From an uncultured Candidatus Saccharibacteria bacterium (GTDB lineage Bacteria; Patescibacteriota; Saccharimonadia; Saccharimonadales; EFPC-124): a DNA stretch of 51,122 bases. The position numbers and the translations under genes were made by a program. Each line of letters starts with the position of its first letter. Positions within the stretch are counted from its first letter, which is position 1. The DNA lies in assembly GCA_964405095.1 (NCBI GenBank), contig CAYOML010000007.1, positions 1 through 51,122 on the forward strand, in the 5' to 3' direction. Under the pieces are notes generated by a model that was given only the letters and a program-made list of their open reading frames with translations, was not told where the DNA came from and ran no database searches. Positions 1 to 51,122 of the stretch are shown here, one piece after another.

Positions 1-55
1 AGGACACTAGGTTTTCATCCTGGCAACCCGGGTTCGACTCCCGGTGGGGTCACCA
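1..55 (+). tRNA. 3' portion of tRNA-Glu (anticodon TTC) with encoded CCA; anticodon arm, 4-nt variable loop, T-arm (CCGGG/TTCGACT/CCCGG), acceptor 3' strand + A + CCA
   Basis: T-loop GTTCGACTCC consensus and a CCA end are visible. The anticodon stem CTAGG/CCTGG has one G-U pair. The anticodon loop is TTTTCAT, so the anticodon is TTC. The 5' half lies outside the window. Confidence 0.7.
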
Positions 56-71
56 TAGAGCTTATGCTTAC

Positions 72-98
72 AAAAGAGGTCACTACGACCTCTTTTGT
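72..98 (+). terminator. Rho-independent terminator hairpin after the tRNA (AAAAGAGGTC-loop-GACCTCTTTT + T-run)
   Basis: A perfect 10-bp inverted repeat is followed by TTTT. Confidence 0.6.
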
Positions 99-130
99 TA
101 TACTCAAAGAATTAAGGAGATATAAGGCCG

Positions 131-775
131 ATGGAGGCTCAACTTAAAAACAGCCTTAAAGTTATGTCTGAGGTCTTCAAGGGCCTGGATGGTTATCGGG
201 TGCTAGGCTCAGTGCTCGTCGCCAGTATTAATGGTAAGCCCCACCGCGAACTGCATGATATCGATTTACTTATAGACGAACGTATATACTTTACGGTCAT
301 ACAGCGGCTAGAGCAGGCTGGTTTTAAGCGTGTTACCAAAAAGGCGCCTGGCTTCACTTGGGACGAGTTCGAAAAACAAGACTGCCTAACTTTTGGGGTG
401 CTACTTCAGGGTGTTTTTGATGAGCATGGGTTTACTTATAAATCGGGCGGGTGGCTAACGCTGCAAATAGATGCTGCATATTTACGGCCGACTACATACC
501 AACTACTTGGTGTAGAGTTTACCGGGATACCATTGCGTTCTGTATACGAAGGCATTAAGGCTGCGAGCCTAAACTCAAAAAGAAAGCGCGATAAAGCGAT
601 CGTACTTGCAGCTGTTGGCCGCCAGCTACCCGGTGGTCTCACCATCAACCAAGCATTCAAAGTGATGATAGGCGGTTTAGCAATACCATATTTGTACACC
701 ATGTTCTCGGTGGTCTATAACTGGATTGGTGGTTTACGGCTACGCATGGGTAAACCGTATGACCCATGGCGCTAG
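131..775 (+). CDS. Nucleotidyltransferase-fold (Pol-beta-like) protein, hypothetical
   Basis: N-terminal LGSVLVAS...HDIDLLID resembles the GS...[DE]x[DE] minimal nucleotidyltransferase motif. The C-terminus is hydrophobic. Confidence 0.45.
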   Translation: MEAQLKNSLKVMSEVFKGLDGYRVLGSVLVASINGKPHRELHDIDLLIDERIYFTVIQRLEQAGFKRVTKKAPGFTWDEFEKQDCLTFGVLLQGVFDEHGFTYKSGGWLTLQIDAAYLRPTTYQLLGVEFTGIPLRSVYEGIKAASLNSKRKRDKAIVLAAVGRQLPGGLTINQAFKVMIGGLAIPYLYTMFSVVYNWIGGLRLRMGKPYDPWR

Positions 776-1028
776 GTTCATATCCCTCCAGGGAGGGCAG
801 TCGGCATATGTATCGCCCTCAATACCTTTTGCCAACGCACAATTTCCTCACAGATAGAGTTCCAGTGGTTTTCGACCAGGGTCACCAAAAGAGACTTTTC
901 TGATATAGAAGAGTCTTTTTTGATGCAATCAAACAGTATTGTAATAACTCGCATTATGTTTTAGAATTATCTTGCTGCTGGGGAGCCCAGCAGTGTAACC
1001 CGTAGGTCCTACTCAAGGAGGGGGCGAA

Positions 1029-2024
1029 ATGCCCTTTAGCTTTATTGCGGCGATGATATTCGCCGTGATGGTGCCTATCGCTGCGGGCGGCTGGTTTCTG
1101 GCCAGTCGTTCTGTTCGGCGGGAGGCCTCGCAGGATGCCGCTCGGGGCGGCAGTCGCGGTTATCGCGACAGTGCTTGGGACGCTGGCACGGTCAGAAGCG
1201 GGTTCCGATTCGCTTGTGTCGCGCTCATTGTGCTCTCAGGACTGATGCTCCTCATCTCTTCGACGACCTTTGTGTCGACGAAGAATGTAGGCATCGTTAC
1301 CTCGTTCGGCAAACCCGTGGGAGAGCCACTACCAAACGGGATCCACTTTGTGGAACCTTGGAACAAGGTCACCGAGATGGATGGAGCAATCCAGACAGAC
1401 TCACATGCCGGTGATGCTCAGGGTGACACTACGCCTTGCACTACCGTTCGCATTGCGAACCAGTCGACTGCATGTGTCGACAACTCGATTCGGTGGAGAA
1501 TCAGGCTAACGGCTGCGGATGAGCTGTTCCGTGATTACAAGGATTTCGACCGCGTTCGAGATTCACTTGTGACACGGGATCTGTACGCGGCGTTGAACTC
1601 CGTCTTCGCGGGCTATGATCCGTTGGGGACCATCGCGAGTAACGGAGTTTCTAGCGCGCCGAGTCTGGATTCACTGGCGGCGCAGGTCACGTCTCTTCTA
1701 CAGAGGCAGATCGGCGACCAGATCGAAGTCCTTAACGTCATCATACCGCTCGCTCACTACGACGCGTCGACGCAGGATAAGATCAACCAGTTCCAGGCAG
1801 AGCTCGCCAACACGCGCATTGCCAAGCAACGTCAGCAGACGGCCGAGAACGAGGCAGCGGCAAACGCAAAGCTCGCAGCTTCGGTATCCAGGGATCCCAA
1901 CGTCCTGGTGTCGAAGTGTCTCGACCTGCTATTCGCCATTCAGAAAGCGGGCCAACAGATCCCGGCGGGGTTCTCTTGTTGGCCTGGTGGTCAGGCGGCG
2001 GCGGTTATTGCCCAGAATAAGTAA
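1029..2024 (+). CDS. SPFH/band-7 (prohibitin/HflKC-like) membrane protein; coding region is distinctly high-GC
   Basis: N-terminal transmembrane helices are followed by an SPFH-like core and an Ala/Gln-rich coiled C-terminal region (QFQAELANTRIAKQRQQTAENEAAANAKLAAS). GC is well above the window average. Confidence 0.55.
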   Translation: MPFSFIAAMIFAVMVPIAAGGWFLASRSVRREASQDAARGGSRGYRDSAWDAGTVRSGFRFACVALIVLSGLMLLISSTTFVSTKNVGIVTSFGKPVGEPLPNGIHFVEPWNKVTEMDGAIQTDSHAGDAQGDTTPCTTVRIANQSTACVDNSIRWRIRLTAADELFRDYKDFDRVRDSLVTRDLYAALNSVFAGYDPLGTIASNGVSSAPSLDSLAAQVTSLLQRQIGDQIEVLNVIIPLAHYDASTQDKINQFQAELANTRIAKQRQQTAENEAAANAKLAASVSRDPNVLVSKCLDLLFAIQKAGQQIPAGFSCWPGGQAAAVIAQNK

Positions 2025-2035
2025 TCGCTGAGGAC

Positions 2036-2067
2036 GTGTGGGCCCCGGAGAGATCCGGGGCCCACAC
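2036..2067. terminator. GC-rich perfect hairpin (GTGTGGGCCCCGG-AGAGAT-CCGGGGCCCACAC)
   Basis: A 13-bp perfect inverted repeat lies directly after the SPFH gene stop. Confidence 0.55.
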
Positions 2068-2153
2068 GGCAGACCCAGGATTACCACTGTCAAAAGCGTA
2101 AGCAATATGCTAATCTGAAATAAAATCAAACATAGTCAGAGGAAAATTGAAGA

Positions 2154-3167
2154 ATGGAACCTCAAGCGCCACTGCAACCGCCTCAAAATCCTGTTACACC
2201 CGAACCAACAAGCTATCCACCTCAACCCAACCAGAACGCTCAACCCCCAGTATCTGGGTTGCCTACAGCACAGTACCAGCTAGGAGTTGTATCCGGCCCA
2301 GTCGTCGGCTCAGCAACACCAACTTATGGTCAAGCCGCCACTGTTAGTGGTGGCAAATCGTTTCTAGCAGCCTTTCTTTTATCGATATTTTTGGGCGTCT
2401 TTGGTGTAGATAGGTTTTACCTGGGTAAGGTTGTTACAGGTATTCTGAAGTTGCTAACTCTTGGCGGTTTGGGAATATGGGCGATCATTGACATCATCCT
2501 CATACTCAGTAACCACACAAAAGCCAAAGATGGCACCCCGTTAAGAGACTACGATAAAAATCGTAAAGCAGCTCTTGTTATATTCGTGATCTGGTTTCTT
2601 GGCGTGACTGCATTTGGGGTCTATGACGTCATGGTTCTGAATAAAGCAGCTCAAGATATAGGTGGCCTTAATAATACGACCGTCAGCTGTAATAGTGGTA
2701 CATGCACAACCACCAAAAAGCAAAACACTGATTCTGCCACTGCAGAGACTCCGTTAGGTACTTCTGTAACCGCTAGTAACTTTGCAGTTAAAGTAACTAA
2801 AGTGGTTGCTGACCCACGAACTTCTGGTGATGCACCAGATGCAGGTATGCAATACCTGGAGGTTGATCTATCCGTAACCAATGTTGGTAGCCAAAAAAAT
2901 ATTGTGCCCGGTAGCTTTTTCTACCAGACATCAGCCGGTACCGAACTTATGACAGCGAATACTTTTGGCAATGAGGGTACGGCGAATAAAAATGTCCACA
3001 TACAAGGGCGAGATCTATTTATAGCAGTAGCTTTAGAGCCACAACAAACAGATGCGACCAAGTCGGTTATTTTCCAGATACCTCAGGGCGACAAGGGCAA
3101 ACTAATCTGGCACGAGAGTGCCTTTGATACCAATAGCTCAAAGCTGGGTATATTCAAACTTTACTAG
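2154..3167 (+). CDS. TM2 domain membrane protein fused to a C-terminal DUF4352-like extracellular beta domain
   Basis: TM2-type twin transmembrane segment (FLAAFLLSIFLGVFGVDRFYLGK...GLGIWAIIDIILIL). The C-terminal part matches the DUF4352 lipoprotein-domain pattern (KVTKVVADP...YLEVDLSVTNVGS). Confidence 0.65.
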   Translation: MEPQAPLQPPQNPVTPEPTSYPPQPNQNAQPPVSGLPTAQYQLGVVSGPVVGSATPTYGQAATVSGGKSFLAAFLLSIFLGVFGVDRFYLGKVVTGILKLLTLGGLGIWAIIDIILILSNHTKAKDGTPLRDYDKNRKAALVIFVIWFLGVTAFGVYDVMVLNKAAQDIGGLNNTTVSCNSGTCTTTKKQNTDSATAETPLGTSVTASNFAVKVTKVVADPRTSGDAPDAGMQYLEVDLSVTNVGSQKNIVPGSFFYQTSAGTELMTANTFGNEGTANKNVHIQGRDLFIAVALEPQQTDATKSVIFQIPQGDKGKLIWHESAFDTNSSKLGIFKLY

Positions 3168-3176
3168 TGTTTGGCT

Positions 3177-4031
3177 TTAAGCTGTTGCACCAGCTTCTAT
3201 GGCGTCGAGAGCTTCTGGTGTGGTAGTAACCTCGGTGGGAGCCGAATCTGGAGTCTCTACGCCAATAAAGCGCATCATCTCTACAATACGACTGGCTGAC
3301 ACTTTGGCTGTGTCTGCCACGTCCCAGTTAAATTCTTTAGCGAGTAATTCTTGTACGTGGTCGACGGTAACACCGTTGGGCTGACTTGAGTCAAAGCCCA
3401 TATCGGCTGGAGTGTATCTGCTGGTTGCACCGGGGCGGGGTGGATATTCCAAAAGACCGTGCCTTGTAATGACTTCGCCGTCAGCTCCATTAGTCTCTAC
3501 CCTGTATGCCAAGCCTCGTACTGCGGGTATGGCCATTTCGAGCGTCTCTGCAAGACGTTCCTGCCTTCGTCCGCCCCATCTTGGGATTTGGGAGATTTTA
3601 GCACCAAGTCCATTAACAGCCCGAGCATCAACCAAGGCCATGACCTCTGCCCTAAATGGCACAGTGACTGCTTCTGTGATGTCACCGCCAACAATTGGGG
3701 TTTTACCGGCTCTGTTCCAGACAAATAAGTGGCTTCCGCCATTAGCTTCGGAAGGTTTGATTCGTAGATCGCCTACACCTAGACCTCTTAGTGTTGCAAA
3801 AGCTTCCTGGCACGATTCAACAGCCGGAGCGCTTTGAGTCTCTAGCCACTCCTGACGAGTTCTAGCGTGCTCATCACCGATCATTGTCTTTAATCGTCTC
3901 TCTGCTCTTGTGGGAGCTAACACTCTCTCAAGACTGGCAGCTGCAAGTCCAAACGCTTGAGCCACGTCACCGTCATCTTTTATCTCTAATCTATCAAAAC
4001 CAGGCCAAGCTATTCTGTTTCTAGAAGACAT
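3177..4031 (-). CDS. Hypothetical protein (284 aa), no confident family assignment
   Basis: Long ORF with an AAGGAG RBS 7 nt upstream of ATG. Moderately high GC. No recognisable motifs. Confidence 0.5.
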   Translation of the reverse strand: MSSRNRIAWPGFDRLEIKDDGDVAQAFGLAAASLERVLAPTRAERRLKTMIGDEHARTRQEWLETQSAPAVESCQEAFATLRGLGVGDLRIKPSEANGGSHLFVWNRAGKTPIVGGDITEAVTVPFRAEVMALVDARAVNGLGAKISQIPRWGGRRQERLAETLEMAIPAVRGLAYRVETNGADGEVITRHGLLEYPPRPGATSRYTPADMGFDSSQPNGVTVDHVQELLAKEFNWDVADTAKVSASRIVEMMRFIGVETPDSAPTEVTTTPEALDAIEAGATA

Positions 4032-4095
4032 AGGAACTCCTTATGAATAATGAGCTAGGATAACATTATTTAAAGCCATCGTCAATAACGTGTTA

Positions 4096-6459
4096 TTATC
4101 TTCCCAACTTTGTCTCTAGATTATTGATATCAATTGTTGTCTTTACTACTGTGTCTGGTGCAAGCGAAACACTGTCGATGCCGGCTTCAACCAAAAAGCG
4201 CGCGAATTCGGGGTAGTCTGAAGGTGCCTGACCACAGAGGCCGATCTTGACGTGTTTTTGTTTGGCAACCTTAATCACGAGGCGGATTAGGGCTTTTACG
4301 GCCTCGTTATTTTCGTCATAAACGTGGGCAACGGTGTGGTTGTCTCTGTCGACTCCGAGTGTAAGCTGTGTTAAGTCGTTGGAGCCGATAGAAAAGCCAT
4401 CGAACAGTTCAGCAAACTGCTCGGCCAAAATGACATTGGAGGGGATTTCTATCATCACATAGGCTTCAAACCCGTTATCCCCGCGCTTTAGGCCGTTCTT
4501 TTCCATGATGTCGAGCACTTTTTTGGCTTCGGTCAGATCTCGGCAAAATGGGACCATGGCTTTAATGTTTGTAATGCCCATGTCGTCCCGGGCCTTTTTG
4601 AAGGCTTTACATTCTAGTTCAAAGGCTGGCCGATATTCTGGAGAATAATAGCGGCTTGCGCCCCGCCAGCCAATCATCGGATTATTCTCGGCCGGCTCAA
4701 ATTGCTTGCCGCCTATTAGGCCGGCGTATTCGTTGGTCTTAAAATCACTAAATCTTATGATGACGTCGTTAGGGTAAAATGCCGCACCTAAAATAGCTAT
4801 GCCTTCGGTCAGCTTGTCGATGAAATACTGGGCTTTGTTGGTGTAGCCTGCGGTAAGGCGGTTAATAACCTCGCGCGTTGCTTTATCTTTAACTTCGTCA
4901 AACCTAAGCAGAGCAAGCGGGTGGATTTTGATATGCGAGTCTATTATAAATTCCTCGCGGGCCAGCCCAACACCGTCGTTTGGGATCATCGAATATTGGA
5001 AGGCGTGGTCGGGGGAACCAATGTTCATCATAATTTTGGTCTTTGGCCGCTCAAGATTTTCAAAACTTGTCCGGTTGACCCTAAACTTCAGTTCGCCTGC
5101 ATATACAAAACCTTCATCTCCCTCGGCGCAGCTAACTGTTATGGGCGACTTATTAGCAATCTTGGCTGTTCCGTTACCTGTACCCACTACACAAGGAATG
5201 CCCAACTCACGCGACACAATTGCCGCGTGGCAGGTGCGCCCGCCTTTGTCGGTCACGATGGCGCTGGCTTGCTTCATGATTGGTACCCAGTCGGGGTCGG
5301 TCATTTCGGTTACTAATACGTCACCTGTAGTAAATGAACTAATATCCTTGAGGTCCATAATTTTGCTGGCTTTGCCGGCACCAATTTTATTACCAACGCT
5401 CGTACCTTTGGTAAGCAGATCGCCCTTTTCTGTCAGCTCGTATTCTTCGACGATATTTAGATTCTTGCGTGATTGCACGGTTTCGCCGCGGGCTTGCACT
5501 ATGTAAAGCTTGCCATCGTCTTGGTCGAGTGCCCATTCGATGTCCATTGGGTGGCCATAGTGGTTTTCGATCTCGATTGCCCAGCGGGCTAAGGTGGTGA
5601 CTTGTTGGTCAGTGATCGAAAAACGTTCTTGGTCCTTTTTAGAGACGGCGATGTTTTTGGTCCGACTGCCAGCAATTGGAATCATCTTCATTTTTTTAGC
5701 GCCAACTTTTCTTTTAAGGATGGCCAGCGTTGGTTTAAAGACAGTAAATTCGTCGGGGCTCACCCGGCCTTGCACAATATTCTCGCCCAAGCCGTAAATA
5801 GAAGTCACCACAACGACATTACGGAAGCCTGTTTCGGTATCGATGGTAAACATAACACCAGCTGCTTCTGAACGCACAGCCACCATTTGCTGAATGCCAA
5901 CCGAAAGCGCCACCTTCATGTGTGCGAACTTGTTTTCGACCCGGTAAACTATTGCCCGGTCGGTAAATAGCGAAGCAATGCAGGCTTTAGTAGCCAGCAG
6001 TACATCTTTTTCGCCCTTTACGTTTAGGTAAGTTTCTTGTTGGCCAGCGAACGAGGCGTTAGGTAAGTCTTCGGCAGTGGCCGATGAGCGCACGGCCACC
6101 ACAAGGTTGCTCTGGCCGCAAACTTGGCTTAACTCGCGGTAGCCCTTAAGAATTTCTTCTTCGAAATCGGCTGGTAACTTGGCTTTAACAATTGTTTCGC
6201 GGATTTTGGCGCCGCGTTTTGCAAGTTCTTTAACGTTGGTTACATCCAGGTTGTCTAGTAATTGTTCGATTTGGGCTTGCAAGCCGGTTTGTTTAAGAAA
6301 ATAAAAGTAGCTGTCGGATGTTGTGGCAAAACCGTTCGGCAAGTTTACACCTTTTGGTGCTAGGTGTTTGACCATTTCGCCCAGCGAGGCGTTTTTACCG
6401 CCAACTTGGGGAATGTCAGTAAGGGCGATTTCTTTAAAAAACTTTATGTATCTGTACAT
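4096..6459 (-). CDS. ppsA: Phosphoenolpyruvate synthase (pyruvate, water dikinase)
   Basis: The N-terminus MYRYIKFFKEIALTDIPQVGGKNASLGEM is diagnostic. Phosphohistidine (CHAAIVSRELGIPCVVG) and PEP-utilising domains are present. Confidence 0.92.
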   Translation of the reverse strand: MYRYIKFFKEIALTDIPQVGGKNASLGEMVKHLAPKGVNLPNGFATTSDSYFYFLKQTGLQAQIEQLLDNLDVTNVKELAKRGAKIRETIVKAKLPADFEEEILKGYRELSQVCGQSNLVVAVRSSATAEDLPNASFAGQQETYLNVKGEKDVLLATKACIASLFTDRAIVYRVENKFAHMKVALSVGIQQMVAVRSEAAGVMFTIDTETGFRNVVVVTSIYGLGENIVQGRVSPDEFTVFKPTLAILKRKVGAKKMKMIPIAGSRTKNIAVSKKDQERFSITDQQVTTLARWAIEIENHYGHPMDIEWALDQDDGKLYIVQARGETVQSRKNLNIVEEYELTEKGDLLTKGTSVGNKIGAGKASKIMDLKDISSFTTGDVLVTEMTDPDWVPIMKQASAIVTDKGGRTCHAAIVSRELGIPCVVGTGNGTAKIANKSPITVSCAEGDEGFVYAGELKFRVNRTSFENLERPKTKIMMNIGSPDHAFQYSMIPNDGVGLAREEFIIDSHIKIHPLALLRFDEVKDKATREVINRLTAGYTNKAQYFIDKLTEGIAILGAAFYPNDVIIRFSDFKTNEYAGLIGGKQFEPAENNPMIGWRGASRYYSPEYRPAFELECKAFKKARDDMGITNIKAMVPFCRDLTEAKKVLDIMEKNGLKRGDNGFEAYVMIEIPSNVILAEQFAELFDGFSIGSNDLTQLTLGVDRDNHTVAHVYDENNEAVKALIRLVIKVAKQKHVKIGLCGQAPSDYPEFARFLVEAGIDSVSLAPDTVVKTTIDINNLETKLGR

Positions 6460-6531
6460 TTTGTCCCCAGGTTAATGAACATATACATTATAGTCATTAG
6501 CAGTTTAAAAGAATAGGATTATAATCGGCGC

Positions 6532-7149
6532 ATGGACAAGATTAGTAAAATATCGGCTTGGCTTGGTGCGGGTTCAATAAATATCTTTGGCCCACCATTT
6601 GCCGGCAAAGACACCCAGGGCAAGATGTTGGCCGATTTATTGGGCGGGGTGCTGATAGGCGGCGGTGATATTCTGCGCCACCATCACGACCCAGAAAAAA
6701 TTAAAGCAATAATGTCTGAGGGTGGGCTTATACCCAGCGATTTTTATTTGCATTTGGTGCTGCCTTATTTATCTCAGCCAAAGTTTAAAGATAAGCCGCT
6801 AGTACTTGATTCGGTGGGGCGTTTACCGGAAGAGGAGCCGGTTGTACTGCAGGCCACGACTGCTTCTGGCCACCCACTTAAGGCTGTTGTTTTGTTGAAG
6901 CTATCCGAGGAAGAAATATGGCGGCGATTTGATGAAGCCAAAATCGAACACGACCGCGATGGGCGCAGTGATGACCGGCGTGAAGTTCTAAAAACCCGGC
7001 TAAATAAATTCCGTGATAAAACCATGCCGGTTATAGAATTCTATCGTGATAAAGGTTTGCTTATAGAGGTTGATGGTGCCAAATCTCGCGAGGCAGTCGA
7101 GGACGAGATTTTAGAAAGTTTGGTTGCCTGCGCTATGTCTCCCCGCTAG
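6532..7149 (+). CDS. Adenylate kinase-family nucleoside monophosphate kinase
   Basis: P-loop variant IFGPPFAGKDTQ and overall AK-like layout. A TATAAT box lies 7 nt upstream of the ATG, suggesting a leaderless mRNA. Confidence 0.65.
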   Translation: MDKISKISAWLGAGSINIFGPPFAGKDTQGKMLADLLGGVLIGGGDILRHHHDPEKIKAIMSEGGLIPSDFYLHLVLPYLSQPKFKDKPLVLDSVGRLPEEEPVVLQATTASGHPLKAVVLLKLSEEEIWRRFDEAKIEHDRDGRSDDRREVLKTRLNKFRDKTMPVIEFYRDKGLLIEVDGAKSREAVEDEILESLVACAMSPR

Positions 7150-7192
7150 GCCGCACTGCATGTGTCACAGTGCGGCCGTCGCGGTTGTCGGG

Positions 7193-7525
7193 TCAGGCGG
7201 CGTTTGCCGGTGTTCTGGCGTCGATGAGCCTGACGAGGTGCATGATGCCCGAGATTTCGACCATGCCACACTCTTCGTGCAACCACCGCCCAAAAGCGGT
7301 GATGGCACCGTCTCGCCTGGGGTTGGTCGCGGACAGTGCAAGCACTGCGTCGCGCCTGGCCGTCAGCTGAGTGTGAAATTCTCGAAGCTCAGTTGCTGTG
7401 ACCTCGCCCAGCTCCTCGCTCGCGGTCCGAAAGAACACATCCAGATCGAAGGTGTTGGTCGGGTCTTCCGCGAACTTAATTGCTAAGCTCGCCAGAATCC
7501 GTTTGACAGTTTTGCCGTTAGCCAT
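7193..7525 (-). CDS. Hypothetical small protein in a high-GC patch (start moved to the Met with a GAAGGGA RBS)
   Basis: The ORF is in a ~60% GC segment. The internal ATG at 7525 has a good RBS. Confidence 0.35.
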   Translation of the reverse strand: MANGKTVKRILASLAIKFAEDPTNTFDLDVFFRTASEELGEVTATELREFHTQLTARRDAVLALSATNPRRDGAITAFGRWLHEECGMVEISGIMHLVRLIDARTPANAA

Positions 7526-7595
7526 TGGGACTTCCCTTCGGTTGACTCCAACTCTTTCCTTATACAACCTATTTGCAATTTATTCAATCTTGTTG

Positions 7596-7717
7596 GTCTG
7601 CACCACCCCCATATGCTTATTTCAACGGTCTGGATGCCGAGTGCAGCCGGAGCAGCCCAAATAAGGGCTGCCCCGTGCGGAATGTGCCGTTGGAGTAAAC
7701 ATATGGGGGTGGTGCGG
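7596..7717. mobile_element. MITE-like element: ~122 bp with ~29-bp near-perfect terminal inverted repeats (TGCACCACCCCCATATGCTTATTTCAACGG ... CCGTTGGAGTAAACATATGGGGGTGGTGCGG) flanked by a 7-bp direct repeat CTTGTTG
   Basis: Inverted repeat 7599-7628 pairs with 7687-7717. Direct repeats lie at 7589-7595 and 7718-7724. An inner GCAGCCC/GGGCTGC hairpin is present. Confidence 0.55.
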
Positions 7718-7769
7718 CTTGTTGATACCTAATGACTGAGTTTACGCACGCTTATGCTTAAATAAATGC

Positions 7770-9002
7770 GTGGCATATAAATTTAACAAAAAGACGATCA
7801 AAGACGTTCCGATTGACAGCGCGACAGTTCTGATGCGTGCCGATTACAATGTGCCGCTAACCGATGATGGCAAGATTGCCGACGATTATCGTATGCTGCA
7901 GTCGCTGCCTACGCTTAATTATCTAATACGTGCCGGCTGTAAGATTGTGATTACTTCGCACCTGGGTCGCCCAGATGGCAAAGTTGTGCCAAAAGAAAGT
8001 CTGGAACCTGTAGCGGCGCACTTGAGTGAACTATTAAGTAAACCTGTCGGCTTTGTGCCGGATTGCGTTGGCGATCGCGTAAAAGTGGCGGCCAAACGTT
8101 TGAAACCTGGCGGCGTATTGCTACTAGAAAACGTGCGTTTTCATCCCGAAGAAGAAGCTAACGACGCCAAGTTTGCCAAACAAATAGTCGATAGCTCCAC
8201 AGCCACCTACTTTGTACAGGATTGTTTTGGGGTAGCTCACCGGGCACACGCCAGTATTGTCGGAGTAACACAATTTTTGCCATCGGTGGCTGGGTTGTTA
8301 CTTGAGAAAGAAGTTACCATTATTCTTCGGGCCATGCACACCCCCGAGCGTCCACTGGTTGCCGTGCTTGGTGGCGCCAAAGTCAGTGATAAAATTAAGA
8401 TTTTGGAGAAGCTTATTGAACTCGCCGACCAGATCGTGATTGGCGGCGCTATGGCCAATACCTTTCTTAAATACAAAGGTTTGCCAGTCGGTAAAAGTGT
8501 CTGTGAAGAAGGTCAGGATGCCGAGATCGAGCGTGTTTACAGCCTGGTGCGGCAAAAAGTTGGCGATGAGCGGATTGACGACTTTTTACTGTTGCCAGTC
8601 GACGTGGTTGTTGCACCAGAAATTAGTCCTAATCAAAAGCGGGTTGTAGCCGACGTGCATGATGTTAAGTCTGATGAGTATATTTTAGACATTGGTACCC
8701 GTAGCATCGAAGCTATGTTAGAGCACTGTAAAAACGCCAAAACTGTTATTTGGAACGGAACGCTTGGTTATGCCGAATACGTGGTGTTTGCTTACGCTTC
8801 GGCCAAACTTGCTATGCAGTTGGCTGAGCATAAAAACACAGTGTTTAGTTTAGTAGGTGGTGGTGACACGGCCGATTTTGTGGTGCACTGGGATAGTAAG
8901 AAGGGACAGAGTTTTGGGCATGTTTCGACGGGTGGCGGTGCCAGTCTGGAGCTGATGGCAGGTGACAAGCTACCTGGAGTTGAAGCACTGTTAGATGCTT
9001 GA
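7770..9002 (+). CDS. pgk: Phosphoglycerate kinase (GTG start)
   Basis: VAYKFNKKTIKDV...RADYNVPL N-terminus and full-length PGK motifs. Confidence 0.92.
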   Translation: MAYKFNKKTIKDVPIDSATVLMRADYNVPLTDDGKIADDYRMLQSLPTLNYLIRAGCKIVITSHLGRPDGKVVPKESLEPVAAHLSELLSKPVGFVPDCVGDRVKVAAKRLKPGGVLLLENVRFHPEEEANDAKFAKQIVDSSTATYFVQDCFGVAHRAHASIVGVTQFLPSVAGLLLEKEVTIILRAMHTPERPLVAVLGGAKVSDKIKILEKLIELADQIVIGGAMANTFLKYKGLPVGKSVCEEGQDAEIERVYSLVRQKVGDERIDDFLLLPVDVVVAPEISPNQKRVVADVHDVKSDEYILDIGTRSIEAMLEHCKNAKTVIWNGTLGYAEYVVFAYASAKLAMQLAEHKNTVFSLVGGGDTADFVVHWDSKKGQSFGHVSTGGGASLELMAGDKLPGVEALLDA

Positions 9003-9020
9003 ATATTTATGGCCGGGTCC

Positions 9021-9046
9021 CATTAACTGCCTGTGGCAGTTAATGT
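9021..9046 (+). terminator. Hairpin CATTAACTGCC-TGT-GGCAGTTAATG after pgk
   Basis: An 11-bp perfect stem lies 20 nt after the stop codon. Confidence 0.5.
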
Positions 9047-9096
9047 TTTCCTAGCTTGGCCTCGAATGGAGGCTTTAGCCGAATGAGAGCATAAGT

Positions 9097-9178
9097 GCGG
9101 CCACGTGGTTTGCCCCTAGTTTTATTTTTTAGGGTACTAAAAAAGTAAAACTGGGGCGGCCCCACCACGTGTCACCCC
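9097..9178 (-). repeat. Copy 1 of an ~85-bp palindromic repeat family (GGGGTGACACGTGG...GGGGCGGCCCC...AT-rich centre...TAGGGGCAAACCACGTGGC), in reverse orientation relative to copy 2
   Basis: The reverse complement aligns base-for-base at both ends with 24069-24154, with an identical 14-mer GGGGTGACACGTGG. Confidence 0.7.
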
Positions 9179-9262
9179 TTTTTAAACGGTTGTAAACAAC
9201 CGATAGAACCTGCTACACTTACGGTAGTCAAGTAACCATAAGTGGTTTTACTATATATAGGG

Positions 9263-10027
9263 ATGGGAAAACTAATTGTCGCCAATTGGAAGATGCATTT
9301 TACCGTAGGTGCGGCTAGTTTGTTTTTGCACAAATTGCAAGGGGCTGTGCCGACATACAAAGACACCGAGGTCGTGTTGTGCCCGAACACTCTAACTCTT
9401 CAGTCGTTATCATTACAAGTTGATCGGCGCAAGTTTAAGCTTGGTGCTCAGAATTGTTATCACCAAGATGAAGGTGCCTTTACTGGTGAGGTTTCGGCCT
9501 CGATGCTGCGTAGCATCGTTAATTATGTATTGGTTGGCCACTCCGAACGGCGCCATGTTTTTGGCGAAGACGACAAGCTGGTTGCTCTTAAAGTTCAGGC
9601 GGTTTTGCGTAACAATTTACGGCCAATTTTATGTGTCGGCGAAACTAGTCATGAGCGCACCAACGGTGAAACTCCCCATGTTCTGCACGAGCAAGTCACT
9701 ACTGGCCTGGCTAACGTGACGAGTGAAGAAATCGAGCGTGTAGTAATTGCTTACGAACCAGTTTGGGCGATTGGTAGTGATCATAGTGACACCCCAGACG
9801 ATGCGGCTATATCTAGTAAGTTGATCCGCAACCATGTTGACGCGCTGTTTGGTCGGAAGGCCGCGGCCCGAATTCAAATACTCTATGGTGGCAGTGTTGA
9901 TGCTGAGGATGCCGGTGCCTTCTTGGCGGTCAGCGGCATTGACGGTCTGTTGATTGGCGGTAGCAGCCTTAAAGCGCAGACCTTCGCCAAAATAGTACAG
10001 AGGTCACATGATTTACAAGCGGTATAA
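9263..10027 (+). CDS. tpiA: Triosephosphate isomerase
   Basis: MGKLIVANWKMH..., the active-site motif and overall TIM pattern. Confidence 0.9.
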   Translation: MGKLIVANWKMHFTVGAASLFLHKLQGAVPTYKDTEVVLCPNTLTLQSLSLQVDRRKFKLGAQNCYHQDEGAFTGEVSASMLRSIVNYVLVGHSERRHVFGEDDKLVALKVQAVLRNNLRPILCVGETSHERTNGETPHVLHEQVTTGLANVTSEEIERVVIAYEPVWAIGSDHSDTPDDAAISSKLIRNHVDALFGRKAAARIQILYGGSVDAEDAGAFLAVSGIDGLLIGGSSLKAQTFAKIVQRSHDLQAV

Positions 10028-10044
10028 AACTAAGGGGTGAGCAA

Positions 10045-11292
10045 ATGAAAGAAATGGATCTTGAGGAACTCGACCAAGAGGTAAGCAAACTGATGGATCA
10101 GGCCAGCAAAGCTAAGGCCAAGCCGGCTAGCGAGCCGCCAGCAGTAGCTTCGACCCCCAAAGTTGCCGATGATAGTGCCGGGACTCCGGTTACTGTCCGC
10201 CGTGCCAGCTTGCAAATCACCCCTCGCAAGCAAGGCATTGCCATGGATATTGTGCAGCCCCAAGTTGCCACACCACCACCGCCTAGTAGTCGTCCGGCCC
10301 GTGTAGCACCAACTCTGCAGCCGACTAAGTCAGTAGCGCCTGACGAGCCTGGTGAAGTTGAGCCGGCTGAAAAGGTTGAAAAAGAAGAACCTAAGGCCCA
10401 AAAAGACGATGTTAGCGATAGCACTTTGGCTGCAATCGATCTAAAAACCGATGGTAAAACACAGCCGTCGCCAACCGAGCCAGACGAAACTATTCATAAA
10501 TCGGTATGGCCCGACCCACTTGAATTACATGGCTTTAAAGAAGACGATGGCAAAAAACAAGAAAAGGAACCAGCTACTGCCGAAGAGGATAAAGAAGACG
10601 ACAAGCCAGCTCCCGAACCACAGCCAACTATGCAACATACTACAGTAATTACGCCACCAACTGCCGATGAAGACGAGGCTAACGAAGAACAAGACGAAAA
10701 ACGACCCGAAGAAGTCACAGAAGAACCAGAGGTCAAAGACACCGCCGACGCTGACGAAGAGGTTAGTAAAAAATCCGACAGTCCGTTCGTAGATACCAAA
10801 GTCGAAAAACGTCCACTCGGTGCCTATACCGATACTAAACCGGTAGATTCACCAAAGATCGACGATCCTACGCGAGACGGTCACGCTATGTCTGAAGAGC
10901 CAGCTGCAACTCACGGTGAACCGGCCAGTATTGCTATTCAAACCCCTAAAGAGCTCAGTGCCGAAGTAGTCGCTGTCGAAAGTGCCGAGCCAGAATTTAC
11001 ACCTGGTGCTCCTAAAACCGCCGAGGCTGATGAACCAAGCGACATGGACAGCCTACGCCAAATGACTATTCCTCAGCAGTACCACGAAACCGAAAAAGAA
11101 CCCAGCCACGAAGACCGACCAGTATTCGATACAAAAGAATACCACCCGCCGCTTCAGCCGGCGCCAGCCGCACCTCACCCTGGCCGAGCGGGTACCATAA
11201 TCACCATAATCTTGATCCTATTAATGATATCGGCCGCTACTCTGGCCTACTTTGTAGTGACAGGCACGATTGACATTTCGCGGTTGCTGTAA
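10045..11292 (+). CDS. Acidic, Pro/Glu/Lys-rich low-complexity protein with a single C-terminal transmembrane anchor
   Basis: AAGGGG RBS. The composition is strongly acidic and disordered. The C-terminus IITIILILLMISAATLAYFVV is a TM helix. Confidence 0.5.
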   Translation: MKEMDLEELDQEVSKLMDQASKAKAKPASEPPAVASTPKVADDSAGTPVTVRRASLQITPRKQGIAMDIVQPQVATPPPPSSRPARVAPTLQPTKSVAPDEPGEVEPAEKVEKEEPKAQKDDVSDSTLAAIDLKTDGKTQPSPTEPDETIHKSVWPDPLELHGFKEDDGKKQEKEPATAEEDKEDDKPAPEPQPTMQHTTVITPPTADEDEANEEQDEKRPEEVTEEPEVKDTADADEEVSKKSDSPFVDTKVEKRPLGAYTDTKPVDSPKIDDPTRDGHAMSEEPAATHGEPASIAIQTPKELSAEVVAVESAEPEFTPGAPKTAEADEPSDMDSLRQMTIPQQYHETEKEPSHEDRPVFDTKEYHPPLQPAPAAPHPGRAGTIITIILILLMISAATLAYFVVTGTIDISRLL

Positions 11293-11337
11293 GAATTACG
11301 CGGGGCCAGCCAGCCCTCATGTTGCTACAATAGAGCG

Positions 11338-13488
11338 GTGAATAACGAACATCTGTTAGTCGGGCTTAACCCGGCTCAGCGCGAGGCAGCCGAAACAACC
11401 GAAGGGCCGGTGCTTATTCTGGCCGGTGCTGGTTCGGGTAAGACCAAAACGCTGATGCACCGGATTGCTTACATTATTGGTAGCAACAAAGCCCGGCCCA
11501 ATCAGGTTCTAGCCGTGACTTTTACTAATAAAGCTGCCAAAGAGATGCGTGAGAGACTGGCTCGTTTAATTGGCGAACATAGCGAAGACCGCGCCTTCAT
11601 GCCGTTTATGGGTACTTTTCACTCAATTTGCGTGCGACTGCTACGATTTGACGGCGAACACATCCAAGTACCAAAAAATTTTGTAATCTTCGATGAAAGC
11701 GACCGTCAATCAGCCGTTAAACAGGCCTTGCGACAACTGGGGGTGAGTGAAAAACAATACAGCCCCGGCTCTATTAGCAACCTGATCAGTAGTGCCAAGA
11801 ATGAGCTTATGCCACCCGCCGAATATATGGCCGAGGCTCGCTTGCCACTTCAAAAAATTGCCGCCGATGCTTATGGGATTTACGAGAGGATTCGCAAAGA
11901 AGCCGCCGCGCTGGACTTTGACGATTTAATTGGCGAAACGGTGCGATTACTCAAAACCGTGCCGGCTGTACGCGAAAAGTGGCAGCAACAATTTAAGTAT
12001 GTGCTTATAGACGAATACCAGGACACCAATGCAGCGCAGTACAATCTTGTTAAACTGTTGACCAATAAACAACATAATCTATGTGTGGTTGGTGATGACT
12101 GGCAGAGTATCTACAGTTGGCGTGGTGCTGATTTTAAGAACATTCTAAACTTTGAACGTGACTATCCCAAGGCGCTAGTCGTAAAGCTCGAACAAAACTA
12201 CCGCAGCACCAAAAATATTCTAGACGCCGCCCATAACGTGATTAGCAAAAATATTCAGCGCAGCGACAAGGCCTTATGGACCAAGTCCGGAAACGGTGCG
12301 CCGGTACAGATACAGTTTGTGAATACAGAAAGCCACGAAGGCGAATTAGTTGTTAGTCGTATAAAAAATGCTACTCAGCTGAAAATTCGCCGCTACAAAG
12401 ATTTTGCAATTTTATACCGCACCAACGCCCAGTCGCGGGCGCTAGAAGAAGCGCTAATCCGCTATGGTGTGCCATACCGAATTGTCGGTGGCGTGCGGTT
12501 TTACGACCGCAAAGAAATTAAAGATTTAATTGCCTACTTGCGTCTTTTGTATCAACCAGCCGACCGTGCTAGTTTTTTGCGAGTGGTTAACGTACCAACC
12601 CGAGGCCTAGGCGATGTGTCGGTTCAGAAGTTTTTGGATTGGCAGGCGGTTGGTGGCTTAACTTTAGTGCAAGCGTTGGAGCATGCCGAAACCGCCACCA
12701 TGCTCACGCCCAAAGCTCGCAAGAGTTTTGCTGATCTTGGCGAAATGCTGGCGAGGTTAAAAGAGGTGAGTGAAACGCTGAGCTTACCGGATCTGATCGA
12801 GGCTCTGATTAAACGCTTGGGCTATCTTAATCATCTGGATGATGGCAGTTTGCAAGCCGAGGATCGTGCCGAAAACGTCAAAGAGCTGGTTTCGGTGGCG
12901 CGGGAATATGCCGACCTCGGCTTGGTTGGCTTTTTGGAAGAAGTCGCCCTAATCTCTGATCTGGATGCCGTTCAGGCCGACCAAGACGCTGTGTTACTAA
13001 TGACCATGCATGCTGCTAAAGGTTTGGAATTTCCGGTGGTATTTATGACCGGCATGGAGGAGAGCATCTTTCCGAGCAGCCGTGCCCTGTATGACCAAGA
13101 AGATATGGAAGAAGAACGCAGGCTATGTTATGTAGGTATGACCCGCGCCCGCGAAGAGCTGGTTTTGACTAGCGCCGCGACGCGAATGCTATACGGCAGC
13201 ATGCAGCATAATCCGCCATCACGTTTTTTGGCAGACATTGACGGCAAAGCCGATCTGGTCCATACCCCAACTTTTGGCTTTACACAGCCTGCCAACTTGT
13301 CCGAAGATCCGTTCGAACCGCGTGTCGTGCCCGAGGACTTGGGGCTAGCAGTCGGCGACCGTGTACGTCACCAGGTTTTCGGCCATGGCCAAGTTGTTGG
13401 CATCGACGGTCGGTCGGTATCTATCAGCTTTGGCAGTCGCGGCATTAAAAAGCTCAACCTCGATTTTGCCCCACTCGAGAGAGTTTGA
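11338..13488 (+). CDS. uvrD: UvrD/PcrA-family ATP-dependent DNA helicase (GTG start)
   Basis: Walker A AGAGSGKTKTL and helicase motifs (VDEYQDTN, TNYRST, TMHAAKGLEF). Confidence 0.9.
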   Translation: MNNEHLLVGLNPAQREAAETTEGPVLILAGAGSGKTKTLMHRIAYIIGSNKARPNQVLAVTFTNKAAKEMRERLARLIGEHSEDRAFMPFMGTFHSICVRLLRFDGEHIQVPKNFVIFDESDRQSAVKQALRQLGVSEKQYSPGSISNLISSAKNELMPPAEYMAEARLPLQKIAADAYGIYERIRKEAAALDFDDLIGETVRLLKTVPAVREKWQQQFKYVLIDEYQDTNAAQYNLVKLLTNKQHNLCVVGDDWQSIYSWRGADFKNILNFERDYPKALVVKLEQNYRSTKNILDAAHNVISKNIQRSDKALWTKSGNGAPVQIQFVNTESHEGELVVSRIKNATQLKIRRYKDFAILYRTNAQSRALEEALIRYGVPYRIVGGVRFYDRKEIKDLIAYLRLLYQPADRASFLRVVNVPTRGLGDVSVQKFLDWQAVGGLTLVQALEHAETATMLTPKARKSFADLGEMLARLKEVSETLSLPDLIEALIKRLGYLNHLDDGSLQAEDRAENVKELVSVAREYADLGLVGFLEEVALISDLDAVQADQDAVLLMTMHAAKGLEFPVVFMTGMEESIFPSSRALYDQEDMEEERRLCYVGMTRAREELVLTSAATRMLYGSMQHNPPSRFLADIDGKADLVHTPTFGFTQPANLSEDPFEPRVVPEDLGLAVGDRVRHQVFGHGQVVGIDGRSVSISFGSRGIKKLNLDFAPLERV

Positions 13489-13557
13489 TGATTTAAAGCA
13501 AATATTATATAATACAACAATCTAAGGAGAGGTTCTCCTTAGTGAGAGGGGAGAGTC

Positions 13558-13824
13558 ATGACTCTGCCATACGCGATTGCGTTGGCTACGTGTGTGCCGA
13601 TTGTGGCCGTGATGGTCACCATCGCTGGCGGTGTTTTGAAGCATGGTGCGTGGGTGTTCCTTGCGGCGCTGGTGTTTATCGCAGCGCTGGCAGGAACTAT
13701 CGTACTAGACTTTCATATCCACAGTCTGACGACTGGTGACATGAGTCTCGGCATCCTTGGCCAGATCGTGGCATTCGTTGTCGCTGCATTTATTTGGGCA
13801 GCGGCGGTTGAGAAGCATACGTAG
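13558..13824 (+). CDS. Small hydrophobic membrane protein (88 aa) in a high-GC patch
   Basis: Two predicted TM helices. A GAGGGGAGAG RBS precedes the start. Confidence 0.4.
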   Translation: MTLPYAIALATCVPIVAVMVTIAGGVLKHGAWVFLAALVFIAALAGTIVLDFHIHSLTTGDMSLGILGQIVAFVVAAFIWAAAVEKHT

Positions 13825-13840
13825 GAGGTAGTGCGTGGCC

Positions 13841-13864
13841 GGGGGCCCGCGCGAGCGGGCCCCC
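13841..13864. terminator. GC-rich perfect hairpin GGGGGCCCGC-GCGA-GCGGGCCCCC
   Basis: A 10-bp perfect stem lies after the small membrane protein gene. Confidence 0.5.
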
Positions 13865-13996
13865 AACCCAACTTCCCCTCTCTTTGCCGTCAATATTTTA
13901 GTAAATATTCTGACGAGTCCAACGTAAGGACGAAACGGCGATAAACCTAAGCCAGTCAATTACACTTTGTAGTTAATAACATGATTAAATATATGT

Positions 13997-14506
13997 ATGT
14001 TAAAGCCTAAACACGCCAAGGCCAAAAAGGACGATGGTCGCGTTAAAAGAGCTTATGCGGGGCTTGGGCGAGCTGCCCACAAAACCGCGGCGCCACTGCT
14101 GCGCGCAGTATTTGATGAAAAACATGTGCGAGTTAGAGTTCTTATTTTGAGCGATACTTCCGAAGTCTTACTTGTGAGGAGTTGGTTAGGAAACCAGAAG
14201 TGGAGCCTACCAGGTGGTGGGATCCGCCGCGACGAAAGACCAGCCGAGGCCGCCGTGCGAGAAGTTTATGAAGAAACTGGCATTAGGATCGCGATTGACG
14301 ATTTACATGAGCTTGGCTCGTTTACCCATCCTGACCCTAAGCGCCGTTACACCATTGCCTGTTATAAAGTTGATATTCCAAAGCGCCCTCCGCGGATTGC
14401 GCGCCATCGCCGGCTAGAAATGCTCGATGTCGGCTGGTTCCCACTTACCAGTATGCCCAGTGATCGGGGTGCGATGGTCGATATGGCAGTCGCCTTGCTT
14501 GGCTAG
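13997..14506 (+). CDS. NUDIX hydrolase
   Basis: Nudix box GGGIRRDERPAEAAVREVYEETGI. Confidence 0.8.
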   Translation: MLKPKHAKAKKDDGRVKRAYAGLGRAAHKTAAPLLRAVFDEKHVRVRVLILSDTSEVLLVRSWLGNQKWSLPGGGIRRDERPAEAAVREVYEETGIRIAIDDLHELGSFTHPDPKRRYTIACYKVDIPKRPPRIARHRRLEMLDVGWFPLTSMPSDRGAMVDMAVALLG

Positions 14507-14534
14507 ACTTGCTATAATTAGATCCAAGCATTCT

Positions 14535-15689
14535 ATGGGAATTCTTCATTTATGGGGGTTTAGCCGAGTATGGATGCGGTGGGTCGCCCTAGGCGGCCTG
14601 GCGCTGGTGTGTTTGCTGTGGTTGGGTTTTAGTAACCCAGCACCTATCAGGGCCGAAAGCCAACGAGTCATCACTATTTATCATGATGGAGAAGAACAAA
14701 CCGTAGTGACCGACGCTGCAACAATCGGCGAAGCCCTGCAACGCGGAAACGTCAATCTAGATAGCCACGATGCGGTCGAGCCCGCCCGCGATACGCAACT
14801 TATTGCCCCCAGTTACAACATTAATATTTATCGTGCTCGGCCTGTCACGGTGGTCGATGGTAATGAGCGCTATCAGGTTATGAGCGCTCACACCAGCGCC
14901 CGCCAGATTGCGGCCGACGCTGGTTTAACGCTATATGATGAGGACGCCTACGACCTGGCCCGGATCGATAATTTTGTGGCCGAAGATAGTTTGGGTTTAA
15001 AGCTGACCATTCACCGCTCGGTGGCAGTTAAGTTGTTACTGTACGGCCGAGAGATTGAAATGCGCACACTAGCCACAAATGTAGAGCAGTTTATAAAAGA
15101 AAAAGAACTCGTGCCCCAGGCAGACGACCAAGTTTGGCCTGCAGCTAATACGCCGATAACCGATGGTGTAACTATTGCATTGTACGCGGCTGGCACCATG
15201 GATATTGTCGAAGAGCCAGTAGCCTTTGCAGTCAAAAAGATTCAAGACGCCGACAGACCGATTGGCTACCAAGAGGTTCAAACTGCTGGCCAGCCCGGTC
15301 GTCGGTTTGTCATCTACAAGATTGACAGCGGAGTACGCACCGAGCTACAAAGTTACGTCTTAGTGCAGCCTAAAGAGCAGATCGAAATTGTTGGCACTAA
15401 ATCACCGGGTTTTGATGGCGACTTTGCTACTGCGTTAGCCGCCTTGCGCAATTGTGAAGCTCGCGCCAACGGCTACACCACAAATACCGGCAACGGTTTT
15501 TACGGTGCATACCAATTTACACTTACCACCTGGCGTTCTCATGCTCCAGATGGTTGGAAGGACGTGCTGCCTAGTACAGCGCCACCCTCAGTTCAGGATG
15601 CTGCCGCGGTCCACCTCTATAACGCCCGTGGGTGGCAACCATGGCCGGCTTGCAGTGAAAAACTCGGTTTGCAGGATATTTATCGCTAA
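14535..15689 (+). CDS. RpfB-like resuscitation-promoting-factor protein (DUF348 repeats - G5 - C-terminal Rpf-type lytic transglycosylase domain)
   Basis: The C-terminus GYTTNTGNGFYGAYQFTLTTW...WQPWPAC matches the Rpf transglycosylase-like domain. G5-like and DUF348-like segments lie upstream. An N-terminal signal/TM segment is present. Confidence 0.7.
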   Translation: MGILHLWGFSRVWMRWVALGGLALVCLLWLGFSNPAPIRAESQRVITIYHDGEEQTVVTDAATIGEALQRGNVNLDSHDAVEPARDTQLIAPSYNINIYRARPVTVVDGNERYQVMSAHTSARQIAADAGLTLYDEDAYDLARIDNFVAEDSLGLKLTIHRSVAVKLLLYGREIEMRTLATNVEQFIKEKELVPQADDQVWPAANTPITDGVTIALYAAGTMDIVEEPVAFAVKKIQDADRPIGYQEVQTAGQPGRRFVIYKIDSGVRTELQSYVLVQPKEQIEIVGTKSPGFDGDFATALAALRNCEARANGYTTNTGNGFYGAYQFTLTTWRSHAPDGWKDVLPSTAPPSVQDAAAVHLYNARGWQPWPACSEKLGLQDIYR

Positions 15690-16111
15690 TGGTTCATACA
15701 TTTGATGGATTTAATTATCTGATACGACTCGACAAGGGCGACCGCCTGAGCGAAGTCATAGAAAAGTTTGTGACCGAAACCAAAATTGACGGCGCCTGGG
15801 TTAATGGTGTCGGCGGCGCGCTAGAAGTTACGCTTGGGTTTTACGATCTGGATAAGAAAGAATACCAGTGGAAAATCTTCGATCAGCTACGTGAAATCGC
15901 CAGTTTGCAGGGCAACCTTGCGGTTAACGAAGAAGGTAAGGCCGTGTTTCATCTGCACGGAGTCTTCAGTGATAACAATTATCAAACTATAGCCGGTCAT
16001 GTAAAAGATTTGGTGGCTGCCGCTACCGTCGAGTTATTTATCCATCGCAGTTATAAACCGATCCACCGCAAACTAGATAGCAACGTGGGTTTGTCGACAC
16101 TCGATATTTGA
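15689..16111 (+). CDS. PPC/DUF296 (PCC) domain protein
   Basis: GFNYLIRLDKGDRLSEVIEKFVTETKIDGAWVNGVGGALEVTL fits the DUF296 pattern. Confidence 0.55.
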   Translation: MVHTFDGFNYLIRLDKGDRLSEVIEKFVTETKIDGAWVNGVGGALEVTLGFYDLDKKEYQWKIFDQLREIASLQGNLAVNEEGKAVFHLHGVFSDNNYQTIAGHVKDLVAAATVELFIHRSYKPIHRKLDSNVGLSTLDI

Positions 16112-16890
16112 GCATGCAAAATAAAGATTTAGGCCAGCACTGGTTGTTCGACGAGGAAAGCCTCGATGGTGTTTGCAGCGCTGCCCATTTAAGCATGGCC
16201 GATACTGTGCTTGAAATTGGACCGGGTCTCGGGCCGTTAACTAATAAACTTGTTACGCGCGTAAAGCAGGTTGTAGCAGTAGAGTTAGACATAGAGCTGG
16301 CCGGAAGGTTGTCAGAGCGTGTCAAAGCCAAGAACTTGCAAGTTGTACATGGCGATATTGTTGGCTTTGATCTGGCACGGCTACCGGTTGGCTACAAAGT
16401 TGTCGCCAATGTTCCTTACTACCTCACCAGCAAGATCATCAGGTTATTACTAGAATCGCCGACACCACCGAGCATCGCGGTATTGTTGGTACAAAAAGAG
16501 GTGGCCGAACGACTGGCAGCCAAGCCTGGAGATATGAGCATTTTAGGAGTAAGTGCCCAGTTGTATGCCAAAGTACGACTTGGCATTGTGGTCACCGCCG
16601 ATAAATTTGATCCGCCGCCGAAAGTAGATTCACAGGTAATTATTTTTGAACATCGCCGAGAGCCACTATTTGGTGATATGGACGTCAAATTGTTTTTCCT
16701 AATAGTTAAAGCCGGTTTTGGCGAAAAAAGAAAGACTCTTCGCAACAGTTTAAGCGGCGGGCTTAATCTTACCAAAGCCGAATCGGAGAAGCTTTTACAA
16801 AACGCAGGGGTTGATGCGGGCCGTAGGGCAGAGTCGTTAACACTTGATGAATGGTATGCACTTAGTAAAGCTTATGGCTCAATAAACTAG
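16108..16890 (+). CDS. rsmA: 16S rRNA (adenine1518/1519-N6)-dimethyltransferase RsmA/KsgA
   Basis: LGQHWL..., the SAM-binding EIGPGLGPLT motif and NVPYYLTS. Confidence 0.9.
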   Translation: MSMQNKDLGQHWLFDEESLDGVCSAAHLSMADTVLEIGPGLGPLTNKLVTRVKQVVAVELDIELAGRLSERVKAKNLQVVHGDIVGFDLARLPVGYKVVANVPYYLTSKIIRLLLESPTPPSIAVLLVQKEVAERLAAKPGDMSILGVSAQLYAKVRLGIVVTADKFDPPPKVDSQVIIFEHRREPLFGDMDVKLFFLIVKAGFGEKRKTLRNSLSGGLNLTKAESEKLLQNAGVDAGRRAESLTLDEWYALSKAYGSIN

Positions 16891-16898
16891 AGCCTTTG

Positions 16899-16931
16899 GG
16901 ATGGCGCCGACCACCATGGTCGGCGCCATCC
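16899..16931. terminator. Bidirectional terminator hairpin GGATGGCGCCGACC-ACCATG-GGTCGGCGCCATCC
   Basis: A 14-bp perfect inverted repeat lies between the convergent genes rsmA and the BldC-like gene. Confidence 0.55.
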
Positions 16932-16940
16932 TTCGAAGGG

Positions 16941-17144
16941 TCAACTGGCGGCGTGGTCGTTCTTTCCGTCTGCCTCACGCTCGAGCAACGCACGAACTTC
17001 GCTCTCGCGAAAACGTCGGTGCCCGCCGGGTGTGCGGATCGAGTCGAGACGACCTGCTGCTGCCCATCGCGTAACTGTTTTGGGGTCGACGCGGAACAGG
17101 GCAGCCACTTCGCCTGGTGTTAATAGGCGATCACCAGTGTCCAT
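16941..17144 (-). CDS. Small MerR/excisionase-family HTH DNA-binding protein (BldC-like), 68 aa
   Basis: LLTPGEVAALFRVDPKTVTRWAAAGRLDSIRTPGGHRRF. A GGAGGTGG RBS precedes the ATG at 17144. Confidence 0.6.
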   Translation of the reverse strand: MDTGDRLLTPGEVAALFRVDPKTVTRWAAAGRLDSIRTPGGHRRFRESEVRALLEREADGKNDHAAS

Positions 17145-17357
17145 CCAAACCACCTCCTCGGTGTACTGCAAAGTATATATTGTAAAACTAAACATAGCAA
17201 AAGAAGATTTTTGACGATTGGCAACCACCGTGCTAACGTAGTTAAGATATGACAACGTTTCCTTACTTGTTACCAACGATGTACACGATGCCCGCTCGGG
17301 GCGTTTAATTTTTGCACCTCAAGAATCTGTTATCATCGTAAGTAAGGAACTAAAAAC

Positions 17358-18857
17358 GTGAAGAAATTTTATATAACCACTGCTATTCCGTACGTCAATG
17401 CTGCGCCGCATATTGGTAACGCACTCGATTTTACGTTGGCCGATACTATCGCTCGCTATCATAAACAACAGGGCAGCGAGGTATTCTTTCAGACCGGCAC
17501 CGACGAGCACGGCACTAAAATTTACAAAAAGGCTGTTGAGATGGGGCAGCAACCGCAAGCCTACGTAGACAGTATTGTGCCGCTTTGGCAGGCGTTCTTT
17601 AAGAAGTTAAACATCGAACCCAATGGTTTTATTCGTACCACCAGCCCGCAGCACGAAAAGGCTGCCCAGTTGGTGTGGACGCAATTGCAAAAATACATCT
17701 ACAAATCCAACTACGAAGGTTGGTACTGTGTGGGCTGCGAAAGTTTTGTAACCCCAAAGCAAGCTGCAGACAATAACGGTATTTGCCCTGACCATAATAA
17801 ACCATACGAAAAACTCAGCGAAGAAAATTACTTCTTTAAACTGAGTACTTTTGGCGAGCAGATCCAACAAGCCTTAACTGCCGGTGAATTTAAAATTGTA
17901 CCGGACTTCCGCCAAACCGAAATCCTAAATCTGATCAAAAGTGGCCTCGATGACATCAGCATCTCGCGGCCTAAAACTCAGTTGCCATGGGGCGTTCCGG
18001 TGCCTGGCGACGACAAACAGATAATGTATGTGTGGTTCGAAGCGCTGCTTAACTATATTAGTGTGCTGGGTTATCCGGACGGTGCAAACTTTAAAAGGTT
18101 CTGGCCGGCTGATGTGTGGGTTGGTGGCAAGGATATTTTGCGTTTTCATGCCGCTATCTTTCCGGCTATCCTGATTGGTCTCGGTCTGCCGCTGCAAAAG
18201 GTTTTGCTAGTGCATGGCCATGTGCTCAGTAGTGGCACTAAAATGAGCAAGACAATTGGCAACGTCATTGACCCTGTCGAGATAATTGACGGCTATGGTG
18301 CAGATGCCTTCCGTTACTATTTTTTGCGCCATGTGCCAACCATTGACGATGGCGATTTTACTTGGGTGAAGTTTGAGACCGCCTATAACACTGAACTTGG
18401 CAACGAACTTGGTAATCTGGTGCAACGCGTGTCAGCAATGATTAATCGCTACCAACACGGCGTAATCGGTGACTTGCCGCGGCCCGAACACGACAACACA
18501 CCACTGCATGCCGAAATAGAACAGTTACGCCTGGATCGAGCATTAGATCATATATGGGCCAAAATCCGTCACCTGAATGTCTATTTGGAAGAAGTTAAAC
18601 CCTGGGAGATCGCTAAAAAACCCGAAGAAGCCGAGCATCTGCAAGAAGTTCTAGCCTACGCTGCCGGCAACTTACAGCAAATTTCGGAGTTATTGTGGCC
18701 ATTTTTGCCAAGCACAGCCGAAACTATCAAACACATCTTCGAAGGCGGTACCGTCAGCCAATATGAGGGAGTCTTGTTCCCCAAAATCTACAAACACACC
18801 ACCGACCCTCGCGCTACTACCCCACAACCAGCAAACACGCCTCCGCCAAAGCAATGA
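17358..18857 (+). CDS. metG: Methionyl-tRNA synthetase (GTG start)
   Basis: HIGN and KMSKT class-I motifs. Zinc knuckle CVGCESF...CPDH. Confidence 0.92.
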   Translation: MKKFYITTAIPYVNAAPHIGNALDFTLADTIARYHKQQGSEVFFQTGTDEHGTKIYKKAVEMGQQPQAYVDSIVPLWQAFFKKLNIEPNGFIRTTSPQHEKAAQLVWTQLQKYIYKSNYEGWYCVGCESFVTPKQAADNNGICPDHNKPYEKLSEENYFFKLSTFGEQIQQALTAGEFKIVPDFRQTEILNLIKSGLDDISISRPKTQLPWGVPVPGDDKQIMYVWFEALLNYISVLGYPDGANFKRFWPADVWVGGKDILRFHAAIFPAILIGLGLPLQKVLLVHGHVLSSGTKMSKTIGNVIDPVEIIDGYGADAFRYYFLRHVPTIDDGDFTWVKFETAYNTELGNELGNLVQRVSAMINRYQHGVIGDLPRPEHDNTPLHAEIEQLRLDRALDHIWAKIRHLNVYLEEVKPWEIAKKPEEAEHLQEVLAYAAGNLQQISELLWPFLPSTAETIKHIFEGGTVSQYEGVLFPKIYKHTTDPRATTPQPANTPPPKQ

Positions 18858-19471
18858 GTCAACCAACTCACGAAGATCTCGGCAAACTCCTGATCGAAGT
18901 ACTGTTACCCTTTTATTTGGTTAAACGTGACATGCGTGTGCCTATAGGTCCGAGGCGCCTGGAGAATGATGCTGAACATTCATGGGCGTTAGCCGTCATG
19001 GCTTGTGCGCTGGCGCCTGAAGTCGACCCGTCATTAGATGTTGGCAAGGTCTGTCAGTACGCGGTCGTGCATGATCTGGTAGAGCTCCACGCCGGGGATA
19101 CGACCCCGTTTGGTAGCAAGCGAAACATCTTATCTAAGGAAGAACGTGAGCATCAGGCATTAGTAACGATTAAGCAACAAACTAAGGTTTTTCCATGGCT
19201 TGCGCAAACGATTACAGAATACGAAAGCCGCTCGACCCCCGAAGCACGGTTTGTATGGGCGGCAGATAAATACATTGCTTTACTCACCAGGCATATGGAT
19301 GAGGGTAAATTTTATCGCAGCATTAAATTGACCAAGCAAAAATTTGATAAACGTATAGCCCGCAACCGCGCCAAAGCCCACGCCCACGAGGCGATCGGCA
19401 AATACTATGATCAATTGCGGGCCGAAGTCGACGCTAGCCCCCATCACTTTTACCAAAAGGACAAAAAATAG
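18854..19471 (+). CDS. HD-domain phosphohydrolase (YfbR-like 5'-nucleotidase family)
   Basis: H...HD...D motif (EHSWALAVMA...VVHDLVELHAGD). Overlaps metG by 4 nt. Confidence 0.7.
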   Translation: MSQPTHEDLGKLLIEVLLPFYLVKRDMRVPIGPRRLENDAEHSWALAVMACALAPEVDPSLDVGKVCQYAVVHDLVELHAGDTTPFGSKRNILSKEEREHQALVTIKQQTKVFPWLAQTITEYESRSTPEARFVWAADKYIALLTRHMDEGKFYRSIKLTKQKFDKRIARNRAKAHAHEAIGKYYDQLRAEVDASPHHFYQKDKK

Positions 19472-20403
19472 TGCAGCTAATAGATACGCATTGCCACATT
19501 CACGAAACCGCCTACGACTTAAACGGAGATAACCCAACGCGCGCGTTGTGGCTAAAAGCCGGAAAACCCAACCCCGACGACATAATTACACGTGCGGTTC
19601 AGGCTGATGTAACTGGTATGATTTGTGTCGGCACCTCGGCGGCCGACAGCCAACTGGCGGTGGATTTTGTTCAAGACCGCCCTAATTGCTGGGCCAGTAT
19701 TGGCATCCATCCGCACGAGGCCAAAGATGGTAAACCTGCATTCAAGCGCCTCAAAGCTTTGCTTGCTAGTCGCAAATCTAAGCCTATACGCCAGCCGGGG
19801 GTGGCGGCCGGCGGGGCATCACCCAAAAATTCTTTTCTGTACCCAGAAAAAATTTTAGGGGAGGCCGGCAGACAGGACCCGCGGACCGCGCATCCAGATA
19901 AAATAGTAGCCATAGGTGAATGTGGTCTGGATTACTTTTACTCCCACTCACCCAAAGCCGATCAGCTCAAGGCCCTTCGTTTTCAGATTGAACTAGCACT
20001 CGAGCACGATTTGCCGTTAATCTTTCATGTCCGTGAAGCCTTTGACGATTTTTGGCCAATCTTTGACAGCTACCAAGGAATCAGGGGAGTGCTGCACAGC
20101 TTCACCGATACCCAAGCCAACGCCGACAAAGCTATCGAGCGCAATCTGTACATCGGTCTCAACGGCATAATGACCTTCACCAAAAGCGATATACAGCTAG
20201 CCATGGCCAAACGCATTCCGTTGCAAAAACTACTACTCGAAACAGATGCGCCCTACTTGACTCCAGCGCCACATCGTGGTAGTATAAACGAGCCCGCGCG
20301 AACTAGGGTTGTAGCCGAGTTCTTGGCTACCCTACGCGACGAATCCCTTGTGGACCTTGCCGCGCAGACTACCCGAAACGCCCGCGAGCTGTTCCATCTT
20401 TAA
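19471..20403 (+). CDS. tatD: TatD-family metal-dependent DNase/hydrolase carrying a ~35-40 aa in-frame insertion
   Basis: TatD motifs are present: MQLIDTHCHI, GIHPH, AIGECGLDY, LETDAPY. The extra low-complexity segment SKPIRQPGVAAGGASPKNSFLYPEKILGEAGRQDPRTAHPD lies between the GIHPH and AIGECGLD blocks. Confidence 0.85.
   Translation: MQLIDTHCHIHETAYDLNGDNPTRALWLKAGKPNPDDIITRAVQADVTGMICVGTSAADSQLAVDFVQDRPNCWASIGIHPHEAKDGKPAFKRLKALLASRKSKPIRQPGVAAGGASPKNSFLYPEKILGEAGRQDPRTAHPDKIVAIGECGLDYFYSHSPKADQLKALRFQIELALEHDLPLIFHVREAFDDFWPIFDSYQGIRGVLHSFTDTQANADKAIERNLYIGLNGIMTFTKSDIQLAMAKRIPLQKLLLETDAPYLTPAPHRGSINEPARTRVVAEFLATLRDESLVDLAAQTTRNARELFHL
19796..19890 (+). repeat. Diverged intragenic copy of the palindromic repeat family, in frame inside tatD
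   Basis: GGCGGCCGGCGGGG...AAAAATTCTTTTCTGTACCCAGAAAAAATTTTAGGGGAGGCCGGCAGACAGGACCCGCGGACCGCG aligns with 24080-24154. Shared features are the TTTAGGGG.GG.C, GGCAGGACCCG and CGGACCGCG blocks and the AT-rich internal palindrome. Confidence 0.6.
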
Positions 20404-20453
20404 ACAAACACTTCCTCAAACCAAAAGACCTTACTTATAAGAGGATTGTGTAG

Positions 20454-20783
20454 ATGAGTTTATCTGCCACCAAAGACACCACCAACGCACACGAACTCGA
20501 CCCAAGCTTGAGAGCTGGTAATATTCCGACTGAGGCAACGCCCGAAAAATTGGCGTTTAAGATGCATATTCCCGCCGAGGCCCCAAGTGCTGTTGGTGAT
20601 TATGTTCCCGTTCCCTACACCGACCCACCTGAAGTAGTTGATCCCCAGACAGCCGTGCGAGCTACCAGAGAAATGATATCAGAGGCCGATCAGGCTGCTT
20701 ATTACTCAGAAATTGTAAGCGATGGTACCTTGGCCACACTCCGACGTTACATACTTGAGGAAGAGAATAATAGGGAGGCTTAG
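20454..20783 (+). CDS. Hypothetical protein
   Basis: An ORF with an ATG start and no recognisable motifs. No RBS or start-site analysis was done for this call. Confidence 0.35.
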   Translation: MSLSATKDTTNAHELDPSLRAGNIPTEATPEKLAFKMHIPAEAPSAVGDYVPVPYTDPPEVVDPQTAVRATREMISEADQAAYYSEIVSDGTLATLRRYILEEENNREA

Positions 20784-20786
20784 GCT

Positions 20787-21209
20787 ATGCGTAAACTCCT
20801 CGGCACAATGAGCAAACTTATCACTGGCAGCGACAACGCAACTAGTTCGCGCCGCAAAAAACTCACCGAACGTGATCTTATTCGCATGGAATCAAAAATC
20901 GGCGCTCAACTATTTGGCTCGGTACAAAAAGGCCACCGACGCGAGTTTTTCTGTCTTGATGAACACACCTGGATTTGGTACGAAGAATGGCTTGACCAAA
21001 ACGGCAAGCGCCAAAGTATTACTACCCGTTATGAAGTTCACCAAAACAGCATTCTTAAAGTCCAGGACGGCCATCCATACCAGGTTGTCGAGGGCGAAGA
21101 GCTGCGCAACTTAGCTATGGCTACCCGCCAATATCGCGAACAAGTTCTGCGTGGCTTATATCACCGCGACCACATCACTGGTCAACCGCTGCAACCAGCC
21201 ACAAACTAG
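20787..21209 (+). CDS. Hypothetical protein
   Basis: ORF with a GGGAGG RBS, tightly spaced after the previous ORF. Confidence 0.4.
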   Translation: MRKLLGTMSKLITGSDNATSSRRKKLTERDLIRMESKIGAQLFGSVQKGHRREFFCLDEHTWIWYEEWLDQNGKRQSITTRYEVHQNSILKVQDGHPYQVVEGEELRNLAMATRQYREQVLRGLYHRDHITGQPLQPATN

Positions 21210-21232
21210 ACGCTTGGGGCTACAATATAGCT

Positions 21233-22375
21233 ATGAGTCGTCTGATCTATCTTGACTATGCCGCCGCTACCCCGCTTGACGCGCGAGTCGAAGCCACTAT
21301 GCGACCTTTTTTTCGTGATCAGTTTTATAACCCATCAAGCTCTTATCTAGCGGCTAAATCTGTTAAATCCGCCCTTGAGGACGCCCGCAGCCGAGTTGCC
21401 CATTGGTTGGGCGCCAAACAAAGCGAGGTAATATTTACCGCCGGCGCGACTGAATCGATTAATCTGGCAATACACGGTGTTATGCAATCTAGTCAAGATG
21501 GCTCAGTGTTAGTTTGCAGTATAGAACACGAAGCGGTGTTGGCAGCCGCTCGGCCATATAATCACAAACACATTCCAGTAGCACATGACGGGACACTCAA
21601 GCTTGATGCTCTTAGACAGTTGATTGATGATACAACTGTGCTAATCAGTGTTGGGCTGGTAAATAACGAAATCGGCACCATCCAACCGCTGAAAGAAATC
21701 GCTAATCTGGTGCACGAGATTCGCCGCCTGCGTCAACTAAAAAACAATCCACGCCCCCTGTATTTACACACCGATGCCAGCCAGGCTGCCTGTTATCTGG
21801 ATCTGCATATTAACAGCCTAGGTGTCGACTTGCTAACGCTCAATGGTGCCAAGATGTACGGGCCAAAACAGAGTGGAGCGCTGTTCATTAAAGCTGGGAT
21901 CCAGCTCGAGCCTCTGATTGTGGGTGGCGGTCAAGAGCGCGGCATGCGTAGCGGCACCGAAAATGTTGCGGCCTGCGTCGGCTTAGCCACTGCCTTCGAT
22001 ATTGCTCAGACAGAACGTAAAGCCGAAATTGCTAAAATCGGTGTCCTAAGGGACCAGCTGCTGCGCCGAATTCTGCAAGCTGTGCCGACGACCATTGTCA
22101 ACGGCAACCCCAAAAAACACGCACCGCATATTTTACATCTCAGTTGGCCAAGCGTAGACGGTGAGCGCTTAATAATGCAGCTCGACGAAGCAGGCATCAT
22201 GGCCAGCACTGGCTCGGCCTGCGCTGCCAACAAACAGACCGCTTCGCATGTGCTTAAAGCTTGCGGCTTGGATGAAGAATTGGTAAACGGCAGCCTGCGC
22301 TTGAGCCTGGGCCGCAAAATCACACAGCAACAAGTGTCAAAGGTCGCACAAGTACTCATTGGTATAGTTAGCTAA
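21233..22375 (+). CDS. Cysteine desulfurase (class V aminotransferase, IscS/NifS family)
   Basis: IYLDYAAATP..., a PLP-lysine region (TLNGAKMYGPK) and the active-site Cys loop (SGSACAAN). Confidence 0.85.
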   Translation: MSRLIYLDYAAATPLDARVEATMRPFFRDQFYNPSSSYLAAKSVKSALEDARSRVAHWLGAKQSEVIFTAGATESINLAIHGVMQSSQDGSVLVCSIEHEAVLAAARPYNHKHIPVAHDGTLKLDALRQLIDDTTVLISVGLVNNEIGTIQPLKEIANLVHEIRRLRQLKNNPRPLYLHTDASQAACYLDLHINSLGVDLLTLNGAKMYGPKQSGALFIKAGIQLEPLIVGGGQERGMRSGTENVAACVGLATAFDIAQTERKAEIAKIGVLRDQLLRRILQAVPTTIVNGNPKKHAPHILHLSWPSVDGERLIMQLDEAGIMASTGSACAANKQTASHVLKACGLDEELVNGSLRLSLGRKITQQQVSKVAQVLIGIVS

Positions 22376-22405
22376 ACCGACTATAAGTTTGCGATAATAA
22401 AGTCA

Positions 22406-23011
22406 ATGATCAAGTTATTGGTAACAGTAGGGGTGGTAGTAACCGGCGCAGCTCTCGCAATCTCCGGCATCACTTCGTATTTAGGTCCTGACGATCTTAA
22501 AGATTGCACCAAGCCTGACCCGCTAGTCGTTAAGTGCGCTCCAGCCGACGTAATCGTAGCAATTAGTGGTGGCGACACGACAGCTCGGGTGGCCGAGGCC
22601 ATAAAACTATACAAAGATAGTTGGGCGCCAAAACTAATCTTTTCCGGCGCGGCGCTCGATACTTCTGGGCCCTCCAACGCCGAGACCATGCGTAACCAAG
22701 CGCTCAAGGCAGGTGTACCCGAATCGGCCCTCCTTCTAGACAACCGTGCTAAAGATACCGAACAAAACGCACAGGGCACACTAGAATTACTCGAAACCCG
22801 CGAAACGCGGATTATTTTAGTGACCTCGCCGTACCACCAACGTCGGGCTAGCTTGGAGTTTGGTCGCATACTAGGCAATCGCGTCAAAATTGTAAACCAC
22901 CCAACCAAAACCGATCGTTACTGGGGACCATCATGGTGGACAACACCAAATGGCTGGTGGTTGGCGCTGACCGAAACGACAATGAGCTTGGTTATATCGT
23001 CGTGGCGTTAA
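22406..23011 (+). CDS. DUF218/YdcF (ElyC/SanA family) protein
   Basis: VAISGGDT...LIFSGAA...NAETMRNQALKAGVPESALLLDNRAKDTEQNA. Confidence 0.65.
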   Translation: MIKLLVTVGVVVTGAALAISGITSYLGPDDLKDCTKPDPLVVKCAPADVIVAISGGDTTARVAEAIKLYKDSWAPKLIFSGAALDTSGPSNAETMRNQALKAGVPESALLLDNRAKDTEQNAQGTLELLETRETRIILVTSPYHQRRASLEFGRILGNRVKIVNHPTKTDRYWGPSWWTTPNGWWLALTETTMSLVISSWR

Positions 23012-23025
23012 AAGTATATGTTGGC

Positions 23026-24075
23026 ATGAGTGGCGGGGTAGATAGCAGCCTGAGCGCGGCACTTTTGCAAAAACAAGGCTACGATGTGACCGGTGTATAC
23101 ATGAAGAATTGGACACAAGATCTGCCCGGGATGGTTTGTCCTTGGGCCGATGACCTGGCCGACGCCAAACGCGTGGCCGTCCAACTTAATATTCCATTTA
23201 AGGTGTTTGATTTCCAGAAAGAATACAAACAAAAGGTGGTCGACTATATGATCGCCGAATACAAGGCCGGTCGCACACCCAACCCCGATATTATGTGCAA
23301 CCAAGAGGTAAAATTCGGGCTGTTTTTGCGAACTGCACTAGACGATGGTGCCGATATGATCGCCACTGGCCATTATGCTAAGGTCAACGACGGTCAATTA
23401 TTTATGGCTGTCGATAAAGCCAAAGATCAAACCTACTTTTTATACCGCGTTACCCAAAATGCACTCACCAAAACTCTTTTTCCGCTTGGTGAGCTTACCA
23501 AAACCGAAGTGCGCAAAAAAGCTATCCAACTTGGCTTGGCCACAGCTACCAAAAAAGATTCACAGGGCATCTGTTTTGTTGGCAAAGTTGGCATTAAAGA
23601 TTTTTTGCAGCAATATGTCAAGGCAGAGCCGGGCGATATTATTGATAAACGCTCCGGCCAGGTTCTTGGTCAGCACGAAGGCGCTATTTATTATACTTTT
23701 GGGCAGCGTCACGGTCTGGGAGTTGGCGGCGGTCTGCCGTATTATGTCGCCCGTAAAGATATGACTAAGAACATAGTCTACGTTACATCCGATCTTAACG
23801 ACGATTCCCTATGGCGCAGCAAACTAACCCTTAGCCAGCTGCACTGGATAGATCAAAAACCGGCAACCAATGAAAAATATAGCGTACGTTTACGCTATCG
23901 GGCCTCTCTGATTGACTGCAGATTGAGTTTGCATGGTAATATCGCAGAGGTCATACTCGCCGAACCAGAACGGGCCATTACTCCAGGGCAATCGGCTGTC
24001 GTCTATGATGGCCACCAGGTGGTTGGCGGTGGGATTGTCGAACCTGATTCTCAAAACCCATCAAACACGGGGTGA
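23026..24075 (+). CDS. mnmA: tRNA-specific 2-thiouridylase MnmA
   Basis: PP-loop MSGGVDSS and the GICFVG catalytic Cys region. The stop codon TGA is provided by the first bases of repeat copy 2. Confidence 0.9.
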   Translation: MSGGVDSSLSAALLQKQGYDVTGVYMKNWTQDLPGMVCPWADDLADAKRVAVQLNIPFKVFDFQKEYKQKVVDYMIAEYKAGRTPNPDIMCNQEVKFGLFLRTALDDGADMIATGHYAKVNDGQLFMAVDKAKDQTYFLYRVTQNALTKTLFPLGELTKTEVRKKAIQLGLATATKKDSQGICFVGKVGIKDFLQQYVKAEPGDIIDKRSGQVLGQHEGAIYYTFGQRHGLGVGGGLPYYVARKDMTKNIVYVTSDLNDDSLWRSKLTLSQLHWIDQKPATNEKYSVRLRYRASLIDCRLSLHGNIAEVILAEPERAITPGQSAVVYDGHQVVGGGIVEPDSQNPSNTG

Positions 24076-24154
24076 CACGTGGCGGGGCGGCCCCAAAGTT
24101 TTTTATGTATTCCCATAAAAAATCTTTAGGGGCGGACCGCGTGGCAGGACCCGG
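24069..24154 (+). repeat. Copy 2 of the ~85-bp palindromic repeat family
   Basis: GGGGTGACACGTGGCGGGGCGGCCCCAAAG-TTTTTTATGTATTCCCATAAAAAA-TCTTTAGGGGCGGACCGCGTGGCAGGACCCGG. Confidence 0.7.
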
Positions 24155-24221
24155 CCATTGGTATCAGGTTTTGAGAGTCAAGTTGTCGAAAGTTCATAAG
24201 TAACGCGTTATACTCATAACT

Positions 24222-25169
24222 ATGGAACCCAAACCCTGGCTTGCCATGGCGGTGTCGGCAATTGGCTTAGTATTTGTCGGCTTAGTTATCGGAGCGGTGG
24301 TGGTCGACACCATCTATCGCAAACCGATTAACCAGACAATCTTACCAGCTAACACGGCAACTAGAATAGTCGCTGCGGGCGACATAGCCTGTCCATCGTC
24401 ACAGCCAATTACAGAACTCAGTTGTCGGCAGGCCGCAACGGCTTCACTAGCACTTGCCCTGCAACCAAAAGCCGTCTTGGCTCTCGGAGATCTACAATAT
24501 CCGAGCGGCAGTCTTAGCGATTTTAAAGACAGCTTTGCCAAAAGCTGGGGGCAGCTAAAAGCCATCATTCACCCCGTGCCTGGCAATCACGAATACCAAA
24601 CCCCCGGCGCGGCCGGTTACTTTGATTATTTTGGCGCCCAAGCCGGTGAACGCGGCAAAGGCTATTACAGCTTTGACCTTGCCAGTTGGCACATCGTGGC
24701 GCTTAACTCCGAAATTGACGTTTCGCCTGCCAGTGCTCAGCGTCAATGGTTAAAAAATGATCTGGCGTCCACTCGCTTACCTTGCATTATGGCGTACTGG
24801 CATAAACCACGTTTTTCGACTGGTTATCATCCCAACGACACCACCTATGAGGGTTTATGGCAGGATTTATATAAGGCGGGAGCAGATGTAGTAGTAAACG
24901 GCCATTCGCACGATTATGAGCGATTTGTGCCGCTCACCCCCGAGGGTAAAGCCGACCCCGCCAAAGGGATTGTTGAATTTGTGTCCGGTATGGGCGGTTA
25001 CGCTCAAGAAACGCTAGGTGCCACCACATCGACGCTGGCTGTGCGGCAAAATCATGCCTTTGGCGTTTTGCAATTTGATCTTAAGGCTACAAGCCTGCGT
25101 TACAAATTTGTTACAGTCCCTGGTTCACAGGAATTCCGTGACGAAGGTGTGGTGTCATGCCATCGGTAA
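24222..25169 (+). CDS. Calcineurin-like metallophosphoesterase with an N-terminal TM anchor
   Basis: GDxxC...GNHEY...GHxH motifs. Confidence 0.7.
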   Translation: MEPKPWLAMAVSAIGLVFVGLVIGAVVVDTIYRKPINQTILPANTATRIVAAGDIACPSSQPITELSCRQAATASLALALQPKAVLALGDLQYPSGSLSDFKDSFAKSWGQLKAIIHPVPGNHEYQTPGAAGYFDYFGAQAGERGKGYYSFDLASWHIVALNSEIDVSPASAQRQWLKNDLASTRLPCIMAYWHKPRFSTGYHPNDTTYEGLWQDLYKAGADVVVNGHSHDYERFVPLTPEGKADPAKGIVEFVSGMGGYAQETLGATTSTLAVRQNHAFGVLQFDLKATSLRYKFVTVPGSQEFRDEGVVSCHR

Positions 25170-25191
25170 CGCTTAAATAGGGGTACTAAAG

Positions 25192-26430
25192 TTGGGTGGA
25201 CCTTCACATACGAAATCATCAACCAAAAGATCCGTACTTTATATGGGGATTGTGGTTGTGGTGGCCGTATTCACTGGCTTAGGTATTTGGTGGATGGCCC
25301 AAGTCACAATCCAGCAAGGTGTAGAGCTAGCGGGCACGCAACAGCCGGTGATACCGACTAAATCGACAGCCACACCACAGCTTACGACCGAAGTCCTGGT
25401 TGATAAGCGCGACCACGTCTGGGATATGGCCTTTTTGCCAACCAAACAGATGCTATTCACCGAACGCAAAGGTACGCTGAATATTTACGAAGATGGTAAA
25501 GTGCGTGAACTAGCCAGTATTAGCGATATTTTTGCCAAGGGTGAGGGCGGCCTGCTGGGTTTAACCGTTGACTCAAAGTTTAGCGATAATCGTTACATCT
25601 ATACCTGTTTTAACAGCACTGCCGGTGGGCCAGATGTCCGGGTCGTTCGTTGGAAGGTTAAAACTGATCTTAGCGGGTTGGAGGATCGCAAGGATATCGT
25701 CACTGGCATTTCGTCCAATTCTGGTGGCAGACATTCTGGTTGCCGAGTGGCGTTTGGGCCAGATGGATATCTGTGGGTCGGCACCGGCGACTCAGCGACC
25801 CCCGGGCTAAGCCCGCAACGCCCGCAAGACCCAAAAAGTTTAAATGGTAAGATTTTGCGAGTCGACCGCGACGGTAACCCGACGGCTGGAGGCTCAAACA
25901 ACACCGAAAATAAATCTTTCGACCCTCGCATATACAATTACGGCCATCGTAATATTCAAGGACTGGCTTTCTTCTCCGAGGCCCGGTTAGGTGTTTTGGG
26001 TGTGAGTGTTGAACATGGGTCGTCGATCGATGACGAAGTTAACTTGCTGCTACCTGGTAATTTTGGCTGGGACCCCGACAAAAACTACACGGAGGCAGGT
26101 GTACCAATGACTGATAAAAGCAAATTCCCAAATGCCGTTGATGCAATTTGGAGTTCGGGTAATACCACCCAAGCACCATCTGGTGCCGTATTCTTAAAAG
26201 GTGGCCAATGGAAAGCCTGGAACGGAGCCTTAGCTATTGCCATTCTCAAAGACAAAAAACTCAAGATTTTACAGATCAACGCGCAGAATAAAGTCACGAA
26301 AGAAGAAGACTTCTTGCAAAATAAGTTCGGGCGCCTAAGGGCAGTAACTTTAGGGCCAGACGGTAACCTCTATTTAAGCACCGATAACGGTTCTTCAGGC
26401 GATCAAATAATTCGCGTTACGCCACAATAA
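25192..26430 (+). CDS. PQQ-dependent soluble sugar dehydrogenase (YliI/GSDH beta-propeller family), TTG start
   Basis: HVWDMAFLP...LFTERKG, RVDRDGNP, HRNIQGLAF. Confidence 0.75.
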   Translation: MGGPSHTKSSTKRSVLYMGIVVVVAVFTGLGIWWMAQVTIQQGVELAGTQQPVIPTKSTATPQLTTEVLVDKRDHVWDMAFLPTKQMLFTERKGTLNIYEDGKVRELASISDIFAKGEGGLLGLTVDSKFSDNRYIYTCFNSTAGGPDVRVVRWKVKTDLSGLEDRKDIVTGISSNSGGRHSGCRVAFGPDGYLWVGTGDSATPGLSPQRPQDPKSLNGKILRVDRDGNPTAGGSNNTENKSFDPRIYNYGHRNIQGLAFFSEARLGVLGVSVEHGSSIDDEVNLLLPGNFGWDPDKNYTEAGVPMTDKSKFPNAVDAIWSSGNTTQAPSGAVFLKGGQWKAWNGALAIAILKDKKLKILQINAQNKVTKEEDFLQNKFGRLRAVTLGPDGNLYLSTDNGSSGDQIIRVTPQ

Positions 26431-26477
26431 ATTGATATACTAGCTAAGTAAGCAACTAACTAAGGAAGGGTAGAAAC

Positions 26478-26654
26478 ATGGACGAGGAAACTCCACAGAC
26501 AGGCGCTCCAGCCGGTGACGACAAGCCAATGATGCCACCAGCAGAACCACCAGCAGAAGGTGGCGCAGGCGACGGTGGCATGCCTCCAGCAACACCACCA
26601 GCCGGCGGCGACGCTCCAGCTGAAGGTGATAAGCCAGCAGGCACAGGCTGGTAG
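26478..26654 (+). CDS. Small Pro/Ala/Gly-rich acidic protein (58 aa)
   Basis: AAGGAAGGG RBS 8 nt upstream of the ATG. A GC hairpin follows at 26676-26703. It is not in the supplied ORF track because it is shorter than 60 aa. Confidence 0.4.
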   Translation: MDEETPQTGAPAGDDKPMMPPAEPPAEGGAGDGGMPPATPPAGGDAPAEGDKPAGTGW

Positions 26655-26675
26655 GGCTAGAGTAGCTATCTATGA

Positions 26676-26703
26676 AAGAGGCCGGGTTTTCGCCCGGCCT
26701 CTT
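26676..26703 (+). terminator. Hairpin AAGAGGCCGGG-TTTTCG-CCCGGCCTCTT after the small ORF
   Basis: An 11-bp perfect stem. The T-run is weak. Confidence 0.4.
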
Positions 26704-26728
26704 GCTATCTGATATAATTTAGGGCGAT

Positions 26729-28645
26729 ATGAACGCACAAGACATCCGCACAGCTTACTTAGATTTCTTTAAGAAACGCGGCCACGTGGTTATTCCACGA
26801 GCTTTATTGGTGCCACAAAACGACCCAACCACACTGTTTACGGGTTCCGGTATGCAACCCATGATCCCATACCTACTTGGCGAAACACACCCGGACGGCG
26901 TGCGCATTACAGATAGCCAACCATGTTTACGCGCTCAGGACATCGACGAAGTTGGCGACAACCGACACACTACGTCTTTTGAAATGCTAGGTAACTGGTC
27001 TTTAGGTGATTACTTTAAAAAAGAACAGATTCCATGGTTTTGGGAGTTTTTAACTGAAGTCATCAAACTTGATCCTAGTAGACTCTATGTATCGTGTTTT
27101 ATCGGTGACTCTAAGAATGGTATACCTAAAGATACTGTCAGCGCTGGCATCTGGAAAGAACTATTTGCGGCTAAGAATATTGAAGCCAAAGAGGCCGACA
27201 TTGACAGCGTAGATGATGGTGCCAAGTGCGGTATGAAACCTGGTGAACGAATTTTCTTTTACGACGACAGCAAAAACTGGTGGTGGCGTGGTAGCCGAAT
27301 TGCTAATATGCCGGCCGGTGAGCCTGGCGGCCCAGACACAGAGGTCTTTTATGAGTTTGATTTTGTAGAGCACAATCCGGAATACGGCGAGCATTGCCAT
27401 GTTAACTGCGACTGTGGCCGATATATGGAAATTGGCAACAGCGTGTTCATGGAATACATCAAAACCGAAAAAGGTTTCGAAAAACTTCCCAAACAGAACG
27501 TCGATTTTGGCGGTGGTTTGGAACGTATTGCCGCCGCGGCTATCGACAGTCCAGACATGTTTAAAATTAGCCTTATCTGGCCAATAATCGAACGGCTCGA
27601 AAAACTAGCCGGCAAAAAATATGATGCCAATACAACTGCCATGCGCGTGATAGCCGACCATATGCGGGCTGCAACTTTCCTGGCTGTTGATGGCGTGGTG
27701 CCCAGCAACAAAGAACAAGGCTACGTGATGCGCCGCTTAGTGCGCCGGGCTATTCGCTTTGCCTTCGATCTTGGCATTGAACAAAATTTAGCCGCCGAAG
27801 TCGTACCGGTAATTGCCGACTTATATCATAACGACCACCCCGAAGTCGCCGAACGCCGCCGGCAAGTTATAGAGGTGCTGATTAAAGAAGAAAAAATCTT
27901 CCGCCAGACGTTGCGTAATGGTCTACGCGAGTTCGAAAAAATTGTACATTTTAAGACAAGCGAACATCACGGTGGCGGAGCGGGAACTGCTGTAACTGGT
28001 GAAGATATCTTTAAGCTTTACGATACCTACGGTTTTCCAGTTGAACTGGTTAAAGAAGAAGCATTTAAGCTTGGTGCCGAACTTGACCCCAAAGCCGATG
28101 AACAATTTGATAAGCTAATGACCGAGCAAAGAACTCGCTCCCAAACCGCCAGCAAAGGTGTCTTTAAAGGTGGCCTAGCCGACCATTCCGAAATTACCAC
28201 TAAATATCACACCGCCAACCACTTGATGTATAAAGCTTTGCGTAAAGTTTTGGGCGACCACGTCATCCAGCGCGGTGCTAACATCACTGAAGAACGTATC
28301 CGCTTTGACTTCAGCCACCCCGACAAGGTGACGCCGGAACAAGTTAAGCAAGTCGAAGACCTGGTTAACGAACAAATCAAAAAAGATCTAAAAGTCTTTT
28401 GGAAAGAATACCCAACCAAAGAAGCGTTTAAATTAGGTGCACTTGGTGCGTTTGGGGATAAATACGGCGACAAAGTCAAGGTGTATCAAATTGGCGAAGG
28501 CGCAGATAAATTTAGCTTCGAAATTTGTGGCGGCCCGCACGTAGAACGCACTGGCACACTAGGTGAAGGTGGCAAAAAGTTCAAGATTACCAAAGAAGAA
28601 GCCAGCTCGGCTGGCGTGCGGCGTGTAAAGGCAGTTTTGCAGTAA
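26729..28645 (+). CDS. alaS: Alanyl-tRNA synthetase, short form (catalytic + tRNA-recognition + editing core; no C-Ala domain)
   Basis: N-terminal AlaRS motifs and editing-site HxxxH/CGGPHV. A TGATATAAT extended -10 ends about 10 nt before the ATG. Confidence 0.85.
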   Translation: MNAQDIRTAYLDFFKKRGHVVIPRALLVPQNDPTTLFTGSGMQPMIPYLLGETHPDGVRITDSQPCLRAQDIDEVGDNRHTTSFEMLGNWSLGDYFKKEQIPWFWEFLTEVIKLDPSRLYVSCFIGDSKNGIPKDTVSAGIWKELFAAKNIEAKEADIDSVDDGAKCGMKPGERIFFYDDSKNWWWRGSRIANMPAGEPGGPDTEVFYEFDFVEHNPEYGEHCHVNCDCGRYMEIGNSVFMEYIKTEKGFEKLPKQNVDFGGGLERIAAAAIDSPDMFKISLIWPIIERLEKLAGKKYDANTTAMRVIADHMRAATFLAVDGVVPSNKEQGYVMRRLVRRAIRFAFDLGIEQNLAAEVVPVIADLYHNDHPEVAERRRQVIEVLIKEEKIFRQTLRNGLREFEKIVHFKTSEHHGGGAGTAVTGEDIFKLYDTYGFPVELVKEEAFKLGAELDPKADEQFDKLMTEQRTRSQTASKGVFKGGLADHSEITTKYHTANHLMYKALRKVLGDHVIQRGANITEERIRFDFSHPDKVTPEQVKQVEDLVNEQIKKDLKVFWKEYPTKEAFKLGALGAFGDKYGDKVKVYQIGEGADKFSFEICGGPHVERTGTLGEGGKKFKITKEEASSAGVRRVKAVLQ

Positions 28646-28704
28646 GTAATTGAGCATGAGCACTCCCGGCCCCGCCTTCCAGCTTATGCTATACTGTTTA
28701 ACAG

Positions 28705-29982
28705 ATGATTCTAGATAAACTCAGGAAGGTACTTCCCGGTAAGGACGGGGGTGCGCAGCATCTCCTGGCACTTGATATCGGGACCGAATTTGTTAAGGCG
28801 CTGGTTGCCGAAGTAGACGGCGAGGAGCTTAAGATTGTTGGTGTTGGCCGGCAACACCAGGCTTTGAGTGATATGCATTCCGGTGCAATTGCCGATATCG
28901 GCGCGGTGGTTCGCAACTGCGAGGCGGCCCTGAGTGACGCCGAACAACAAGCCGGTGTACAAGCCAAAAGAGTTGTGATTGGTATTGCCGGTGAGCTTGT
29001 GAAAGGAGTTACCAACACCATTCGTTACAAACGCCCGCAGCCGGATGTACCGCTAGATTTGCGTGAGATGGAATTTATCATCGAAAAGGTCCAGGAACGG
29101 GCCCACGACAAGGCCCAAAAGCAGATTGCCTGGGAAACCGGCAACCAAGATGTCGAAATTAAGTTGGTCAACAGCGCGATAGTTAGTATTCATATTGATG
29201 GCTACAAAGTCAGCAATCCAATTGGTTTTCAGGGCAAGGATGTGGCCATCCAAATTTACACGGCCTTTGCGCCAATGGTACATATTGGTGCTCTGGAGCG
29301 CACTGCCCAGGAACTGGATCTCGATCTGTTGGCCGTAGCCGCCGAGCCGTTTGCGGTCAGTCGCTCAGTCTTAGGTACCGACGCCAGCAGCACATTCACA
29401 GCTATTTTGGCAGACGTTGGTGGTGGCACAACCGATATTGCCGTGGTTAACGACGGCGGCGTGGAAGGCACTAAAATGTTTGGCATTGGCGGACGCAGCT
29501 TTACGCGGACCATTGCTACCGACTTGGACCTATCTTTCGAAGACGCCGAAAAGTTAAAGCTGAACGTTGATCATGAAAACCTCAAACCCGAAATCAAACA
29601 AAAAGTCGAAGCCGCATTAGATAAAACTCTCGAAGTCTGGCTAAACGGCGTCGAGCTGGCACTAAGCGAATTCGACGCGCTAGATCATCTACCGAACCGT
29701 ATGCTGCTGTGTGGCGGCGGCGCGTCGCTAGCTAAATTAATAAGTGCTCTCGAGAGCGATGATTGGTACAAAGCCCTGCCGTTCACCAAAAAACCAACCG
29801 TCCAACGCATCCAACCCAGCGAGGTAGCTGGCATCACCGATGCCACCGGCCAAGTCAAAGATCACACCTTTATAACCGCCATGGGACTTCTCCGGGTAGG
29901 CTATGATACCATGGTGGGTAGCAGCGGCGACGGGGGCGGCGAGCGCTTGCGAGACACTTTTAATCGCATTTTAAGTACCTAG
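28705..29982 (+). CDS. ftsA: Actin-like ATPase, FtsA-type cell-division protein (PilM not excluded)
   Basis: LLALDIGTEFVKALVAEV... and DVGGGTTDIAVV phosphate-binding loops. Confidence 0.65.
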   Translation: MILDKLRKVLPGKDGGAQHLLALDIGTEFVKALVAEVDGEELKIVGVGRQHQALSDMHSGAIADIGAVVRNCEAALSDAEQQAGVQAKRVVIGIAGELVKGVTNTIRYKRPQPDVPLDLREMEFIIEKVQERAHDKAQKQIAWETGNQDVEIKLVNSAIVSIHIDGYKVSNPIGFQGKDVAIQIYTAFAPMVHIGALERTAQELDLDLLAVAAEPFAVSRSVLGTDASSTFTAILADVGGGTTDIAVVNDGGVEGTKMFGIGGRSFTRTIATDLDLSFEDAEKLKLNVDHENLKPEIKQKVEAALDKTLEVWLNGVELALSEFDALDHLPNRMLLCGGGASLAKLISALESDDWYKALPFTKKPTVQRIQPSEVAGITDATGQVKDHTFITAMGLLRVGYDTMVGSSGDGGGERLRDTFNRILST

Positions 29983-29987
29983 TTAGT

Positions 29988-31673
29988 ATGAATAAAGACG
30001 TTATCTACATTGATCTCGAAGACGACATCACGGCCATCATTGGCAAGGTGAAGTCGGCAGGTAGCAAAATTGTTGCCTTGGTACCACCGAAACGAGTGGG
30101 TGTTTTGCAAAGTGCGGTCAACTTAAAACTGTTGCAAAAAGCTGCACTAGGTGTTGATAAACGAGTTGTACTAATTACTAGCGATCATTCGTTGATGGCT
30201 CTAGCTGCTGGCATTAAACTACCGGTGGCCCGTAACTTGCAGAGTCGGCCGGAAATTCCAGATCTAGCCGCACCCGAAAGCCCGGCCGAAGAGATAATCA
30301 ACGGCCAAGAACTGCCAGTTGGCGAAGTAGCCGCCTCACTTGGTGATAAGAAAGATGCCACGGATCCTATTACAGAAGCGACAATAGACAAAATCAGCCT
30401 TGGCACCACCGCGGTTAAAGAGACTGCCAAAACATCGCCGGCTAAAATGTCGCTAGCCGATAAGTTCAACAAAGGTAAAGACAAACTCAAAGTGCCAAAC
30501 TTTGATATATTTCGTAAACGGTTCTTTATTTTTGGTGGCATAGGTATCTTGGTGATTATTTTTTTGGTATGGGCGATAGCCTTTGCACCGCATGCTACTG
30601 TAACTATCAGTGCCAAGACTAGCAATGTTAATATCGACAGGACTCTGACTCTAAACTCAAACCTAGCCGCCAGTGATATTGCTAAACTGACGCTTAAACC
30701 TAATGTTCAACAACTCAAAAAGTCGGTAGCCACCGAGTTTGATGCCAGTGGCACCAAAGATATTGGTAATAAGGCCAAAGGCACGGTCAAGGTTCGTAAC
30801 TGTGATTATGCAGATGGCGAACTAACTTTACCGGCTGGGACAAAATTTAATGGTGCCAACGGCAAAGTATATTTAAGCACCGCCGCAGCGGCCATTCCTG
30901 GTTATAGCGGTCTGCCTAGCACCTGCACGCTAAGTGGCCCACAGTCTGGTAAAAAAGATGTGGCAGTCGAGGCCCAGGCCATCGGCTCCGAATATAATGT
31001 TGGAGCTCAGTCGTACACTCTGGCAGTTCCGGGTAAAGTAGATGGCGTAGACGCCGAAGGCATAACTGGCGGTACCCACGAAGTCGTAACCGTTGTTTCC
31101 CAGGCCGACGTTGATAAAGCCAAGCAGCAACTAACGTCTCAGAACGAACAAGAGGCCAAGGCCGAACTAAAAAAACAGTTCAAAGCTGATGATTTAGTGA
31201 TAGAGGAAAGTTACATGGTTGAGAACTCCCAACCGGCCAGCAGCCCTAATATCGGCGAGCAGGCGGCTAAAGCCAAACTAACACTCGAAACCACTTATAC
31301 CTATGTCGCGGTATCGCGTGCCGATGTTAAGAAGGTGTTGCAGGCAGCCGTCGACGAGGTTCTAAAAACTAAGCCTAATCAACAAACCTATACCTTGGGC
31401 GAAAACAGCATTACCTTCCAGACCTTCCGCAAACTGGACGCCGGCGGTTTTAGCGCTAAATTAAATACCACAGGTTCGATCGGGCCCAAAATCGATACCG
31501 ATGCATTCGCCAAGCAGTTAGTGGGCAAACGCTACGGCGAAATCCAGGCTATTGCCAACGAAATCCCAGGTGTCGACCACGTCGAAATCACTTTTTCGCC
31601 CTTCTGGGTCACAACCGCGCCCAGCGCCGACAAAATTGATATTAAATTCTCCATCGCGCCTAACAATGAATAA
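29988..31673 (+). CDS. Bitopic membrane protein: ~170 aa cytoplasmic N-domain, one TM helix, ~360 aa extracytoplasmic domain
   Basis: TM segment FFIFGGIGILVIIFLVWAIAFA. Sits between ftsA and ruvX and overlaps ruvX by 8 nt. Confidence 0.5.
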   Translation: MNKDVIYIDLEDDITAIIGKVKSAGSKIVALVPPKRVGVLQSAVNLKLLQKAALGVDKRVVLITSDHSLMALAAGIKLPVARNLQSRPEIPDLAAPESPAEEIINGQELPVGEVAASLGDKKDATDPITEATIDKISLGTTAVKETAKTSPAKMSLADKFNKGKDKLKVPNFDIFRKRFFIFGGIGILVIIFLVWAIAFAPHATVTISAKTSNVNIDRTLTLNSNLAASDIAKLTLKPNVQQLKKSVATEFDASGTKDIGNKAKGTVKVRNCDYADGELTLPAGTKFNGANGKVYLSTAAAAIPGYSGLPSTCTLSGPQSGKKDVAVEAQAIGSEYNVGAQSYTLAVPGKVDGVDAEGITGGTHEVVTVVSQADVDKAKQQLTSQNEQEAKAELKKQFKADDLVIEESYMVENSQPASSPNIGEQAAKAKLTLETTYTYVAVSRADVKKVLQAAVDEVLKTKPNQQTYTLGENSITFQTFRKLDAGGFSAKLNTTGSIGPKIDTDAFAKQLVGKRYGEIQAIANEIPGVDHVEITFSPFWVTTAPSADKIDIKFSIAPNNE

Positions 31674-32073
31674 ATCTAAAGTCTATCTTGGCCTTGATAT
31701 TGGCGGGCAAAGAATTGGCGTGGCCAGTGGTGACTCAGTTGCCCGTCTGGCGAGTACACAGCCAACCATCAATGTCGATGGGCGTGAAGCCGATGAGATC
31801 CGACGTTTGGTGACCGACCTGGGCGTGACCGACCTAGTAGTTGGTCGGCCACGCAACCAATCTGGTGATACGACTGGCCAGACGCAGATCGTCGAGCAGA
31901 TGGCTGCCCAATTACTTGGCCCGCTGTCGCTGCCAATCCACTGGCAGGATGAATCATTGACCTCTGTTATAGCCGAGGAACGTCTGGCGACGCGCAAGAA
32001 GCCATACAGCAAAGCAGACATCGACGCCGAAGCCGCAGCTCTCATTTTGCAGGATTATTTGGAGACATTATGA
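31666..32073 (+). CDS. ruvX: YqgF/RuvX Holliday-junction-resolvase-like nuclease
   Basis: YLGLDIGGQRIGVASGD... and a C-terminal ...EAAALILQDYLE. Confidence 0.8.
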   Translation: MNKSKVYLGLDIGGQRIGVASGDSVARLASTQPTINVDGREADEIRRLVTDLGVTDLVVGRPRNQSGDTTGQTQIVEQMAAQLLGPLSLPIHWQDESLTSVIAEERLATRKKPYSKADIDAEAAALILQDYLETL

Positions 32074-33278
32074 ACGACATTATTGCGCCCCGCCCAAATG
32101 GCAATCGCTTTAACTTACCTCGGCCGTTGCTAGGCAAGGTGGGTATTAAACCAGCCCAAGCTGCCTCGCCAGCACCGATCACACCGCCCGTGCCGAAAGA
32201 GCCAATAGCATTGCCGCCCGTTAAACCAGATGGGGCTAACGCACCCAATGCAGAGCCGCGTAAAAGACGCTCTCTAAAGTGGTTATGGGTTAGTCTACTA
32301 ATATTACTAGTGTTATTGATTGCCGCCGCTGGGGCCGCTTACTGGTGGTATAACGATAATCTTCGCCCTCGTTCGGACAGTAGTGAACACATCAATTTTA
32401 AAGTCGACAGCGGTGCCAGTGTCGACACTGTTGCTAGCTTGCTGGAACAAAAAGGACTTGTCCGTAGTTCGCTCGCCGTAATCATTTATATGAAGTTAAA
32501 CGATGCCACCAATATAAAAAGTGGTGTCTATATGTTCGCTCCCAATCAAACACCCCAGGAAATTGTAGCCTGGTTAATCGATGGCAAAGTTAACACCTTT
32601 AAAATCACAATCATTCCGGGTAATACACTTGCCAAGATCAAGAAGTCATTAATCGCCGCTGGTTACGACAAGGGCGAGATCGATCAAGCGTTCAAGGCGA
32701 CCTACAAGCACCCGCTGTTTACAGATAAACCGCCTGGCACATCACTCGAGGGTTATATTTACCCCGACACCTACTTGGTAACCTCGGATACCACCGTTAA
32801 GCAACTACTTATTCTTAGTTTTGATGAGTTCGAAAAACAGTTGTTAAAGAACAAGATCCGCGAACAATTGGCCTCTATTAACTTTACACTGCATCAGGGT
32901 GTTACTCTGGCCTCGATTATCGAGAAGGAGGTTTCGCACGATCAAGATCGCCGGCAGGTCGCTCAGGTGTTCGAGAAACGCCTACACGACGGTATGATGC
33001 TCGGCTCGGACGTCACTTACATTTACGCTGCCGGTTTGCTTGGTGTTAAGCCCTCTTCTAGTGTAGATTCGCCTTACAACACGCGTAAATATATGGGGTT
33101 GCCGCCTGGCCCAATAGCCAATTTCAGTATGTCGGCGCTCAACGCCGTTATCCGTCCGGCCTCTGGTAGTTACCTATATTTTGTGGCTGGCGACGATGGT
33201 AACACCTATTTTGCCTACACTTTGGCCGAGCACGAAGCTAATATCAACAAATACTGTCATGAACTCTGCTCGCAGTAG
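32070..33278 (+). CDS. mltG: Endolytic murein transglycosylase MltG (YceG-like)
   Basis: N-terminal TM and a YceG core (YPDTYL, SIIEKE, SPYNTRKY.GLPPGPI). Confidence 0.85.
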   Translation: MNDIIAPRPNGNRFNLPRPLLGKVGIKPAQAASPAPITPPVPKEPIALPPVKPDGANAPNAEPRKRRSLKWLWVSLLILLVLLIAAAGAAYWWYNDNLRPRSDSSEHINFKVDSGASVDTVASLLEQKGLVRSSLAVIIYMKLNDATNIKSGVYMFAPNQTPQEIVAWLIDGKVNTFKITIIPGNTLAKIKKSLIAAGYDKGEIDQAFKATYKHPLFTDKPPGTSLEGYIYPDTYLVTSDTTVKQLLILSFDEFEKQLLKNKIREQLASINFTLHQGVTLASIIEKEVSHDQDRRQVAQVFEKRLHDGMMLGSDVTYIYAAGLLGVKPSSSVDSPYNTRKYMGLPPGPIANFSMSALNAVIRPASGSYLYFVAGDDGNTYFAYTLAEHEANINKYCHELCSQ

Positions 33279-33578
33279 TAAATAAGTTGTACACAGTCAT
33301 AAATTGACATAACCGTCAATAGTCGGTAAAATACATACATACACTATATGGAGCGCGGAGTTTAGGCTTAAAGCGGCTGTAAAGTGTTCTTCCTTGTAAT
33401 GTCGTAAGAGATGTCTGAACACGTTATAACTAATATATAAAGGTCGACACATCTCGGTTCCAGTGGTGGGGAAGAAAGACATACTAGGAAGTATTGGTTA
33501 CAGTGGTAACACTGCAATCTGGAGACGTATATTCGCACTAATTCGCTTCAGGGCCATGCCCTGGATAGGCCTGCAAGT

Positions 33579-34667
33579 GTGCTTAAAGCTCAGGCACTTG
33601 CTGATGCAGCCGGCAGAAGCACCGCTCGCGTGCGCTCCAAAGCCAAGCGTCTTAACGCTGCGCTGATTGGTTCGCATGTAGCTGTTGTGGCCGGCATTGT
33701 GGGTGTGATTGCTTTTGGCTATCGCGCCCCGGTTGAGGCTTCACCGAGTCTGGCTTCGCAAAATGTTATTGAACAAGGCGATCTTTCGGTTGACCAAATA
33801 GCTGCTGCCACGGTGGCTGCTAACGTTGCTTCGACTCTTGATTTATCTATTGAAAATAATGTTCAGGATCTAGCCGGTACTTTAAGCGTACAGGCCGAAT
33901 TGGCCCAAACCGACAACACATTCCTATCTAAGCCCCAAATTGTCGAGCTAAACAGTGGTCGTGCTAAGGTAACACCCTATTCTAGCGTTCCGGGCGACAC
34001 CGTCCAGTCGCTGGCCGCCAAGTTTGGTGTTTCAGACGACACTATCCGTTGGGCAAACAATCTGACCAGTGACAACATCATTGCCGGTAAGGCCCTAACG
34101 ATACCTGGTACAACCGGCGTTGTCTATACGGTCAAAGCCGGTGACGACATTGGTTTGTTGGCCGAAAAATACAGTGCCGATAAAGATCGTATCGTAACCT
34201 ACAACGACCTTGAGCTAACTGGCCTGAAGCCAGGTGCGCTGATTGTTATTCCTGATGGCGTTTTACCCGGCAATGAACGCCCTGGTTACCGCCCAGCAAC
34301 ATCGCGCTACAGCCTGACTCGCGTGACAATCTTTGGTGGCAACACTTATGCCTACGGCTACTGTACATGGTATGCCTTTAATCGTCGCGCTGAACTCGGT
34401 CGCCCGGTTGGTAGCAACTGGCACAATGCCAGCACTTGGGACGATTACGCGCGGGCTGCAGGCTTCCGAGTTGACCACTCACCAGAAGCCGGTGCTGTTT
34501 TACAGGACAACTTTGGTTGGAGCAGCTTGGGCCACGTGGGTATTGTTGAACGCGTCAACGCCGACGGTAGTATTTATGTATCCGATATGAACTATGCTGG
34601 CTGGGGCCGCATTTCCTTCCGTACTATTTCTGCCGATCAAGTCACTTCATACAACTACATCCATTAG
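33579..34667 (+). CDS. Secreted LysM-repeat + CHAP-domain peptidoglycan hydrolase (GTG start)
   Basis: LysM-like segments (YTVKAGDDIGLLAEKYSADKDRIVTYN). The C-terminal CHAP domain has the catalytic Cys (YGYCTWYAF) and His (SSLGHVGIVE). Confidence 0.75.
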   Translation: MLKAQALADAAGRSTARVRSKAKRLNAALIGSHVAVVAGIVGVIAFGYRAPVEASPSLASQNVIEQGDLSVDQIAAATVAANVASTLDLSIENNVQDLAGTLSVQAELAQTDNTFLSKPQIVELNSGRAKVTPYSSVPGDTVQSLAAKFGVSDDTIRWANNLTSDNIIAGKALTIPGTTGVVYTVKAGDDIGLLAEKYSADKDRIVTYNDLELTGLKPGALIVIPDGVLPGNERPGYRPATSRYSLTRVTIFGGNTYAYGYCTWYAFNRRAELGRPVGSNWHNASTWDDYARAAGFRVDHSPEAGAVLQDNFGWSSLGHVGIVERVNADGSIYVSDMNYAGWGRISFRTISADQVTSYNYIH

Positions 34668-34698
34668 TCGACCACCCAGATAGGGTATAATAGAAATA

Positions 34699-35979
34699 AT
34701 GTTTGTAGATAAAGTTATTGTGCGCGTCAAAGCTGGCAATGGCGGTGACGGTGCTGTTAGTTTTAGGCACGAAATTTATGTTGATAAAGGCGGCCCCGAT
34801 GGTGGCAACGGTGGCCGTGGTGGCAGCGTCATTTTAGTAGCCGACCCAAACGAGAACACTCTCGTTCATCTTAGATTTAAACCAGAGCTAGCCGCCGAAA
34901 ACGGCACAGCCGGTGCCAAGGCTAAACGCAACGGTAAGGGCGGCGAAGACTTGCTGGTAAAAGTGCCCGTCGGTACCCAAGTCTACGATGGCGAAGAACT
35001 TATCGCCGACCTTATAGAAGTTGGGCAAAAGGCCTTAGTTGGCCGGGGTGGTGATGGCGGTTTTGGTAATGCTCACTTTAAATCCTCGACCCGTCAGGCG
35101 CCAAAAATCGCCGAAGTAGGGGAGAGGGGTGAACAAAAAGAACTGGTGTTCGAACTAAAACTCTTAGCCGACGTTGGTTTAATAGGCTTCCCAAATGCTG
35201 GAAAATCTACGCTCTTATCTGTAGTTAGCAATGCAAAGCCTGAAATTGGAGATTATCCGTTTACCACACTCACACCAAACCTAGGGGTAGCCGATATCGA
35301 CGACAGCAGCCTGTTAATTGCCGATATCCCCGGGCTGATCGAAGGTGCCAGCGAGGGCAAAGGCCTCGGTGATGAATTCTTGCGCCACGTCGAACGCACC
35401 CAAGTATTACTACACCTGATCGATATCTACGAAAAAGACGTCGACAAAGCTTATCAGACAATAACCGGAGAGCTCAGTGCCTACAGCAAGCTGTTAGTTA
35501 AGCGCCCGCAAATTGTGGTGCTTACAAAAATAGATGGCTTGCCCGAAGACGGCATAAAGCAACAACTCGACAAACTAAAGAGCGTAGTGCCCAAAGGCAC
35601 ACCAGTCTTTGCAATTTCTGCGCAAGCTCATATTGGCTTAACAGAAGTATTGCGCGCAGCCCAAGCCATGGTCGTTAAGGCCCGCGCCAAGCTTGCCAAA
35701 GACCCTGCCAGCATCTACACATTACCGGTTATTGGCCTCGACCCCTTAAAGGCGGCACTTTCTTGGAAGGTCGAGAAAAAAGATGGCCAATTTGTCGTTA
35801 CCGGTACTAAAATTGAGAAATTCGCTGCCCGCACTAACTTTAGCGCCGAACCTGGTGTGCGACGTATTAAAGATATCATGAAAAAAATGGGCATTATACA
35901 TGAATTGTTGCGTCAGGGTATCCAAATTGGCGACACGATTGTAATTGGCCGACACGGGGGGCATCACCTAGCTTTTTAG
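34699..35979 (+). CDS. obg: GTPase Obg/CgtA
   Basis: Obg fold with Gly-rich N-domain (GGDGGNGGRGG), G1 GFPNAGKST and G4 TKID. Confidence 0.92.
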   Translation: MFVDKVIVRVKAGNGGDGAVSFRHEIYVDKGGPDGGNGGRGGSVILVADPNENTLVHLRFKPELAAENGTAGAKAKRNGKGGEDLLVKVPVGTQVYDGEELIADLIEVGQKALVGRGGDGGFGNAHFKSSTRQAPKIAEVGERGEQKELVFELKLLADVGLIGFPNAGKSTLLSVVSNAKPEIGDYPFTTLTPNLGVADIDDSSLLIADIPGLIEGASEGKGLGDEFLRHVERTQVLLHLIDIYEKDVDKAYQTITGELSAYSKLLVKRPQIVVLTKIDGLPEDGIKQQLDKLKSVVPKGTPVFAISAQAHIGLTEVLRAAQAMVVKARAKLAKDPASIYTLPVIGLDPLKAALSWKVEKKDGQFVVTGTKIEKFAARTNFSAEPGVRRIKDIMKKMGIIHELLRQGIQIGDTIVIGRHGGHHLAF

Positions 35980-36074
35980 ATTGACAATATTAAGTATAAG
36001 TGGTATCATATGTGGGCGCAACGGTGACTAGCGGCTGACCAGCCGCGGCTGTTGTGGCAGGAGAGGAGCAAGCC

Positions 36075-36251
36075 ATGTCGTCAGGTTACGAAGGCCCGTT
36101 TGCCAAGGATCCGGATCGTCCGACTCTCGAATTGGATCCCTCAAAGATCCGTGAGATGGTGGCGGCGGCTGATGCCGGTGGTACCGTCCCTGTCAGCGAG
36201 TCACCGACCGGGCACTACGACGAACCGGCCGACCCCTGGTCGAGCAACTAA
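36075..36251 (+). CDS. Small acidic hypothetical protein (58 aa) in a high-GC patch
   Basis: A GGAGAGGAG RBS precedes the ATG. A hairpin follows at about 36265-36300. Confidence 0.3.
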   Translation: MSSGYEGPFAKDPDRPTLELDPSKIREMVAAADAGGTVPVSESPTGHYDEPADPWSSN

Positions 36252-36376
36252 TCTTCTCTGATCCGGCGGGCGGGCTCTGCGGGAAACCGCATCCTGCCCG
36301 CTCGGGCTCAACTTCGAATAACCGCCATCAAAGCGGTTTTTTGCATTTTTTACCCAAAGCGATCTACACTGGACGG

Positions 36377-37792
36377 ATGGCCCAGACATTCTTTTTTTAT
36401 GATCTCGAAACTTCTGGCTTTGACCCACGCACCCAACGCATTATGCAATTTGCCGGCCAGCGGACCGATATGAATTTACAGCCCGTAGGTGAGCCGGTAA
36501 ACGTTTTAATCAAGATGACAGAAGAAATTTTGCCAGATCCGCAGGCAATTCTAGTCACTGGTATTACACCTCAAAAAACACTCGAAGAAGGTTACAGCGA
36601 AGCCGAATTCCTGCGTTTGTTGCACGAGCAAGTTATTACACCCGAAACTATTATGACCGGTTTTAACAACGTGCGTTTTGATGACGAATTTATGCGCTAC
36701 ATTTTGTACCGCAATTTTTACGACCCCTACGAGTGGGCCTGGCAGGACGGGCGTAGTCGCTGGGACATGATGGACGTAGTACGAATGACACGAGCACTAA
36801 GACCGGATGGCATTAAATGGCCAGTTGATGAGGCTGGTCAACCGACTAACCGTCTGGAACTGTTAAGTTACGAAAACGGTCTCGACCATTTTGCAGCTCA
36901 CGATGCCATGAGCGATGTCGGGGCTCTAATTGCCATGACGCAACTTATCCAGCAAAAACAACCGAAATTATTTGAATATTTGTTAAAGTTACGTGACAAA
37001 AAAGCTGTGGCCGAGCTGGTCAATCTTGATAATCCGCAACCTTTTATCTATACGTCTGGTCGTTACCCTAAACAGGTTGCTCATACCACAGTAGCCTATC
37101 CACTGGGGCCGGGTGACAAACCAGGTTCGGTGATTGTTTACGATTTGCGGCACGATCCAACAGATTGGGCAGCCATGTCGGTGGCCGAATTAAAAGACGT
37201 GCGTTTTGCAAACCAAGAACAGCGTCAGATAGAAGGCTTTGTTGGCTTGCCAGCCAAAGAGTTGGCCTACAACAAATGTCCGGCAGTGGCGCCCATGGGA
37301 GTACTGGACGAAAAAGCTCAGGCCGACATTAAAATTGACTTGCAACTTGTAAAACAAAATCTGGCTAAACTGCAAAAAACCGATCTGGCAGACAAGATGC
37401 GTGAAGTTTTTGCTAGGAGTGGTGAATTCAAAAAATCCGACGACGTTGACGTTCAGATGTACGACGGCTTTGTAGGTGATAAAGACAAACCAAAAATGAG
37501 CGCCGTACGTGCAGCCGACGCCAATACACTGGCCGATTTTCACCCAGATTTTGCTGATCAGCGCTTAAATGCACTATTGCCGCGTTATAAAGCCCGCAAC
37601 TATCCGACCAGCCTGGCCGAAGGCGAGCGCGCTGCCTGGGAAGCATACCGCACAGAGCGTATTAACCGAGATTTACCGCGTTTCCTCAAATCTTTGCAAT
37701 CACTTTCGGCGCAAGCTGCAACTACCAACTCACACTTTATTCTTAGTGAACTACAGCTTTGGGCCGAAAGTATAGCACCGGCAGAAGTCTAG
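36377..37792 (+). CDS. sbcB: Exodeoxyribonuclease I
   Basis: DnaQ-like exo motifs FFFYDLETSGF... and the SH3-like/C-terminal ExoI domains. Confidence 0.85.
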   Translation: MAQTFFFYDLETSGFDPRTQRIMQFAGQRTDMNLQPVGEPVNVLIKMTEEILPDPQAILVTGITPQKTLEEGYSEAEFLRLLHEQVITPETIMTGFNNVRFDDEFMRYILYRNFYDPYEWAWQDGRSRWDMMDVVRMTRALRPDGIKWPVDEAGQPTNRLELLSYENGLDHFAAHDAMSDVGALIAMTQLIQQKQPKLFEYLLKLRDKKAVAELVNLDNPQPFIYTSGRYPKQVAHTTVAYPLGPGDKPGSVIVYDLRHDPTDWAAMSVAELKDVRFANQEQRQIEGFVGLPAKELAYNKCPAVAPMGVLDEKAQADIKIDLQLVKQNLAKLQKTDLADKMREVFARSGEFKKSDDVDVQMYDGFVGDKDKPKMSAVRAADANTLADFHPDFADQRLNALLPRYKARNYPTSLAEGERAAWEAYRTERINRDLPRFLKSLQSLSAQAATTNSHFILSELQLWAESIAPAEV

Positions 37793-37822
37793 ATAGCTTT
37801 ACAGTTGCCGCGACTCGCGGGT

Positions 37823-37854
37823 CCACCGGGTGGTGGACCCGCGAGCGCGTGCCC
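37823..37854. terminator. Bidirectional GC-rich hairpin CTCGCGGGTCCACC-GGGT-GGTGGACCCGCGAG
   Basis: A 14-bp perfect inverted repeat lies between convergent genes. Confidence 0.55.
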
Positions 37855-38292
37855 CTAGATGATATCCCAAGGCGAGTAACCCCGCCGCGGGCCGTAGGGA
37901 GGGTACATGGGGCGGAGAGGCAGACCGAGAACCCCCAGGACTGTTTCGAGGAGATCATCCTCGATCAGATCCGAGTTCTCTCGTTCCACCGTGGTCAACT
38001 CGAGGTTGAGCGCCTCGGCTAGCCTTTCCAGGATTCCCCTTACCCTCTCGATGGTTGAGTTGCCCTGCGTCGGCCGAACAACGAACATTGTGCCAGCGCC
38101 CGAACGGACAGCGATGAAACTGCGCATACCTGCCACGCCGTCGACTACCCGCATCACCATGGTCTCCATCTCCTCATGGGAGAGGGCCTTTAGTGTCACA
38201 GTCGCCTTGACGTGAGTATGGCTGCCGCATGCCGCCCACTCGATCACCGCACCAGCTGCCGTCCGGTCTCTACCGGTCTCGTCAAACTGCAT
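37855..38292 (-). CDS. Hypothetical protein (145 aa), high-GC
   Basis: The ORF has a coding-like composition. A roadblock/LC7-like fold is possible but not supported by motifs. Confidence 0.4.
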   Translation of the reverse strand: MQFDETGRDRTAAGAVIEWAACGSHTHVKATVTLKALSHEEMETMVMRVVDGVAGMRSFIAVRSGAGTMFVVRPTQGNSTIERVRGILERLAEALNLELTTVERENSDLIEDDLLETVLGVLGLPLRPMYPPYGPRRGYSPWDII

Positions 38293-38365
38293 CAGAGCCT
38301 CCTCTAGACTCTAGTTGGGACTGCAGTATTATAGAATCAAACTGATTATTTTACAATACAATTAA

Positions 38366-38626
38366 CTACTTTGGCTTTCGTGAAAAGATAGCGCGTAGCC
38401 AAGCAATAATTGCCTTCAAGTTAGCCACTAACCAGTTACGAACTTTGGCGGCGCTGGTAAATTCGGTGGCTAAAATCGCAAAACCTAAAAATATGGCCGC
38501 CCAACCCGGTCCGGGTGTTACCAACATAATTATGCCAGCGACTACAACTATCCAGCCAATGATAAACACAATCGGCAGGCGAACAGCTTTGGGTGTTTTA
38601 AACCAACCATGTTTCATTCTATCCAT
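38366..38626 (-). CDS. PGPGW-motif small transmembrane protein
   Basis: The LVTPGPGWAAIFLGFAILATEF motif is characteristic. Confidence 0.6.
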   Translation of the reverse strand: MDRMKHGWFKTPKAVRLPIVFIIGWIVVVAGIIMLVTPGPGWAAIFLGFAILATEFTSAAKVRNWLVANLKAIIAWLRAIFSRKPK

Positions 38627-38727
38627 GCTCTAAGTATACGTTATTTGCGGTTATAGGGGTCGTTGTAGCGTTTCCCCGCCGCGATGGGCCCACCTGGTGT
38701 CACCAAGGGGCCCATCGACGGTGTCCA

Positions 38728-38982
38728 TTAGGTCACGATGGGGAAGAGTCTGCTCAGCTCGGCGCCGACTTTGTCCTTATCGCCATCGTATCCGACGTCC
38801 ACGACTATAATTCGGTGGTTATTGGTGTGTACGTCAGTTACGCCATCGATCAACTTGATCTGCGCGCTGAGCCGCTCTTGCATTTCGTCCCCGATCTGGT
38901 GTTCGAGGTTAATGCGAAACCCCCACACGTAACGGTGGATAGCTACCCGGGGTATTGCACCCGAATGTTCCTCTCCGCTCAT
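38728..38982 (-). CDS. Hypothetical small protein (84 aa)
   Basis: ORF only. Confidence 0.35.
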   Translation of the reverse strand: MSGEEHSGAIPRVAIHRYVWGFRINLEHQIGDEMQERLSAQIKLIDGVTDVHTNNHRIIVVDVGYDGDKDKVGAELSRLFPIVT

Positions 38983-39098
38983 GGTTTCCTCCCTTGTGCG
39001 ATTGAGGTGCCTGGTTGCGGATTATACAATATTCCTGCTTATCAGTCGATAGCCTGAATCTATCTAAACTTACTGTTTTGATGTATACTTTTTGGGTC

Positions 39099-41909
39099 AT
39101 GAGCGACGCAATTGTGGTCCGCGGGGCGCGCGAACATAATCTTAAAGACATTAGTGTTACGATCCCCCGCGATAAATTAGTAGTCATTACGGGCTTGTCC
39201 GGATCGGGCAAGTCTTCTTTGGCGTTTGACACGATTTATGCCGAGGGCCAGCGAAGGTACGTTGAATCACTCAGTTCATACGCCCGCCAGTTTTTGGGCC
39301 TAATGGAAAAACCAGATGTCGACCAAATTGATGGCCTCAGCCCGGCCATCAGTATCGACCAAAAATCTACGAGCCGTAACCCACGTTCGACGGTTGCAAC
39401 CGTCACCGAGCTTTACGACTACATGCGCCTGTTGTTTGCCCGCATTGGTATCCCGCACTGCCCGATCTGTGGTAAAGAAGTTACGCGGCGCACCAACGAG
39501 CAAATTGTCGACGAAATTATGAGCCTGCCACAAGGCGCTCGCCTGATTATCCTGGCACCAGTTGTGGTTGATAAAAAGGGCGAATTTGCCCACATCCCCG
39601 AACAATACACCCGTGCTGGTTTTGCCCGCGCCCGAGTCGACGGCATTATGTACGTGTTGGATGAATTCCCTGCGCTCGATAAAAACAAAAAACACACCAT
39701 CGAACTGGTGGTTGATAGAATTGTCAACAAATCTGAAAACATCAGCCGTATGACTCAATCGACTGAACAAGCTGGCGAGGCGGCCGAGGGCGTCGTGCGC
39801 ATTGTGAATGCCGACGATAACACCGAAAAAGTCTACAGCCAACGCTACGCCTGTGTTGATCACCCCGACATCGAAATCCCGGAACTTGCACCGCGACTTT
39901 TTAGTTTCAACTCGCCACACGGCGCCTGCCCGGTATGCACCGGCCTAGGCTCGAGACTAGAAGTCGACCCAGATATGATCATCAATCCCAATTTGACCAT
40001 TGCCGAAGGTGCCGTTCGCCCCTGGAACCGTGTGCGCATCGATACATGGTATATGAAGCAGATGGCCGCAATGACTGAGACCAATGGTTTTACCATCCAT
40101 ACCGTTCTTAAAGACTTAAGCCCGGAACAACTAAGCAAAGTTTTATACGGTACTGGCGGCGAACGCTACCGCGTAGCACTTAGTGGTGGCCGCAGTTTCG
40201 AAACAACCTTCGAAGGCGTCATTCCTAACTTGGAGCGCCGCTACCGAGAGACCGACAGCGACTTCATTCGCCGCGACATCGAACGTTTTATGCGCGAGCG
40301 CGAGTGTCATGCTTGCCACGGTATGCGCCTCAAGCCCGAGGCTTTGGCTGTAACCATCCAAAAACTTAACATAATGGATATTTGCGTGTTGAGTGTTGGT
40401 GATGCTCTGAAGTTATTTAACTCCGGCTTGCATTTTAGCGAACAAGACTTATTTATCGCCAAGCAGATCTTGCGCGAAGTAAAAGCCCGATTGAGTTTTT
40501 TGGATGATGTTGGCTTGAGCTACATTGCGTTAGGTCGCGCGGCCAATACACTTAGTGGTGGTGAAGCGCAGCGCATCCGTTTAGCAACCCAGATTGGTTC
40601 GGGCCTACAAGGTGTTTTGTATGTTCTCGACGAACCCTCAATTGGTTTGCATCAGCGCGATAACGATCGTTTAATTGCTACTCTCAAGCACCTACGTGAC
40701 CTGGGTAACACGGTGATTGTGGTAGAGCACGACGAAGACACCATAAGGCACGCCGATCATTTAATCGACATCGGCCCTGGCGCCGGTATCCACGGTGGCC
40801 GCATAGTAGCCGAAGGCTCGCCTGCCGAAGTCGAGAGTAATCCCGAAAGCATTACCGGTCGCTACCTAAGCGGTAAGGAAAAAATCGATGTGCCTAAAAA
40901 ACGGCGTAGCGGTAGCGGCAAAATGTTGGTTGTGCGTGGTGCGCGCCAACATAACCTTAAAAATATCGACGTAACGTTTCCGCTAGGTTTACTAATTGTT
41001 GTTTCTGGTGTCTCGGGATCCGGCAAATCGACTTTAGTCAACGACATCATTTCCAAAGAACTATCACACCGTCTTAACCGAGCCAGTGAGGTCGCCGGCA
41101 AACACGACGCCATCGAAGGCCTCGAACACCTGGATAAAGTTATCACCATCGATCAATCACCAATCGGCCGCACACCGCGCAGCAACCCAGCTACCTATAC
41201 CGGTGTATTTACCCCTGTGCGCGAGTTATTTGCCAGCACACCCGAAGCCAACATCCGCGGCTACAAAGCCGGTCGGTTCAGCTTTAACGTGCGTGGTGGC
41301 CGCTGCGAAAACTGCCAAGGTGATGGCGTAATTAAGATAGAAATGCACTTTTTGCCAGACGTATACGTAACTTGCGAAGTTTGCAAAGGCAAACGTTACA
41401 ACCGCGAAGCACTAGAAATTCACTATAAAGGCAAAACCATAGCCGACGTACTCGAAATGACTGTCGAACAAGCCGTTGAATTCTTCCAGAACATCCCATC
41501 AATCGCTCGCAAAATGCAAACACTGGATGAGGTTGGGCTGGGTTACATAAAACTCGGCCAACCAGCTACGACTTTGAGTGGTGGTGAAGCACAGCGTATT
41601 AAACTAGCCAGTGAACTATCGCGTCGTGCCACCGGTCGTACATTGTATATTTTGGACGAACCAACCACAGGCTTGCACGCCGCCGACGTTAAAAAATTAC
41701 TTCATGTCTTGCAGGCGCTAGTCAATACCGGCAACAGCATGGTAATAATCGAACATAACTTGGATGTGGTAAAAAGTGCCGATCATGTAATTGATATGGG
41801 CCCAGACGGTGGCGAAGCGGGAGGCGAAATTCTCGCCGAAGGTACACCCGAAGCGATAGCTAAAAACAAAGCATCATACACCGGCCAATACCTCAAAGCA
41901 ATGCTGTAG
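39099..41909 (+). CDS. uvrA: Excinuclease ABC subunit A
   Basis: Two ABC ATPase modules ([18 protein letters not shown]), zinc-finger Cys clusters and LSGGEAQRI signature motifs. Confidence 0.92.
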
Positions 41910-41918
41910 ATAAATTGC

Positions 41919-42344
41919 TCATACCAAAAGCGGCTCAATATTGTCGCCTACGGGCGTGGGGATATGGTTTTTAAAATCGTAGATTAGTTTTATAAGCAGC
42001 GGATCCTCGAACGCATCTTTTTGAGCGAGCTGTAAAACAGAATCAGGCGAAAACGTTGCAAGCTCAAGCCCGGAATCCTGCAACTGCACTGGTTCGATCT
42101 GGCAGCCGAAAACAAATCGCACTGTTTGTTTGGGCACGTCGCCGTGGGTGACGATCTTAAAAAGGCGCAAAACTTGCGCCCGATAACCCGTTTCTACTAG
42201 CACACATCGCCGAACACATAAGATTGGTCCTTCGCTGCCCTGCAAAACCCTATCTGGCAAACGCCATTTAGACTGTGGGCCCTCACGCACTAAAACTACC
42301 CCGTTTTCCCAGTGAACAATCGCGCTGCAGTGGACATGTGCCAT
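41919..42344 (-). CDS. NUDIX-like small protein (degenerate Nudix box), divergent from the island's first gene
   Basis: Degenerate G..E.......RR..ETGY Nudix-box-like segment. 141 aa. Confidence 0.45.
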   Translation of the reverse strand: MAHVHCSAIVHWENGVVLVREGPQSKWRLPDRVLQGSEGPILCVRRCVLVETGYRAQVLRLFKIVTHGDVPKQTVRFVFGCQIEPVQLQDSGLELATFSPDSVLQLAQKDAFEDPLLIKLIYDFKNHIPTPVGDNIEPLLV

Positions 42345-42371
42345 ACCATTTCCTCGCTACTTGAGCACTAT

Positions 42372-42392
42372 TATGCACAAGGCATGTGCATA
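42372..42392. promoter_or_regulatory. Perfect inverted repeat TATGCACA-N5-TGTGCATA in the divergent promoter region (candidate RHH operator); TTGACT -35-like box 27 nt downstream
   Basis: An 8-bp perfect inverted repeat with a 5-nt spacer lies between the NUDIX-like gene (-) and the first Rcl-RHH gene (+). Confidence 0.45.
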
Positions 42393-42453
42393 TGCGCAAG
42401 GGTTACACAACATTTTTATTGACTTACATCTGTTGGGGTGGTTTGATTAGGGT

Positions 42454-43032
42454 ATGATTGTGAGTTTCTCGGCGAGTTTAAGAACAATTGAACAAGATAT
42501 TGATATATACAAAAAGATTCTTTCTATATTACGCACTTTGGGGTGTTCAATTGCAAACGACTGGGTTGAATCAGCACGGCTTTACCAACTCAATAAATCT
42601 CGTGATAAGCCTGAGCAGGATTGGAGACACTTCTGTGAACATTCAAAGGCAGGTATCGAAAGCTCGGATTTAGCAATAATTGAAGGATCGGGCTTCGCTA
42701 GTTTTGGTGTTGGATACGAAGCGGGCTATGCAATAAAAATTAAAAAGCCGACTTTGATTTTAATAAAAAAAGAGGACATAAAAGTGTCATACGCTGCTGG
42801 TCTTGGCAATGATCTGGTAACTGTTGCCAGCTACACAAACGAGAATCTCGGGCGTATTATCAAGACCTTTGTAAAAGACAATTCAATTCGAAGCAAGGAT
42901 ATGCGTTTTAACTTCGTAATTGACAGACAGATCTACAATCATTTACGTAAAAAATCTTTTCGTACAGGTAAGACAAAGGCGGAAATTGTTCGCGATATAG
43001 TTTTGGAAGATATACACGGAAAAGGTATATAA
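42454..43032 (+). CDS. Paralog 1: Rcl/DNPH1-like (nucleoside 2-deoxyribosyltransferase superfamily) N-domain fused to a C-terminal ribbon-helix-helix (Arc/MetJ-type) domain; catalytic Glu conserved (GVGYEAG)
   Basis: SDLAIIEGSGFASFGVGYEAGYAIKIKKPTLILI compares with DNPH1 ADVVVAEVTQPSLGVGYELGRAVAFNKRILCL. The C-terminus KDMRFNFVIDRQIYNHLRKKSFRTGKTKAEIVRDIVLEDI compares with Arc MPQFNLRWPREVLDLVRKVAEENGRSVNSEIYQRVMESF. Confidence 0.6.
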   Translation: MIVSFSASLRTIEQDIDIYKKILSILRTLGCSIANDWVESARLYQLNKSRDKPEQDWRHFCEHSKAGIESSDLAIIEGSGFASFGVGYEAGYAIKIKKPTLILIKKEDIKVSYAAGLGNDLVTVASYTNENLGRIIKTFVKDNSIRSKDMRFNFVIDRQIYNHLRKKSFRTGKTKAEIVRDIVLEDIHGKGI

Positions 43033-43034
43033 AT

Positions 43035-43604
43035 ATGGTTATTCATCTTACGTGCTCGAGGGAATGTGTTGCTGAAAATATCGGCACACTTAGAAAAATA
43101 ATAAGCATCATTTACGACTTTGGTCATGTAGTTGCGAGGGATTGGATGGAGCCACACTACAGAAATATCCTTAAGAGCAAAAGCTCGGGTACCCCAGTCG
43201 AGGATATTTTCAGGTTGAACAATGAGGCTATAGATCGGGCCGATCTGGTGATAGTTGAGGGGTCGTACAAAAGCTTTGGCAACGGGTTCCAAGCTGCTAC
43301 CGCACTACAAAAAAAGAAGCCACTACTACTTCTTATAAGGCGAGGAAGTGATGAAAGTACTATATCGCGTAGTGCGGTTGACCCCTATCTTATTCGTAAA
43401 GAGTACGATGATACGTCACTCGACAAAATTGTTAAGGATTTCATACAAAATAATACAATGAGAACAAAAGATATGCGCTTCAATTTTGTGGCAGACAGGG
43501 CTACTAGTAGTCATCTAAGGTGGTTATCGTATAAATCTGGCAAAACAAAAGCAGAGGTTTTAAGGAATCTCATATTAGAGGATATAAGAAAATCGGATGA
43601 TTGA
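43035..43604 (+). CDS. Paralog 2: Rcl/DNPH1-like + RHH fusion; Glu position replaced by Gln (GNGFQAA)
   Basis: It starts 3 nt after the paralog-1 stop, so the two are probably an operon. It has the same architecture and the same C-terminal KDMRFNFVADR...GKTKAEVLRNLILEDI. Confidence 0.6.
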   Translation: MVIHLTCSRECVAENIGTLRKIISIIYDFGHVVARDWMEPHYRNILKSKSSGTPVEDIFRLNNEAIDRADLVIVEGSYKSFGNGFQAATALQKKKPLLLLIRRGSDESTISRSAVDPYLIRKEYDDTSLDKIVKDFIQNNTMRTKDMRFNFVADRATSSHLRWLSYKSGKTKAEVLRNLILEDIRKSDD

Positions 43605-43862
43605 GCAAGCAATATCTGTGATCTGTGGCTATACCCCTCCTAGCAAGTAAATGGCGATCGATTTGCTATACTAGCCTTAAAGAGGCAAAAAGATGGGAAA
43701 AAATTACCAGATTCATACGCGATGTTTGGCTTACGATACTACTCCTGTTGATCATGTAGTGTCGGGAACGGAAGATAATCTATGTTTCAAGCCTGTGTTG
43801 GCTTAATCTGTTTGATTGTCTGTTTGAGGAGGGTGGAGATTTAATATAGGTTCTCTTATTCA

Positions 43863-43892
43863 ATGACATGCACCTTGCCTTAGCAGTATAAT
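43863..43892 (+). promoter_or_regulatory. Near-consensus sigma70-type promoter: -35 ATGACA, 18-bp spacer, -10 TATAAT
   Basis: Read directly from the sequence. It lies 14 nt upstream of the GTG at 43906 and 74 nt upstream of the ATG at 43966. Confidence 0.5.
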
Positions 43893-43965
43893 GTAGACAG
43901 GGGGCGTGTGTGAACAACAAAAAGGGCTTTCTTTCAGGTATAAACTGATATATTATTCTAGGTCT

Positions 43966-45399
43966 ATGGGTAAGGTTGCGGTAAATTCTGGTCATATAAA
44001 TATACTTCTAGTGGGAGGAGTTGGTCTTTGGTCGGAGAAAAATCATATTCCCAATCTTGCTGCGTTGAAACAGAGAGGTTATAAAGTGAAATTGGTGGCG
44101 GTTTGTGACATACAAGACCCAGCCCAACATAGCGATCGCAAGAATCTTCAGAAGATGATGAGAGAGGATATGTCCAAGTGGATAAGTGTTTCTAATAATA
44201 ACCCAACGCCACTCAGTCAGCTGGATAAACTTCTCGAGACGGAACCACTTGATCTCGTAATAATTGCCTGTAATCCTGTTGCTCACTTTGGTTATGCTAT
44301 GTGGGCAGTAAAGAATAATCTACATGTTATATGTGACAAACCCTTACTGGACGTCGCTAACTCTGCTAGTGACGTTAACGCTGCAAGAAGAATATGGAGT
44401 AACTATGAGAAACTAGTTGAGGCATATCTTACGGCGAAAAAGGAAACCCCTCATCTAAATTTCAATCTGGTCCTAAGGCGCAGGAGCCTACCCGCGTTTA
44501 CACTCGTTGCTGATCGTCTAAGATACGTAGCTGAGCAATATGGTGCAGGAATCAACCATATAAATATTCTGAATCATGGCGGAATATATAAATACCCTGA
44601 GGAAATGGAAGGTTATGGAGCGCATGATTTCTCCTCAGGTGTTGGTTCCCTCTCACATTCCAGTTACCATTATCTTGATCTCTTCAACTGGTATCTCAAA
44701 AGTGCTAAAGGCCCAGTTAAATATATTGTTCCTCGTCTCACAAATATACTCCGCATTGGAGATTATTTAGATACAGAGGCGTACAAACACATTAAAGCTG
44801 TCAATACACATACTAAAAGTAGTATGAAAAAACTGCCAAAAGAAGTACTCGCATGTGAACTCGACGTAGCATTTAACATTCTTTTTTACGATAAGTCGAT
44901 GCGTCCTGTCGGAGATGCGAACTTCATCGCTAACCACCTTAGCTTCAGCCCTCGCACCAGAGATTTTGAGGCCGGTATAACGGAACCGGCACAATTTGTC
45001 GGAGGCGGAAGAATCTCGCATCTTTACGTGGACATCCATCAATCGGGCCTACAAAATCTACAATTAATAAAAAACGATGTTACCTTTGAAGGCTCCAATA
45101 TATTAGTACAAACGCGCACGCACCCTGGTATTGAAGCGTTAAGCAGTCATGAGACGATCTATTTTGACGATGCATACCGCAATACTGACTATAGTATGGA
45201 GGAGATTCTTAGGTCAGTGGTTGATGCAATTTTGGCCAGACAGTCGGTGATTTCGACAATGATTCCTAGTCTCTTAGACGATAAGGCCAACGCGCAGTTA
45301 TTCGCTAAATTCTATGAAATTGTCGCGCTTGACTATAGTGAGAAGCAAAATAATAAATCGAAAGTATATAAAGCGCAGGATCTAATAGAACTAACCTAA
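43966..45399 (+). CDS. Gfo/Idh/MocA-family NAD(P)-dependent oxidoreductase-like protein (alternative GTG start at 43906)
   Basis: N-terminal Rossmann ILLVGGVGLWSEKNHIPNL...VKLVAVCD...LDLVIIACNPVAHFGYAMWAVKNNLHVICDKPL matches the GxGxxG...D...(E/D)KP consensus of the family. Confidence 0.55.
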   Translation: MGKVAVNSGHINILLVGGVGLWSEKNHIPNLAALKQRGYKVKLVAVCDIQDPAQHSDRKNLQKMMREDMSKWISVSNNNPTPLSQLDKLLETEPLDLVIIACNPVAHFGYAMWAVKNNLHVICDKPLLDVANSASDVNAARRIWSNYEKLVEAYLTAKKETPHLNFNLVLRRRSLPAFTLVADRLRYVAEQYGAGINHINILNHGGIYKYPEEMEGYGAHDFSSGVGSLSHSSYHYLDLFNWYLKSAKGPVKYIVPRLTNILRIGDYLDTEAYKHIKAVNTHTKSSMKKLPKEVLACELDVAFNILFYDKSMRPVGDANFIANHLSFSPRTRDFEAGITEPAQFVGGGRISHLYVDIHQSGLQNLQLIKNDVTFEGSNILVQTRTHPGIEALSSHETIYFDDAYRNTDYSMEEILRSVVDAILARQSVISTMIPSLLDDKANAQLFAKFYEIVALDYSEKQNNKSKVYKAQDLIELT

Positions 45400-45454
45400 G
45401 TTTTGATGCGCTATATGTACTAAACGTTCTGCTGTGTTGTACTATTAGCTCATA

Positions 45455-46039
45455 ATGAAAATCCACTTTGCTGCATCTAAACATAACATTCAAGAAAACA
45501 TTAAGTATTACCGTAGGATTATAAAAGCCATCCACAGTAGTGGTCATACTCTTACGCACGATTGGGTAGATCCGTCATATGAGCTATCGGTAGGAAGCGG
45601 TGATTATTCTGAGTTGGATTGGAACTCTATTTATCGGGAGAACATGGAGGCTCTAGCCCGAGCTGATATAGTGATTGTCGATAACACCGTGAGCAATTTC
45701 GCTGTTGGATATATGGTGGCGATTGGGCTGCAGCATAAAAAACCGACATTGATTCTTTTTCGAAACAAAGCCATCGAGGGCACAATGGCATCTGGGATGG
45801 ATGAGAGTCTGGTTACATTTAAAGAATACGACGACAAGAATCTGGAGAGCATAGTCGAGGCCTTCATAGAAGGGAACAAGATTGACACCAAAGACATGCG
45901 CTTCAACTTCTTCATAGATCGTCCAATCTACAACTACCTACGTTGGGCTGCATACAAAACCGGCAAAACCAAGGCCGAAATTCTCCGCGATCTAGTTTCT
46001 AAAGAAATCGATAAAGCTAACGACGTCAATCAGCTTTAG
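45455..46039 (+). CDS. Paralog 3: Rcl/DNPH1-like + RHH fusion; Glu position replaced by Met (AVGYMVA); best overall match to DNPH1 N-terminal block
   Basis: IHFAASKHNIQENIKYYRRIIKAIHSSGHTLTHDWV compares with DNPH1 LYFCGSIRGGREDRTLYERIVSRLRRFGTVLTEHV. ADIVIVDNTVSNFAVGYMVAIGLQHKKPTLILFRN compares with ADVVVAEVTQPSLGVGYELGRAVAFNKRILCLFRP. The C-terminal RHH is KDMRFNFFIDRPIYNYLRWAAYKTGKTKAEILRDLV. Confidence 0.6.
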   Translation: MKIHFAASKHNIQENIKYYRRIIKAIHSSGHTLTHDWVDPSYELSVGSGDYSELDWNSIYRENMEALARADIVIVDNTVSNFAVGYMVAIGLQHKKPTLILFRNKAIEGTMASGMDESLVTFKEYDDKNLESIVEAFIEGNKIDTKDMRFNFFIDRPIYNYLRWAAYKTGKTKAEILRDLVSKEIDKANDVNQL

Positions 46040-46691
46040 TTCGCCTCCACCCCAGTTTTTGCAGGAGTTTTCTCCTGCTTTTTTCGTTCCGCAAAATATG
46101 GTAAGCAGGTGAAGCTAGGCTAATTACTATTACAGCCAAAATTACTGGCATCACAACCGTCTCTACGCTAATTCCGTGTGCTTTTAACCATGCACCGCTG
46201 TAGTAGCCCAGATATGTTACCAGCGCCACCCACGCAGCTCCACCAACAAGGTTGTACAGCAAAAACCGCCTGTAATTCATGTTGCCAATTCCGGCTACTA
46301 CTGGCGCGAAGGTACGCACCACGGGAATAAACCGCGCTAGTACTATGGTTATCGGTCCGTATTTCTCGTAAAATTTTTCGGCGCGTTCTAGGTTGGATTG
46401 GTGAAATAATACCGAATCGGGTCTGCGGAAAAGGCGCCTGCCAAAACGCCTGCCAAATTCATAACCCACTAATACTCCGCTCACTGCAGCGATGAATAAA
46501 ATAAACACTAATAGGTGAATGTTGATCTGTAAAATACCTTGTTGTGCCAGGATGCCAGCGGCAAATAACAGTGTGTCGCCTGGGAAGAAAAACCCAACTA
46601 ATAGGCCAGATTCGGCAAAAATAATGCCTGCGACGCCAAGCACACCAATGGCACCTATAACTTCGTTTAGTTCTAACCCAAATAGCATCAA
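46026..46691 (-). CDS. DedA/SNARE-associated family membrane protein
   Basis: DedA motif VGFFFPGDTLLFAAGILA and multiple TM helices. Confidence 0.8.
   Translation of the reverse strand: MMLFGLELNEVIGAIGVLGVAGIIFAESGLLVGFFFPGDTLLFAAGILAQQGILQINIHLLVFILFIAAVSGVLVGYEFGRRFGRRLFRRPDSVLFHQSNLERAEKFYEKYGPITIVLARFIPVVRTFAPVVAGIGNMNYRRFLLYNLVGGAAWVALVTYLGYYSGAWLKAHGISVETVVMPVILAVIVISLASPAYHILRNEKSRRKLLQKLGWRRTKAD
46061..46084 (+). terminator. Rho-independent terminator GCAGGAG-TTTT-CTCCTGC + TTTTTT after paralog 3 (lies inside the annotated 3' end of the convergent DedA ORF)
   Basis: A 7-bp stem is followed by a T6 run. Confidence 0.55.
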
Positions 46692-46767
46692 CCCATTCTA
46701 CCATGCACCTCGAGGCTATATCTGCTATACTGGTCCTACTGACTGACGGGTGGAATGGAGAAGTTTG

Positions 46768-47472
46768 ATGGGTGACAAGATTGTTCTGACAGTTGAAGAG
46801 CGTACAGTTTTAGGTAAAAAGGTTAAGCAGCTGCGCAAGCAAGGTTTTGTGCCGGCTGTGGTTTACGGCCACGATGTACCTGCCAAATCTGTAATGGCGC
46901 CGATGAATGTGGCTGAAAAAGTTTGGCGCCAGGCCGGCAAGCACCACGTGCTCGAACTTACTATTGGTGATGGTGCCAAAAAACTGGCCATGATTAAGTC
47001 TGCCGATCTTGACCCGGTAAAGCGCCGCTTGCGCCACCTAAGCCTGCATGTTGTTAAGCAAAACGAAAAAGTTGAAACTGAAGTACCTGTTAAGATCGCT
47101 GGTGAAGGTGAAACCGAGGCCGAAAAGGCTGGTCTGGTTATTCTGCAAACGATTGAACAGGTTCAAATCCAGGCTCTGCCTAAAGATCTGCCAGACTTTT
47201 TGGAAGTCGATAGTGCTAAGTTGGTGGCCCACGAAGACCACGTAACGGTTGCCGATATTAAACCTGTAGATGGTGTGACAATTATGGCCGAGCCTGAGCA
47301 AATTGTTGCCACGGTTTACGAACCTAGCGCACTTGCTGCCCAGAACGACGCCGCTGCCGGTACAGCTACCGACGAAAGCGAAGTCGAAGCCGAAAACGGT
47401 GCTCCTGCCGAAGGCGAAGAACCTGCCGCCGAAGGCGAAGCTGCGCCAAGCGAGCAAGCTAAAAAAGAATAG
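46768..47472 (+). CDS. rplY: Ribosomal protein L25 / general stress protein Ctc, with an acidic Ala/Glu-rich C-terminal tail
   Basis: MGDKIVLTVEERTVLGKKVKQLRKQGFVPAVVYG. A GGAGAAG RBS is present. Confidence 0.85.
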   Translation: MGDKIVLTVEERTVLGKKVKQLRKQGFVPAVVYGHDVPAKSVMAPMNVAEKVWRQAGKHHVLELTIGDGAKKLAMIKSADLDPVKRRLRHLSLHVVKQNEKVETEVPVKIAGEGETEAEKAGLVILQTIEQVQIQALPKDLPDFLEVDSAKLVAHEDHVTVADIKPVDGVTIMAEPEQIVATVYEPSALAAQNDAAAGTATDESEVEAENGAPAEGEEPAAEGEAAPSEQAKKE

Positions 47473-47490
47473 AAAAATTTAAAACCGAAC

Positions 47491-49257
47491 CTAGTCTTCA
47501 ATAAACCCACCGGACTGATGTTTCCAAAGCCTTGCATAAACACCGTCCTTTTCGATTAGTTGTCTATGGCTGCCTTCTTCGACAATCTTGCCATCCTGTA
47601 AAACAATAATGCGGTCCATTTTTTGGATAGTACTTAAGCGGTGGGCAATGACAACGGCGGACCGGCCGCTCATTAGCTTCCACAGGGCAGCTTGGATTAG
47701 CTTTTCGCTTTCACTGTCCAGCGCACTTGTGGCTTCATCGAGTACCAGAATTGGGGCATCCTTAATTATGGCGCGGGCGATGGCAATTCGCTGCCGCTGG
47801 CCGCCGCTTAGTTTTATGCCGCGCTCGCCAACCAGGGTGTTGTAACCGTCGCGGAGTTTGGTTATAAACTCGTGTGCGTTGGCTTTTTTGGCTGCTCCCA
47901 CAACCTCTTCGTCAGTAGCCTCCAGCCGGCCGTAACGGATGTTTTCGCTGATGGTGCGGTGAAACATAACTGGTTCTTGCGGCACGTAGGCAATAGCATT
48001 CCTAACCTCAGCTAATTTGGCGGTGGCAATATTCTGGCCGTCAATCAGCAAACTACCGCTGGCTATGTCGTTAAAGCGAAGAAGTAGCTTTGTGACTGTG
48101 GTTTTACCGCCGCCGGAATGTCCAACAAGAGCTATCTTTTCGCCGGGTGAGATGTGCAGGTCAAAGTTAGTGAATAGTGGTTGGCCCTTTCTGGAACCGC
48201 GGTAACTGAAATCGACGTGATTAAAGTCAATCGCACCACGAGTTACCTCGAATGAAGCGGGATTAGCCACCTCCTTGATTCTGTTTGGTGTCAGTATTAG
48301 CTCGGTAAATTGGGCGGCTTCGGCGGTTGCAGTCTCTAGGCGCCGGTATATTTGGTTAAACTCCCAGATAATTCGCGTTGCCTGAACGTAGTAACTAAAG
48401 GTTATAAAAATCTGCGCCATCGTTGCGCCGTCATGGCCCAACATCACCGCCAATGCTAAGCCAACCGTGTTAATAAATACGTATATTGGCGATATTTTGA
48501 GCTCAATGTTGACGTTATGGTATCTCCAGGTGTCGAGCGTTTTATTCATGAAATCGTCAACATTTTGTTCGTGGCGAGTGAGCTCGTGGTCGTAACGGGC
48601 AAAGGCCTGCACGGCGTCCATGTTGCTAATGACGTCGGCGACATGCCCGGAAACTTTGTTTGAGGCTTCCTCGCGGATATCGACCAGCTTTTTGCGGCGA
48701 TGTATTAAGGGTCGGATTAGTAAAAACGTCAGCCCGATCATGCCCAGCAAAAACACAACCAACCAGGGTGAAAACTGCCACAGAACAATCGAGACAAATA
48801 TTAATGGCACAAGGTTGGCTGCTATGTCGAATACGATAGTGTCGAACCAACCTTCAAAATTGCGTCCGTAGGCCAATGCTCTTTTGGTAAGCGAACCGGC
48901 GAAGTTGTTATGAAAGAAACCTAAGTCTTTTTTACTAAGTTCGTGCAAAGCTTCTTTGTATAAATAACGCAGCGATCTAGATTCAAAGTTCTGTAGTAGC
49001 CAGAATGTTGTCCGCCACATAGTCTCGCCGGCGAGCCACACCCCTGCGAACGCCATCAAATATGGTAAAAGGTCATTAAAGTTGGGGAGTGTTCCGTTGA
49101 AGCGTTGTAGTACTGCTGCTACGACTAGCGGTGGAGCATAAAATACCAGTATTGCGCCTAATGACACGGCGATCAGTGACAGAATCGAAAACTTGCGGTA
49201 CCGCCACACAACTGCTATGTAGCGCTGAGTTGCGAGCTGAGTTGCATCTTTATTCAT
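47491..49257 (-). CDS. ABC exporter, fused permease + ATPase (MsbA/MDR type), subunit 1 of a tandem pair
   Basis: Six-TM domain, Walker A GHSGGGKTT, signature LSGGQRQR and Walker B ILVLDEATSALD. Confidence 0.85.
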   Translation of the reverse strand: MNKDATQLATQRYIAVVWRYRKFSILSLIAVSLGAILVFYAPPLVVAAVLQRFNGTLPNFNDLLPYLMAFAGVWLAGETMWRTTFWLLQNFESRSLRYLYKEALHELSKKDLGFFHNNFAGSLTKRALAYGRNFEGWFDTIVFDIAANLVPLIFVSIVLWQFSPWLVVFLLGMIGLTFLLIRPLIHRRKKLVDIREEASNKVSGHVADVISNMDAVQAFARYDHELTRHEQNVDDFMNKTLDTWRYHNVNIELKISPIYVFINTVGLALAVMLGHDGATMAQIFITFSYYVQATRIIWEFNQIYRRLETATAEAAQFTELILTPNRIKEVANPASFEVTRGAIDFNHVDFSYRGSRKGQPLFTNFDLHISPGEKIALVGHSGGGKTTVTKLLLRFNDIASGSLLIDGQNIATAKLAEVRNAIAYVPQEPVMFHRTISENIRYGRLEATDEEVVGAAKKANAHEFITKLRDGYNTLVGERGIKLSGGQRQRIAIARAIIKDAPILVLDEATSALDSESEKLIQAALWKLMSGRSAVVIAHRLSTIQKMDRIIVLQDGKIVEEGSHRQLIEKDGVYARLWKHQSGGFIED

Positions 49258-49260
49258 AGG

Positions 49261-51033
49261 TTATTCCTCAATAAACCCACCGGACTGATGTTTCCAGAGG
49301 CCAGCATAGACACCGTCTTTTTCGAGCAATTCCTTGTGTGTACCTTGTTCGACAATCTTGCCGTCTTCCAGGACCACAATGCTATCCATACGCTGAATGG
49401 TGCTTAAACGGTGAGCGATCACAATTGCCGTGCGGCCTTCCATTAATTCCCATAATGCCGATTGGATTAGCTTTTCACTTTCGCTGTCTAAAGCGCTGGT
49501 TGCTTCGTCGAGTACCAAAATTGGGGCGTCTTTTAACATGGCGCGGGCAATGGCTACGCGTTGTCGTTGGCCGCCACTTAACTTTATGCCGCGCTCGCCA
49601 ACCAGAGTGTCGTAGCCGTTCGGTAGCTTATCGATGAACTCGGTGGCATTGGCGCGCTGGGCGGCAAGGAGGACATCATCATTAGTGGCTTTAGGTGTGC
49701 TGTAGGCGATATTCTCGCGAATACTTCGGTGGAATAGCAACGGTTCTTGTGGTACGTATGCGATGGAACGCCGAAGGTCGGTCTGGCGAATGTCGGCAAT
49801 ATTCTGGCCATCAATACTTATTTCGCCCGAGTCGATGTCGGAGTAACGCAACAGAAGTTTTGTAAAAGTGGTTTTGCCAGAGCCAGAGTGTCCGATCAGA
49901 CCGATCTTTTTACCGGGTTCTATTTTCAGACTCAAGTCTTTAAATAGGGGCTCGTGCGCGTCGGGGTGGCTAAAGTAGACGTCCTTAAATTCTATCTTAC
50001 CCTTCTTTATTTGAGCATCTTGCGGGCTGGTTGAGTCTTGGACCTCACTCTTCAATGCAAGATTATCTAGCATTTGCTGCGAGTCACCAATTGCGCGGTT
50101 GTAATTGCGTAGTGTTTGGGTACTAAACTCCCACAACCTTTGAGTTAGATCGCCGGTGTAGGCAAGCATCAGGAACACAGCCGCTACATCAGCTCTAAAG
50201 AGGACGACGCTGGCGCAGGCAATAACTAACGCCGAAACATTTATGGTGCTCGTAAAGCTGCCGGACAAAATATCACGACGAGTTGTCACGCGCATTACGT
50301 GAGTAGTGGCTGCCCGGCTGGCTTCGGTAACGGCCGCATAGCGTTGGTTTTCGTAACCTTCGGCAGCGAAGCTCTTTATGGCCATAATGTTAGTCATACC
50401 ATCGGCCAAATAACCGGTTTGCTTGTTTTGAGCTTCGGCTTCGGCAGCGTTGGCGGCCCGAACTCTGCGACTGAATAAGTACATTGTCACCATGAAAATA
50501 AGGCTAATTACCCACAGCGCAATCACATACATTGGCGAGCGCGGCCACAAAATGAATGAAGCAAAGCTATAAGCCACAATCATAGTAACGATGTCAAACC
50601 AAGTACTATCAGCAAAACGTATGTATGCACCGGCTAACTTGTTGGTCTGCGATACTAACGAACCGCCAAAGCGATTAGCATGGAAGGTCGAGCTTTGATT
50701 TATAAGGTGCTCGAAGACTTCTTGATGGATGTCCCTAGTTACCAACATCTCCAGCTTCCAGATCAAAATCACCGAAATTCGCCATAAAACAATCCCGCCC
50801 AAAAAGACAAGGGCAGCGTAAGTCATAAGTGATGGTCCAAAACTGCCCCACAGGTCGTTCCTTGTAAAGTCACCGTGGCTTACGCGGTTTATGACATCAG
50901 CAGCAACAAGCGCCGGCAAAAAGGCGTTGAATAACACACTGAGGGGGATGAATATGGCAAGACCCACAATATACTTTGGGTACTTGCGCATATGGCCCCA
51001 GAAATACTGGACCGTCTGCTTTGCAGCTGCCAT
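49261..51033 (-). CDS. ABC exporter, fused permease + ATPase, subunit 2 (paralog of the preceding gene)
   Basis: Walker A GHSGSGKTT and LSGGQRQR. The C-terminal 40 codons are near-identical to the neighbour at the DNA level. Confidence 0.85.
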   Translation of the reverse strand: MAAAKQTVQYFWGHMRKYPKYIVGLAIFIPLSVLFNAFLPALVAADVINRVSHGDFTRNDLWGSFGPSLMTYAALVFLGGIVLWRISVILIWKLEMLVTRDIHQEVFEHLINQSSTFHANRFGGSLVSQTNKLAGAYIRFADSTWFDIVTMIVAYSFASFILWPRSPMYVIALWVISLIFMVTMYLFSRRVRAANAAEAEAQNKQTGYLADGMTNIMAIKSFAAEGYENQRYAAVTEASRAATTHVMRVTTRRDILSGSFTSTINVSALVIACASVVLFRADVAAVFLMLAYTGDLTQRLWEFSTQTLRNYNRAIGDSQQMLDNLALKSEVQDSTSPQDAQIKKGKIEFKDVYFSHPDAHEPLFKDLSLKIEPGKKIGLIGHSGSGKTTFTKLLLRYSDIDSGEISIDGQNIADIRQTDLRRSIAYVPQEPLLFHRSIRENIAYSTPKATNDDVLLAAQRANATEFIDKLPNGYDTLVGERGIKLSGGQRQRVAIARAMLKDAPILVLDEATSALDSESEKLIQSALWELMEGRTAIVIAHRLSTIQRMDSIVVLEDGKIVEQGTHKELLEKDGVYAGLWKHQSGGFIEE

Positions 51034-51122
51034 TACGAGACTCCTAAGATTTTATAGAACATTGATTGTTTGTTTCGCGACTCTAATCGGCTCGTCCGAT
51101 CCGTCAAACGACCAGAGGACAT

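Follow-up and report, generated by a model that had tools for sequence, protein, structure and literature searches.

The window analysed here, a stretch of 51,122 nucleotides, carries a lysM-TM7 RNA, and the named relatives of its pgk protein belong to the Saccharimonadales, which identifies it as DNA of the Saccharibacteria (CPR). Within it, adk is followed in order by a 10-bp stem-loop, an ORFan on the opposite strand, a 72-nt spacer, a palindromic element, a 52-nt spacer, pgk (Pfam PGK, E 9e-129) and tpi (Table 1). The original prediction had placed a MITE-like sequence at 7589-7724, between a GC-rich gene on the minus strand and pgk; the ORF list and the Pfam assignments confirm this location, and the sequence is present as described, its boundaries now being refined to 7598-7717. 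The element has 59% GC and the spacer is about equally AT-rich to its left (39% GC) and to its right (37% GC), a pattern to be expected if a block was dropped into a single spacer. The element holds no credible open reading frame, the sole one that crosses it having 37 codons and lacking a ribosome-binding site.

Table 1. Coordinates of the features in the adk-pgk region of the window.
Feature	Position	Strand	Sequence or remark
adk	6532-7149	+	
Approximate lineage-specific segment relative to L158	7126-7745	.	about 620 bp; ORFan and element
Perfect GC-rich stem-loop	7149-7177	.	10 bp; between the stops of adk and the ORFan; terminator-like, without a T run
GC-rich ORFan	7193-7525	-	110 aa from ATG; context, not shown to be part of the element
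Putative 9-bp target-site duplication, left copy	7589-7597	.	CTTGTTGGT; abuts 7598
MITE-like element, whole-length imperfect palindrome	7598-7717	.	120 bp
Left terminal inverted repeat	7598-7628	.	CTGCACCACCCCCATATGCTTATTTCAACGG; arm 7600-7628 widened by 2 nt from the RNA fold
Core inner hairpin	7648-7675	.	CGGAGCAGCCC / AAATAA / GGGCTGCCCCG; arms 7648-7658 and 7665-7675
Right terminal inverted repeat	7687-7717	.	CCGTTGGAGTAAACATATGGGGGTGGTGCGG; from the repeat search and the fold
Putative 9-bp target-site duplication, right copy	7718-7726	.	CTTGTTGAT; abuts 7717
Conserved box, extended -10-like (TGnTTAAAT)	7753-7765	+	TATGCTTAAATAA; ends 4 nt before the pgk GTG
pgk	7770-9002		

The inverted-repeat search returned two 29-nt arms (7600-7628 and 7687-7715) that are 90% complementary and separated by 58 nt, and also the two 11-nt arms of the inner hairpin, which are 91% complementary and bear out the hairpin that had been proposed for the core. 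The terminal repeats are thus near-perfect, as had been claimed, but not with a single mismatch: three positions of the 29-nt arms depart from Watson-Crick pairing (C7616:A7699, T7620:G7695 and T7622:G7693), and only one does so if G:T(U) pairs are allowed. Two more pairs can be formed outward (C7598-G7717 and T7599:G7716), which brings the arms to 31 nt. The 31 pairs comprise 27 Watson-Crick, 3 G:T and 1 C:A, so that the arms differ by four transitions only, and 16 consecutive perfect pairs start at 7600. The ends of the element read CTGCACC... and ...GGTGCGG, and the whole element matches its own reverse complement with 71% identity over 116 nt.

The existence of the hairpin is confirmed, and no other structure in the 51-kb window stands out as strongly. 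Its predicted RNA fold reaches -79.9 kcal/mol on the plus strand (z -7.4) and -77.3 kcal/mol on the minus strand (z -9.2), and its DNA fold -40.0 kcal/mol (z -6.8), with none of 200 shuffles as stable in any of the three cases. In the whole window just two inverted repeats reach 18 nt or more with a span of up to 300 nt, the element being one of them, and a sliding 130-nt MFE scan ranks it as the top GC-corrected outlier (z -6.2). Just under it in the same scan come several gene ends (9100-9160, 16890-16940 and 2035-2070), where the MFE predictions give near-perfect stems that are unusually long, at 15-21 bp. Another long hairpin of rod-like shape is found at 24032-24194 (inverted-repeat arms 24041-24058 and 24167-24184; RNA MFE -69.8 kcal/mol, z -5.0). 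It covers the 3' end of an mnmA-like gene and has a metallophosphoesterase gene on its other side. The ends of its arms overlap the two copies of an 8-nt direct repeat, TTGTCGAA (24035-24042 and 24183-24190), and it shows neither an Rfam match nor sequence similarity to the element at 7598-7717. It may be another MITE-like insertion.

The direct repeat CTTGTTG, on which the original prediction had relied as the trace of transposition, is indeed present on both sides of the hairpin (7589-7595 and 7718-7724). These are two of the seven occurrences of this heptamer on the plus strand of the window, and when flanks of 12-20 nt are compared at random window positions, 0.2-1.5% of them share a repeat of 7 nt or longer (p 0.002-0.015). 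With the refined boundaries the repeat extends to 9 bp, its two copies being identical at 8 of 9 positions and directly abutting the element; the empirical p for this 9-mer match is about 0.001, allowing for lengths of 4-12 and for three choices of boundary. The combination of 31-bp terminal repeats with an abutting 9-bp duplication is a cleaner geometry than the earlier 7-bp version.

We also compared the locus with eight related pgk loci, obtained through pgk homologues at 70-82% identity, and the element is absent from all eight, as judged by gene spacing alone for the P0003 and P0006 contigs and by sequence for L156-L162. Sensitive blastn and nhmmer searches over the window and seven related loci recovered the element itself only, and neither the hairpin nor anything similar occurs in any related locus with DNA. 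The original prediction had named as evidence against itself orthologous loci with the same sequence, no flanking duplication and covariation typical of a functional RNA; no orthologous locus carries the hairpin. In the closest relative (P0003, pgk 82%) the order is adk(-), PPS(+), PK(+), pgk, tpi, with a gap of 55 nt between PK and pgk; in L156 (pgk 79%) and L161 (71%) PK is immediately upstream of pgk, at 26 nt and 4 nt respectively; and in L158 (pgk 81%) a mere 4 nt separate the end of adk(+) from the ATG of pgk. The adk DNA of L158 aligns to that of the window at 78% until about 7125, where the similarity ends, and because of this and of the short distance from adk to pgk in L158 about 620 bp of the window can be considered lineage-specific.

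Four other relatives carry a GC-rich ORFan upstream of pgk on the opposite strand, unrelated to that of the window by BLASTP, with 104 (L157), 105 (L159), 108 (L160) and 100 nt (P0006 contig) between the two. The corresponding spacer of the window is 244 nt long, and after subtraction of the 120-bp element and one 9-bp repeat it comes to 115 nt, close to the 100-108 nt of these four relatives. If the element were excised, the empty site would read ...TTCAATCTTGTTGRTACCTAATG...; none of the relatives shares the left flank of the window, and the exact empty site was not seen among the eight loci. More generally, the PK-pgk-tpi neighbourhood in Saccharimonadales is a hotspot of GC-rich lineage-specific ORFans, mutually unrelated and mostly on the opposite strand (L157:3336-3896, L159:2533-2895, L160:2446-2892, L162:583-2425 and 3805-4359, and that of the window), L162 having three paralogous membrane ORFans at this site. 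A GC-rich stem-loop follows the ORFan in all those checked (L157, L159, L160 and the window), and the distance from ORFan start to pgk start in the four relatives is strikingly regular.

Prokaryotic MITEs are defined as elements of 50-800 bp without a transposase gene, whose terminal inverted repeats measure 10-15 bp or more and whose target-site duplications measure 2-10 bp (PMC11602168). At 120 bp and without a transposase gene, with 31-bp arms paired at 27 of 31 positions by Watson-Crick rules and a directly flanking 9-bp repeat, the feature has each of these properties, and it also shows a presence/absence polymorphism among related pgk loci. On balance, therefore, we read it as the footprint of a small non-autonomous transposon with terminal inverted repeats (a MITE) of an undescribed family, or as an internally deleted IS remnant, a reading that we hold to be somewhat better than even.

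Two further marks of a MITE, repetition in its own or related genomes and an autonomous IS with matching terminal repeats and an equally long duplication, were looked for in the window and in several sequence collections without a find. Only one copy exists in 51 kb. Allowing up to 3 mismatches, the 16-nt terminus of the inverted repeats occurs in the window only at the two arms. No transposase was found among the ten accessory ORFs scanned in the window, and no matching terminal inverted repeat elsewhere in it. Outside the window, JGI metagenome contigs and IMG/VR gave zero matches to a gapped pattern of the two arms and to a 22-mer taken from an arm, and IMG/VR gave none to the inner hairpin, these scans demanding exact matches of 22-24 bases that diverged copies would escape. 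The 15-mer CACCACCCCCATATG gave 119 chance matches in the GTDB genome collection, none of them extending past 18 nt and none two-armed. A blastn search of 7150-7760 against phages and plasmids returned no match, and no predicted protein among 5.8 billion protein clusters overlaps the six-frame translation of the element.

The neighbouring ORFan raises the question of whether the hairpin belongs to it. The base composition of the ORFan at the three codon positions is of coding type (GC1/2/3 = 0.59/0.47/0.69), and its GC3, compared with 0.46-0.52 in the neighbouring genes, speaks for a foreign origin, so that it is probably a real and horizontally acquired gene. It has no detectable relative among 5.8 billion protein clusters or 1.84 billion representatives (word-indexed and exhaustive search) and no Pfam, PHROG or PADLOC family match, and a single-sequence AF2 model gives an uninformative helical bundle (pLDDT 66). 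A separate stretch of the window, 42400-46000, has a low GC content (39-42%, against about 49% for the window) and may have been acquired as an island; among its products are a GFO/IDH/MocA-type oxidoreductase and two proteins resembling nucleoside 2-deoxyribosyltransferases.

It could be argued that the hairpin is an integral part of a foreign ORFan segment of ~620 bp, as an operator-like, transcript-boundary or recombination site, and that the flanking repeat is coincidental or inherited from the donor. The ORFan and the hairpin adjoin, both stand at about 59% GC where the genome has 49%, and both are missing in L158, which together with the foreign composition of the ORFan and the hotspot character of the pgk neighbourhood makes this the best of the alternatives. 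We nevertheless regard it as unlikely. The direct repeat brackets the hairpin alone, with the probability given above, whereas the ends of the whole segment share no repeat of 6 nt or more; the AT-rich 72-nt spacer separates the ORFan from the hairpin; and the ORFan inserts of other relatives have no comparable hairpin on their 5' side. The ends also lack R boxes of the attC type, and no integrase was seen in a partial ORF scan. The shared GC content of 59% nevertheless counts against the transposon reading to some degree, as the element and the ORFan may have arrived together.

The original prediction had also suggested that the element donates promoter or attenuator activity to pgk, and this is not supported. 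A consensus scan of 7000-7900 found no promoter-like or terminator-like site in the element or beside it. The six loci that were aligned (the window and L156-L160) all have a box, TRTGCTTAAATAA (also written TGCTTAAAT), just ahead of the start codon of pgk, and it is kept even where PK or adk ends merely 4-26 nt upstream; the copy in the window comes 35 nt after the element. From its sequence this box would read as an extended -10 motif, and its position suggests a very short or absent pgk leader. Because the -10-like box is downstream of the element, there is no sign that pgk owes a promoter or an attenuator to it. Should the box be the promoter, the pgk mRNA would start beyond the hairpin, and the element is thus probably not part of the pgk transcript. 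The idea that the hairpin serves as an RNase III substrate would hold only if it were transcribed. The element does not appear to rewire pgk expression. An intrinsic terminator can likewise be set aside, the scan of 7000-7900 having returned no terminator-like site and the element being upstream of both neighbouring genes.

A functional structured RNA read from the plus strand, either a small RNA or a long pgk 5' leader folding into a rod of ~50 bp that RNase III could cleave, is improbable in the light of the same data. The plus strand does form one continuous rod of extreme stability, with 51 pairs including 6 G:U, compared with 43 pairs including 2 G:U for the minus strand, but this 6:2 asymmetry is not significant, the events being too few to tell an RNA from a DNA role. 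Against such an RNA count the absence of the hairpin from every relative, the lack of a promoter-like site upstream and of a terminator-like site downstream in the consensus scan, and the position of the conserved pgk box downstream of it, and with no homologue found anywhere a covariation test is impossible. As the original prediction had proposed, Rfam was searched with cmscan. No family reached the gathering threshold, which rules out SRP, 6S and the other described RNA families; with Rfam 15 and E values up to 10, only miRNA-precursor models appeared, at 13-19 bits against thresholds of 57-100.

The locus has a history of rearrangement that invites another explanation. The 51-kb window has no pyruvate kinase anywhere, and the adk-PPS block (4096-7149) is inverted with respect to P0003, for which reasons we consider the locus to be a rearrangement junction. 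At such a lineage-specific junction a quasi-palindrome could be made locally, as an inverted duplication by template switching with no mobility at all, and the existence of a single copy would be natural. Template switching, however, creates no flanking direct repeat, neither arm resembles sequence in any relative, and the core carries a nested palindrome of its own, so that we judge this origin highly improbable. One might also speculate that the hairpin is no selfish debris but a functional element tied to the repeated acquisition of unrelated GC-rich ORFans at the hotspot beside pgk, either as the recombination or insertion site of an undescribed cassette-capture mechanism or as a rod-like RNA by which the divergent promoters of ORFan and pgk are insulated or controlled. 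We give this a slightly smaller chance still; if it were true, the unrelated hairpin at 24032-24194 would be a second member of this functional class.

Logan contigs from run SRR9179563 contain the pgk protein and the ORFan of the window as well. In this independent assembly of the same run the sequence breaks at the hairpin centre, one contig (L002) ending at 7649 and the other (L001) starting at 7663. The break is symmetric, and the 13 central bases (7650-7662) are backed by the NCBI contig alone; low coverage or sequencing errors at the hairpin may be the cause, as may heterogeneity of the population. That the break betrays a false fold-back or a false join is scarcely credible, as each contig agrees exactly with its own arm and with a portion of the core, down to the differences between the arms, as the imperfect arms and the unique core are unlike a fold-back artefact, and as merely those 13 bases are without independent support.

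Among known systems, the Correia elements have TA as their target-site duplication and can form RNase III substrates when co-transcribed. MITEs of the Correia (NEMIS), ERIC and RUP types measure 100-160 bp, have terminal inverted repeats of ~26 bp, form long hairpins and lie in intergenic regions beside promoters, with tens to hundreds of copies per genome and a defined consensus (PMC3184786, PMC2229807). Our element shares with them its size, the length of its terminal repeats (~26-31 bp), the hairpin fold and the intergenic, promoter-side position. It differs from these highly repeated families by its single copy in the 51-kb window, and from Correia also by the target-site duplication.

In form, the closest analogue is MITEAba12 of Acinetobacter, a non-coding element of 113 bp with imperfect terminal inverted repeats and a 9-bp target-site duplication, inserted in AT-rich intergenic targets (PMC6382973). 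Our element resembles it in all these respects (~113-120 bp, non-coding, imperfect terminal repeats, 9-bp duplication, AT-rich intergenic target). MITEAba12 has 1-22 copies per genome, which means that a single copy is possible (PMC10969869). The likeness does not extend to sequence, in which the two have no similarity, nor to composition and architecture: MITEAba12 is 78% AT, has 16-bp terminal inverted repeats and a known parent, ISAba12 (PMC6382973), whereas the element described here has 59% GC, 31-bp terminal inverted repeats and a palindrome over its whole length, and neither a parent nor a second copy was found.

Two systems of another nature were also compared. Integron attC sites are, like the element, imperfect palindromes (57-141 bp), and the element likewise adjoins an ORFan whose composition is foreign. 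They were rejected: the ends show no RYYYAAC / GTTRRRY boxes, the nearest GTT motif (GTTGATA) failing the consensus; the hairpin adjoins the 5' end of the ORFan and is flanked by a direct repeat, not by inverted core sites; and no integrase or cassette array was seen in the window by the partial ORF scan. Invertons, in which a short promoter-region segment is likewise enclosed by inverted repeats, were rejected too, since the GC-rich 58-bp core folds into a hairpin of its own and the consensus scan shows no promoter-like motif in it, no recombinase gene was seen, and the end positions of the Logan contigs do not fit a flip at the arms.

Under the preferred reading, that of a non-autonomous transposon footprint, a transposase acting in trans would have bound the 31-bp terminal inverted repeats and cut the AT-rich target CTTGTTGRT with a 9-bp stagger, in the spacer from which the acquired ORFan and pgk diverge, and repair would have duplicated this target. 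Since the insertion, four transitions would have arisen in the arms and one between the repeat copies, because of which it is presumably not very recent. The element would now lie between two divergent promoter regions, upstream of the -10-like box of pgk. It is probably without a dedicated function, a neutrality that we infer, as we do the transposition event and its enzyme, from an anatomy, a flanking-repeat statistic and an absence from relatives that are themselves directly observed.

In a full-text literature search the terms 'Saccharibacteria' and 'miniature inverted-repeat' occurred together in no paper, and a search on the sample accession gave none either. If the element is a MITE, it would add one more small non-autonomous transposon footprint, in this case in a phylum of tiny genomes (Saccharibacteria / CPR). 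It is so far single-copy and of a well-known kind, would not surprise a specialist and opens no long-standing question. Its practical value is modest. For annotators and assemblers it is a warning, as the locus breaks de Bruijn assemblies, and it has a possible use as a strain marker. For the organism, it marks a lineage-specific, rearranged and insertion-prone junction beside core glycolytic genes.

Follow-up and report, generated by a model that had tools for sequence, protein, structure and literature searches.

What is the GC-clamped palindrome that stands behind both pgk and mnmA in the genome of an uncultured member of the Saccharibacteria, and how did it come to occupy unrelated loci in opposite orientations? 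An initial annotation of the 51,122 nucleotides of DNA analysed here (the window) had described it as a repeat of ~85 bp that probably acts as a terminator or as a REP/BIME-like element of RNA stability, and had proposed that the repeat spreads and that a third, diverged copy lies inside tatD. Saccharibacteria and other CPR bacteria have genomes of ~1 Mb. As set out below, the repeat is likely a MITE, one of a family of palindromic, non-autonomous transposable elements in the Saccharimonadales (Saccharibacteria/TM7), and this family behaves like the Rickettsia palindromic elements (RPEs).

Anatomy of the element

The similarity from which the annotation started is genuine: the reverse complement of 9097-9178 aligns end to end with 24069-24154 at a mean column identity of 80% (flanks included), the 14-mer GGGGTGACACGTGG is identical in the two copies, and a blastn-short search within the window returned the 27-nt left end with E = 1.2e-5. 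The repeat unit is, however, larger than the ~85 bp assigned to it. In its best-preserved form, the copy after mnmA (copy 2), it measures 140 bp and has the following surroundings:

22933-24075, plus strand: mnmA, whose 3' end was struck by copy 2
24035-24042, no strand assigned: left copy of the target-site duplication, TTGTCGAA, an exact 8-mer abutting the left inverted-repeat end
24043-24182, plus strand: copy 2, the best-preserved full element, 140 bp (sequence comparison and covariance model)
24183-24190, no strand assigned: right copy of the target-site duplication, TTGTCGAA, an exact 8-bp direct repeat abutting the right inverted repeat
24222-25169, plus strand: metallophosphoesterase gene downstream of copy 2, with a -10-like TATACT box kept between element and gene

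The full unit of ~140 bp has a core of ~95 nt that is set off by short non-complementary spacers from 16-bp terminal inverted repeats. The inverted repeats of copy 2 are CCTGATTCTCAAAACC (24043-24058) and GGTTTTGAGAGTCAAG (24167-24182), and a comparison of these two ends shows that CCTGATTCTCAAAACC matches the reverse complement CTTGACTCTCAAAACC at 14 of 16 positions; copy 2 also has an additional perfect outer stem outside the core. The core itself (24064-24162; 97.1 bits with the covariance model described below) forms a hairpin of four helices, of which the outer ones are GC-rich, around an AT-rich centre. Its outermost helix pairs GGGGT on the left with ACCC on the right, and copy-to-copy comparison shows that the right end of the core runs to ...GTGGCAGGACCC(G). 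Each copy is a long imperfect hairpin, as had been proposed, with a folding energy between -38.8 and -41.2 kcal/mol (z between -2.7 and -4.8). Open frames within the element span only 33-44 codons and have no family match; the element has no protein of its own.

The TGA stop codon of mnmA was already known to lie inside copy 2, and the element supplies the last 10 codons of the gene as well. Removal of 24043-24190 in silico (the element plus one repeat) yields an mnmA of 372 aa that ends in ...GGGIVESS*; the mnmA proteins of two syntenic relatives end in ...GGGIVAEAM* (L019) and ...GGGIIA* (L132). The reconstructed junction aligns with the empty sites of both L132 and L019, including the TATACT box before the next gene. 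Because of this reconstruction and the mnmA ends of the relatives, the present tail of the protein, PDSQNPSNTG*, can be assigned to the element. Taken together, the inverted repeats of copy 2, the exact 8-bp duplication on both sides and the restored mnmA are the signature of a transposase-mediated insertion with an 8-bp target-site duplication.

A damaged copy between pgk and tpiA

The position of the two intergenic copies after pgk and mnmA was given correctly in the initial annotation, with one correction to the flanking genes: the gene that follows copy 1 is tpiA. The features of this region are:

7770-9002, plus strand: pgk, the host gene upstream of copy 1, with a native C-terminus (...EALLDA*)
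8998-9187, minus strand: copy 1, located between pgk and tpiA, rearranged and degenerate, core hairpin at 9083-9183
9021-9049, plus strand: terminator-like hairpin with TTTT directly after pgk, in the extra segment of copy 1, on the upstream side of its core
9242-10027, plus strand: tpiA, the gene downstream of copy 1 (gene identification)

Copy 1 is rearranged, truncated and damaged. A remnant of its right outer arm, CTTGAATATTTATGGCCGGGTCC, is found at 8998-9020 and overlaps the pgk stop codon; this arm contains the 12-mer GGACCCGGCCAT, which is common only to copy 2. Inside the right arm, between GGGTCC and the core, there are ~72 extra nucleotides (9021-9092). The left outer arm is cut to 9 nt past the core, at the point where the GGTTGT...TACACT stretch upstream of tpiA starts, which is orthologous to L019. 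The hairpin at 9021-9049 within the extra segment is the only terminator-like site that a terminator scan found after pgk, and the segment also holds a second small hairpin (GCCTC...GAGGC). The extra segment could be a nested insertion, or copy 1 could descend from a longer variant of the element that carries a terminator. Searches for target-site duplications at copies 1 and 3 found none; copy 2 is the only copy with a clean duplication, and the terminal inverted repeats of copies 1 and 3 are decayed or truncated.

Orthologous sites are empty in relatives

The closest MetRS and TatD homologues of the window are labelled Candidatus Saccharimonadales. In three syntenic relatives with MetRS identities of 78-81% (L018, L019 and L020), each of the three sites is empty, as judged both by nhmmer and by the covariance model. 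The pgk-tpiA spacer has 58 bp in L019 versus 239 bp in the window, and TatD has 267-270 aa in the syntenic relatives versus 310 aa in the window. In the closest relative (MetRS identity 92%) the spacer between mnmA and the metallophosphoesterase gene has 55 bp versus 146 bp in the window, as read from the gene table only.

The proposal that the family spreads is borne out by these empty sites, by the occurrence of copies at unrelated loci and in both orientations, and by further copies in other Saccharimonadales. Both the number of copies, three in the 51 kb of the window, and their presence or absence among relatives (empty sites in L018, L019, L132 and L130) are as expected of a MITE.

Family members outside the window

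A covariance model was built from five copies, with the window copies and the TatD insert of L128 among the training members. This model, which had been suggested earlier as a check, recovers exactly three copies from the window, with E values between 4e-19 and 2e-25; all three are training members. It also recognises copies that were not used for training: the TatD inserts of L129, L130 and L131, with E between 5e-8 and 5e-7, and another copy in L129 (L129:15483-15649; E = 4e-6). L129 is part of a 1.18-Mb JGI contig, and its second copy lies 5 kb from tatD, giving two copies in the 21 kb of this locus. Close to the start of a gene of the ATP-synthase operon, this second copy is inserted in frame and spans ~74 codons; relative to its L130 orthologue, the gene has an N-terminal extension of 74 aa. 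The two L129 copies are 83% identical to each other, whereas the L129 TatD copy is only 67% identical to the orthologous TatD copy of L130, indicating copying within the genome or gene conversion. Three shorter GC-rich hairpins of the window (2036-2067, 13841-13864 and 37823-37854), which had been considered as decayed relatives, do not belong to the family: those at 2036 and 13841 score E ~2-3, the one at 37823 is not listed by the model, and all are dissimilar stem-loops after stop codons.

Searches at a larger scale added few members. A scan of the JGI metagenomes with GGGGTGACACGTGGNGGGGC returned six loci, of which only L123 (MJUJ01044947.1, GC 45%) is genuine. Its copy lies between genes, 24 nt from the preceding stop codon, and has a 12-bp outer inverted repeat of its own and flanks that match at 5 of 8 positions. 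When 185,579 species-representative genomes were scanned with ACACGTGGNGGGGCNGCCCC, all 15 matches were chance hits in unrelated and mostly high-GC genomes; the source genome lies outside this collection. As the left-end motif is absent from the 185,579 genomes and was found once in the JGI metagenomes, the recognisable family is rare, narrow or fast-diverging. A viral scan with the bare 14-mer matched at least 100 loci by chance, among which nhmmer detected no element, and there was no match to the element in the plasmid collection.

At the protein level, a peptide search of 1.8 billion representatives gave one true match and three spurious repeat proteins. The true match, P0243, is a hypothetical protein (ORF) of 66 aa from a JGI metagenome contig. 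It has 64% identity to translated copy 2, with the GPGH tail in common; the pairwise comparison gives E = 3e-14, the search of the 1.8 billion proteins E = 3.4e-5. A protein search with concatenated translations of the element had no match; the same search also missed the TatD of the window (P0121), which carries a 36-aa exact stretch of the query, so that its negative outcome has no weight.

One metagenome contig with 61% GC, L126 (Ga0307489_10008214), has a tandem array of ~30-nt units at ~5650-5800, each with GTGACACGTGGCGGGGCGG, which coincides with the left arm of the element. Any likeness of this array beyond the searched pattern is probably a coincidence.

Copy 3 and the insertion-prone loop of TatD

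The third, diverged copy inside tatD was confirmed by the covariance model and is in frame with its host gene:

19471-20403, plus strand: tatD (TatD-family hydrolase), 310 aa; the baseline in relatives is 266-273 aa
19771-19896, plus strand: copy 3, 126 nt inserted in frame into tatD (residues 101-142, RKSKPIRQPGVAAGGASPKNSFLYPEKILGEAGRQDPRTAHP), core hairpin at 19793-19890

The TatD protein of the window is thus 310 aa long because of the 42 aa that copy 3 has inserted. An AlphaFold2 model of this protein (64 homologues) has a mean pLDDT of 88.9, and low values (45-54) occur only at residues ~100-144. In this model, the peptide encoded by copy 3 is a predicted loop between the helix at 81-99 and the IVAIGECGLD strand at 145-154, and the insert is therewith predicted to be a disordered surface loop.

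Extra residues at exactly this point, from 1 to ~115 aa, are found in 44 of 120 TatD homologues (P0121-P0240). Inserts that belong to the family described here are present in the window and in four further lineages. The inserted peptides are not conserved, and the reading frame of the same DNA differs between lineages: it gives GVAAGGASPK in the window and GWQPAGQHPP in L129 and L130, the latter matching the +1 frame of copy 3. On a neighbour-joining tree of the 120 sequences, built with the insert masked, the insert state changes 21 times, versus at least 28 times when the labels are shuffled; insert-bearing TatDs are therefore clustered, with a patchy distribution. The nearest insert-free protein, P0123, is 70% identical to the TatD of the window and thereby closer to it than most insert-bearing ones. 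The window and L128 have a flanking insert sequence in common, CGCCAGCC (peptide RQPGV), though their TatD proteins are only ~58% identical.

The larger insert of L132 (L132:10292-10513) contains two adjacent palindromes with arms of 27-28 nt that are 81-86% complementary; they are unrelated to the 140-bp family. The family covariance model recognised neither the TatD insert of L132 nor that of L133. The loop before IVAIGECGLD may be a recurrent insertion hotspot across the Saccharimonadales, or may have received a single insertion that diverged later.

In a Logan contig (SRR9179560), the TatD gene of L127 (L127:173-1105) is identical to that of the window over the first 580 nt, including copy 3, and has 151 differences in the remaining ~350 nt. 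This pattern suggests either recombination between strains or a chimeric contig.

Conservation of the hairpin

Pairing within the element was compared with shuffled controls and with controls in which the pairing partners were slid along the alignment; the alignments behind the 9-copy and the TatD-only counts were fitted to the covariance model:

5 copies, MAFFT alignment: paired cells 89.6% (shuffled 75.0 +/- 2.5%); pair changes on both sides 13 (shuffled 5.5 +/- 1.6; slid partners 1-3)
9 copies, model-fitted: paired cells 92.2% (shuffled 72.0 +/- 2.1%); changes on both sides 17 (shuffled 10.1 +/- 1.8; slid partners 5-9)
5 TatD copies only, model-fitted: paired cells 94.7% (shuffled 77.8 +/- 2.5%); changes on both sides 13 (shuffled 5.5 +/- 1.7)

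Many compensatory changes thus keep the long hairpin intact. Among the TatD copies, helix 2 occurs in five different versions, each self-complementary, and in L130 a GC-rich stem replaces the AT-rich central stem with pairing kept. Three causes fit this covariation: a transposition machinery that needs the hairpin, homogenisation of the arms by gene conversion, or a TatD loop that is repeatedly refilled by fresh palindromic copies. The covariation data by themselves are no demonstration of RNA function.

A transposition model and its rivals

The anatomy of copy 2 and the empty sites in relatives argue for the following scenario. A transposase encoded elsewhere would recognise the ends of the element, insert the unit and duplicate 8 bp of the target. 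Copies would survive where they are harmless, that is, at or just after stop codons, where the TGA of the element could replace the stop codon of the host gene; alternatively, they would survive in frame and free of stop codons in permissive surface loops of proteins, adding disordered peptide as RPEs do. The family and its anatomy, the target-site duplication, the empty sites, the in-frame copies and the conservation of the hairpin are observed; the involvement of a transposase, its identity and any current activity of the family are what we infer. The sizeable ORFs of the window are all housekeeping genes with no transposase among them, the inverted-repeat motif had no match in the other comparison loci, and no autonomous IS with matching ends was found in the window or in these loci. 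IS families that make 8-bp duplications, such as ISL3, IS6, IS256, IS66 and IS1595, would be candidates for the parent element. Against a reading as MITE stand the GC-rich ends of the element, as typical MITEs are AT-rich, the single clean target-site duplication, the lack of a matching IS in these sequences and the rarity of the left-end motif.

Mere chance resemblance among GC-rich hairpins, with no family behind it, has already been refuted, and we give it practically no credence. Earlier, the similarity had been held to exceed chance on account of the identical 14-mer; the conclusion stands for the whole element, which is significant, and falls for the 14-mer alone, which with 3 mismatches allowed is no commoner than in shuffled sequence, just as the left-end motif arises by chance in high-GC genomes. 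Against chance speak the full-length alignment (80% identical), the inverted-repeat and tail motifs that the copies have in common, the covariance-model matches outside the training set (E = 5e-8 to 4e-6) and the protein-level match of P0243. It is very unlikely that the copies are primarily functional cis-acting RNA elements, either intrinsic terminators or REP/BIME-like stabilisers of 3' ends, which are selected for this role and multiply incidentally. Copies 1 and 2 and the L123 copy do lie just downstream of coding regions, the hairpins are very stable and kept by compensatory changes, and TTTTT follows copy 1 on the transcribed strand; however, the canonical hairpin and T-run of pgk at 9021-9049 already precede copy 1, and the scan for a GC-rich hairpin with an immediate T-tract finds no such site at the element core of copy 1 or at copy 2, which has no T-tract. 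The L123 copy has no T-run either. The orientation of the copies relative to transcription varies, relatives manage without the element at the same junctions, and two family members lie in frame inside genes, where termination would be harmful. In Rfam 15 the element has no match, either at the gathering threshold in a scan of the window or at E <= 1 in copy 2. Finally, a role in RNA would leave the terminal inverted repeats and the target-site duplication unexplained. The terminator function first suggested for the element is thus not upheld, and a secondary effect on mRNA 3'-end stability is possible.

The TatD loop invites a different reading, namely that its palindrome goes back to a single ancient insertion, that the hairpin was kept by selection on the DNA or mRNA of tatD or by gene conversion between the arms, and that this master copy has occasionally given rise to the intergenic copies. 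We consider this quite unlikely. It would agree with the many lineages that carry inserts in the same loop, with the flanking sequence that the window and L128 have in common despite ~58% TatD identity, and with the likeness of the second L129 copy to L129's own TatD copy. The pairing among TatD-only copies (94.7% versus 77.8 +/- 2.5% when shuffled), the five self-complementary versions of helix 2 and the GC-rich central stem of L130, which still pairs while the peptide is unconserved and its frames differ, are on the same side, but the alignments behind the 9-copy and the TatD-only counts were fitted to the model. The distribution of inserts is, moreover, patchy, with 21 changes among 120 sequences, and the insert-free P0123 (70% identity) is closer to the TatD of the window than most insert-bearing proteins. 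As L132 has two unrelated palindromes in the very same loop, repeated insertion at a hotspot is favoured, which would give apparent covariation without selection. A broader variant of this idea, which we regard as rather unlikely, sees in the TatD loop a landing pad or reservoir for palindromic elements across the Saccharimonadales: selection on the structure of the DNA or mRNA, or else arm-to-arm gene conversion, would actively maintain the hairpin within the coding sequence as frame changes let the peptide drift freely, and a master copy in tatD would seed intergenic and intragenic copies in each genome. The transposition of a MITE family into sites that tolerate it is the reading that we prefer to all of these.

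A second palindrome and other features of the window

A second palindromic element is located upstream of pgk at 7597-7717. It has 121 nt, with arms of 29 nt that are 90% complementary and a DNA fold of -40 kcal/mol (z = -6.8), and is flanked by CTTGTTGG (7589-7596) and CTTGTTGA (7718-7725), an 8-bp direct repeat with 7 of 8 positions matching. The palindrome is absent upstream of pgk in L018, and no other copy was found in the window or in the comparison loci. It is probably a member of another MITE family, unrelated to the 140-bp element. Both copy 2 and this palindrome have 8-bp repeats, so the contig has undergone transposition with an 8-bp duplication at least two times. The copies of the 140-bp element are break points of Logan contigs, and so is the unrelated palindrome; because palindromes themselves break assemblies, these breaks are weak evidence for repetitiveness.

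The window has a GC content of 49%, and three further features of it were recorded. The contig begins inside a tRNA gene (1-52; Rfam tRNA, model positions 20-71, with the 5' end cut). A lysM-TM7 RNA motif (RF03005, 72.8 bits) at 33387-33524 immediately precedes a LysM/CHAP-domain gene (33579-34667), which is the expected place for it, and also identifies the phylum. On the minus strand, 47491-51033 holds two tandem paralogous ABC-transporter genes with fused membrane and ATPase domains, and a stretch of 300 nt is 75% identical between them.

Comparison with known mobile and palindromic elements

Two other systems were considered and rejected. A template/variable repeat pair of a diversity-generating retroelement does not apply: no reverse transcriptase is encoded in the window, and indels as well as changes at all four bases separate the copies. 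Integron attC sites have core sites of the GTTRRRY type; the ends of the element are unlike these, and there is no cassette context.

REPs are 20-40 nt long and strictly extragenic, have a conserved GTAG-type head and a link to a RAYT (IS200/IS605-like) transposase, and are not known to have terminal inverted repeats or target-site duplications. The REP/BIME comparison made in the initial annotation captures that the copies are imperfect palindromes after genes, in either orientation, and able to form hairpins in mRNA. It does not hold for the anatomy, which is that of a MITE: the 140-bp unit has 16-bp terminal inverted repeats and an 8-bp duplication, occurs also inside genes and lacks the GTAG head, setting it apart from REP/BIME. 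There is no gene for a RAYT-type transposase in the window.

MITEs are recognised by being short, by the lack of a transposase gene, by terminal inverted repeats and by flanking duplications (PMC10969869). At 140 bp and with no transposase gene, the element is well within the MITE limit of <500 bp; its inverted repeats are within the range of ~4-30 bp in copy 2, and as an outer 12-bp stem in L123, and copy 2 has the exact 8-bp duplication on both sides. Like the prokaryotic MITEs Correia (CREE) of Neisseria, QMITE2 of Coxiella, Chunjie of Geobacter and ERIC, it combines a short non-coding unit with 16-bp inverted repeats and 8-bp direct repeats, and forms a stable stem-loop in the transcript or single strand. 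It also resembles them in its preference for gene 3' ends and intergenic DNA, in the existence of size-variant or truncated copies and in its presence or absence between relatives. Unlike these MITEs, its ends are GC-rich and only the centre is AT-rich, few copies are seen, the host has an ultra-small CPR genome, and no parent IS was found.

RPEs are palindromic repeats of ~100-150 bp in a reduced genome that occur both between genes and in frame within housekeeping genes, where they add a peptide without destroying the protein (PMC10969869). The parallel is close: in-frame copies are present here in tatD of at least five lineages and in the gene of the L129 ATP-synthase operon, and the tatD insertion lies at a position compatible with the predicted protein fold. 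In contrast to RPE families, which are described as encoding a conserved peptide, the peptide here is unconserved and its frame differs between lineages; the host phylum is unrelated, and the element has a target-site duplication and terminal inverted repeats. In its encoded peptide and in its host, the Saccharimonadales, the family departs from the ten sequence families of RPEs in Rickettsia.

Several consequences follow for the biology and the genomics of these bacteria. Transposition with an 8-bp duplication has acted in this Saccharibacteria lineage. The 3' end of one housekeeping gene, mnmA, has been rewritten by it, with the element supplying the stop codon and the 10 codons before it, and in-frame insertion has added predicted disordered loops to TatD and a protein of the ATP-synthase operon, parallel to Rickettsia. 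Such palindromes fragment short-read MAG assemblies and add to the length of genes; as strain markers they could be of use. With its recurrent inserts, the TatD loop also offers a tractable case for the question of whether hairpins within coding sequence can be conserved.

The searchable literature gave no relevant description of MITE- or RPE-type repeats in Saccharibacteria or CPR bacteria. Set beside the known systems, the element represents a previously undescribed MITE/RPE-like family in the Saccharimonadales, a new family rather than a new mechanism, and its most unusual feature is the recurrence of palindromic inserts in the loop of TatD.

Follow-up and report, generated by a model that had tools for sequence, protein, structure and literature searches.

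The stretch of DNA analyzed here, referred to as the window, is an entire contig of 51,122 bp. An Rfam scan locates a lysM-TM7 RNA at 33387-33524, and the close homologs of the proteins encoded in the window are all from MAGs of Saccharibacteria or Patescibacteria. The window has the gene order metG-(HD)-tatD-two small ORFs-aminotransferase-...-mnmA in common with the orthologous loci L001, L017, L018 and L020. The tatD product is covered by PF01026 from residue 4 to residue 309 (E=6e-65, 219.5 bits against a cut-off of 27), and because its metal-binding residues (H7, H9, E150, H186, H209 and D259) are intact and invariant across orthologs, the protein is probably a functional enzyme. It is 310 aa long, versus mostly 266-273 aa for TatD orthologs from Saccharibacteria; chains of solved TatD/YcfH structures are mostly 260-273 aa, with two eukaryotic TATDN1 chains at 295-301 aa. 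The gene and its extra segment are laid out as follows.

19471..20403, + strand: tatD, encoding a 310-aa TatD_DNase, a TIM-barrel hydrolase
19777..19902, + strand: the whole extra tatD segment, 126 nt or 42 codons, encoding ...SKPIRQPGVAAGGASPKNSFLYPEKILGEAGRQDPRTAHPD, as delimited by DNA and protein alignments
19788..19890, + strand: full-length match to the repeat covariance model (model positions 1-106)
19798..19880, + strand: element core within tatD, GGGGTGGCGGCC...CAGACAGGACCC, with an AT-rich apical mini-hairpin TTTTCTG TACCC AGAAAA

The initial annotation had placed the additional residues between the GIHPH and AIGECGLD blocks, and our alignments agree: they come after the helix downstream of GIHPHEAK and before the strand KIVAIGECGLD, and amount to 42 codons. 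The limits were set against P0003/L001, which is the closest syntenic ortholog free of the insert (80% identical across the aligned columns) and lacks exactly these 126 nt. The reading frame is kept throughout, as had been proposed, giving a single 310-aa ORF in which the element reads GVAAGGASPKN...GRQDPRT, and from this open frame the insert is predicted to be translated as part of TatD. Intein- or intron-like removal of the segment is conceivable, but nothing points to it. The GC content of the insert is 0.63 versus 0.49 for the window.

It had also been proposed that this segment is a diverged copy of a palindromic repeat that is otherwise found between genes. This identification is borne out by a covariance model, R1, which was trained on 16 intergenic copies, of which other genomes supplied 14, with the tatD insert left out. 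With filters off, R1 scores the insert at 67.3 bits (E=3.5e-16), while the best unrelated match in the window reaches 16.9 bits. The similarity also persists in a blastn search of the insert against the whole window, which returns only the insert itself and the intergenic copy at 24069-24153 (73% over 86 nt, E=2e-9); the two intergenic copies of the window find each other in the same way. The motifs that had been listed as shared are present in the insert, as are both conserved termini of the family (GGGGTGGC...GACAGGACCC), to which the insert is closer than are the intergenic copies of the window. Additionally, the insert has the same order of stems and loops as the family and fits both of the patterns used in searches. 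It shows the family's ends, GGGGTG(G/A)C ... G(A/G)CAGGACCC, as well as the internal-loop motif GG.GGGGC.

A skeptical reading would be that the likeness is coincidental or due to low complexity and that the segment is merely a hypervariable loop of TatD. Loop length is indeed hypervariable in this protein, and many inserts, such as that of L017, have no R1 match. However, a full-length match at this E-value from a model never trained on the insert, the presence of both termini, the retained stem and loop order and the R1 matches of two further TatD inserts (63.1 bits, E=3e-15 in L078; 44.5 bits, E=3e-10 in L077) leave this reading with a negligible chance. The same holds for an assembly artefact in which a repeat was mis-joined into tatD during metagenome assembly. 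The contig does derive from a MAG and one other contig, L027, looks chimeric through the element, but the sequence to either side of the insert is tatD, kept in frame and collinear with orthologs. A Logan contig, P0002, which was assembled independently, encodes an N-terminal half identical to that of the window, with the insert in place, and orthologs from five other assemblies have copies in the same loop; a mis-join thus has hardly any probability.

Outside of tatD, the window holds two intergenic copies of the repeat and one weak candidate.

24059..24162, + strand: copy 2, directly after mnmA; R1 91.8 bits
24041..24058, + strand: 5' flanking arm of copy 2, AACCTGATTCTCAAAACC, pairing imperfectly with 24167-24184
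24167..24184, + strand: 3' flanking arm of copy 2, GGTTTTGAGAGTCAAGTT
9083..9188, - strand: copy 1, in the spacer that separates pgk (7770-9002) from the next gene (9242-10027); R1 87.1 bits
9009..9213, - strand: full block with copy 1, ~210 nt, with ~73 nt nested between GTGGC and the 3' end of the element, GGGACCCGGCCAT
2018..2087, + strand: weak candidate for an internally deleted remnant, GTGTGGGCCCCGG...CCGGGGCCCACACGGCAGACCC, just after the ORF at 1029-2024; 16.9 bits, E=0.02

In copy 2 the TGA stop codon of mnmA lies inside GGGGTGAC. For copy 1, the initial annotation was right to report a repeat at 9097-9178 but too narrow in the extent it gave; the real 3' end, GGGACCCGGCCAT, lies near 9010, and the copy is longer than first stated because ~73 nt are nested inside it. 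The orthologous spacer downstream of pgk in L015 is without this block. Comparison of filled and empty sites at tatD, mnmA-3' and pgk-3' reveals no clear direct repeat at any of the three. The hexamer GTCGAA at copy 2 is ambiguous as a direct repeat because TCGA is palindromic.

The repeat forms an interspersed family, specific to Saccharibacteria and their relatives among the Patescibacteria. A pattern derived from the three window copies was run on 185,579 one-per-species GTDB genomes and gave 14 matches, all of them in Saccharibacteria or Patescibacteria MAGs. Ten of these 14 are in one MAG, JARIHL01, where the cores are mostly near-identical and occupy unrelated sites. A second pattern, used on metagenomes, located 56 contigs that have no taxonomic label, which brings the number of copies to about 70. 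The distribution of near-identical copies over unrelated sites of a single MAG suggests that the element is mobile, although no footprint of excision was identified. A scan of viral contigs with the family pattern gave 0 matches and thus no sign of a phage vehicle. The view that such an element had not been described for genomes of this kind is consistent with what we found: no Rfam family corresponds to the element when the whole window is searched at gathering score and two copies at a permissive E-value (other Rfam matches are far below gathering score, for example a MIR2646 hairpin at 46.5 versus 245 bits), and the full-text literature that was searched yielded no description of it in Saccharibacteria, Patescibacteria or the Candidate Phyla Radiation (CPR). 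A search with the element-encoded peptide (a short query, X-padded) let four candidates through the word index and gave two matches at E up to 10, both to tiny ORFs.

The family consensus reads GGGGTGGCACGCGGCGGGGCAGC-CCCAAAA-(variable AT-rich apex)-TTTTAGGGGCGGACCGCGTGACAGGACCCC; it is extended by A-rich sequence at the 5' side and, in many copies, by CAGTCCTTATT at the 3' side. The element is about 85-105 nt in length and forms one long hairpin, the stem of which is broken by conserved internal loops. Over 54 copies the expected pairing is found in 92.3% of cells versus 73.9% in shuffles, values that are somewhat inflated by an alignment that was fitted to the model. Compensatory changes are abundant, with 18 of 27 pairs altered on both sides; none of 500 shuffles is as good, and slid registers collapse. 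The hairpin is thus maintained by compensatory changes across the family.

Copies of the family also occur in frame within genes other than tatD.

L049: PGK domain split by an in-frame copy
L018: HUP domain of MnmA split by an in-frame copy
L034/L035: LigD linker with an in-frame copy
L076: C-terminal region of DnaX with an in-frame copy
Eight peat-metagenome loci: giant protein with an in-frame copy

In the giant protein the element is 65-69% GC versus 39-46% GC in its surroundings. The frame in which intragenic copies are most often read gives GV(A/T).GGA(A/S)P...G..R..(G/T)P. A LigD/Ku system is encoded by these genomes. Coding copies fold less well, with a median folding z of -2.1 for 14 intragenic copies versus -3.7 for 26 intergenic ones (Mann-Whitney p=0.007). 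The tatD copy itself has 6 of 27 model pairs non-canonical and a z of -1.2, versus -2.9 to -4.6 for intergenic copies. Hairpin potential thus appears to be partly lost once the element is part of a coding sequence. Intergenic copies lie about 0-50 nt from gene ends, with 46 at 3' ends versus 24 at 5' ends, and their orientation relative to the neighbouring gene is without bias (21 versus 25).

A further feature of the family lies outside of the core. In 22 of 63 copies, the unique DNA lying 8-12 nt beyond the core on either side forms an inverted repeat. The arms of this kind in JARIHL01 match perfectly, measure 13-41 nt and are unrelated between copies that have identical cores. The 5' arm of L009 includes the TGATG at which the stop and start codons of two pilin genes overlap, and at seven loci an upstream stop codon lies inside the 5' arm; because of these coding features, there is some evidence that the 3' arm repeats the target in inverted orientation. 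Elsewhere the arms are alike in differing contexts, since the arm of copy 2 is near-identical to that of L033 in unrelated surroundings, and L066 and L074 have spacers and arms in common, apart from two compensatory double changes by which they differ, within different outer flanks. These cases provide some evidence that arms can move together with the element. At tatD, no more than a weak trace of arms is visible (CGCCAGCCG / GCGGACCGCG).

Three other accounts of the arms were considered and set aside. A fold-back artefact of assembly is opposed by the asymmetric core, by arms that extend for at most 41 nt before giving way to unique sequence, by their variable lengths and by diverged or compensatory arms in other assemblies, including the window. 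An intrinsic terminator composed of arms plus core is at odds with the lack of a T-run after the 3' arm. Targeting of pre-existing hairpins by the element is unlikely given that arms overlap coding ends, such as the stop/start overlap at L009. To our knowledge, which here includes a review of MITEs (PMC10969869), inverted target duplications are not known for any small repeat of bacteria. We offer, as a speculative proposal that is improbable, that the element would be a single-strand hairpin joined to the target in such a way that 13-41 nt of one flank would be regenerated in inverted form on the opposite side, a mode of spread that would be new among bacterial small repeats. In one possible route to inverted arms, a broken end would be capped and then opened off-centre, with LigD/Ku joining the ends, after which the arms could travel along.

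The strength of the covariation and the conservation of unpaired nucleotides raise the question of whether the repeat is instead a functional structured RNA or cis-element, such as a 3'-end stabilizer, a terminator-like hairpin or a protein-binding site, that has been recruited often and has been kept in tatD for a role at the RNA level, such as translation pausing or mRNA stability, and not as a passive, selfish insert. Such a role would fit the positions of copies within 0-50 nt of gene ends and their preference for 3' ends, the frequent overlap of stop codons by flank arms, and the compensatory double changes in the arms of two related copies. However, there is no orientation bias, no T-run following the hairpin and no Rfam family. 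Near-identical copies at unrelated sites of one MAG point instead to recent spread, and intragenic copies, including that in tatD with its broken pairs, are the weaker hairpins. Compensation is also typical of REP/REPIN-type DNA elements that are recognized as hairpins. On balance we regard such a structured RNA or cis-element as quite improbable.

The history of the insert was addressed by comparing the TatD loop across 119 orthologs. The loop is empty-like in 87 of them (<=9 residues, nearly all with a 4-residue A-x-K-P) and expanded in the remaining 32, which have >12 extra residues and up to 119; loops of 5-19 aa are seen in some orthologs. The initial annotation had raised the concern that orthologs might have the same insert without any repeat copies. 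This is not what is observed, as the inserts of L016, L018, L020, L077 and L078 do have recognizable copies. In L016, L018/L019 and L020 the tatD insert is the top R1 match of its locus at 18-20 bits, and all of these tatD-loop copies are on the + strand. An exception is the 77-aa loop insert of L017 (P0014), which has no detectable R1 match, and so not every expansion of the TatD loop is assignable to the repeat family.

These same data bear on whether the loop was entered once or several times. The junction CGCCAGCCG|GGGGTGGC is common to the window, L078 and L079, and is near-identical in L016. In this junction CGCCAGCCG corresponds to diverged G-K-P codons of the empty site, the start of the element varies as G(G/A/C)GGTGGC, and the reading is RQP|GVA. 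A single ancient insertion in an early Saccharibacteria ancestor, followed by vertical descent and by precise or near-precise loss in most lineages, would account for this shared junction, for the identical frame in the window and L078, and for the single orientation of all tatD copies, with the 5-19 aa loops resembling deletion remnants. However, the element is read in at least two frames in TatD, as 'PGVA.GGA.P' and, at L077 and L020, as 'GW.PAGQ' in another phase and with different junctions; thus, the loop has probably been hit more than once. L020 additionally appears to contain two copies, the first of them a remnant. In a neighbour-joining tree of non-insert columns, carriers are interspersed with insert-free sequences, and almost every one of the latter has the same 4-residue A-x-K-P, so that a single origin needs many exact losses. 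Furthermore, the window copy scores 67 bits versus only 20 bits for the L016 insert despite 68% identity between the two proteins. A single ancient origin is therefore unlikely, while keeping a real share of the probability, and a partly shared origin within the clade of the window itself is possible. At least two independent insertions into the TatD loop, and likely several, probably occurred and were followed by erosion.

How TatD could accommodate such an insert is suggested by its predicted structure. Helix-to-strand loops of TIM barrels are located on the face opposite the catalytic C-terminal ends of the strands. In the best PDB match, 1yix, eight chain residues (74-81) stand opposite query residues 87-137, and the extra segment is absent from PDB homologs. 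AlphaFold2, run with 119 homologs, returns a confident TIM barrel (mean pLDDT 88.8, pTM 0.85) in which residues ~104-141 have no secondary structure and a pLDDT <50, a low value that could equally reflect poor alignment rather than true disorder. This stretch is flanked by a helix at residues 81-103 and a strand at 145-154. The earlier suggestion that the host protein tolerates the insert as a surface loop is in line with this prediction, and the segment is probably a floppy surface loop.

We therefore favor, with a probability of roughly 0.88, the conclusion that the 42 extra codons of tatD are an in-frame copy of the Saccharibacteria hairpin repeat that entered a loop and has been tolerated there. 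According to this explanation, the element would have entered the codons for A-x-K-P, a short loop leading from a helix into beta-strand 4 (KIVAIGECGLD), would by chance have been open in the tatD frame and would consequently be translated. It would be tolerated as a result of the location of A-x-K-P on the barrel face opposite the catalytic strand ends, with the inserted peptide presumably disordered and evolving faster than the rest of the protein. Once within a gene the hairpin would not be fully maintained and would decay. The family as a whole would have spread mostly to the first tens of bases past gene ends, with in-frame copies persisting only in permissive loops and linkers. Survival restricted to permissive sites would thus lead to the TatD loop being colonized repeatedly and then eroded by deletions.

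For 25 years, textbooks have presented selfish palindromic DNA within coding genes as a curiosity of Rickettsia. The comparison with Rickettsia palindromic elements made in the initial annotation holds up as an analogy, given the in-frame copies that we find in PGK, MnmA, LigD, DnaX and the giant protein. RPE-1 to RPE-10 are in-frame palindromic repeats in Rickettsia housekeeping genes (Ogata et al. 2000, summarised in PMC10969869). As far as that summary describes them, both families consist of short palindromic interspersed repeats (about 100-150 bp) present in many copies in a reduced-genome, host-dependent bacterium. Within the same limits, both occur between genes as well as in frame within unrelated housekeeping genes, place the inserted peptide at a fold-compatible site (for TatD, according to the AlphaFold2 prediction) and have no known transposase and no clear target duplication. 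The hosts, however, are Patescibacteria versus Alphaproteobacteria; a sequence relationship is not expected and the likeness is one of behavior, so that the Saccharibacteria element is an analogue of RPEs and not a member. It further differs in that its termini and internal loops are strongly conserved and compensatory changes are abundant, in the copy-specific inverted flanks present in a third of copies, and in its repeated occurrence in one protein loop.

There is also a resemblance to REP/REPIN elements. REPINs are REP doublets that form hairpins and are mobilized by RAYT transposases. The Saccharibacteria element is likewise a ~100-nt hairpin with two imperfectly inverted conserved halves and a variable apex, with a stem kept by compensation, a preference for positions just beyond gene ends and many near-identical copies per genome. 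In contrast, REPINs are extragenic by definition while the Saccharibacteria family is often intragenic and in frame, and it has no GTAG-type 5' motif. Inverted flank repeats are, as far as we know, not a REPIN feature. Intragenic MITEs are known in bacteria, for example ERIC/RU in enterobacteria, Correia elements and QMITE1 (Delihas 2007 PMC2759123; PMC10969869). They share with the present family a small size, a non-autonomous nature, inverted ends, open frames and in-frame fusions. They differ in having terminal inverted repeats that match a parent IS and direct target-site duplications, whereas the flanks of the Saccharibacteria element, when repeated, are inverted, with no clear direct duplication at the three sites compared.

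What is described here is a new family that displays a known kind of behavior in a new lineage, with the inverted flank repeats as an unusual property and the repeated use of one protein loop as a notable pattern. RPE-type behavior in Saccharibacteria, epibiotic members of the CPR with tiny genomes, points to convergence and suggests that reduced, recombination-poor genomes are prone to protein evolution via in-frame repeats. If the inverted-flank route and the in-frame colonization of loops are both true, then the element would be a general generator of disordered insertions in CPR bacteria, and the inverted repeats at its flanks, should they exist in vivo, could represent a new insertion or repair chemistry. 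In practical terms, the element accounts for the odd differences in length seen among CPR MAGs for TatD, MnmA, PGK and other core proteins, and is a ready marker for strain-level presence/absence work. It is also a flag for the risk of chimeric contigs. In the metagenome contig L027, an apparent chimera, the 5' half of tatD is joined to ligD via the element.

Inverted repeats of 13-41 nt that are specific to each copy lie 8-12 nt beyond the core of 22 of the 63 element copies, as in the following loci and in the second intergenic copy of the window (24059-24162, + strand).

L003, L005, L006, L007, L009, L011, L013, L014: armed copies in the metagenome-assembled genome JARIHL01
L031, L047, L051, L054, L066, L067, L074: armed copies outside the JARIHL01 list
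24041-24058 and 24167-24184: left and right arms of window copy 2

The element cores of JARIHL01 are identical and their flanking inverted repeats are perfect. Evidence conflicts as to whether the arms are inverted duplications of the target or part of the mobile unit. The copy at one JARIHL01 locus, L009 (2097-2255), is recent and its 28-nt arms are perfect; it is inserted in frame in a type IV pilin-like gene, within the predicted leader peptide, which it extends from ~12 to ~56 residues.

In copy 2 of the window, GGGGTGAC of the element (within 24040-24075) contains the TGA stop codon of mnmA. The last residues of MnmA (...EPDSQNPSNTG) are supplied by either the element or its arm, and MnmA orthologs stop 6-10 residues sooner. 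Among loci that carry tatD orthologs, MnmA is 350 aa in the insert-free syntenic locus L001, 390 aa, with an insertion, in L017 (14077-15249) and 431 aa in L018, where the HUP domain is split by a GC-rich, reverse-oriented element copy (10344-10427, - strand). A further host is a very large protein of up to >3000 aa from peat metagenomes, which has no Pfam domain and carries a conserved 25-aa segment derived from the element, GV(A/T)EGGASPA...GETRGQD, that is encoded by a GC-rich island within an AT-rich gene.

L021, L026, L029, L043, L045, L056, L062, L068: loci of the very large protein carrying the element segment

Several observations concern tatD and its surroundings. At L027 (3-1196, - strand) a single open frame joins the N-terminal half of tatD, up to the insertion loop, to a copy of the element and to a LigD primase-polymerase domain; this fusion reflects either a chimeric assembly formed via the repeat or real recombination at elements. 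In the TatD homolog P0002 (a Logan contig of 1245 nt) the N-terminal half, insert included, is identical to the window protein, while divergence is much greater in the C-terminal half. P0002 may be either recombinant or a chimeric contig. The window has an HD-domain (YfbR-like) gene between metG and tatD (18854-19471), and none is present at the same junction in L001, L017, L018 or L020; the spacer of L017 and L018 holds another, reverse-strand ORF.

Intergenic copy 1 (within 9009-9213) contains a nested piece of ~73 nt, bounded by GTGGC on one side and the copy's own 3' end GGGACCCGGCCAT on the other, in which there is a small perfect hairpin, ATTAACTGCC-TGT-GGCAGTTAAT. The whole ~210-nt block is missing from the spacer downstream of pgk in L015. 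Immediately after the ORF at 1029-2024, a GC-rich hairpin (2018-2087; GTGTGGGCCCCGG...CCGGGGCCCACACGGCAGACCC) scores 16.9 bits (E=0.02) with R1, the covariance model built from 16 intergenic copies, and looks like an element that has lost its AT-rich apex by deletion. Upstream of pgk, a very stable intergenic hairpin (7600-7715; -78 kcal/mol, z = -8.4) with 29-nt arms that are 90% complementary is not related to the element; at the gathering score it matched no Rfam family, and none of the retrieved loci contained a copy.

Elsewhere in the window, two 300-nt direct repeats (47492-47791 and 49262-49561; 75% identity, spacing 1770 nt) are probably tandem paralogous genes. The lineage of the window is identified by a lysM-TM7 RNA at 33387-33524 (Rfam RF03005, 72.8 bits).

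Follow-up and report, generated by a model that had tools for sequence, protein, structure and literature searches.

The window, by which we mean the whole stretch of 51,122 nucleotides that was analyzed, carries three members of a large, undescribed family of Patescibacteria (CPR) proteins in which a DNPH1-like domain is joined to a DNA-binding ribbon-helix-helix (RHH) domain, and which is likely to act as a switch for variable nucleotide-modifying enzymes. With moderate confidence, and from sequence and predicted structure, we favor reading these NDT-RHH proteins as CPR-specific one-component transcription regulators that respond to a ligand through a pseudo-DNPH1 sensor and regulate their own expression. 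Of the roles weighed in a preliminary description of this DNA, that of a nucleotide-sensing regulator is also the one best supported, specifically by a palindrome, by the neighboring genes and by a recurring trio of genes.

Domain folds and spread of the family

The three paralogs (189–194 aa; 35–38% mutual identity) occupy exactly the reading frames in which three proteins of ~190 aa with a common two-domain architecture had been described (Table 1). With respect to the N-terminal domain, Pfam PF05014 scored 30.5 bits against paralog 1, above its cut-off of 28.8; paralog 3, at 25.7 bits, fell below it, and the sole Pfam match for this domain of paralog 2 was a weak one of the YtoQ type. The top match of a profile of all three paralogs was to rat and human DNPH1/Rcl (residues 3–138, E=4.7e-10), and when paralog 3 was modeled with AlphaFold, its best structural matches were DNPH1 crystal structures (Foldseek E=2e-8, probability 1.0). 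These two results bear out the earlier assignment of the N-domain as DNPH1/Rcl (NDT-like).

At the other end of the protein, the NikR RHH domain ranked first, in the correct register, against a profile of the family (E=0.035), and the alignment puts R, N and F/V at the R3, T5 and T7 positions of NikR. Among 26 family C-termini, 13 match Pfam RHH_1 (best 3e-6) and 8 match RHH_3. AF2 returned a low-confidence strand followed by two C-terminal helices, which is expected for an obligate dimer modeled as a monomer. By the Pfam matches and the register of the NikR match, the C-termini are RHH domains of the CopG/NikR type, in agreement with the earlier claim of an RHH fold. Two variants are present in the window, with paralog 1 carrying a "class II" sequence, RFNFVIDRQIYNHLR, and paralog 3 a "class I" sequence, RFNFFIDRPIYNYLRW. 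Averaged over pairs of members, identity amounts to 61% in the RHH versus 34% in the N-domain; conservation within the family is thus highest at the DNA-binding end, which is under the stronger constraint.

The family comprises 861 clusters (50% identity) under E=1e-10, with members in several CPR lineages. None of the searched copies of Pfam, NCBIfam, PADLOC and PHROGs contains a model dedicated to it, and no publication on it was found in the literature, which supports the earlier view of the architecture as undescribed.

Table 1. Positions of the features discussed, in window coordinates
Feature	Position	Strand	Remarks
Nudix-like gene	41919–42344	-	141 aa; degenerate Nudix box; divergent from paralog 1
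Candidate operator	42372–42410		inverted repeat TATGCACA (42372–42379) / TGTGCATA (42385–42392)
Putative promoter, paralog 1–2 operon	42419–42447	+	-35 TTGACT 42419–42424; -10-like TTTGAT 42442–42447
Paralog 1	42454–43032	+	192 aa; DNPH1-like N-domain nt 42454–42894; RHH from nt 42895
Paralog 2	43035–43604	+	189 aa; class II RHH from nt 43467
Promoter-like ATGACA-18-TATAAT	43863–43892	+	11/12 consensus; 5′ of Gfo-like gene
Gfo/Idh/MocA-fold oxidoreductase	43966–45399	+	477 aa from ATG 43966; ORF also opens at GTG 43906
Paralog 3	45455–46039	+	194 aa; RHH from nt 45890
Terminator-like hairpin then T-run	46061–46078	+	3′ of paralog 3

The uvrA–dedA slot and its enzymes

The three genes lie in a slot bounded by uvrA and the Nudix-like gene on one side and by a DedA/VTT-domain gene on the other. 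GC content is 0.38–0.43 at 42400–46000 versus 0.49–0.52 in uvrA and the downstream genes, and the low-GC stretch with its three paralogs, Gfo-like gene and Nudix-like gene had been placed correctly in the preliminary description. Its designation as an island did not hold, and acquisition as foreign DNA was ruled out: the uvrA–dedA slot is conserved in Saccharimonadia, its GC content is below that of the flanks in 22/23 species, and no flanking repeats or tRNA were found at the slot. Likewise, no integrase-sized ORF was evident there, the small antisense ORFs not having been searched individually. Depending on the species, the slot carries 1–5 copies of the NDT-RHH family together with a changing set of enzymes. 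From this synteny it appears to be a conserved, low-GC site prone to gene flux, with recent import excluded as a reading. The conserved gene order, together with the absence of phage hits, also speaks against mobility.

Within this slot, paralog 3 is the "core" ortholog, which adjoins dedA in most Saccharimonadia and is present as a single copy per genome at a constant chromosomal position. Paralog 2 looks like a diverged orphan copy; its start codon lies 2 nt past the stop codon of paralog 1, and the two genes would therefore form an operon.

It is very improbable that these genes constitute a toxin–antitoxin, addiction or anti-phage defense module acting through nucleotide depletion or modification, in which the RHH would be an antitoxin-type autoregulator. 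RHH domains are frequent in antitoxins, retron RcaT-type NDT effectors also have a DNA-binding domain, and the variable slot resembles a defense island; in addition, there was a weak RelB-like NCBIfam match (E=0.12). Opposed to this are the null results for all five proteins in PADLOC and for the three paralogs in PHROG, the finding of no full-length copies in phage and plasmid collections, the absence of any toxin, reverse transcriptase or nuclease partner, the single core copy at its fixed position, and the lack, in most members, of the catalytic Glu on which an NDT toxin would depend. The null searches leave this earlier proposal unsupported.

The genes beside NDT-RHH genes are genes of nucleotide metabolism. 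TS-like/methyltransferase fusions occur in 14/43 loci, and further neighbors include MazG-like, CYTH and Nudix proteins, thymidylate kinase, an RNR fragment, a PfkB kinase, an ITPase-like NTPase, PRTase+HAD, a GTP cyclohydrolase I-like protein, several methyltransferases and a homologous Gfo-like enzyme; a sulfotransferase-like gene and kinases are also found in the slot. In distant CPR lineages, NDT-RHH, Gfo-like and Nudix genes are again found together as a trio.

The Gfo-like protein of the window matches PF01408 (40.9 bits), and the structures matched by its AF2 model (pLDDT 90.6) are those of Gfo/Idh/MocA sugar 3-dehydrogenases (E about 1e-15), the best being DgpA, glucuronide 3-dehydrogenase, 1,5-anhydrofructose reductase, levoglucosan dehydrogenase and WlbA, so that the original assignment to this fold is upheld. 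Its CDKP (EKP-type) motif is conserved, with no variation at D, K and P and almost none at C. The family is rare and mainly of CPR (37 homologs in 5.8 billion proteins), and in 6 distant CPR loci a 27%-identical homolog is divergent from adjoining NDT-RHH genes. The near-consensus promoter noted earlier for this gene corresponds to a promoter-like 11/12 site; it is weak evidence by itself, as such sites are no commoner in the region than shuffling predicts.

The Nudix-like protein scores 22.5 bits against Pfam NUDIX (cut-off 21.1) and lacks the canonical GX5EX7REUXEEXGU box, reading ...CVRRCVLVETGY instead; housekeeping Nudix genes in related loci retain the box. Its proposed role as a "sanitizing" hydrolase is therefore unlikely, and this part of the originally favored scheme has to be revised. 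The divergent pairing of a Nudix-like gene with a Glu-type NDT-RHH gene recurs (loci L005, L008, L013, L050, L056 and L057, and the contig with P0310).

A cassette for the biosynthesis or tailoring of nucleoside or nucleotide analogs, in which the Gfo-like, Nudix-like and NDT-fold proteins serve as enzymes or carriers and the RHH is incidental, seems to us clearly unlikely. In its favor, members of the Gfo-like family are likewise found in clusters that lack NDT-RHH genes (a Micromonospora NRPS/radical-SAM cluster, and CPR clusters with aminotransferase, APH-like kinase, PLP decarboxylase and aaRS-like genes), the slot holds methyltransferases, the sulfotransferase-like gene, kinases and PRTase+HAD, and in the puromycin cluster an NAD-dependent nucleotide dehydrogenase is found together with a Nudix enzyme and methyltransferases. 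However, the content of the slot varies by species while the NDT-RHH gene stays, and there is therefore no conserved pathway. Moreover, the Nudix-like protein here is without catalytic residues, the DNA-binding end is the best conserved part of the family, and a palindrome travels with it.

A palindrome beside NDT-RHH genes

The candidate operator lies ~28 nt 5′ of the Nudix-like start codon and just 5′ of the paralog 1 -35 box, and contains two half-sites in addition to the inverted repeat, TATGCGCAA (42391–42399) and TTACACAA (42403–42410). In the whole window TGTGYATA has two matches, which are the two arms of the 42372–42392 palindrome recognized in the preliminary description. Related loci carry a homologous palindrome at the equivalent position, and the motif class, a TGTRYA-N-TRYACA inverted repeat, accompanies the NDT-RHH gene across phyla, often abutting the -35 box of the regulator from the upstream side. 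In distant CPR loci the palindrome class is present in 14/25 non-redundant adjacent intergenic regions versus 0/50 other promoter regions (p=8e-9), and in Saccharimonadia in 15/83 adjacent regions versus 1/191 others (p=8e-8). Similarly, TGTGYRYA precedes 20/29 divergent partner genes versus 4/322 other genes (p=5e-22), ending 1–48 nt, mostly about 30–34 nt, ahead of the partner start codon.

Upstream of the NDT-RHH genes themselves in Saccharimonadia, TGTGYRYA is not significant (3/73) and the palindrome is weakly enriched (9/62 versus 7/212, p=0.003). No motif was seen 5′ of paralog 3 or of the Gfo-like gene when the window sequence there was read by eye rather than scanned. In Saccharimonadia the partner gene appears to have a TGTG-TATAAT -10 element that overlaps the motif, so part of the signal could be an unusual promoter and not an operator.

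Half-site variants follow the strand of the RHH. ATGCACA or TGTACA sites occur in three loci with an RFH strand and in one with an HFH strand, RFNLE-strand loci have TGTACA, and RFN-strand loci mostly have TGTGTATA; this co-variation is inexact and reflects few independent events, as the window and L005 combine an RFN strand with TGCACA/TGCGCA half-sites. Half-site spacing ranges from N1 to N14, in converging or diverging orientation, which does not fit easily with one rigid mode of binding.

The putative promoter of the paralog 1–2 operon was derived from an alignment of five homologous intergenic regions, across which ATATTGA and GTG.TTT.AT blocks are kept, and was not called by a consensus scan. 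Its -10-like box ends ~6 nt before the paralog 1 ATG, and the transcript may therefore be leaderless.

The former active site and a model for regulation

The block of the N-domain that had been described as catalytic looks so in paralog 1, which retains Ser-Leu-Arg and FGVGYE with Glu89 (nt 42718–42720) at the nucleophile position. In paralogs 2 and 3 the description fails, this position being Gln86 (nt 43290–43292) and Met87 (nt 45713–45715), respectively, and two residues of the DNPH1 triad, Tyr and Asp, are missing from all three proteins. Of 118 full-length cluster representatives, 75 have Q at the nucleophile position, 9 have E and 34 have another residue, so that about 92% lack Glu; among 92 locus members the counts are Q 61, E 12 and M 6. 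Distant CPR members, WWE3 among them, also have Gln there, as G-[YH]-Q, and the residue is therefore conserved rather than decaying. An E-to-Q change at this position kills turnover in NDT/DNPH1 enzymes. Judged by these residues, the N-domain of the family is most likely a mainly ligand-sensing, mostly inactivated DNPH1-like domain.

RHH domains form dimers and contact DNA via paired β-strands. In the NDT-RHH proteins the DNA-facing residues would be the Arg and Asn of R-F-N-F-F/V, and the candidate target is the TGTRYA-N-TRYACA repeat at the promoter of the regulator or of its divergent partner, which in the window would be 42372–42392, in the intergenic region that separates the Nudix-like gene from paralog 1. 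A (deoxy)nucleoside 5′-monophosphate-like ligand, possibly a modified pyrimidine nucleotide, would fill the former active site and alter DNA binding, and this would change the expression of the adjoining, highly variable nucleotide-modifying genes. In the window, the genes controlled would be the pseudo-Nudix gene, the paralog 1–2 operon and perhaps the gene for the Gfo-like sugar 3-dehydrogenase-type enzyme. The analysis shows the domain folds, the state of the key residues, the size and spread of the family, the synteny, the kinds of neighboring genes and the association with the motif, whereas binding to the motif, the class of ligand, the direction of regulation and any heterodimerization of the paralogs are inferred.

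Paralog 1 may still hydrolyze its ligand, since the Glu and the Ser-x-Arg phosphate loop are kept, and the Glu-type subfamily to which it belongs could be a real enzyme. More broadly, we consider it possible, though unlikely, that the family consists of bifunctional enzyme-regulators, in which an active NDT-fold domain performs N-glycosidase or base-exchange chemistry on (modified) nucleotides that the enzymes encoded next to it make or process, and the RHH provides autoregulation or a DNA tether. The scarcity of Glu among the full-length representatives, the Gln and Met of paralogs 2 and 3, the missing triad residues and the effect of E-to-Q on turnover all argue against such activity. Nonetheless, Glu is kept in 32/47 matches of the paralog 1 subfamily, of which 20/32 also have the DNPH1 Tyr (motif Y-F-S-A-S-x-R), and the Ser-x-Arg loop is nearly always present; WWE3-type loci have, as divergent partners, Ppx/GppA proteins fused to a Glu-containing NDT domain; and DNPH1, according to PDB molecule names, acts on 5-hydroxymethyl-dUMP. 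PutA is a bifunctional enzyme-regulator of this kind, and the occurrence of TS-like enzymes beside proteins of the NDT fold is reminiscent of the MilA/MilB pair in mildiomycin biosynthesis.

An NDT-RHH protein family confined to CPR bacteria

The three paralogs encoded between uvrA and dedA belong to a family of fusion proteins, here termed NDT-RHH, in which a DNPH1/Rcl-like N-terminal domain is followed by a C-terminal ribbon-helix-helix (RHH) domain. The ORF positions given in the preliminary description were matched exactly by our ORF listing, and the architecture it proposed, with paralogs, an RHH domain and a Gfo/Idh/MocA-like gene (the Gfo-like gene), was correct. The paralogs are mutually 35–38% identical, with the last 45 residues far better conserved than the rest.

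Features of the window segment between uvrA and the DedA/VTT-domain gene
Feature	Length (aa)	Position	Strand	Remark
uvrA		39015-41909		
Nudix-like ORF	141	41919-42344	minus	adjoins uvrA
Paralog 1	192	42454-43032		
Paralog 2	189	43035-43604		start 2 nt past stop of paralog 1
Gfo-like ORF	477-497	43906/43966-45399		between paralogs 2 and 3
Paralog 3	194	45455-46039		
DedA/VTT-domain gene		46026-46691	minus	

The finding is more general than is visible from the window sequence alone. Specifically, paralog 3 returned 651 matches among 90%-identity clusters, almost all of 187–197 aa and mostly from Saccharimonadales, while a family profile run against 1.84 billion representatives returned 1941 clusters at E<1e-3 and 861 (clusters at 50% identity) at E<1e-10. 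Nearly all of these clusters are full-length (~190–210 aa), and one distant member comes from candidate division WWE3. The family is found in CPR bacteria only. No published description of the fusion was found in full-text literature searches, and the copies of Pfam, NCBIfam, PADLOC and PHROGs that we searched hold no dedicated model for it, which agrees with the earlier suggestion that the combination is undescribed.

Within the comparison loci fetched for their family genes, mean pairwise identity is 61% for the RHH domain versus 34% for the N-domain, and three groups can be distinguished. The core group, which includes paralog 3, is present once per genome beside dedA and has an RHH domain reading RFNFFIDRPIYNYLRW. 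A secondary clade occurs as tandem arrays with as many as five copies (loci L018, L019, L020, L026, L031 and L049). The third, Glu-type group carries the RHH variant RFNFVIDRQIYNHLR, includes paralog 1 and is always divergent from a Nudix-like gene that lacks the Nudix box (the pseudo-Nudix gene). Paralog 2 is an orphan that combines the second RHH variant with a Gln-bearing N-domain.

With respect to the N-domain, only paralog 1 exceeds the PF05014 gathering threshold of 28.8 bits (30.5 bits, with 25.7 for paralog 3 and no match for paralog 2). A profile of all three paralogs, searched against PDB sequences, aligns with rat and human DNPH1/Rcl over residues 3–138 (E=4.7e-10), and Foldseek with an AlphaFold model of paralog 3 (34 homologs as input, pLDDT 82.7) returned DNPH1/Rcl crystal structures for all of the top 50 matches (E ~2e-8, probability 1.0, target-normalised TM 0.6–0.8). 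The N-domain thus belongs by fold to the NDT/DNPH1 superfamily, with its flavodoxin-like NDT fold, as had been proposed from the sequence.

The catalytic block claimed for this domain stood only in part. The nucleophilic Glu of the G-V-G-Y-E motif (E93 in rat) corresponds in the DNPH1 alignment to E89 in paralog 1, where it looks catalytic, but to Q86 in paralog 2 and M87 in paralog 3, and the triad residues Tyr and Asp (rat Y13 and D69) are replaced in paralogs 1–3 by S/H/H and S/N/N, respectively. The phosphate-binding Ser (rat S17) is present as the invariant S8 and is found in ≥90% of the aligned family. Of 118 full-length family representatives, 75 carry Gln at the nucleophile position and 9 carry Glu, and distant members retain G-[YH]-Q at this site; the Gln is therefore a conserved family feature rather than a sign of decay. 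Judged by its catalytic residues, the N-domain does not look like an active DNPH1-type N-glycosidase, and hydrolase activity is unlikely for most family members.

Paralog 1 may nonetheless retain catalysis. Glu is kept in 32 of 47 Glu-type matches, 20 of which also have the Tyr within a Y-F-S-A-S-x-R motif; members outside the window often keep this Tyr, with Ala at the triad Asp position. These residues bear on the alternative that the proteins are bifunctional enzyme-regulators. It would apply mainly to the Glu-type, and given the prevalence of Gln elsewhere we regard it as unlikely for the family.

In the paralog 3 model, a low-confidence stretch at residues 147–154 is followed by helices at 156–169 and 173–192, as is to be expected when an obligate-dimer RHH is modelled as a monomer. 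A profile built from 26 family C-termini ranks the NikR RHH first, in register through the strand, helix and G-x-S/T turn (E=0.035), and in Pfam scans RHH_1 matches 13 of the 26 C-termini (best E 3.1e-6) and RHH_3 matches 8. Paralogs 1–3 themselves gave no Pfam RHH match at E up to 1 when scanned full-length, nor did the paralog 3 C-terminus scanned alone, and the sole direct RHH-type signal for the window proteins is a RelB-like NCBIfam match (E 0.12). Because of this, RHH membership of the window copies rests on their homologs. Through these family members and the in-register NikR alignment, the strand-helix-turn-helix pattern of the C-terminus supports its assignment to the RHH fold, in line with the earlier claim. 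In the same alignment, the R, N and F/V of the family strand R-F-N-F-F/V fall on NikR R3, T5 and T7, which we take to be DNA-facing positions.

The uvrA–dedA slot and its changing enzymes

Most of the Saccharimonadia loci fetched for comparison keep the order uvrA, variable slot, dedA, L25 and ABC transporter. The flanks and the NDT-RHH gene are constant, and the other slot genes turn over between species. The window segment has a GC content of 0.38–0.43 across ~42400–46000 versus 0.49–0.52 on either side. This dip is real, but the distinct island earlier read into it did not hold up: for 22 of 23 species, the slot (for example L018, 5198–9002) has a lower GC than its flanks, the difference being -5.7 points on average and up to -12. 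The segment has no flanking or border repeats, no tRNA and no Rfam match. A horizontally acquired genomic island was accordingly rejected, the slot being syntenic and low in GC across species. It looks instead like a long-lived gene-flux hotspot. Elsewhere in the window, Rfam identifies a lysM-TM7 RNA, a Saccharibacteria (TM7) marker, at 33387–33524 on the plus strand (72.8 bits versus a gathering score of 61.5), upstream of an ORF at 33579–34667, as well as the 3′ part of a tRNA gene at 1–52 (+), truncated by the window start (32.8 bits); ARAGORN found no complete tRNA anywhere in the window. The names of the protein homologs agree with the RNA marker in assigning the window to Saccharimonadia.

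The conserved chromosomal position also argues against a toxin–antitoxin or defense module, a role that the preliminary description had entertained. None of the five window proteins has a PADLOC match, no toxin family was detected among them (Pfam, PADLOC), the paralogs have no PHROG match, and the neighbors are enzymes. By tblastn, no copy occurs in 50,697 phage records, and plasmids give just N-domain matches to ordinary NDT/DNPH1 genes. Type II antitoxins, moreover, are small, whereas the paralogs are ~190 aa and carry an enzyme-fold domain. We consider such a module highly improbable.

The gene between paralogs 2 and 3 encodes a protein that scores 40.9 bits against PF01408 (cut-off 24) and that has only marginal sequence matches in the PDB, such that its assignment was settled by structure. 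Its model (pLDDT 90.6) gives full-length structural matches at E ~1e-15 to sugar 3-dehydrogenases and reductases of the Gfo/Idh/MocA type, among them DgpA, glucuronide 3-dehydrogenase, 1,5-anhydrofructose reductase (AFR), levoglucosan dehydrogenase and WlbA. A C-D-K-P (EKP-type) motif is conserved, with D, K and P invariant and C nearly so. As judged from the model, the protein is a Gfo/Idh/MocA oxidoreductase with an NAD(P) Rossmann domain bearing the EKP-type motif and a C-terminal alpha/beta substrate domain, and the earlier assignment is upheld by both the Pfam score and the structural matches. Its family is rare (37 matches in 5.8 billion proteins) and also occurs in secondary-metabolite-like clusters without NDT-RHH genes; in distant CPR loci, a 487-aa homolog (27% identity, E=7e-28) is encoded divergently from NDT-RHH. 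The 360-bp gap between paralog 2 and this gene (43605–43965) is unusually long, the equivalent in L005 being 85 bp. It contains a 37-codon ORF (43693–43806) with an AAGAGG-like site ahead of it and a hairpin at 43789–43804. The ORF is conserved in none of the fetched loci, and the gap shows no family-gene remnant and no similarity to other loci.

The claim of a NUDIX gene beside uvrA survives only at the level of fold. The window protein is a marginal match to Pfam NUDIX (22.5 versus 21.1 bits), but the Nudix box GX5EX7REUXEEXGU with its catalytic Glu is absent from it and from its four orthologs, unlike the housekeeping Nudix genes of related loci, which match the box. The closest public relative of the window locus is L005 (DATLJN010000037.1), with uvrA, pseudo-Nudix, Glu-type NDT-RHH, Gfo-like and core NDT-RHH genes; it belongs to a MAG labelled Magnetospirillaceae. 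Mis-binning of this contig is probable, as both its gene content and its synteny are typical of Saccharimonadia.

Across species, the slot genes encode SAM methyltransferases from three or four unrelated families and a sulfotransferase-like protein, as well as a ComF-like PRTase together with a HAD phosphatase. Also encoded there are GTP cyclohydrolase I-like, PfkB kinase and CYTH proteins, a thymidylate-synthase-like (TS-like) protein with an ITPase-like NTPase, the Gfo-like enzyme and an APH-like kinase. Among WWE3 and other CPR lineages, a TS-like/methyltransferase fusion directly follows the NDT-RHH gene in 14/43 loci and is itself followed by a MazG-like or CYTH protein; the alternative downstream gene is a canonical Nudix, and the divergent upstream gene is a Ppx/GppA-NDT fusion or the 487-aa Gfo-like homolog. 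Thymidylate kinase, QueC-like and ribonucleotide reductase genes also lie near distant NDT-RHH genes. The NDT-RHH/Gfo-like/Nudix trio noticed in the window recurs across phyla, and the recurring theme among the neighbors is (deoxy)nucleotide metabolism and modification. A tailoring cassette with the NDT-fold proteins as pathway components is a rival reading that we think quite unlikely.

Several further genes were observed at these loci. At L058 (6630–7829), L060 (6614–7882) and L062 (642–1913), the gene that comes immediately after the distant NDT-RHH gene encodes a TS-like/SAM methyltransferase fusion, the length range being 399–423 aa. Proteins of ~415–430 aa joining a Ppx/GppA-type domain to a C-terminal, Glu-keeping NDT-like domain (..EIGYA..) are encoded on the minus strand in L058 (4570–5826), L042 (4657–5904) and L052 (4651–5949), and in several phyla such fusion genes form divergent pairs with NDT-RHH genes. 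Absent from the window are two small families. The first, fam2 (~180 aa and lacking an RHH domain; for example L001 5794–6327, L012 4345–4869, L051 5313–5864), is encoded divergently from core NDT-RHH in 24 Saccharimonadia loci in two synteny contexts, with a strikingly conserved ATATGTGTATAATATAC element in its promoter. It has no Pfam match, and because its hhalign match to the NDT-like domain is weak (probability 63%), fam2 proteins were rejected as plain NDT members; in manual register, the nucleophile position is occupied by Gln in two and by Gly in the third of three members. The second, fam13 (91–121 aa), contains Cys and the motif ..WYQYH..D..LRND.SWR.W.., has no Pfam match and lies on the minus strand between a secondary NDT-RHH paralog and dedA in 7 loci (for example L001 9222–9587, L018 8423–8698, L021 7205–7543).

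A palindrome that travels with the family

The palindrome at 42372–42392 pointed out in the preliminary description is real, its arms TATGCACA (42372–42379) and TGTGCATA (42385–42392) being the only two TGTGYATA matches in the 51 kb of the window. Further copies of the half-site lie at 42391–42399 and 42403–42410, with a -35-like TTGACT directly downstream. No obvious site was found when the window sequences upstream of paralog 3 and of the Gfo-like gene were read by eye. With respect to paralog 1, the best -10-like element (42442–42456 region) ends ~6 nt ahead of the ATG and no convincing Shine-Dalgarno sequence was found, suggesting that its transcript may be leaderless. This short layout is shared by L008, and the leaders in L005, L013 and L050 are 35–45 nt.

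Homologous intergenic regions of Saccharimonadia carry TGTGTATA-N9-TATACACA in the same position. A first motif, RYRCACAAGG, was too narrow (10 matches, 3 near family genes) and was replaced by a half-site analysis. In Saccharimonadia, TGTGYRYA occurs upstream of 20/29 divergent partner genes, that is, pseudo-Nudix genes or fam2, versus 4/322 other genes (p=5e-22), the motif ending 1–48 nt, mostly ~30–34 nt, ahead of the partner start codon. The partner gene has a TGTG-TATAAT-like -10 element with which the motif overlaps, so that the motif may in part be a promoter signature. In an independent set of non-redundant intergenic regions fetched with distant CPR members, the inverted repeat TGTRYA-N0-14-TRYACA is present in 14/25 regions next to an NDT-RHH gene versus 0/50 other promoter regions (p=8e-9); the Saccharimonadia count for the same repeat is 15/83 versus 1/191 (p=8e-8). 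Distant examples include TGTGTATATCATACACA (L064, L082, L088), TATGCACATAATGTGCATA (L077) and TGTACAacgatTGTACA (L095–L097), often with a TTGTCA -35 box a short way downstream. The half-sites differ from locus to locus in spacing and orientation.

The half-site also appears to vary with the RHH strand. Loci with strand RFH or HFH have ATGCACA or TGTACA sites, RFNLE loci have TGTACA and RFN loci mostly TGTGTATA, a co-variation that is suggestive, with few independent events and exceptions that include the window. Together with the co-travelling palindrome, it lends indirect support to the predicted dimerisation via paired strands and the predicted sequence-specific DNA binding by the RHH domain.

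Taken together, these observations make it reasonably probable that the paralogs are one-component RHH regulators with a pseudo-DNPH1 sensor, TGTRYA operators and variable nucleotide-modifying genes as targets. The nucleotide-sensing regulators favored in the preliminary description are thereby the best-supported reading, given the co-travel of the palindrome and the nucleotide-related neighbors. In such a regulator, the DNPH1-fold domain would bind a nucleoside monophosphate-like ligand that it is mostly unable to cleave, and the RHH domain would bind TGTRYA inverted repeats at its own or a partner promoter, with autoregulation probable, and would control a variable set of nucleotide-modifying genes. 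That tandem paralogs have diverged in their sensor domains but carry near-identical RHH heads suggests common operators and different ligands, perhaps with the formation of heterodimers.

A more specific version of this regulator model can be put forward only tentatively. The TS-like/methyltransferase fusions with MazG-like or CYTH proteins possibly constitute a modified-pyrimidine nucleotide pathway. In a CPR-wide system, a Gln-type pseudo-DNPH1, expected to bind its ligand without cleaving it, might sense a modified pyrimidine deoxynucleotide, conceivably a 5-hydroxymethyl- or 5-methyl-type dNMP produced by these fusions. Acting through its RHH domain at the TGTRYA palindrome, the protein would control a set of genes that varies between species and that serves to sanitise the nucleotide pool, to salvage nucleotides or to hypermodify DNA bases. 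If so, a genome with tandem paralogs could respond to several ligands by way of near-identical DNA-binding heads.

Significance and relation to known systems

Patescibacteria/CPR depend on salvaged nucleotides and, to our knowledge, cannot make nucleotides de novo; we also know of almost nothing about gene regulation in these organisms. CPR biology would gain a widespread family of putative regulators for which an operator and a class of ligand can be predicted, and nucleotide-supply sensing becomes open to direct experiment. If the sensor reading is true, a naturally "substrate-trapping" DNPH1 fold would be a new sensor domain among one-component regulators. The rare Gfo-like dehydrogenases, the pseudo-Nudix proteins and the fusions of TS-like and methyltransferase domains recur as partners, a hint of nucleotide modification chemistry yet to be charted.

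In terms of known systems, the N-domain shares its fold over ~140 residues with DNPH1/Rcl (PDB 4FYH, 2KLH, 8QHQ), a 2′-deoxynucleoside 5′-phosphate N-hydrolase that acts as a 5-hydroxymethyl-dUMP N-hydrolase. Common to both are the N-terminal strand with the phosphate-loop Ser, the G-x-G-Y-(E) helix and the K-P-x-L strand. Unlike DNPH1, NDT-RHH proteins add a C-terminal RHH domain, have Gln or Met in place of the Glu except in paralog 1, lack the triad Tyr and Asp in the window copies and occur only in CPR. NikR is the closest solved structure to the C-terminal profile, with looser parallels in MetJ and PutA (RHH with a ligand or enzyme domain). A NikR-like logic, with an obligate-dimer RHH, a separate dimerising effector domain and binding to spaced inverted repeats, is predicted for NDT-RHH, in which, however, the domain order is reversed, with the RHH C-terminal, and the effector is a nucleotide-enzyme fold rather than an ACT-like metal site. 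The match being marginal (E=0.035), the likeness is an analogy of design and not membership.

For the retron effector RcaT, an NDT-like domain has been described together with a DNA-binding domain (PMC8632793), the latter lying C-terminally. This combination is common to NDT-RHH but the context is not: the NDT-RHH nucleophile is mostly lost, and the genes occupy a chromosomal, syntenic position and not mobile elements. The window segment contains no reverse transcriptase ORF and no PADLOC or Rfam (msr/msd) match.

In NrtR (Nudix plus winged helix) and NrdR (ATP-cone plus zinc ribbon), a degenerate nucleotide domain serves as the sensor of a transcription factor. NDT-RHH shares this concept of a degenerate nucleotide domain that would sense and control nucleotide metabolism genes, but the folds differ and no sequence relationship is known. 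In peptidyl-nucleoside biosynthesis, MilB and BlsM are active CMP N-glycosidases that have the Glu and no DNA-binding domain, and MilA is a TS-like CMP hydroxymethylase. An NDT-fold protein next to a TS-like enzyme is likewise seen in the distant CPR loci with TS-like fusions and in L021; unlike MilB and BlsM, NDT-RHH carries the RHH domain and usually Gln, and the window has no TS-like gene. Overall, we class the NDT-RHH proteins as putative ligand-responsive RHH regulators, unrelated to NikR, NrtR and NrdR, whose sensor domain is new and whose distribution is lineage-specific.

Follow-up and report, generated by a model that had tools for sequence, protein, structure and literature searches.

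The window, a stretch of 51,122 nucleotides from a Candidatus Saccharibacteria genome, carries three related genes on the forward strand. Paralog 1 (P1, 42454-43032, 192 amino acids), paralog 2 (P2, 43035-43604, 189 amino acids) and paralog 3 (P3, 45455-46039, 194 amino acids) are pairwise 35-43% identical and have the same layout, an N-terminal DNPH1/Rcl-like domain and a C-terminal RHH domain. In P1 these domains extend over about 42454-42879 and 42892-43029; the RHH domains of P2 and P3 are located at about 43464-43601 and 45887-46036, respectively. The original prediction had stated that the paralogs differ exactly at the column of the catalytic nucleophile. Reading frames, motifs and codons were all confirmed: Glu89 in P1 (GVGYEAGYA; GAA, 42718-42720), Gln86 in P2 (GNGFQAATA; CAA, 43290-43292) and Met87 in P3 (AVGYMVAIG; ATG, 45713-45715). 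NCBI annotates P2 with 152 amino acids, whereas homologues align from residue 1 of the 189 amino acid reading frame. P2 starts 2 nt after the stop codon of P1, and tandem paralogs that abut or overlap were also present at five other loci. Both observations fit co-expression. A GFO/IDH/MocA-type oxidoreductase is encoded between P2 and P3 (43906-45399, forward strand, 497 amino acid reading frame; PF01408, E=4e-10; its true start is possibly the ATG at 43966). On the reverse strand a NUDIX hydrolase gene (41919-42344, PF00293), a conserved neighbour in related loci, diverges from P1. A terminator-like hairpin followed by a T-run was seen just past the P3 stop codon (46061-46078, forward strand).

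Does the variable column correspond to the catalytic nucleophile of DNPH1/Rcl, as predicted? In a phmmer search of P1 against rat Rcl and human DNPH1 (E=1e-4), E89 fell on the Glu of GVGYELG, i.e. the position of Rcl E93 and DNPH1 E104. A profile of P3 relatives matched Rcl/DNPH1 with E=8e-13, and its consensus Gln was positioned on the nucleophile Glu; a profile of the Glu-type relatives matched Rcl with E=2.6e-13. The Rcl/DNPH1 profile matches spanned the whole 140 amino acid domain (E about 1e-12 to 1e-13). In a sequence-based alignment by hmmalign, rat Rcl Y13, D69 and E93 were assigned to positions 4, 64 and 89 of the family model. The column is that of the nucleophile. The domain adopts the flavodoxin-like fold of NDTs, in which the nucleotide pocket lies at the C-terminal strand ends, and a S-x-G-V-G-Y-[E] loop is common to the family and DNPH1/Rcl. 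With 30.5 bits P1 surpassed the PF05014 gathering cut-off of 28.8, and in this it resembles the MilB/BlsM-type (hydroxymethyl)CMP N-glycosidases and nucleoside 2-deoxyribosyltransferases. P3 remained below the cut-off (25.7 bits), and P2 did not match the PF05014 model. The MilB/BlsM/NDT enzymes are stand-alone proteins in which the Glu is essential, whereas RHH-fused family members mostly have Gln or a hydrophobic residue at this position. DNPH1 also lacks the C-terminal RHH domain found in all three paralogs.

The other active-site residues have changed as well. The nucleophile (DNPH1 E104, Rcl E93, NDT E98) is present in P1 and missing in P2 and P3. At the position of the general acid (DNPH1 D80, Rcl D69) hmmalign placed S64 of P1, N62 of P2 and N63 of P3, and at that of the triad Tyr (DNPH1 Y24, Rcl Y13) S4, H4 and H4, respectively. 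Both the Asp and the Tyr are absent from all three paralogs, and of the DNPH1 triad Y24/D80/E104 P1 retains Glu alone. Equivalents of R30 and of the phosphate-binding serines S98 and S128', the latter from the partner subunit, are kept in P1 (S83 and S112 for the serines). P2 has S80 for S98 and Thr for S128'; P3 has Asn and Thr at these positions and, in addition, Ala for G100. Neither the R30 nor the S128' position is conserved in the P2 and P3 subfamilies.

These residues bear on the proposal that P1 works as a dNMP N-glycosidase or a deoxyribosyltransferase, with P2 and/or P3 as inactive hetero-oligomer partners or high-affinity substrate traps. The retained Glu89, R30, S98 and S128' equivalents, the tight spacing of P1 and P2 and the abutting or overlapping paralogs elsewhere are in line with it. 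In DNPH1 a complete active site requires the partner subunit (PMC10603095). The laboratory variants E104Q and D80N of DNPH1 are inactive and bind substrate, and for human DNPH1 E104Q the KD is about 1.6-3.5 µM (PMC10603095, PMC12751057). The natural Gln and Asn pair equals these two inactivating mutations. However, Ser replaces both the Tyr and the Asp in P1, which makes its catalytic activity doubtful, and among 37 Glu-type relatives the D80 position is never Asp (Ala in 27). The claim of one catalytically competent enzyme was not supported. Nor is P2 a single-substitution E-to-Q trap. Because the general-acid Asp, the triad Tyr, R30 and S128' have changed too, the Gln and Met forms are, by their residues, diverged pseudo-enzymes rather than simple substrate traps, and several further pocket differences would preclude identical binding of a common ligand. 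The proposal also leaves the conserved RHH domain of all three proteins unexplained. On balance we consider it rather unlikely.

Are the residue changes peculiar to this locus? The family is undescribed and was found almost exclusively in Saccharibacteria; P3 alone yielded 651 matches, and a profile search 919 clusters (50% identity, E<=1e-10). In public sources its members are named hypothetical protein or, in some, 'nucleoside 2-deoxyribosyltransferase'. P1, P2 and P3 fall into three old subfamilies. Judging from this placement they are neither recent copies of one enzyme nor the products of a local duplication with subsequent inactivation. Family-wide, Gln is the commonest residue of the nucleophile column and Glu is in the minority; Met, Leu, Phe, Tyr, Ile, His, Arg and Gly also occur. 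Glu is characteristic of a single subfamily, the P1 type (35/37), which clusters with stand-alone proteins of the Glu type, about 140 amino acids long. P2-type proteins have Gln in 11 of 14, and a set of relatives 49-53% identical to P2 (P0309-P0317) carries it without exception. In the P3 subfamily, the largest one, with dedA and rplY (L25) as usual neighbours, Gln was counted in 155 of 195 sequences, Met in 20, Leu in 6 and Phe in 3. The Met sequences, 20 of the 121 in an alignment of P3 with 118 of its homologues, P1 and P2, came from independent metagenomes. The loss of the nucleophile in P2 and P3, as originally predicted, is a state conserved throughout the family and not an error. The D80 position of the P3 subfamily is Asn or Ser, and the Y24 position is His in 168 of 195. 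Glu-type relatives have Tyr at the triad position in 23 of 37, P1 and its closest relatives excepted. The stand-alone relatives without RHH are all Glu-type, mostly with Tyr at position 4, which indicates that fusion to RHH accompanies loss of Glu in most cases. The clustering of the P1 subfamily with these proteins would suit a P1 enzyme. Yet at most loci that were fetched the members are Gln-type or otherwise non-Glu and no Glu-type gene is present in the same locus. This makes an obligatory pair of active and inactive subunits unlikely as a general rule.

The broad range of residues tolerated in the nucleophile column, together with the vanished R30 and S128' contacts, could mean that the N-terminal domain is just a ligand-free oligomerisation or scaffold module, and that the proteins are constitutive RHH repressors or nucleoid-associated proteins. 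Against this, the column does not drift but is fixed within subfamilies. The pocket residues H4, D36-W37, D71, G87 and Y/F88, the last two part of the G-x-G-Y/F loop, are conserved across subfamilies, as is the Gln. Furthermore, a single loop of the Met clade shows concerted change at three positions (S98 to N, G100 to A, Gln to Met). On this pattern of conservation the former active-site pocket is still under selection, and a pure scaffold appears quite improbable.

The C-terminal domain had been predicted to be RHH, and this was borne out with relatives of the paralogs. Of 50 C-terminal segments, 17 matched the Pfam model RHH_1 (best 7.7e-6) and 9 RHH_3; others matched RepB, ParG, NikA, TraY and SeqA_N. 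Taken singly, the segments of P1, P2 and P3 did not reach the Pfam RHH thresholds, and a profile of the domain gave no significant match to PDB sequences. Alignment of the C-terminal 45 amino acids with CopG by hhalign gave E=3e-5 with strand, helix and helix fully in register. R151 and N153 align with Q9 and N11 of Arc, and both are invariant in a 49-sequence family alignment. In AF2 monomer models the two RHH helices are visible and the predicted strand is of low confidence; this is expected since RHH is an obligate dimer, and it does not confirm RHH. The strand KDMRFNF is identical in P1, P2 and P3. The strand-helix-helix pattern is that of the CopG/Arc/MetJ repressors. These classical repressors are small stand-alone proteins or carry RHH at the N-terminus, whereas here it is C-terminal and its DNA binding is putative.

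A candidate operator is situated in the divergent promoter region of the NUDIX gene and P1 (42372-42398). Its core is a perfect 21-bp palindrome, TATGCACA-AGGCA-TGTGCATA (42372-42392), upstream of P1 and the sole match within the window. A third half-site, TATGCGCA at 42391-42398, overlaps it. Three of the window's eight TATRYRCA sites are in the candidate operator, and the same half-site spacing of 13 nt was found at loci of four other species. ATATACA was present in 16 of 64 spacers upstream of family genes compared with 8 of 250 control spacers (p=3e-7), a value to be read with the motif having been found post hoc and the related loci being non-independent samples. ATGCRC is present in all three promoter regions of the island. 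The best sigma-70-like promoter match of its region, ATGACA-18-TATAAT (11/12; 43863-43892, forward strand), is upstream of the oxidoreductase and overlaps an ATGCAC half-site at 43868.

The synteny of the island is conserved, UvrA-NUDIX-...-DedA-L25 with one to five tandem paralogs inside. The neighbouring genes vary and mostly encode enzymes of nucleotide or sugar metabolism: across loci SAM methyltransferases, NUDIX, HAD, a PfkB kinase, a thymidylate-kinase-like protein, GTP cyclohydrolase I, PRTase and the GFO oxidoreductase. The last adjoins P3-type genes in either orientation at six other loci and is a variable 'cargo' enzyme of the island. Two genomic contexts recur, and both adjoin repair genes, uvrA in one, ruvA and ruvB on either side in the other. 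Such neighbours could instead point to a DNA-directed role. Members would then be enzymes whose NDT-like domain, brought to DNA by RHH, excises or exchanges bases in conjunction with the neighbouring repair genes. The fold family does catalyse cleavage of N-glycosidic bonds (PMC10603095). However, most members lack any carboxylate nucleophile, and synteny with uvrA or ruvAB may be no more than a consequence of gene order being conserved in small genomes. The pocket of the DNPH1/NDT fold accommodates free mononucleotides, and we know of no DNA-glycosylase activity in this family. We regard DNA-directed enzymes as very improbable.

The GC content of 0.40-0.43 at 42-46 kb, compared with about 0.50 in the flanks, and an island gene content that differs between genomes raise the question of a horizontally acquired toxin-antitoxin, anti-phage defence or mobile-element module, the more so as RHH domains are frequent in antitoxins. 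Yet the P3-type gene keeps its chromosomal position across many species, and most members have a catalytically dead domain where the 'toxin' would be. PADLOC defence models gave no match at E<=0.1 and a PHROG search none that was meaningful. In the list of open reading frames no integrase, repeats or tRNA were seen at the island borders, and the only other hint at a toxin-antitoxin system was a weak RelB-like match (E=0.12). Such a module is hardly to be expected here.

Of the original prediction, the loss of the nucleophile in P2 and P3 and the RHH domain are supported. The intact P1 enzyme and the simple substrate trap are not, and an obligatory pair is unlikely to be general. As two paralogs and most relatives lack the catalytic Glu, sensing regulators are more probable than enzymes. 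We consider it moderately likely that P1, P2 and P3 are paralogous ligand-responsive RHH transcription regulators. The old active-site pocket would bind a small-molecule ligand that is probably either a (deoxy)nucleoside monophosphate or a sugar-phosphate or nucleobase compound related to it, and pocket occupancy would alter binding of the RHH dimer to operators of the local gene island. As the Gln and Met forms no longer have the R30 and S128' contacts, the ligand may be no nucleotide at all. P2 and P3, in which a covalent deoxyribosyl-enzyme intermediate would be impossible, would be pure sensors. P1, from the subfamily closest to real enzymes, might be a slow 'trigger enzyme' or a sensor with a retained Glu. 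With an identical DNA-reading strand the three proteins probably read the same half-site; they may form mixed dimers or compete, and different ligands could thereby act on one set of promoters.

Saccharibacteria rely on host-derived nucleotides. Possibly, a dNMP-hydrolase fold gave rise to multi-paralog sensor-repressors. Changes in the old active site, the nucleophile position included, would have tuned each of them to a different nucleotide-like ligand. Mixed RHH dimers, conceivable because all paralogs have one DNA-reading strand, would combine several nucleotide signals on common operators, and a variable island of salvage and modification enzymes would be under their control. The Glu-type member could sense its ligand via a covalent deoxyribosyl-enzyme intermediate. 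In all its parts together this scheme is unlikely and is put forward tentatively.

Regulators built from enzyme folds have precedents. B. subtilis PurR joins an inactive PRTase-like domain to a DNA-binding domain, PutA combines RHH with an enzyme, and NikR RHH with a ligand domain. By analogy, the effector-binding module of a DNA-binding protein is a metabolic-enzyme fold, whether active or dead, and PutA and NikR use RHH as the paralogs would. In contrast, the sensor fold of the paralogs is DNPH1/NDT-like and not homologous to these sensor domains, RHH is C-terminal instead of N-terminal, and multiple tandem paralogs share an identical DNA-reading strand.

The findings affect several hundred proteins from public Saccharibacteria (CPR/TM7) genomes and metagenomes. 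Because most members lack the catalytic Glu, the enzyme name probably misdescribes most of those fused to RHH. The proposal lends itself to testing: the proteins are small, and candidates are available for the operator and, as a short list, for the ligand. If these proteins are indeed ligand-sensing regulators of the RHH type, they would newly exemplify how an enzyme fold is turned into a sensor, and nature would have arrived at the E-to-Q and D-to-N substitutions with which biochemists inactivate DNPH1. They would then count among the limited number of candidate metabolic regulators in very small, host-dependent genomes.

Three co-directional ORFs encode the paralogs P1 (42454-43032, 192 aa), P2 (43035-43604, 189 aa) and P3 (45455-46039, 194 aa). 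Pairwise identities are 35-43%, and in each protein a ~140-aa N-terminal domain is joined to a C-terminal segment with the conserved pattern KDMRFNF..DR....LR....GKTKAE..R. P1 and P2 are separated by an intergenic gap of 2 nt. In the NCBI annotation P2 has 152 aa (protein handle P0308). The 189-aa form, which begins 2 nt past the P1 stop codon, matches its homologues from residue 1 in the alignment; the public call probably is N-terminally truncated and loses the first strand of the domain.

The original prediction stated that the paralogs carry Glu, Gln and Met, respectively, at the position of the catalytic nucleophile. The residues were confirmed by the loop motifs, GVGYE in P1, GNGFQ in P2 and AVGYM in P3, and by the codons GAA at 42718, CAA at 43290 and ATG at 45713. 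That this is the nucleophile column was borne out by several independent alignments to Rcl/DNPH1. P1 aligned to rat Rcl and human DNPH1 (phmmer, E=1e-4), and profiles of the P3 relatives and of the Glu-type relatives matched Rcl at E=8e-13 and E=2.6e-13, respectively. With hmmalign to the family model, Rcl Y13, D69 and E93 were placed at family positions 4, 64 and 89. An NCBIfam search yielded sub-threshold matches only, to YtoQ and RelB-like models.

The catalytic triad of DNPH1 consists of Y24, D80 and E104; S98 and, from the partner subunit, S128' contact the phosphate, R30 and H56 the base, and E55 activates water (PMC10603095). A DNPH1 E104Q mutant has no activity and still binds substrate (PMC10603095, PMC12751057), with a KD of ~1.6-3.5 µM (PMC12751057). 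One of the PDB matches, 8QHQ, is this engineered DNPH1 E104Q, and its aligned loop, GVGYQLG, reads like the natural family consensus. We mapped the DNPH1 residues onto the paralogs by hmmalign. At the E104 position P1 has E89, P2 Q86 and P3 M87. The Y24 position is occupied by S4 in P1 and by H4 in P2 and P3, the D80 position by S64, N62 and N63 in P1, P2 and P3, respectively. R30 corresponds to R10 in P1, E10 in P2 and H10 in P3, S98 to S83, S80 and N81, and S128' to S112 in P1 and to Thr in the other two. Of the 37 members of the Glu-type subfamily, 23 have Tyr at the Y24 position, 32 Arg at R30 and 31 Ser at S128'; at D80, Ala predominates (27/37) and Asp is absent from all 37. The P3-type subfamily has His at the Y24 position (168/195) and Asn (105) or Ser (44) at D80, and its R30 and S128' positions are not conserved. 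A D-W motif (D36-W37 in P1) is kept across the whole family and aligns with the E55/H56 element of DNPH1, with a one-residue disagreement in register between the alignments from the P3-relative and Glu-type profiles.

Judged from this mapping, canonical double-displacement catalysis by P2 and P3 is very unlikely, and with high confidence we consider both devoid of canonical N-glycosidase activity. P2 had been proposed to be a substrate trap generated by a Glu-to-Gln exchange. The pocket mapping contradicts this because P2 and P3 have diverged well past such a single change. P1 retains the ligand contacts and, of the three triad residues, only the nucleophile; its catalytic activity is therefore uncertain.

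The C-terminal segments of 50 diverse family members were compared with Pfam. RHH_1 was matched by 17/50 (best 7.7e-6), RHH_3 by 9/50 and RepB-RCR_reg by 6/50; the remaining matches were ParG, NikA-like, TraY and SeqA_N, all of them families with a ribbon-helix-helix (RHH) fold. A profile of the segment aligned with CopG across the full strand-helix-helix (hhalign, E=3e-5). A search of the C-terminal-domain profile against PDB sequences gave nothing significant, the RHH proteins SeqA-N, AvtR and VapB26 scoring at E>0.2. R151, F152, N153 and F154 are invariant in a 49-sequence family alignment, and the family Arg and Asn align with the DNA-contact residues Q9 and N11 of Arc. By these sequence comparisons the C-terminal domain is an RHH domain. 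Because the strand KDMRFNF is identical among P1, P2 and P3 and the contact residues align, a common half-site is predicted, and mixed dimers of the paralogs or competition for the half-site are plausible.

How widespread is this architecture? Homology searches retrieved 47 relatives of P1, 651 of P3 and, at E<=1e-20, 21 of P2, and a profile search returned 919 clusters (50% identity, E<=1e-10). Nearly all relatives have 185-200 aa and the same two domains. A scan of GTDB species genomes yielded 48 loci, all but four of them named Saccharibacteria or Saccharimonadales; the exceptions were one Patescibacteria, two 'uncultured bacterium' and one MAG labelled Magnetospirillaceae. In a pooled sample of ~308 sequences the nucleophile column of the RHH-fused members contained Gln in ~175 clearly fused proteins, a figure that rises when variant strands are included. 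The other residues were Glu (36), Met (~22), Leu (~11), Phe (5) and Tyr (3), and sporadically Ile, Val, His, Arg, Ser and Thr. Members of ~140 aa without the C-terminal domain were mostly Glu-type (16 Glu vs 7 Gln). In a neighbour-joining tree, which was rooted on Rcl and is crude, serving for subfamily separation and not for the ancestral residue, P1, P2 and P3 sit in three separate old subfamilies. Every member of the Glu clade (21 RHH-fused, 14 stand-alone) has Glu. Gln characterizes the P2 clade and predominates in the large P3 clade, where Met emerges at more than one place. Since the residue is conserved inside each subfamily, the pattern indicates selection, not drift.

These data bear on the alternatives. 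It had been suggested that an active and an inactive paralog form a heteromer. Such a heteromer may exist for the P1-P2 pair; as a family-wide rule it is excluded because most of the fetched loci contain family members but no Glu-type gene. The proteins might also be DNA-directed enzymes, which is less likely because the nucleophile is missing in most members, P2 and P3 among them. That the N-terminal domain is nothing but a scaffold is likewise less likely in view of the conserved pocket.

In the window, P1 is preceded by a divergent NUDIX gene with uvrA on its far side; P3 is followed by dedA and the L25 gene. Between P2 and P3 lies a GFO/IDH/MocA-type oxidoreductase gene (GFO, 43906-45399, plus strand, 497 aa). 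Its model match is confined to the N-terminal Rossmann part (residues 32-155); the other ~340 residues had no Pfam match, and a sequence search found no PDB relative. GC content is 0.40-0.43 over 42-46 kb vs ~0.50 in the flanks, and the low-GC stretch (42000-46000) matches the segment whose gene content varies from genome to genome. The P2-oxidoreductase spacer (43605-43905) is unusually long, ~300 nt, and contains a 37-aa ORF (43693-43806, plus strand; MGKNYQIHTRCLAYDTTPVDHVVSGTEDNLCFKPVLA) preceded by a Shine-Dalgarno-like AAGAGG, and a weak hairpin (43789-43804). Rfam detected no RNA family inside the island. Elsewhere in the window a lysM-TM7 RNA (RF03005), a TM7-specific cis-regulatory motif, scored above gathering at 33387-33524 (plus strand, 72.8 bits). 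It speaks for a Saccharibacteria origin and, along with the organism names attached to some homologues, puts the window in Candidatus Saccharimonadales. A tRNA gene at 1-52 (plus strand) is clipped by the contig start to its 3' part.

Two contexts recur in related genomes, UvrA-(NUDIX)-[island]-P3-type-DedA-L25 and RuvA-x-family member-RuvB. At the latter position (around 7000 in loci L012, L016, L021, L023, L025, L027, L035 and L044) a Gln-type gene is co-directional with ruvB. A defence or toxin-antitoxin module is less likely given this stable synteny and the lack of model matches: PADLOC found none, and PHROGs gave weak matches (E >= 0.005) of no value. Islands contain one to five family genes, frequently abutting or overlapping, with arrays in L005, L054, L019 and L032. 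The interspersed enzymes vary by genome: SAM methyltransferases (17/132 neighbours), NUDIX proteins (10/132), HAD phosphatases, a PfkB kinase, a thymidylate-kinase-like protein, GTP cyclohydrolase I, a Ppx/GppA-NDT fusion, PRTase_3 and GFO. The fusion (L043, 5660-6916, minus strand, 419 aa) joins an N-terminal Ppx/GppA phosphatase domain to a weak C-terminal Nuc_deoxyrib_tr match and immediately precedes a Gln-type family gene. A minus-strand gene of ~160-190 aa, in L005 at 6720-7232, recurs within these islands in L004, L007, L008, L011, L013, L021, L024, L025 and L052. It has an NDT-like loop (DEESEVDTTLALLIGYAMLNEKPIVL) with Ala in the nucleophile's place, escaped detection by the family HMM and may represent another pseudo-NDT, more diverged and lacking the RHH.

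GFO adjoins a Met-type P3-type gene in the window, L003, L006, L054 and L055, and a Gln-type one in L011 and L056, in either orientation. Because it stays adjacent through inversions, a functional link is suggested, such as that of a regulator and its target. We rejected the notion that Met at the nucleophile position tracks a GFO neighbour: GFO stood by a Met-type gene in 5/6 contexts and also by Gln-type genes, so that the clade, and not the residue, is linked to the enzyme. In the Met-type locus L054 the P3-type gene and dedA are separated by an inserted 2-hydroxyacid dehydrogenase gene (5579-6406, plus strand), a further case of variable redox-enzyme cargo.

The NUDIX/P1 spacer contains a perfect palindrome at 42372-42392, TATGCACA-N5-TGTGCATA, overlapped by a third half-site, TATGCGCA, at 42391-42398. 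The palindrome is the sole match in 51 kb with up to 3 mismatches allowed, and the 27 bp from 42372 to 42398 contain three of the eight TATRYRCA sites in the window. Half-sites at the equivalent place and with equal 13-nt spacing are present in other species (L005, L004, L001 and L006). Of 64 spacers upstream of family genes, 16 contain the 7-mer ATATACA, compared with 8 of 250 other promoter-side spacers (Fisher p=3e-7). The core ATGCRC is found in the promoter regions of the island, all three of them, with 5 sites in a total of 525 bp vs 0.45 expected; one of these sites overlaps the most promoter-like sequence, in front of the oxidoreductase gene. All these tests are post hoc, and the related loci are not independent samples. 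Given these qualifications, the element at 42372-42398 is graded a good candidate for an operator.

Taken together, the best-supported reading, which we hold with moderate confidence, is that the family consists of ligand-sensing RHH regulators with a DNPH1-like scaffold. In this reading P2 and P3 would act as sensors without catalysis, and P1 would be a residual 'trigger enzyme' or, alternatively, a sensor which retained its Glu. Our literature searches found no paper on a fusion of an NDT/DNPH1-like domain with RHH or on this family in Saccharibacteria, and nothing relevant on Saccharibacteria and deoxyribosyltransferases. That an enzyme fold can serve as the sensory part of a DNA-binding protein is already known; new here are the fold used, the architecture and the arrangement in multiple paralogs.
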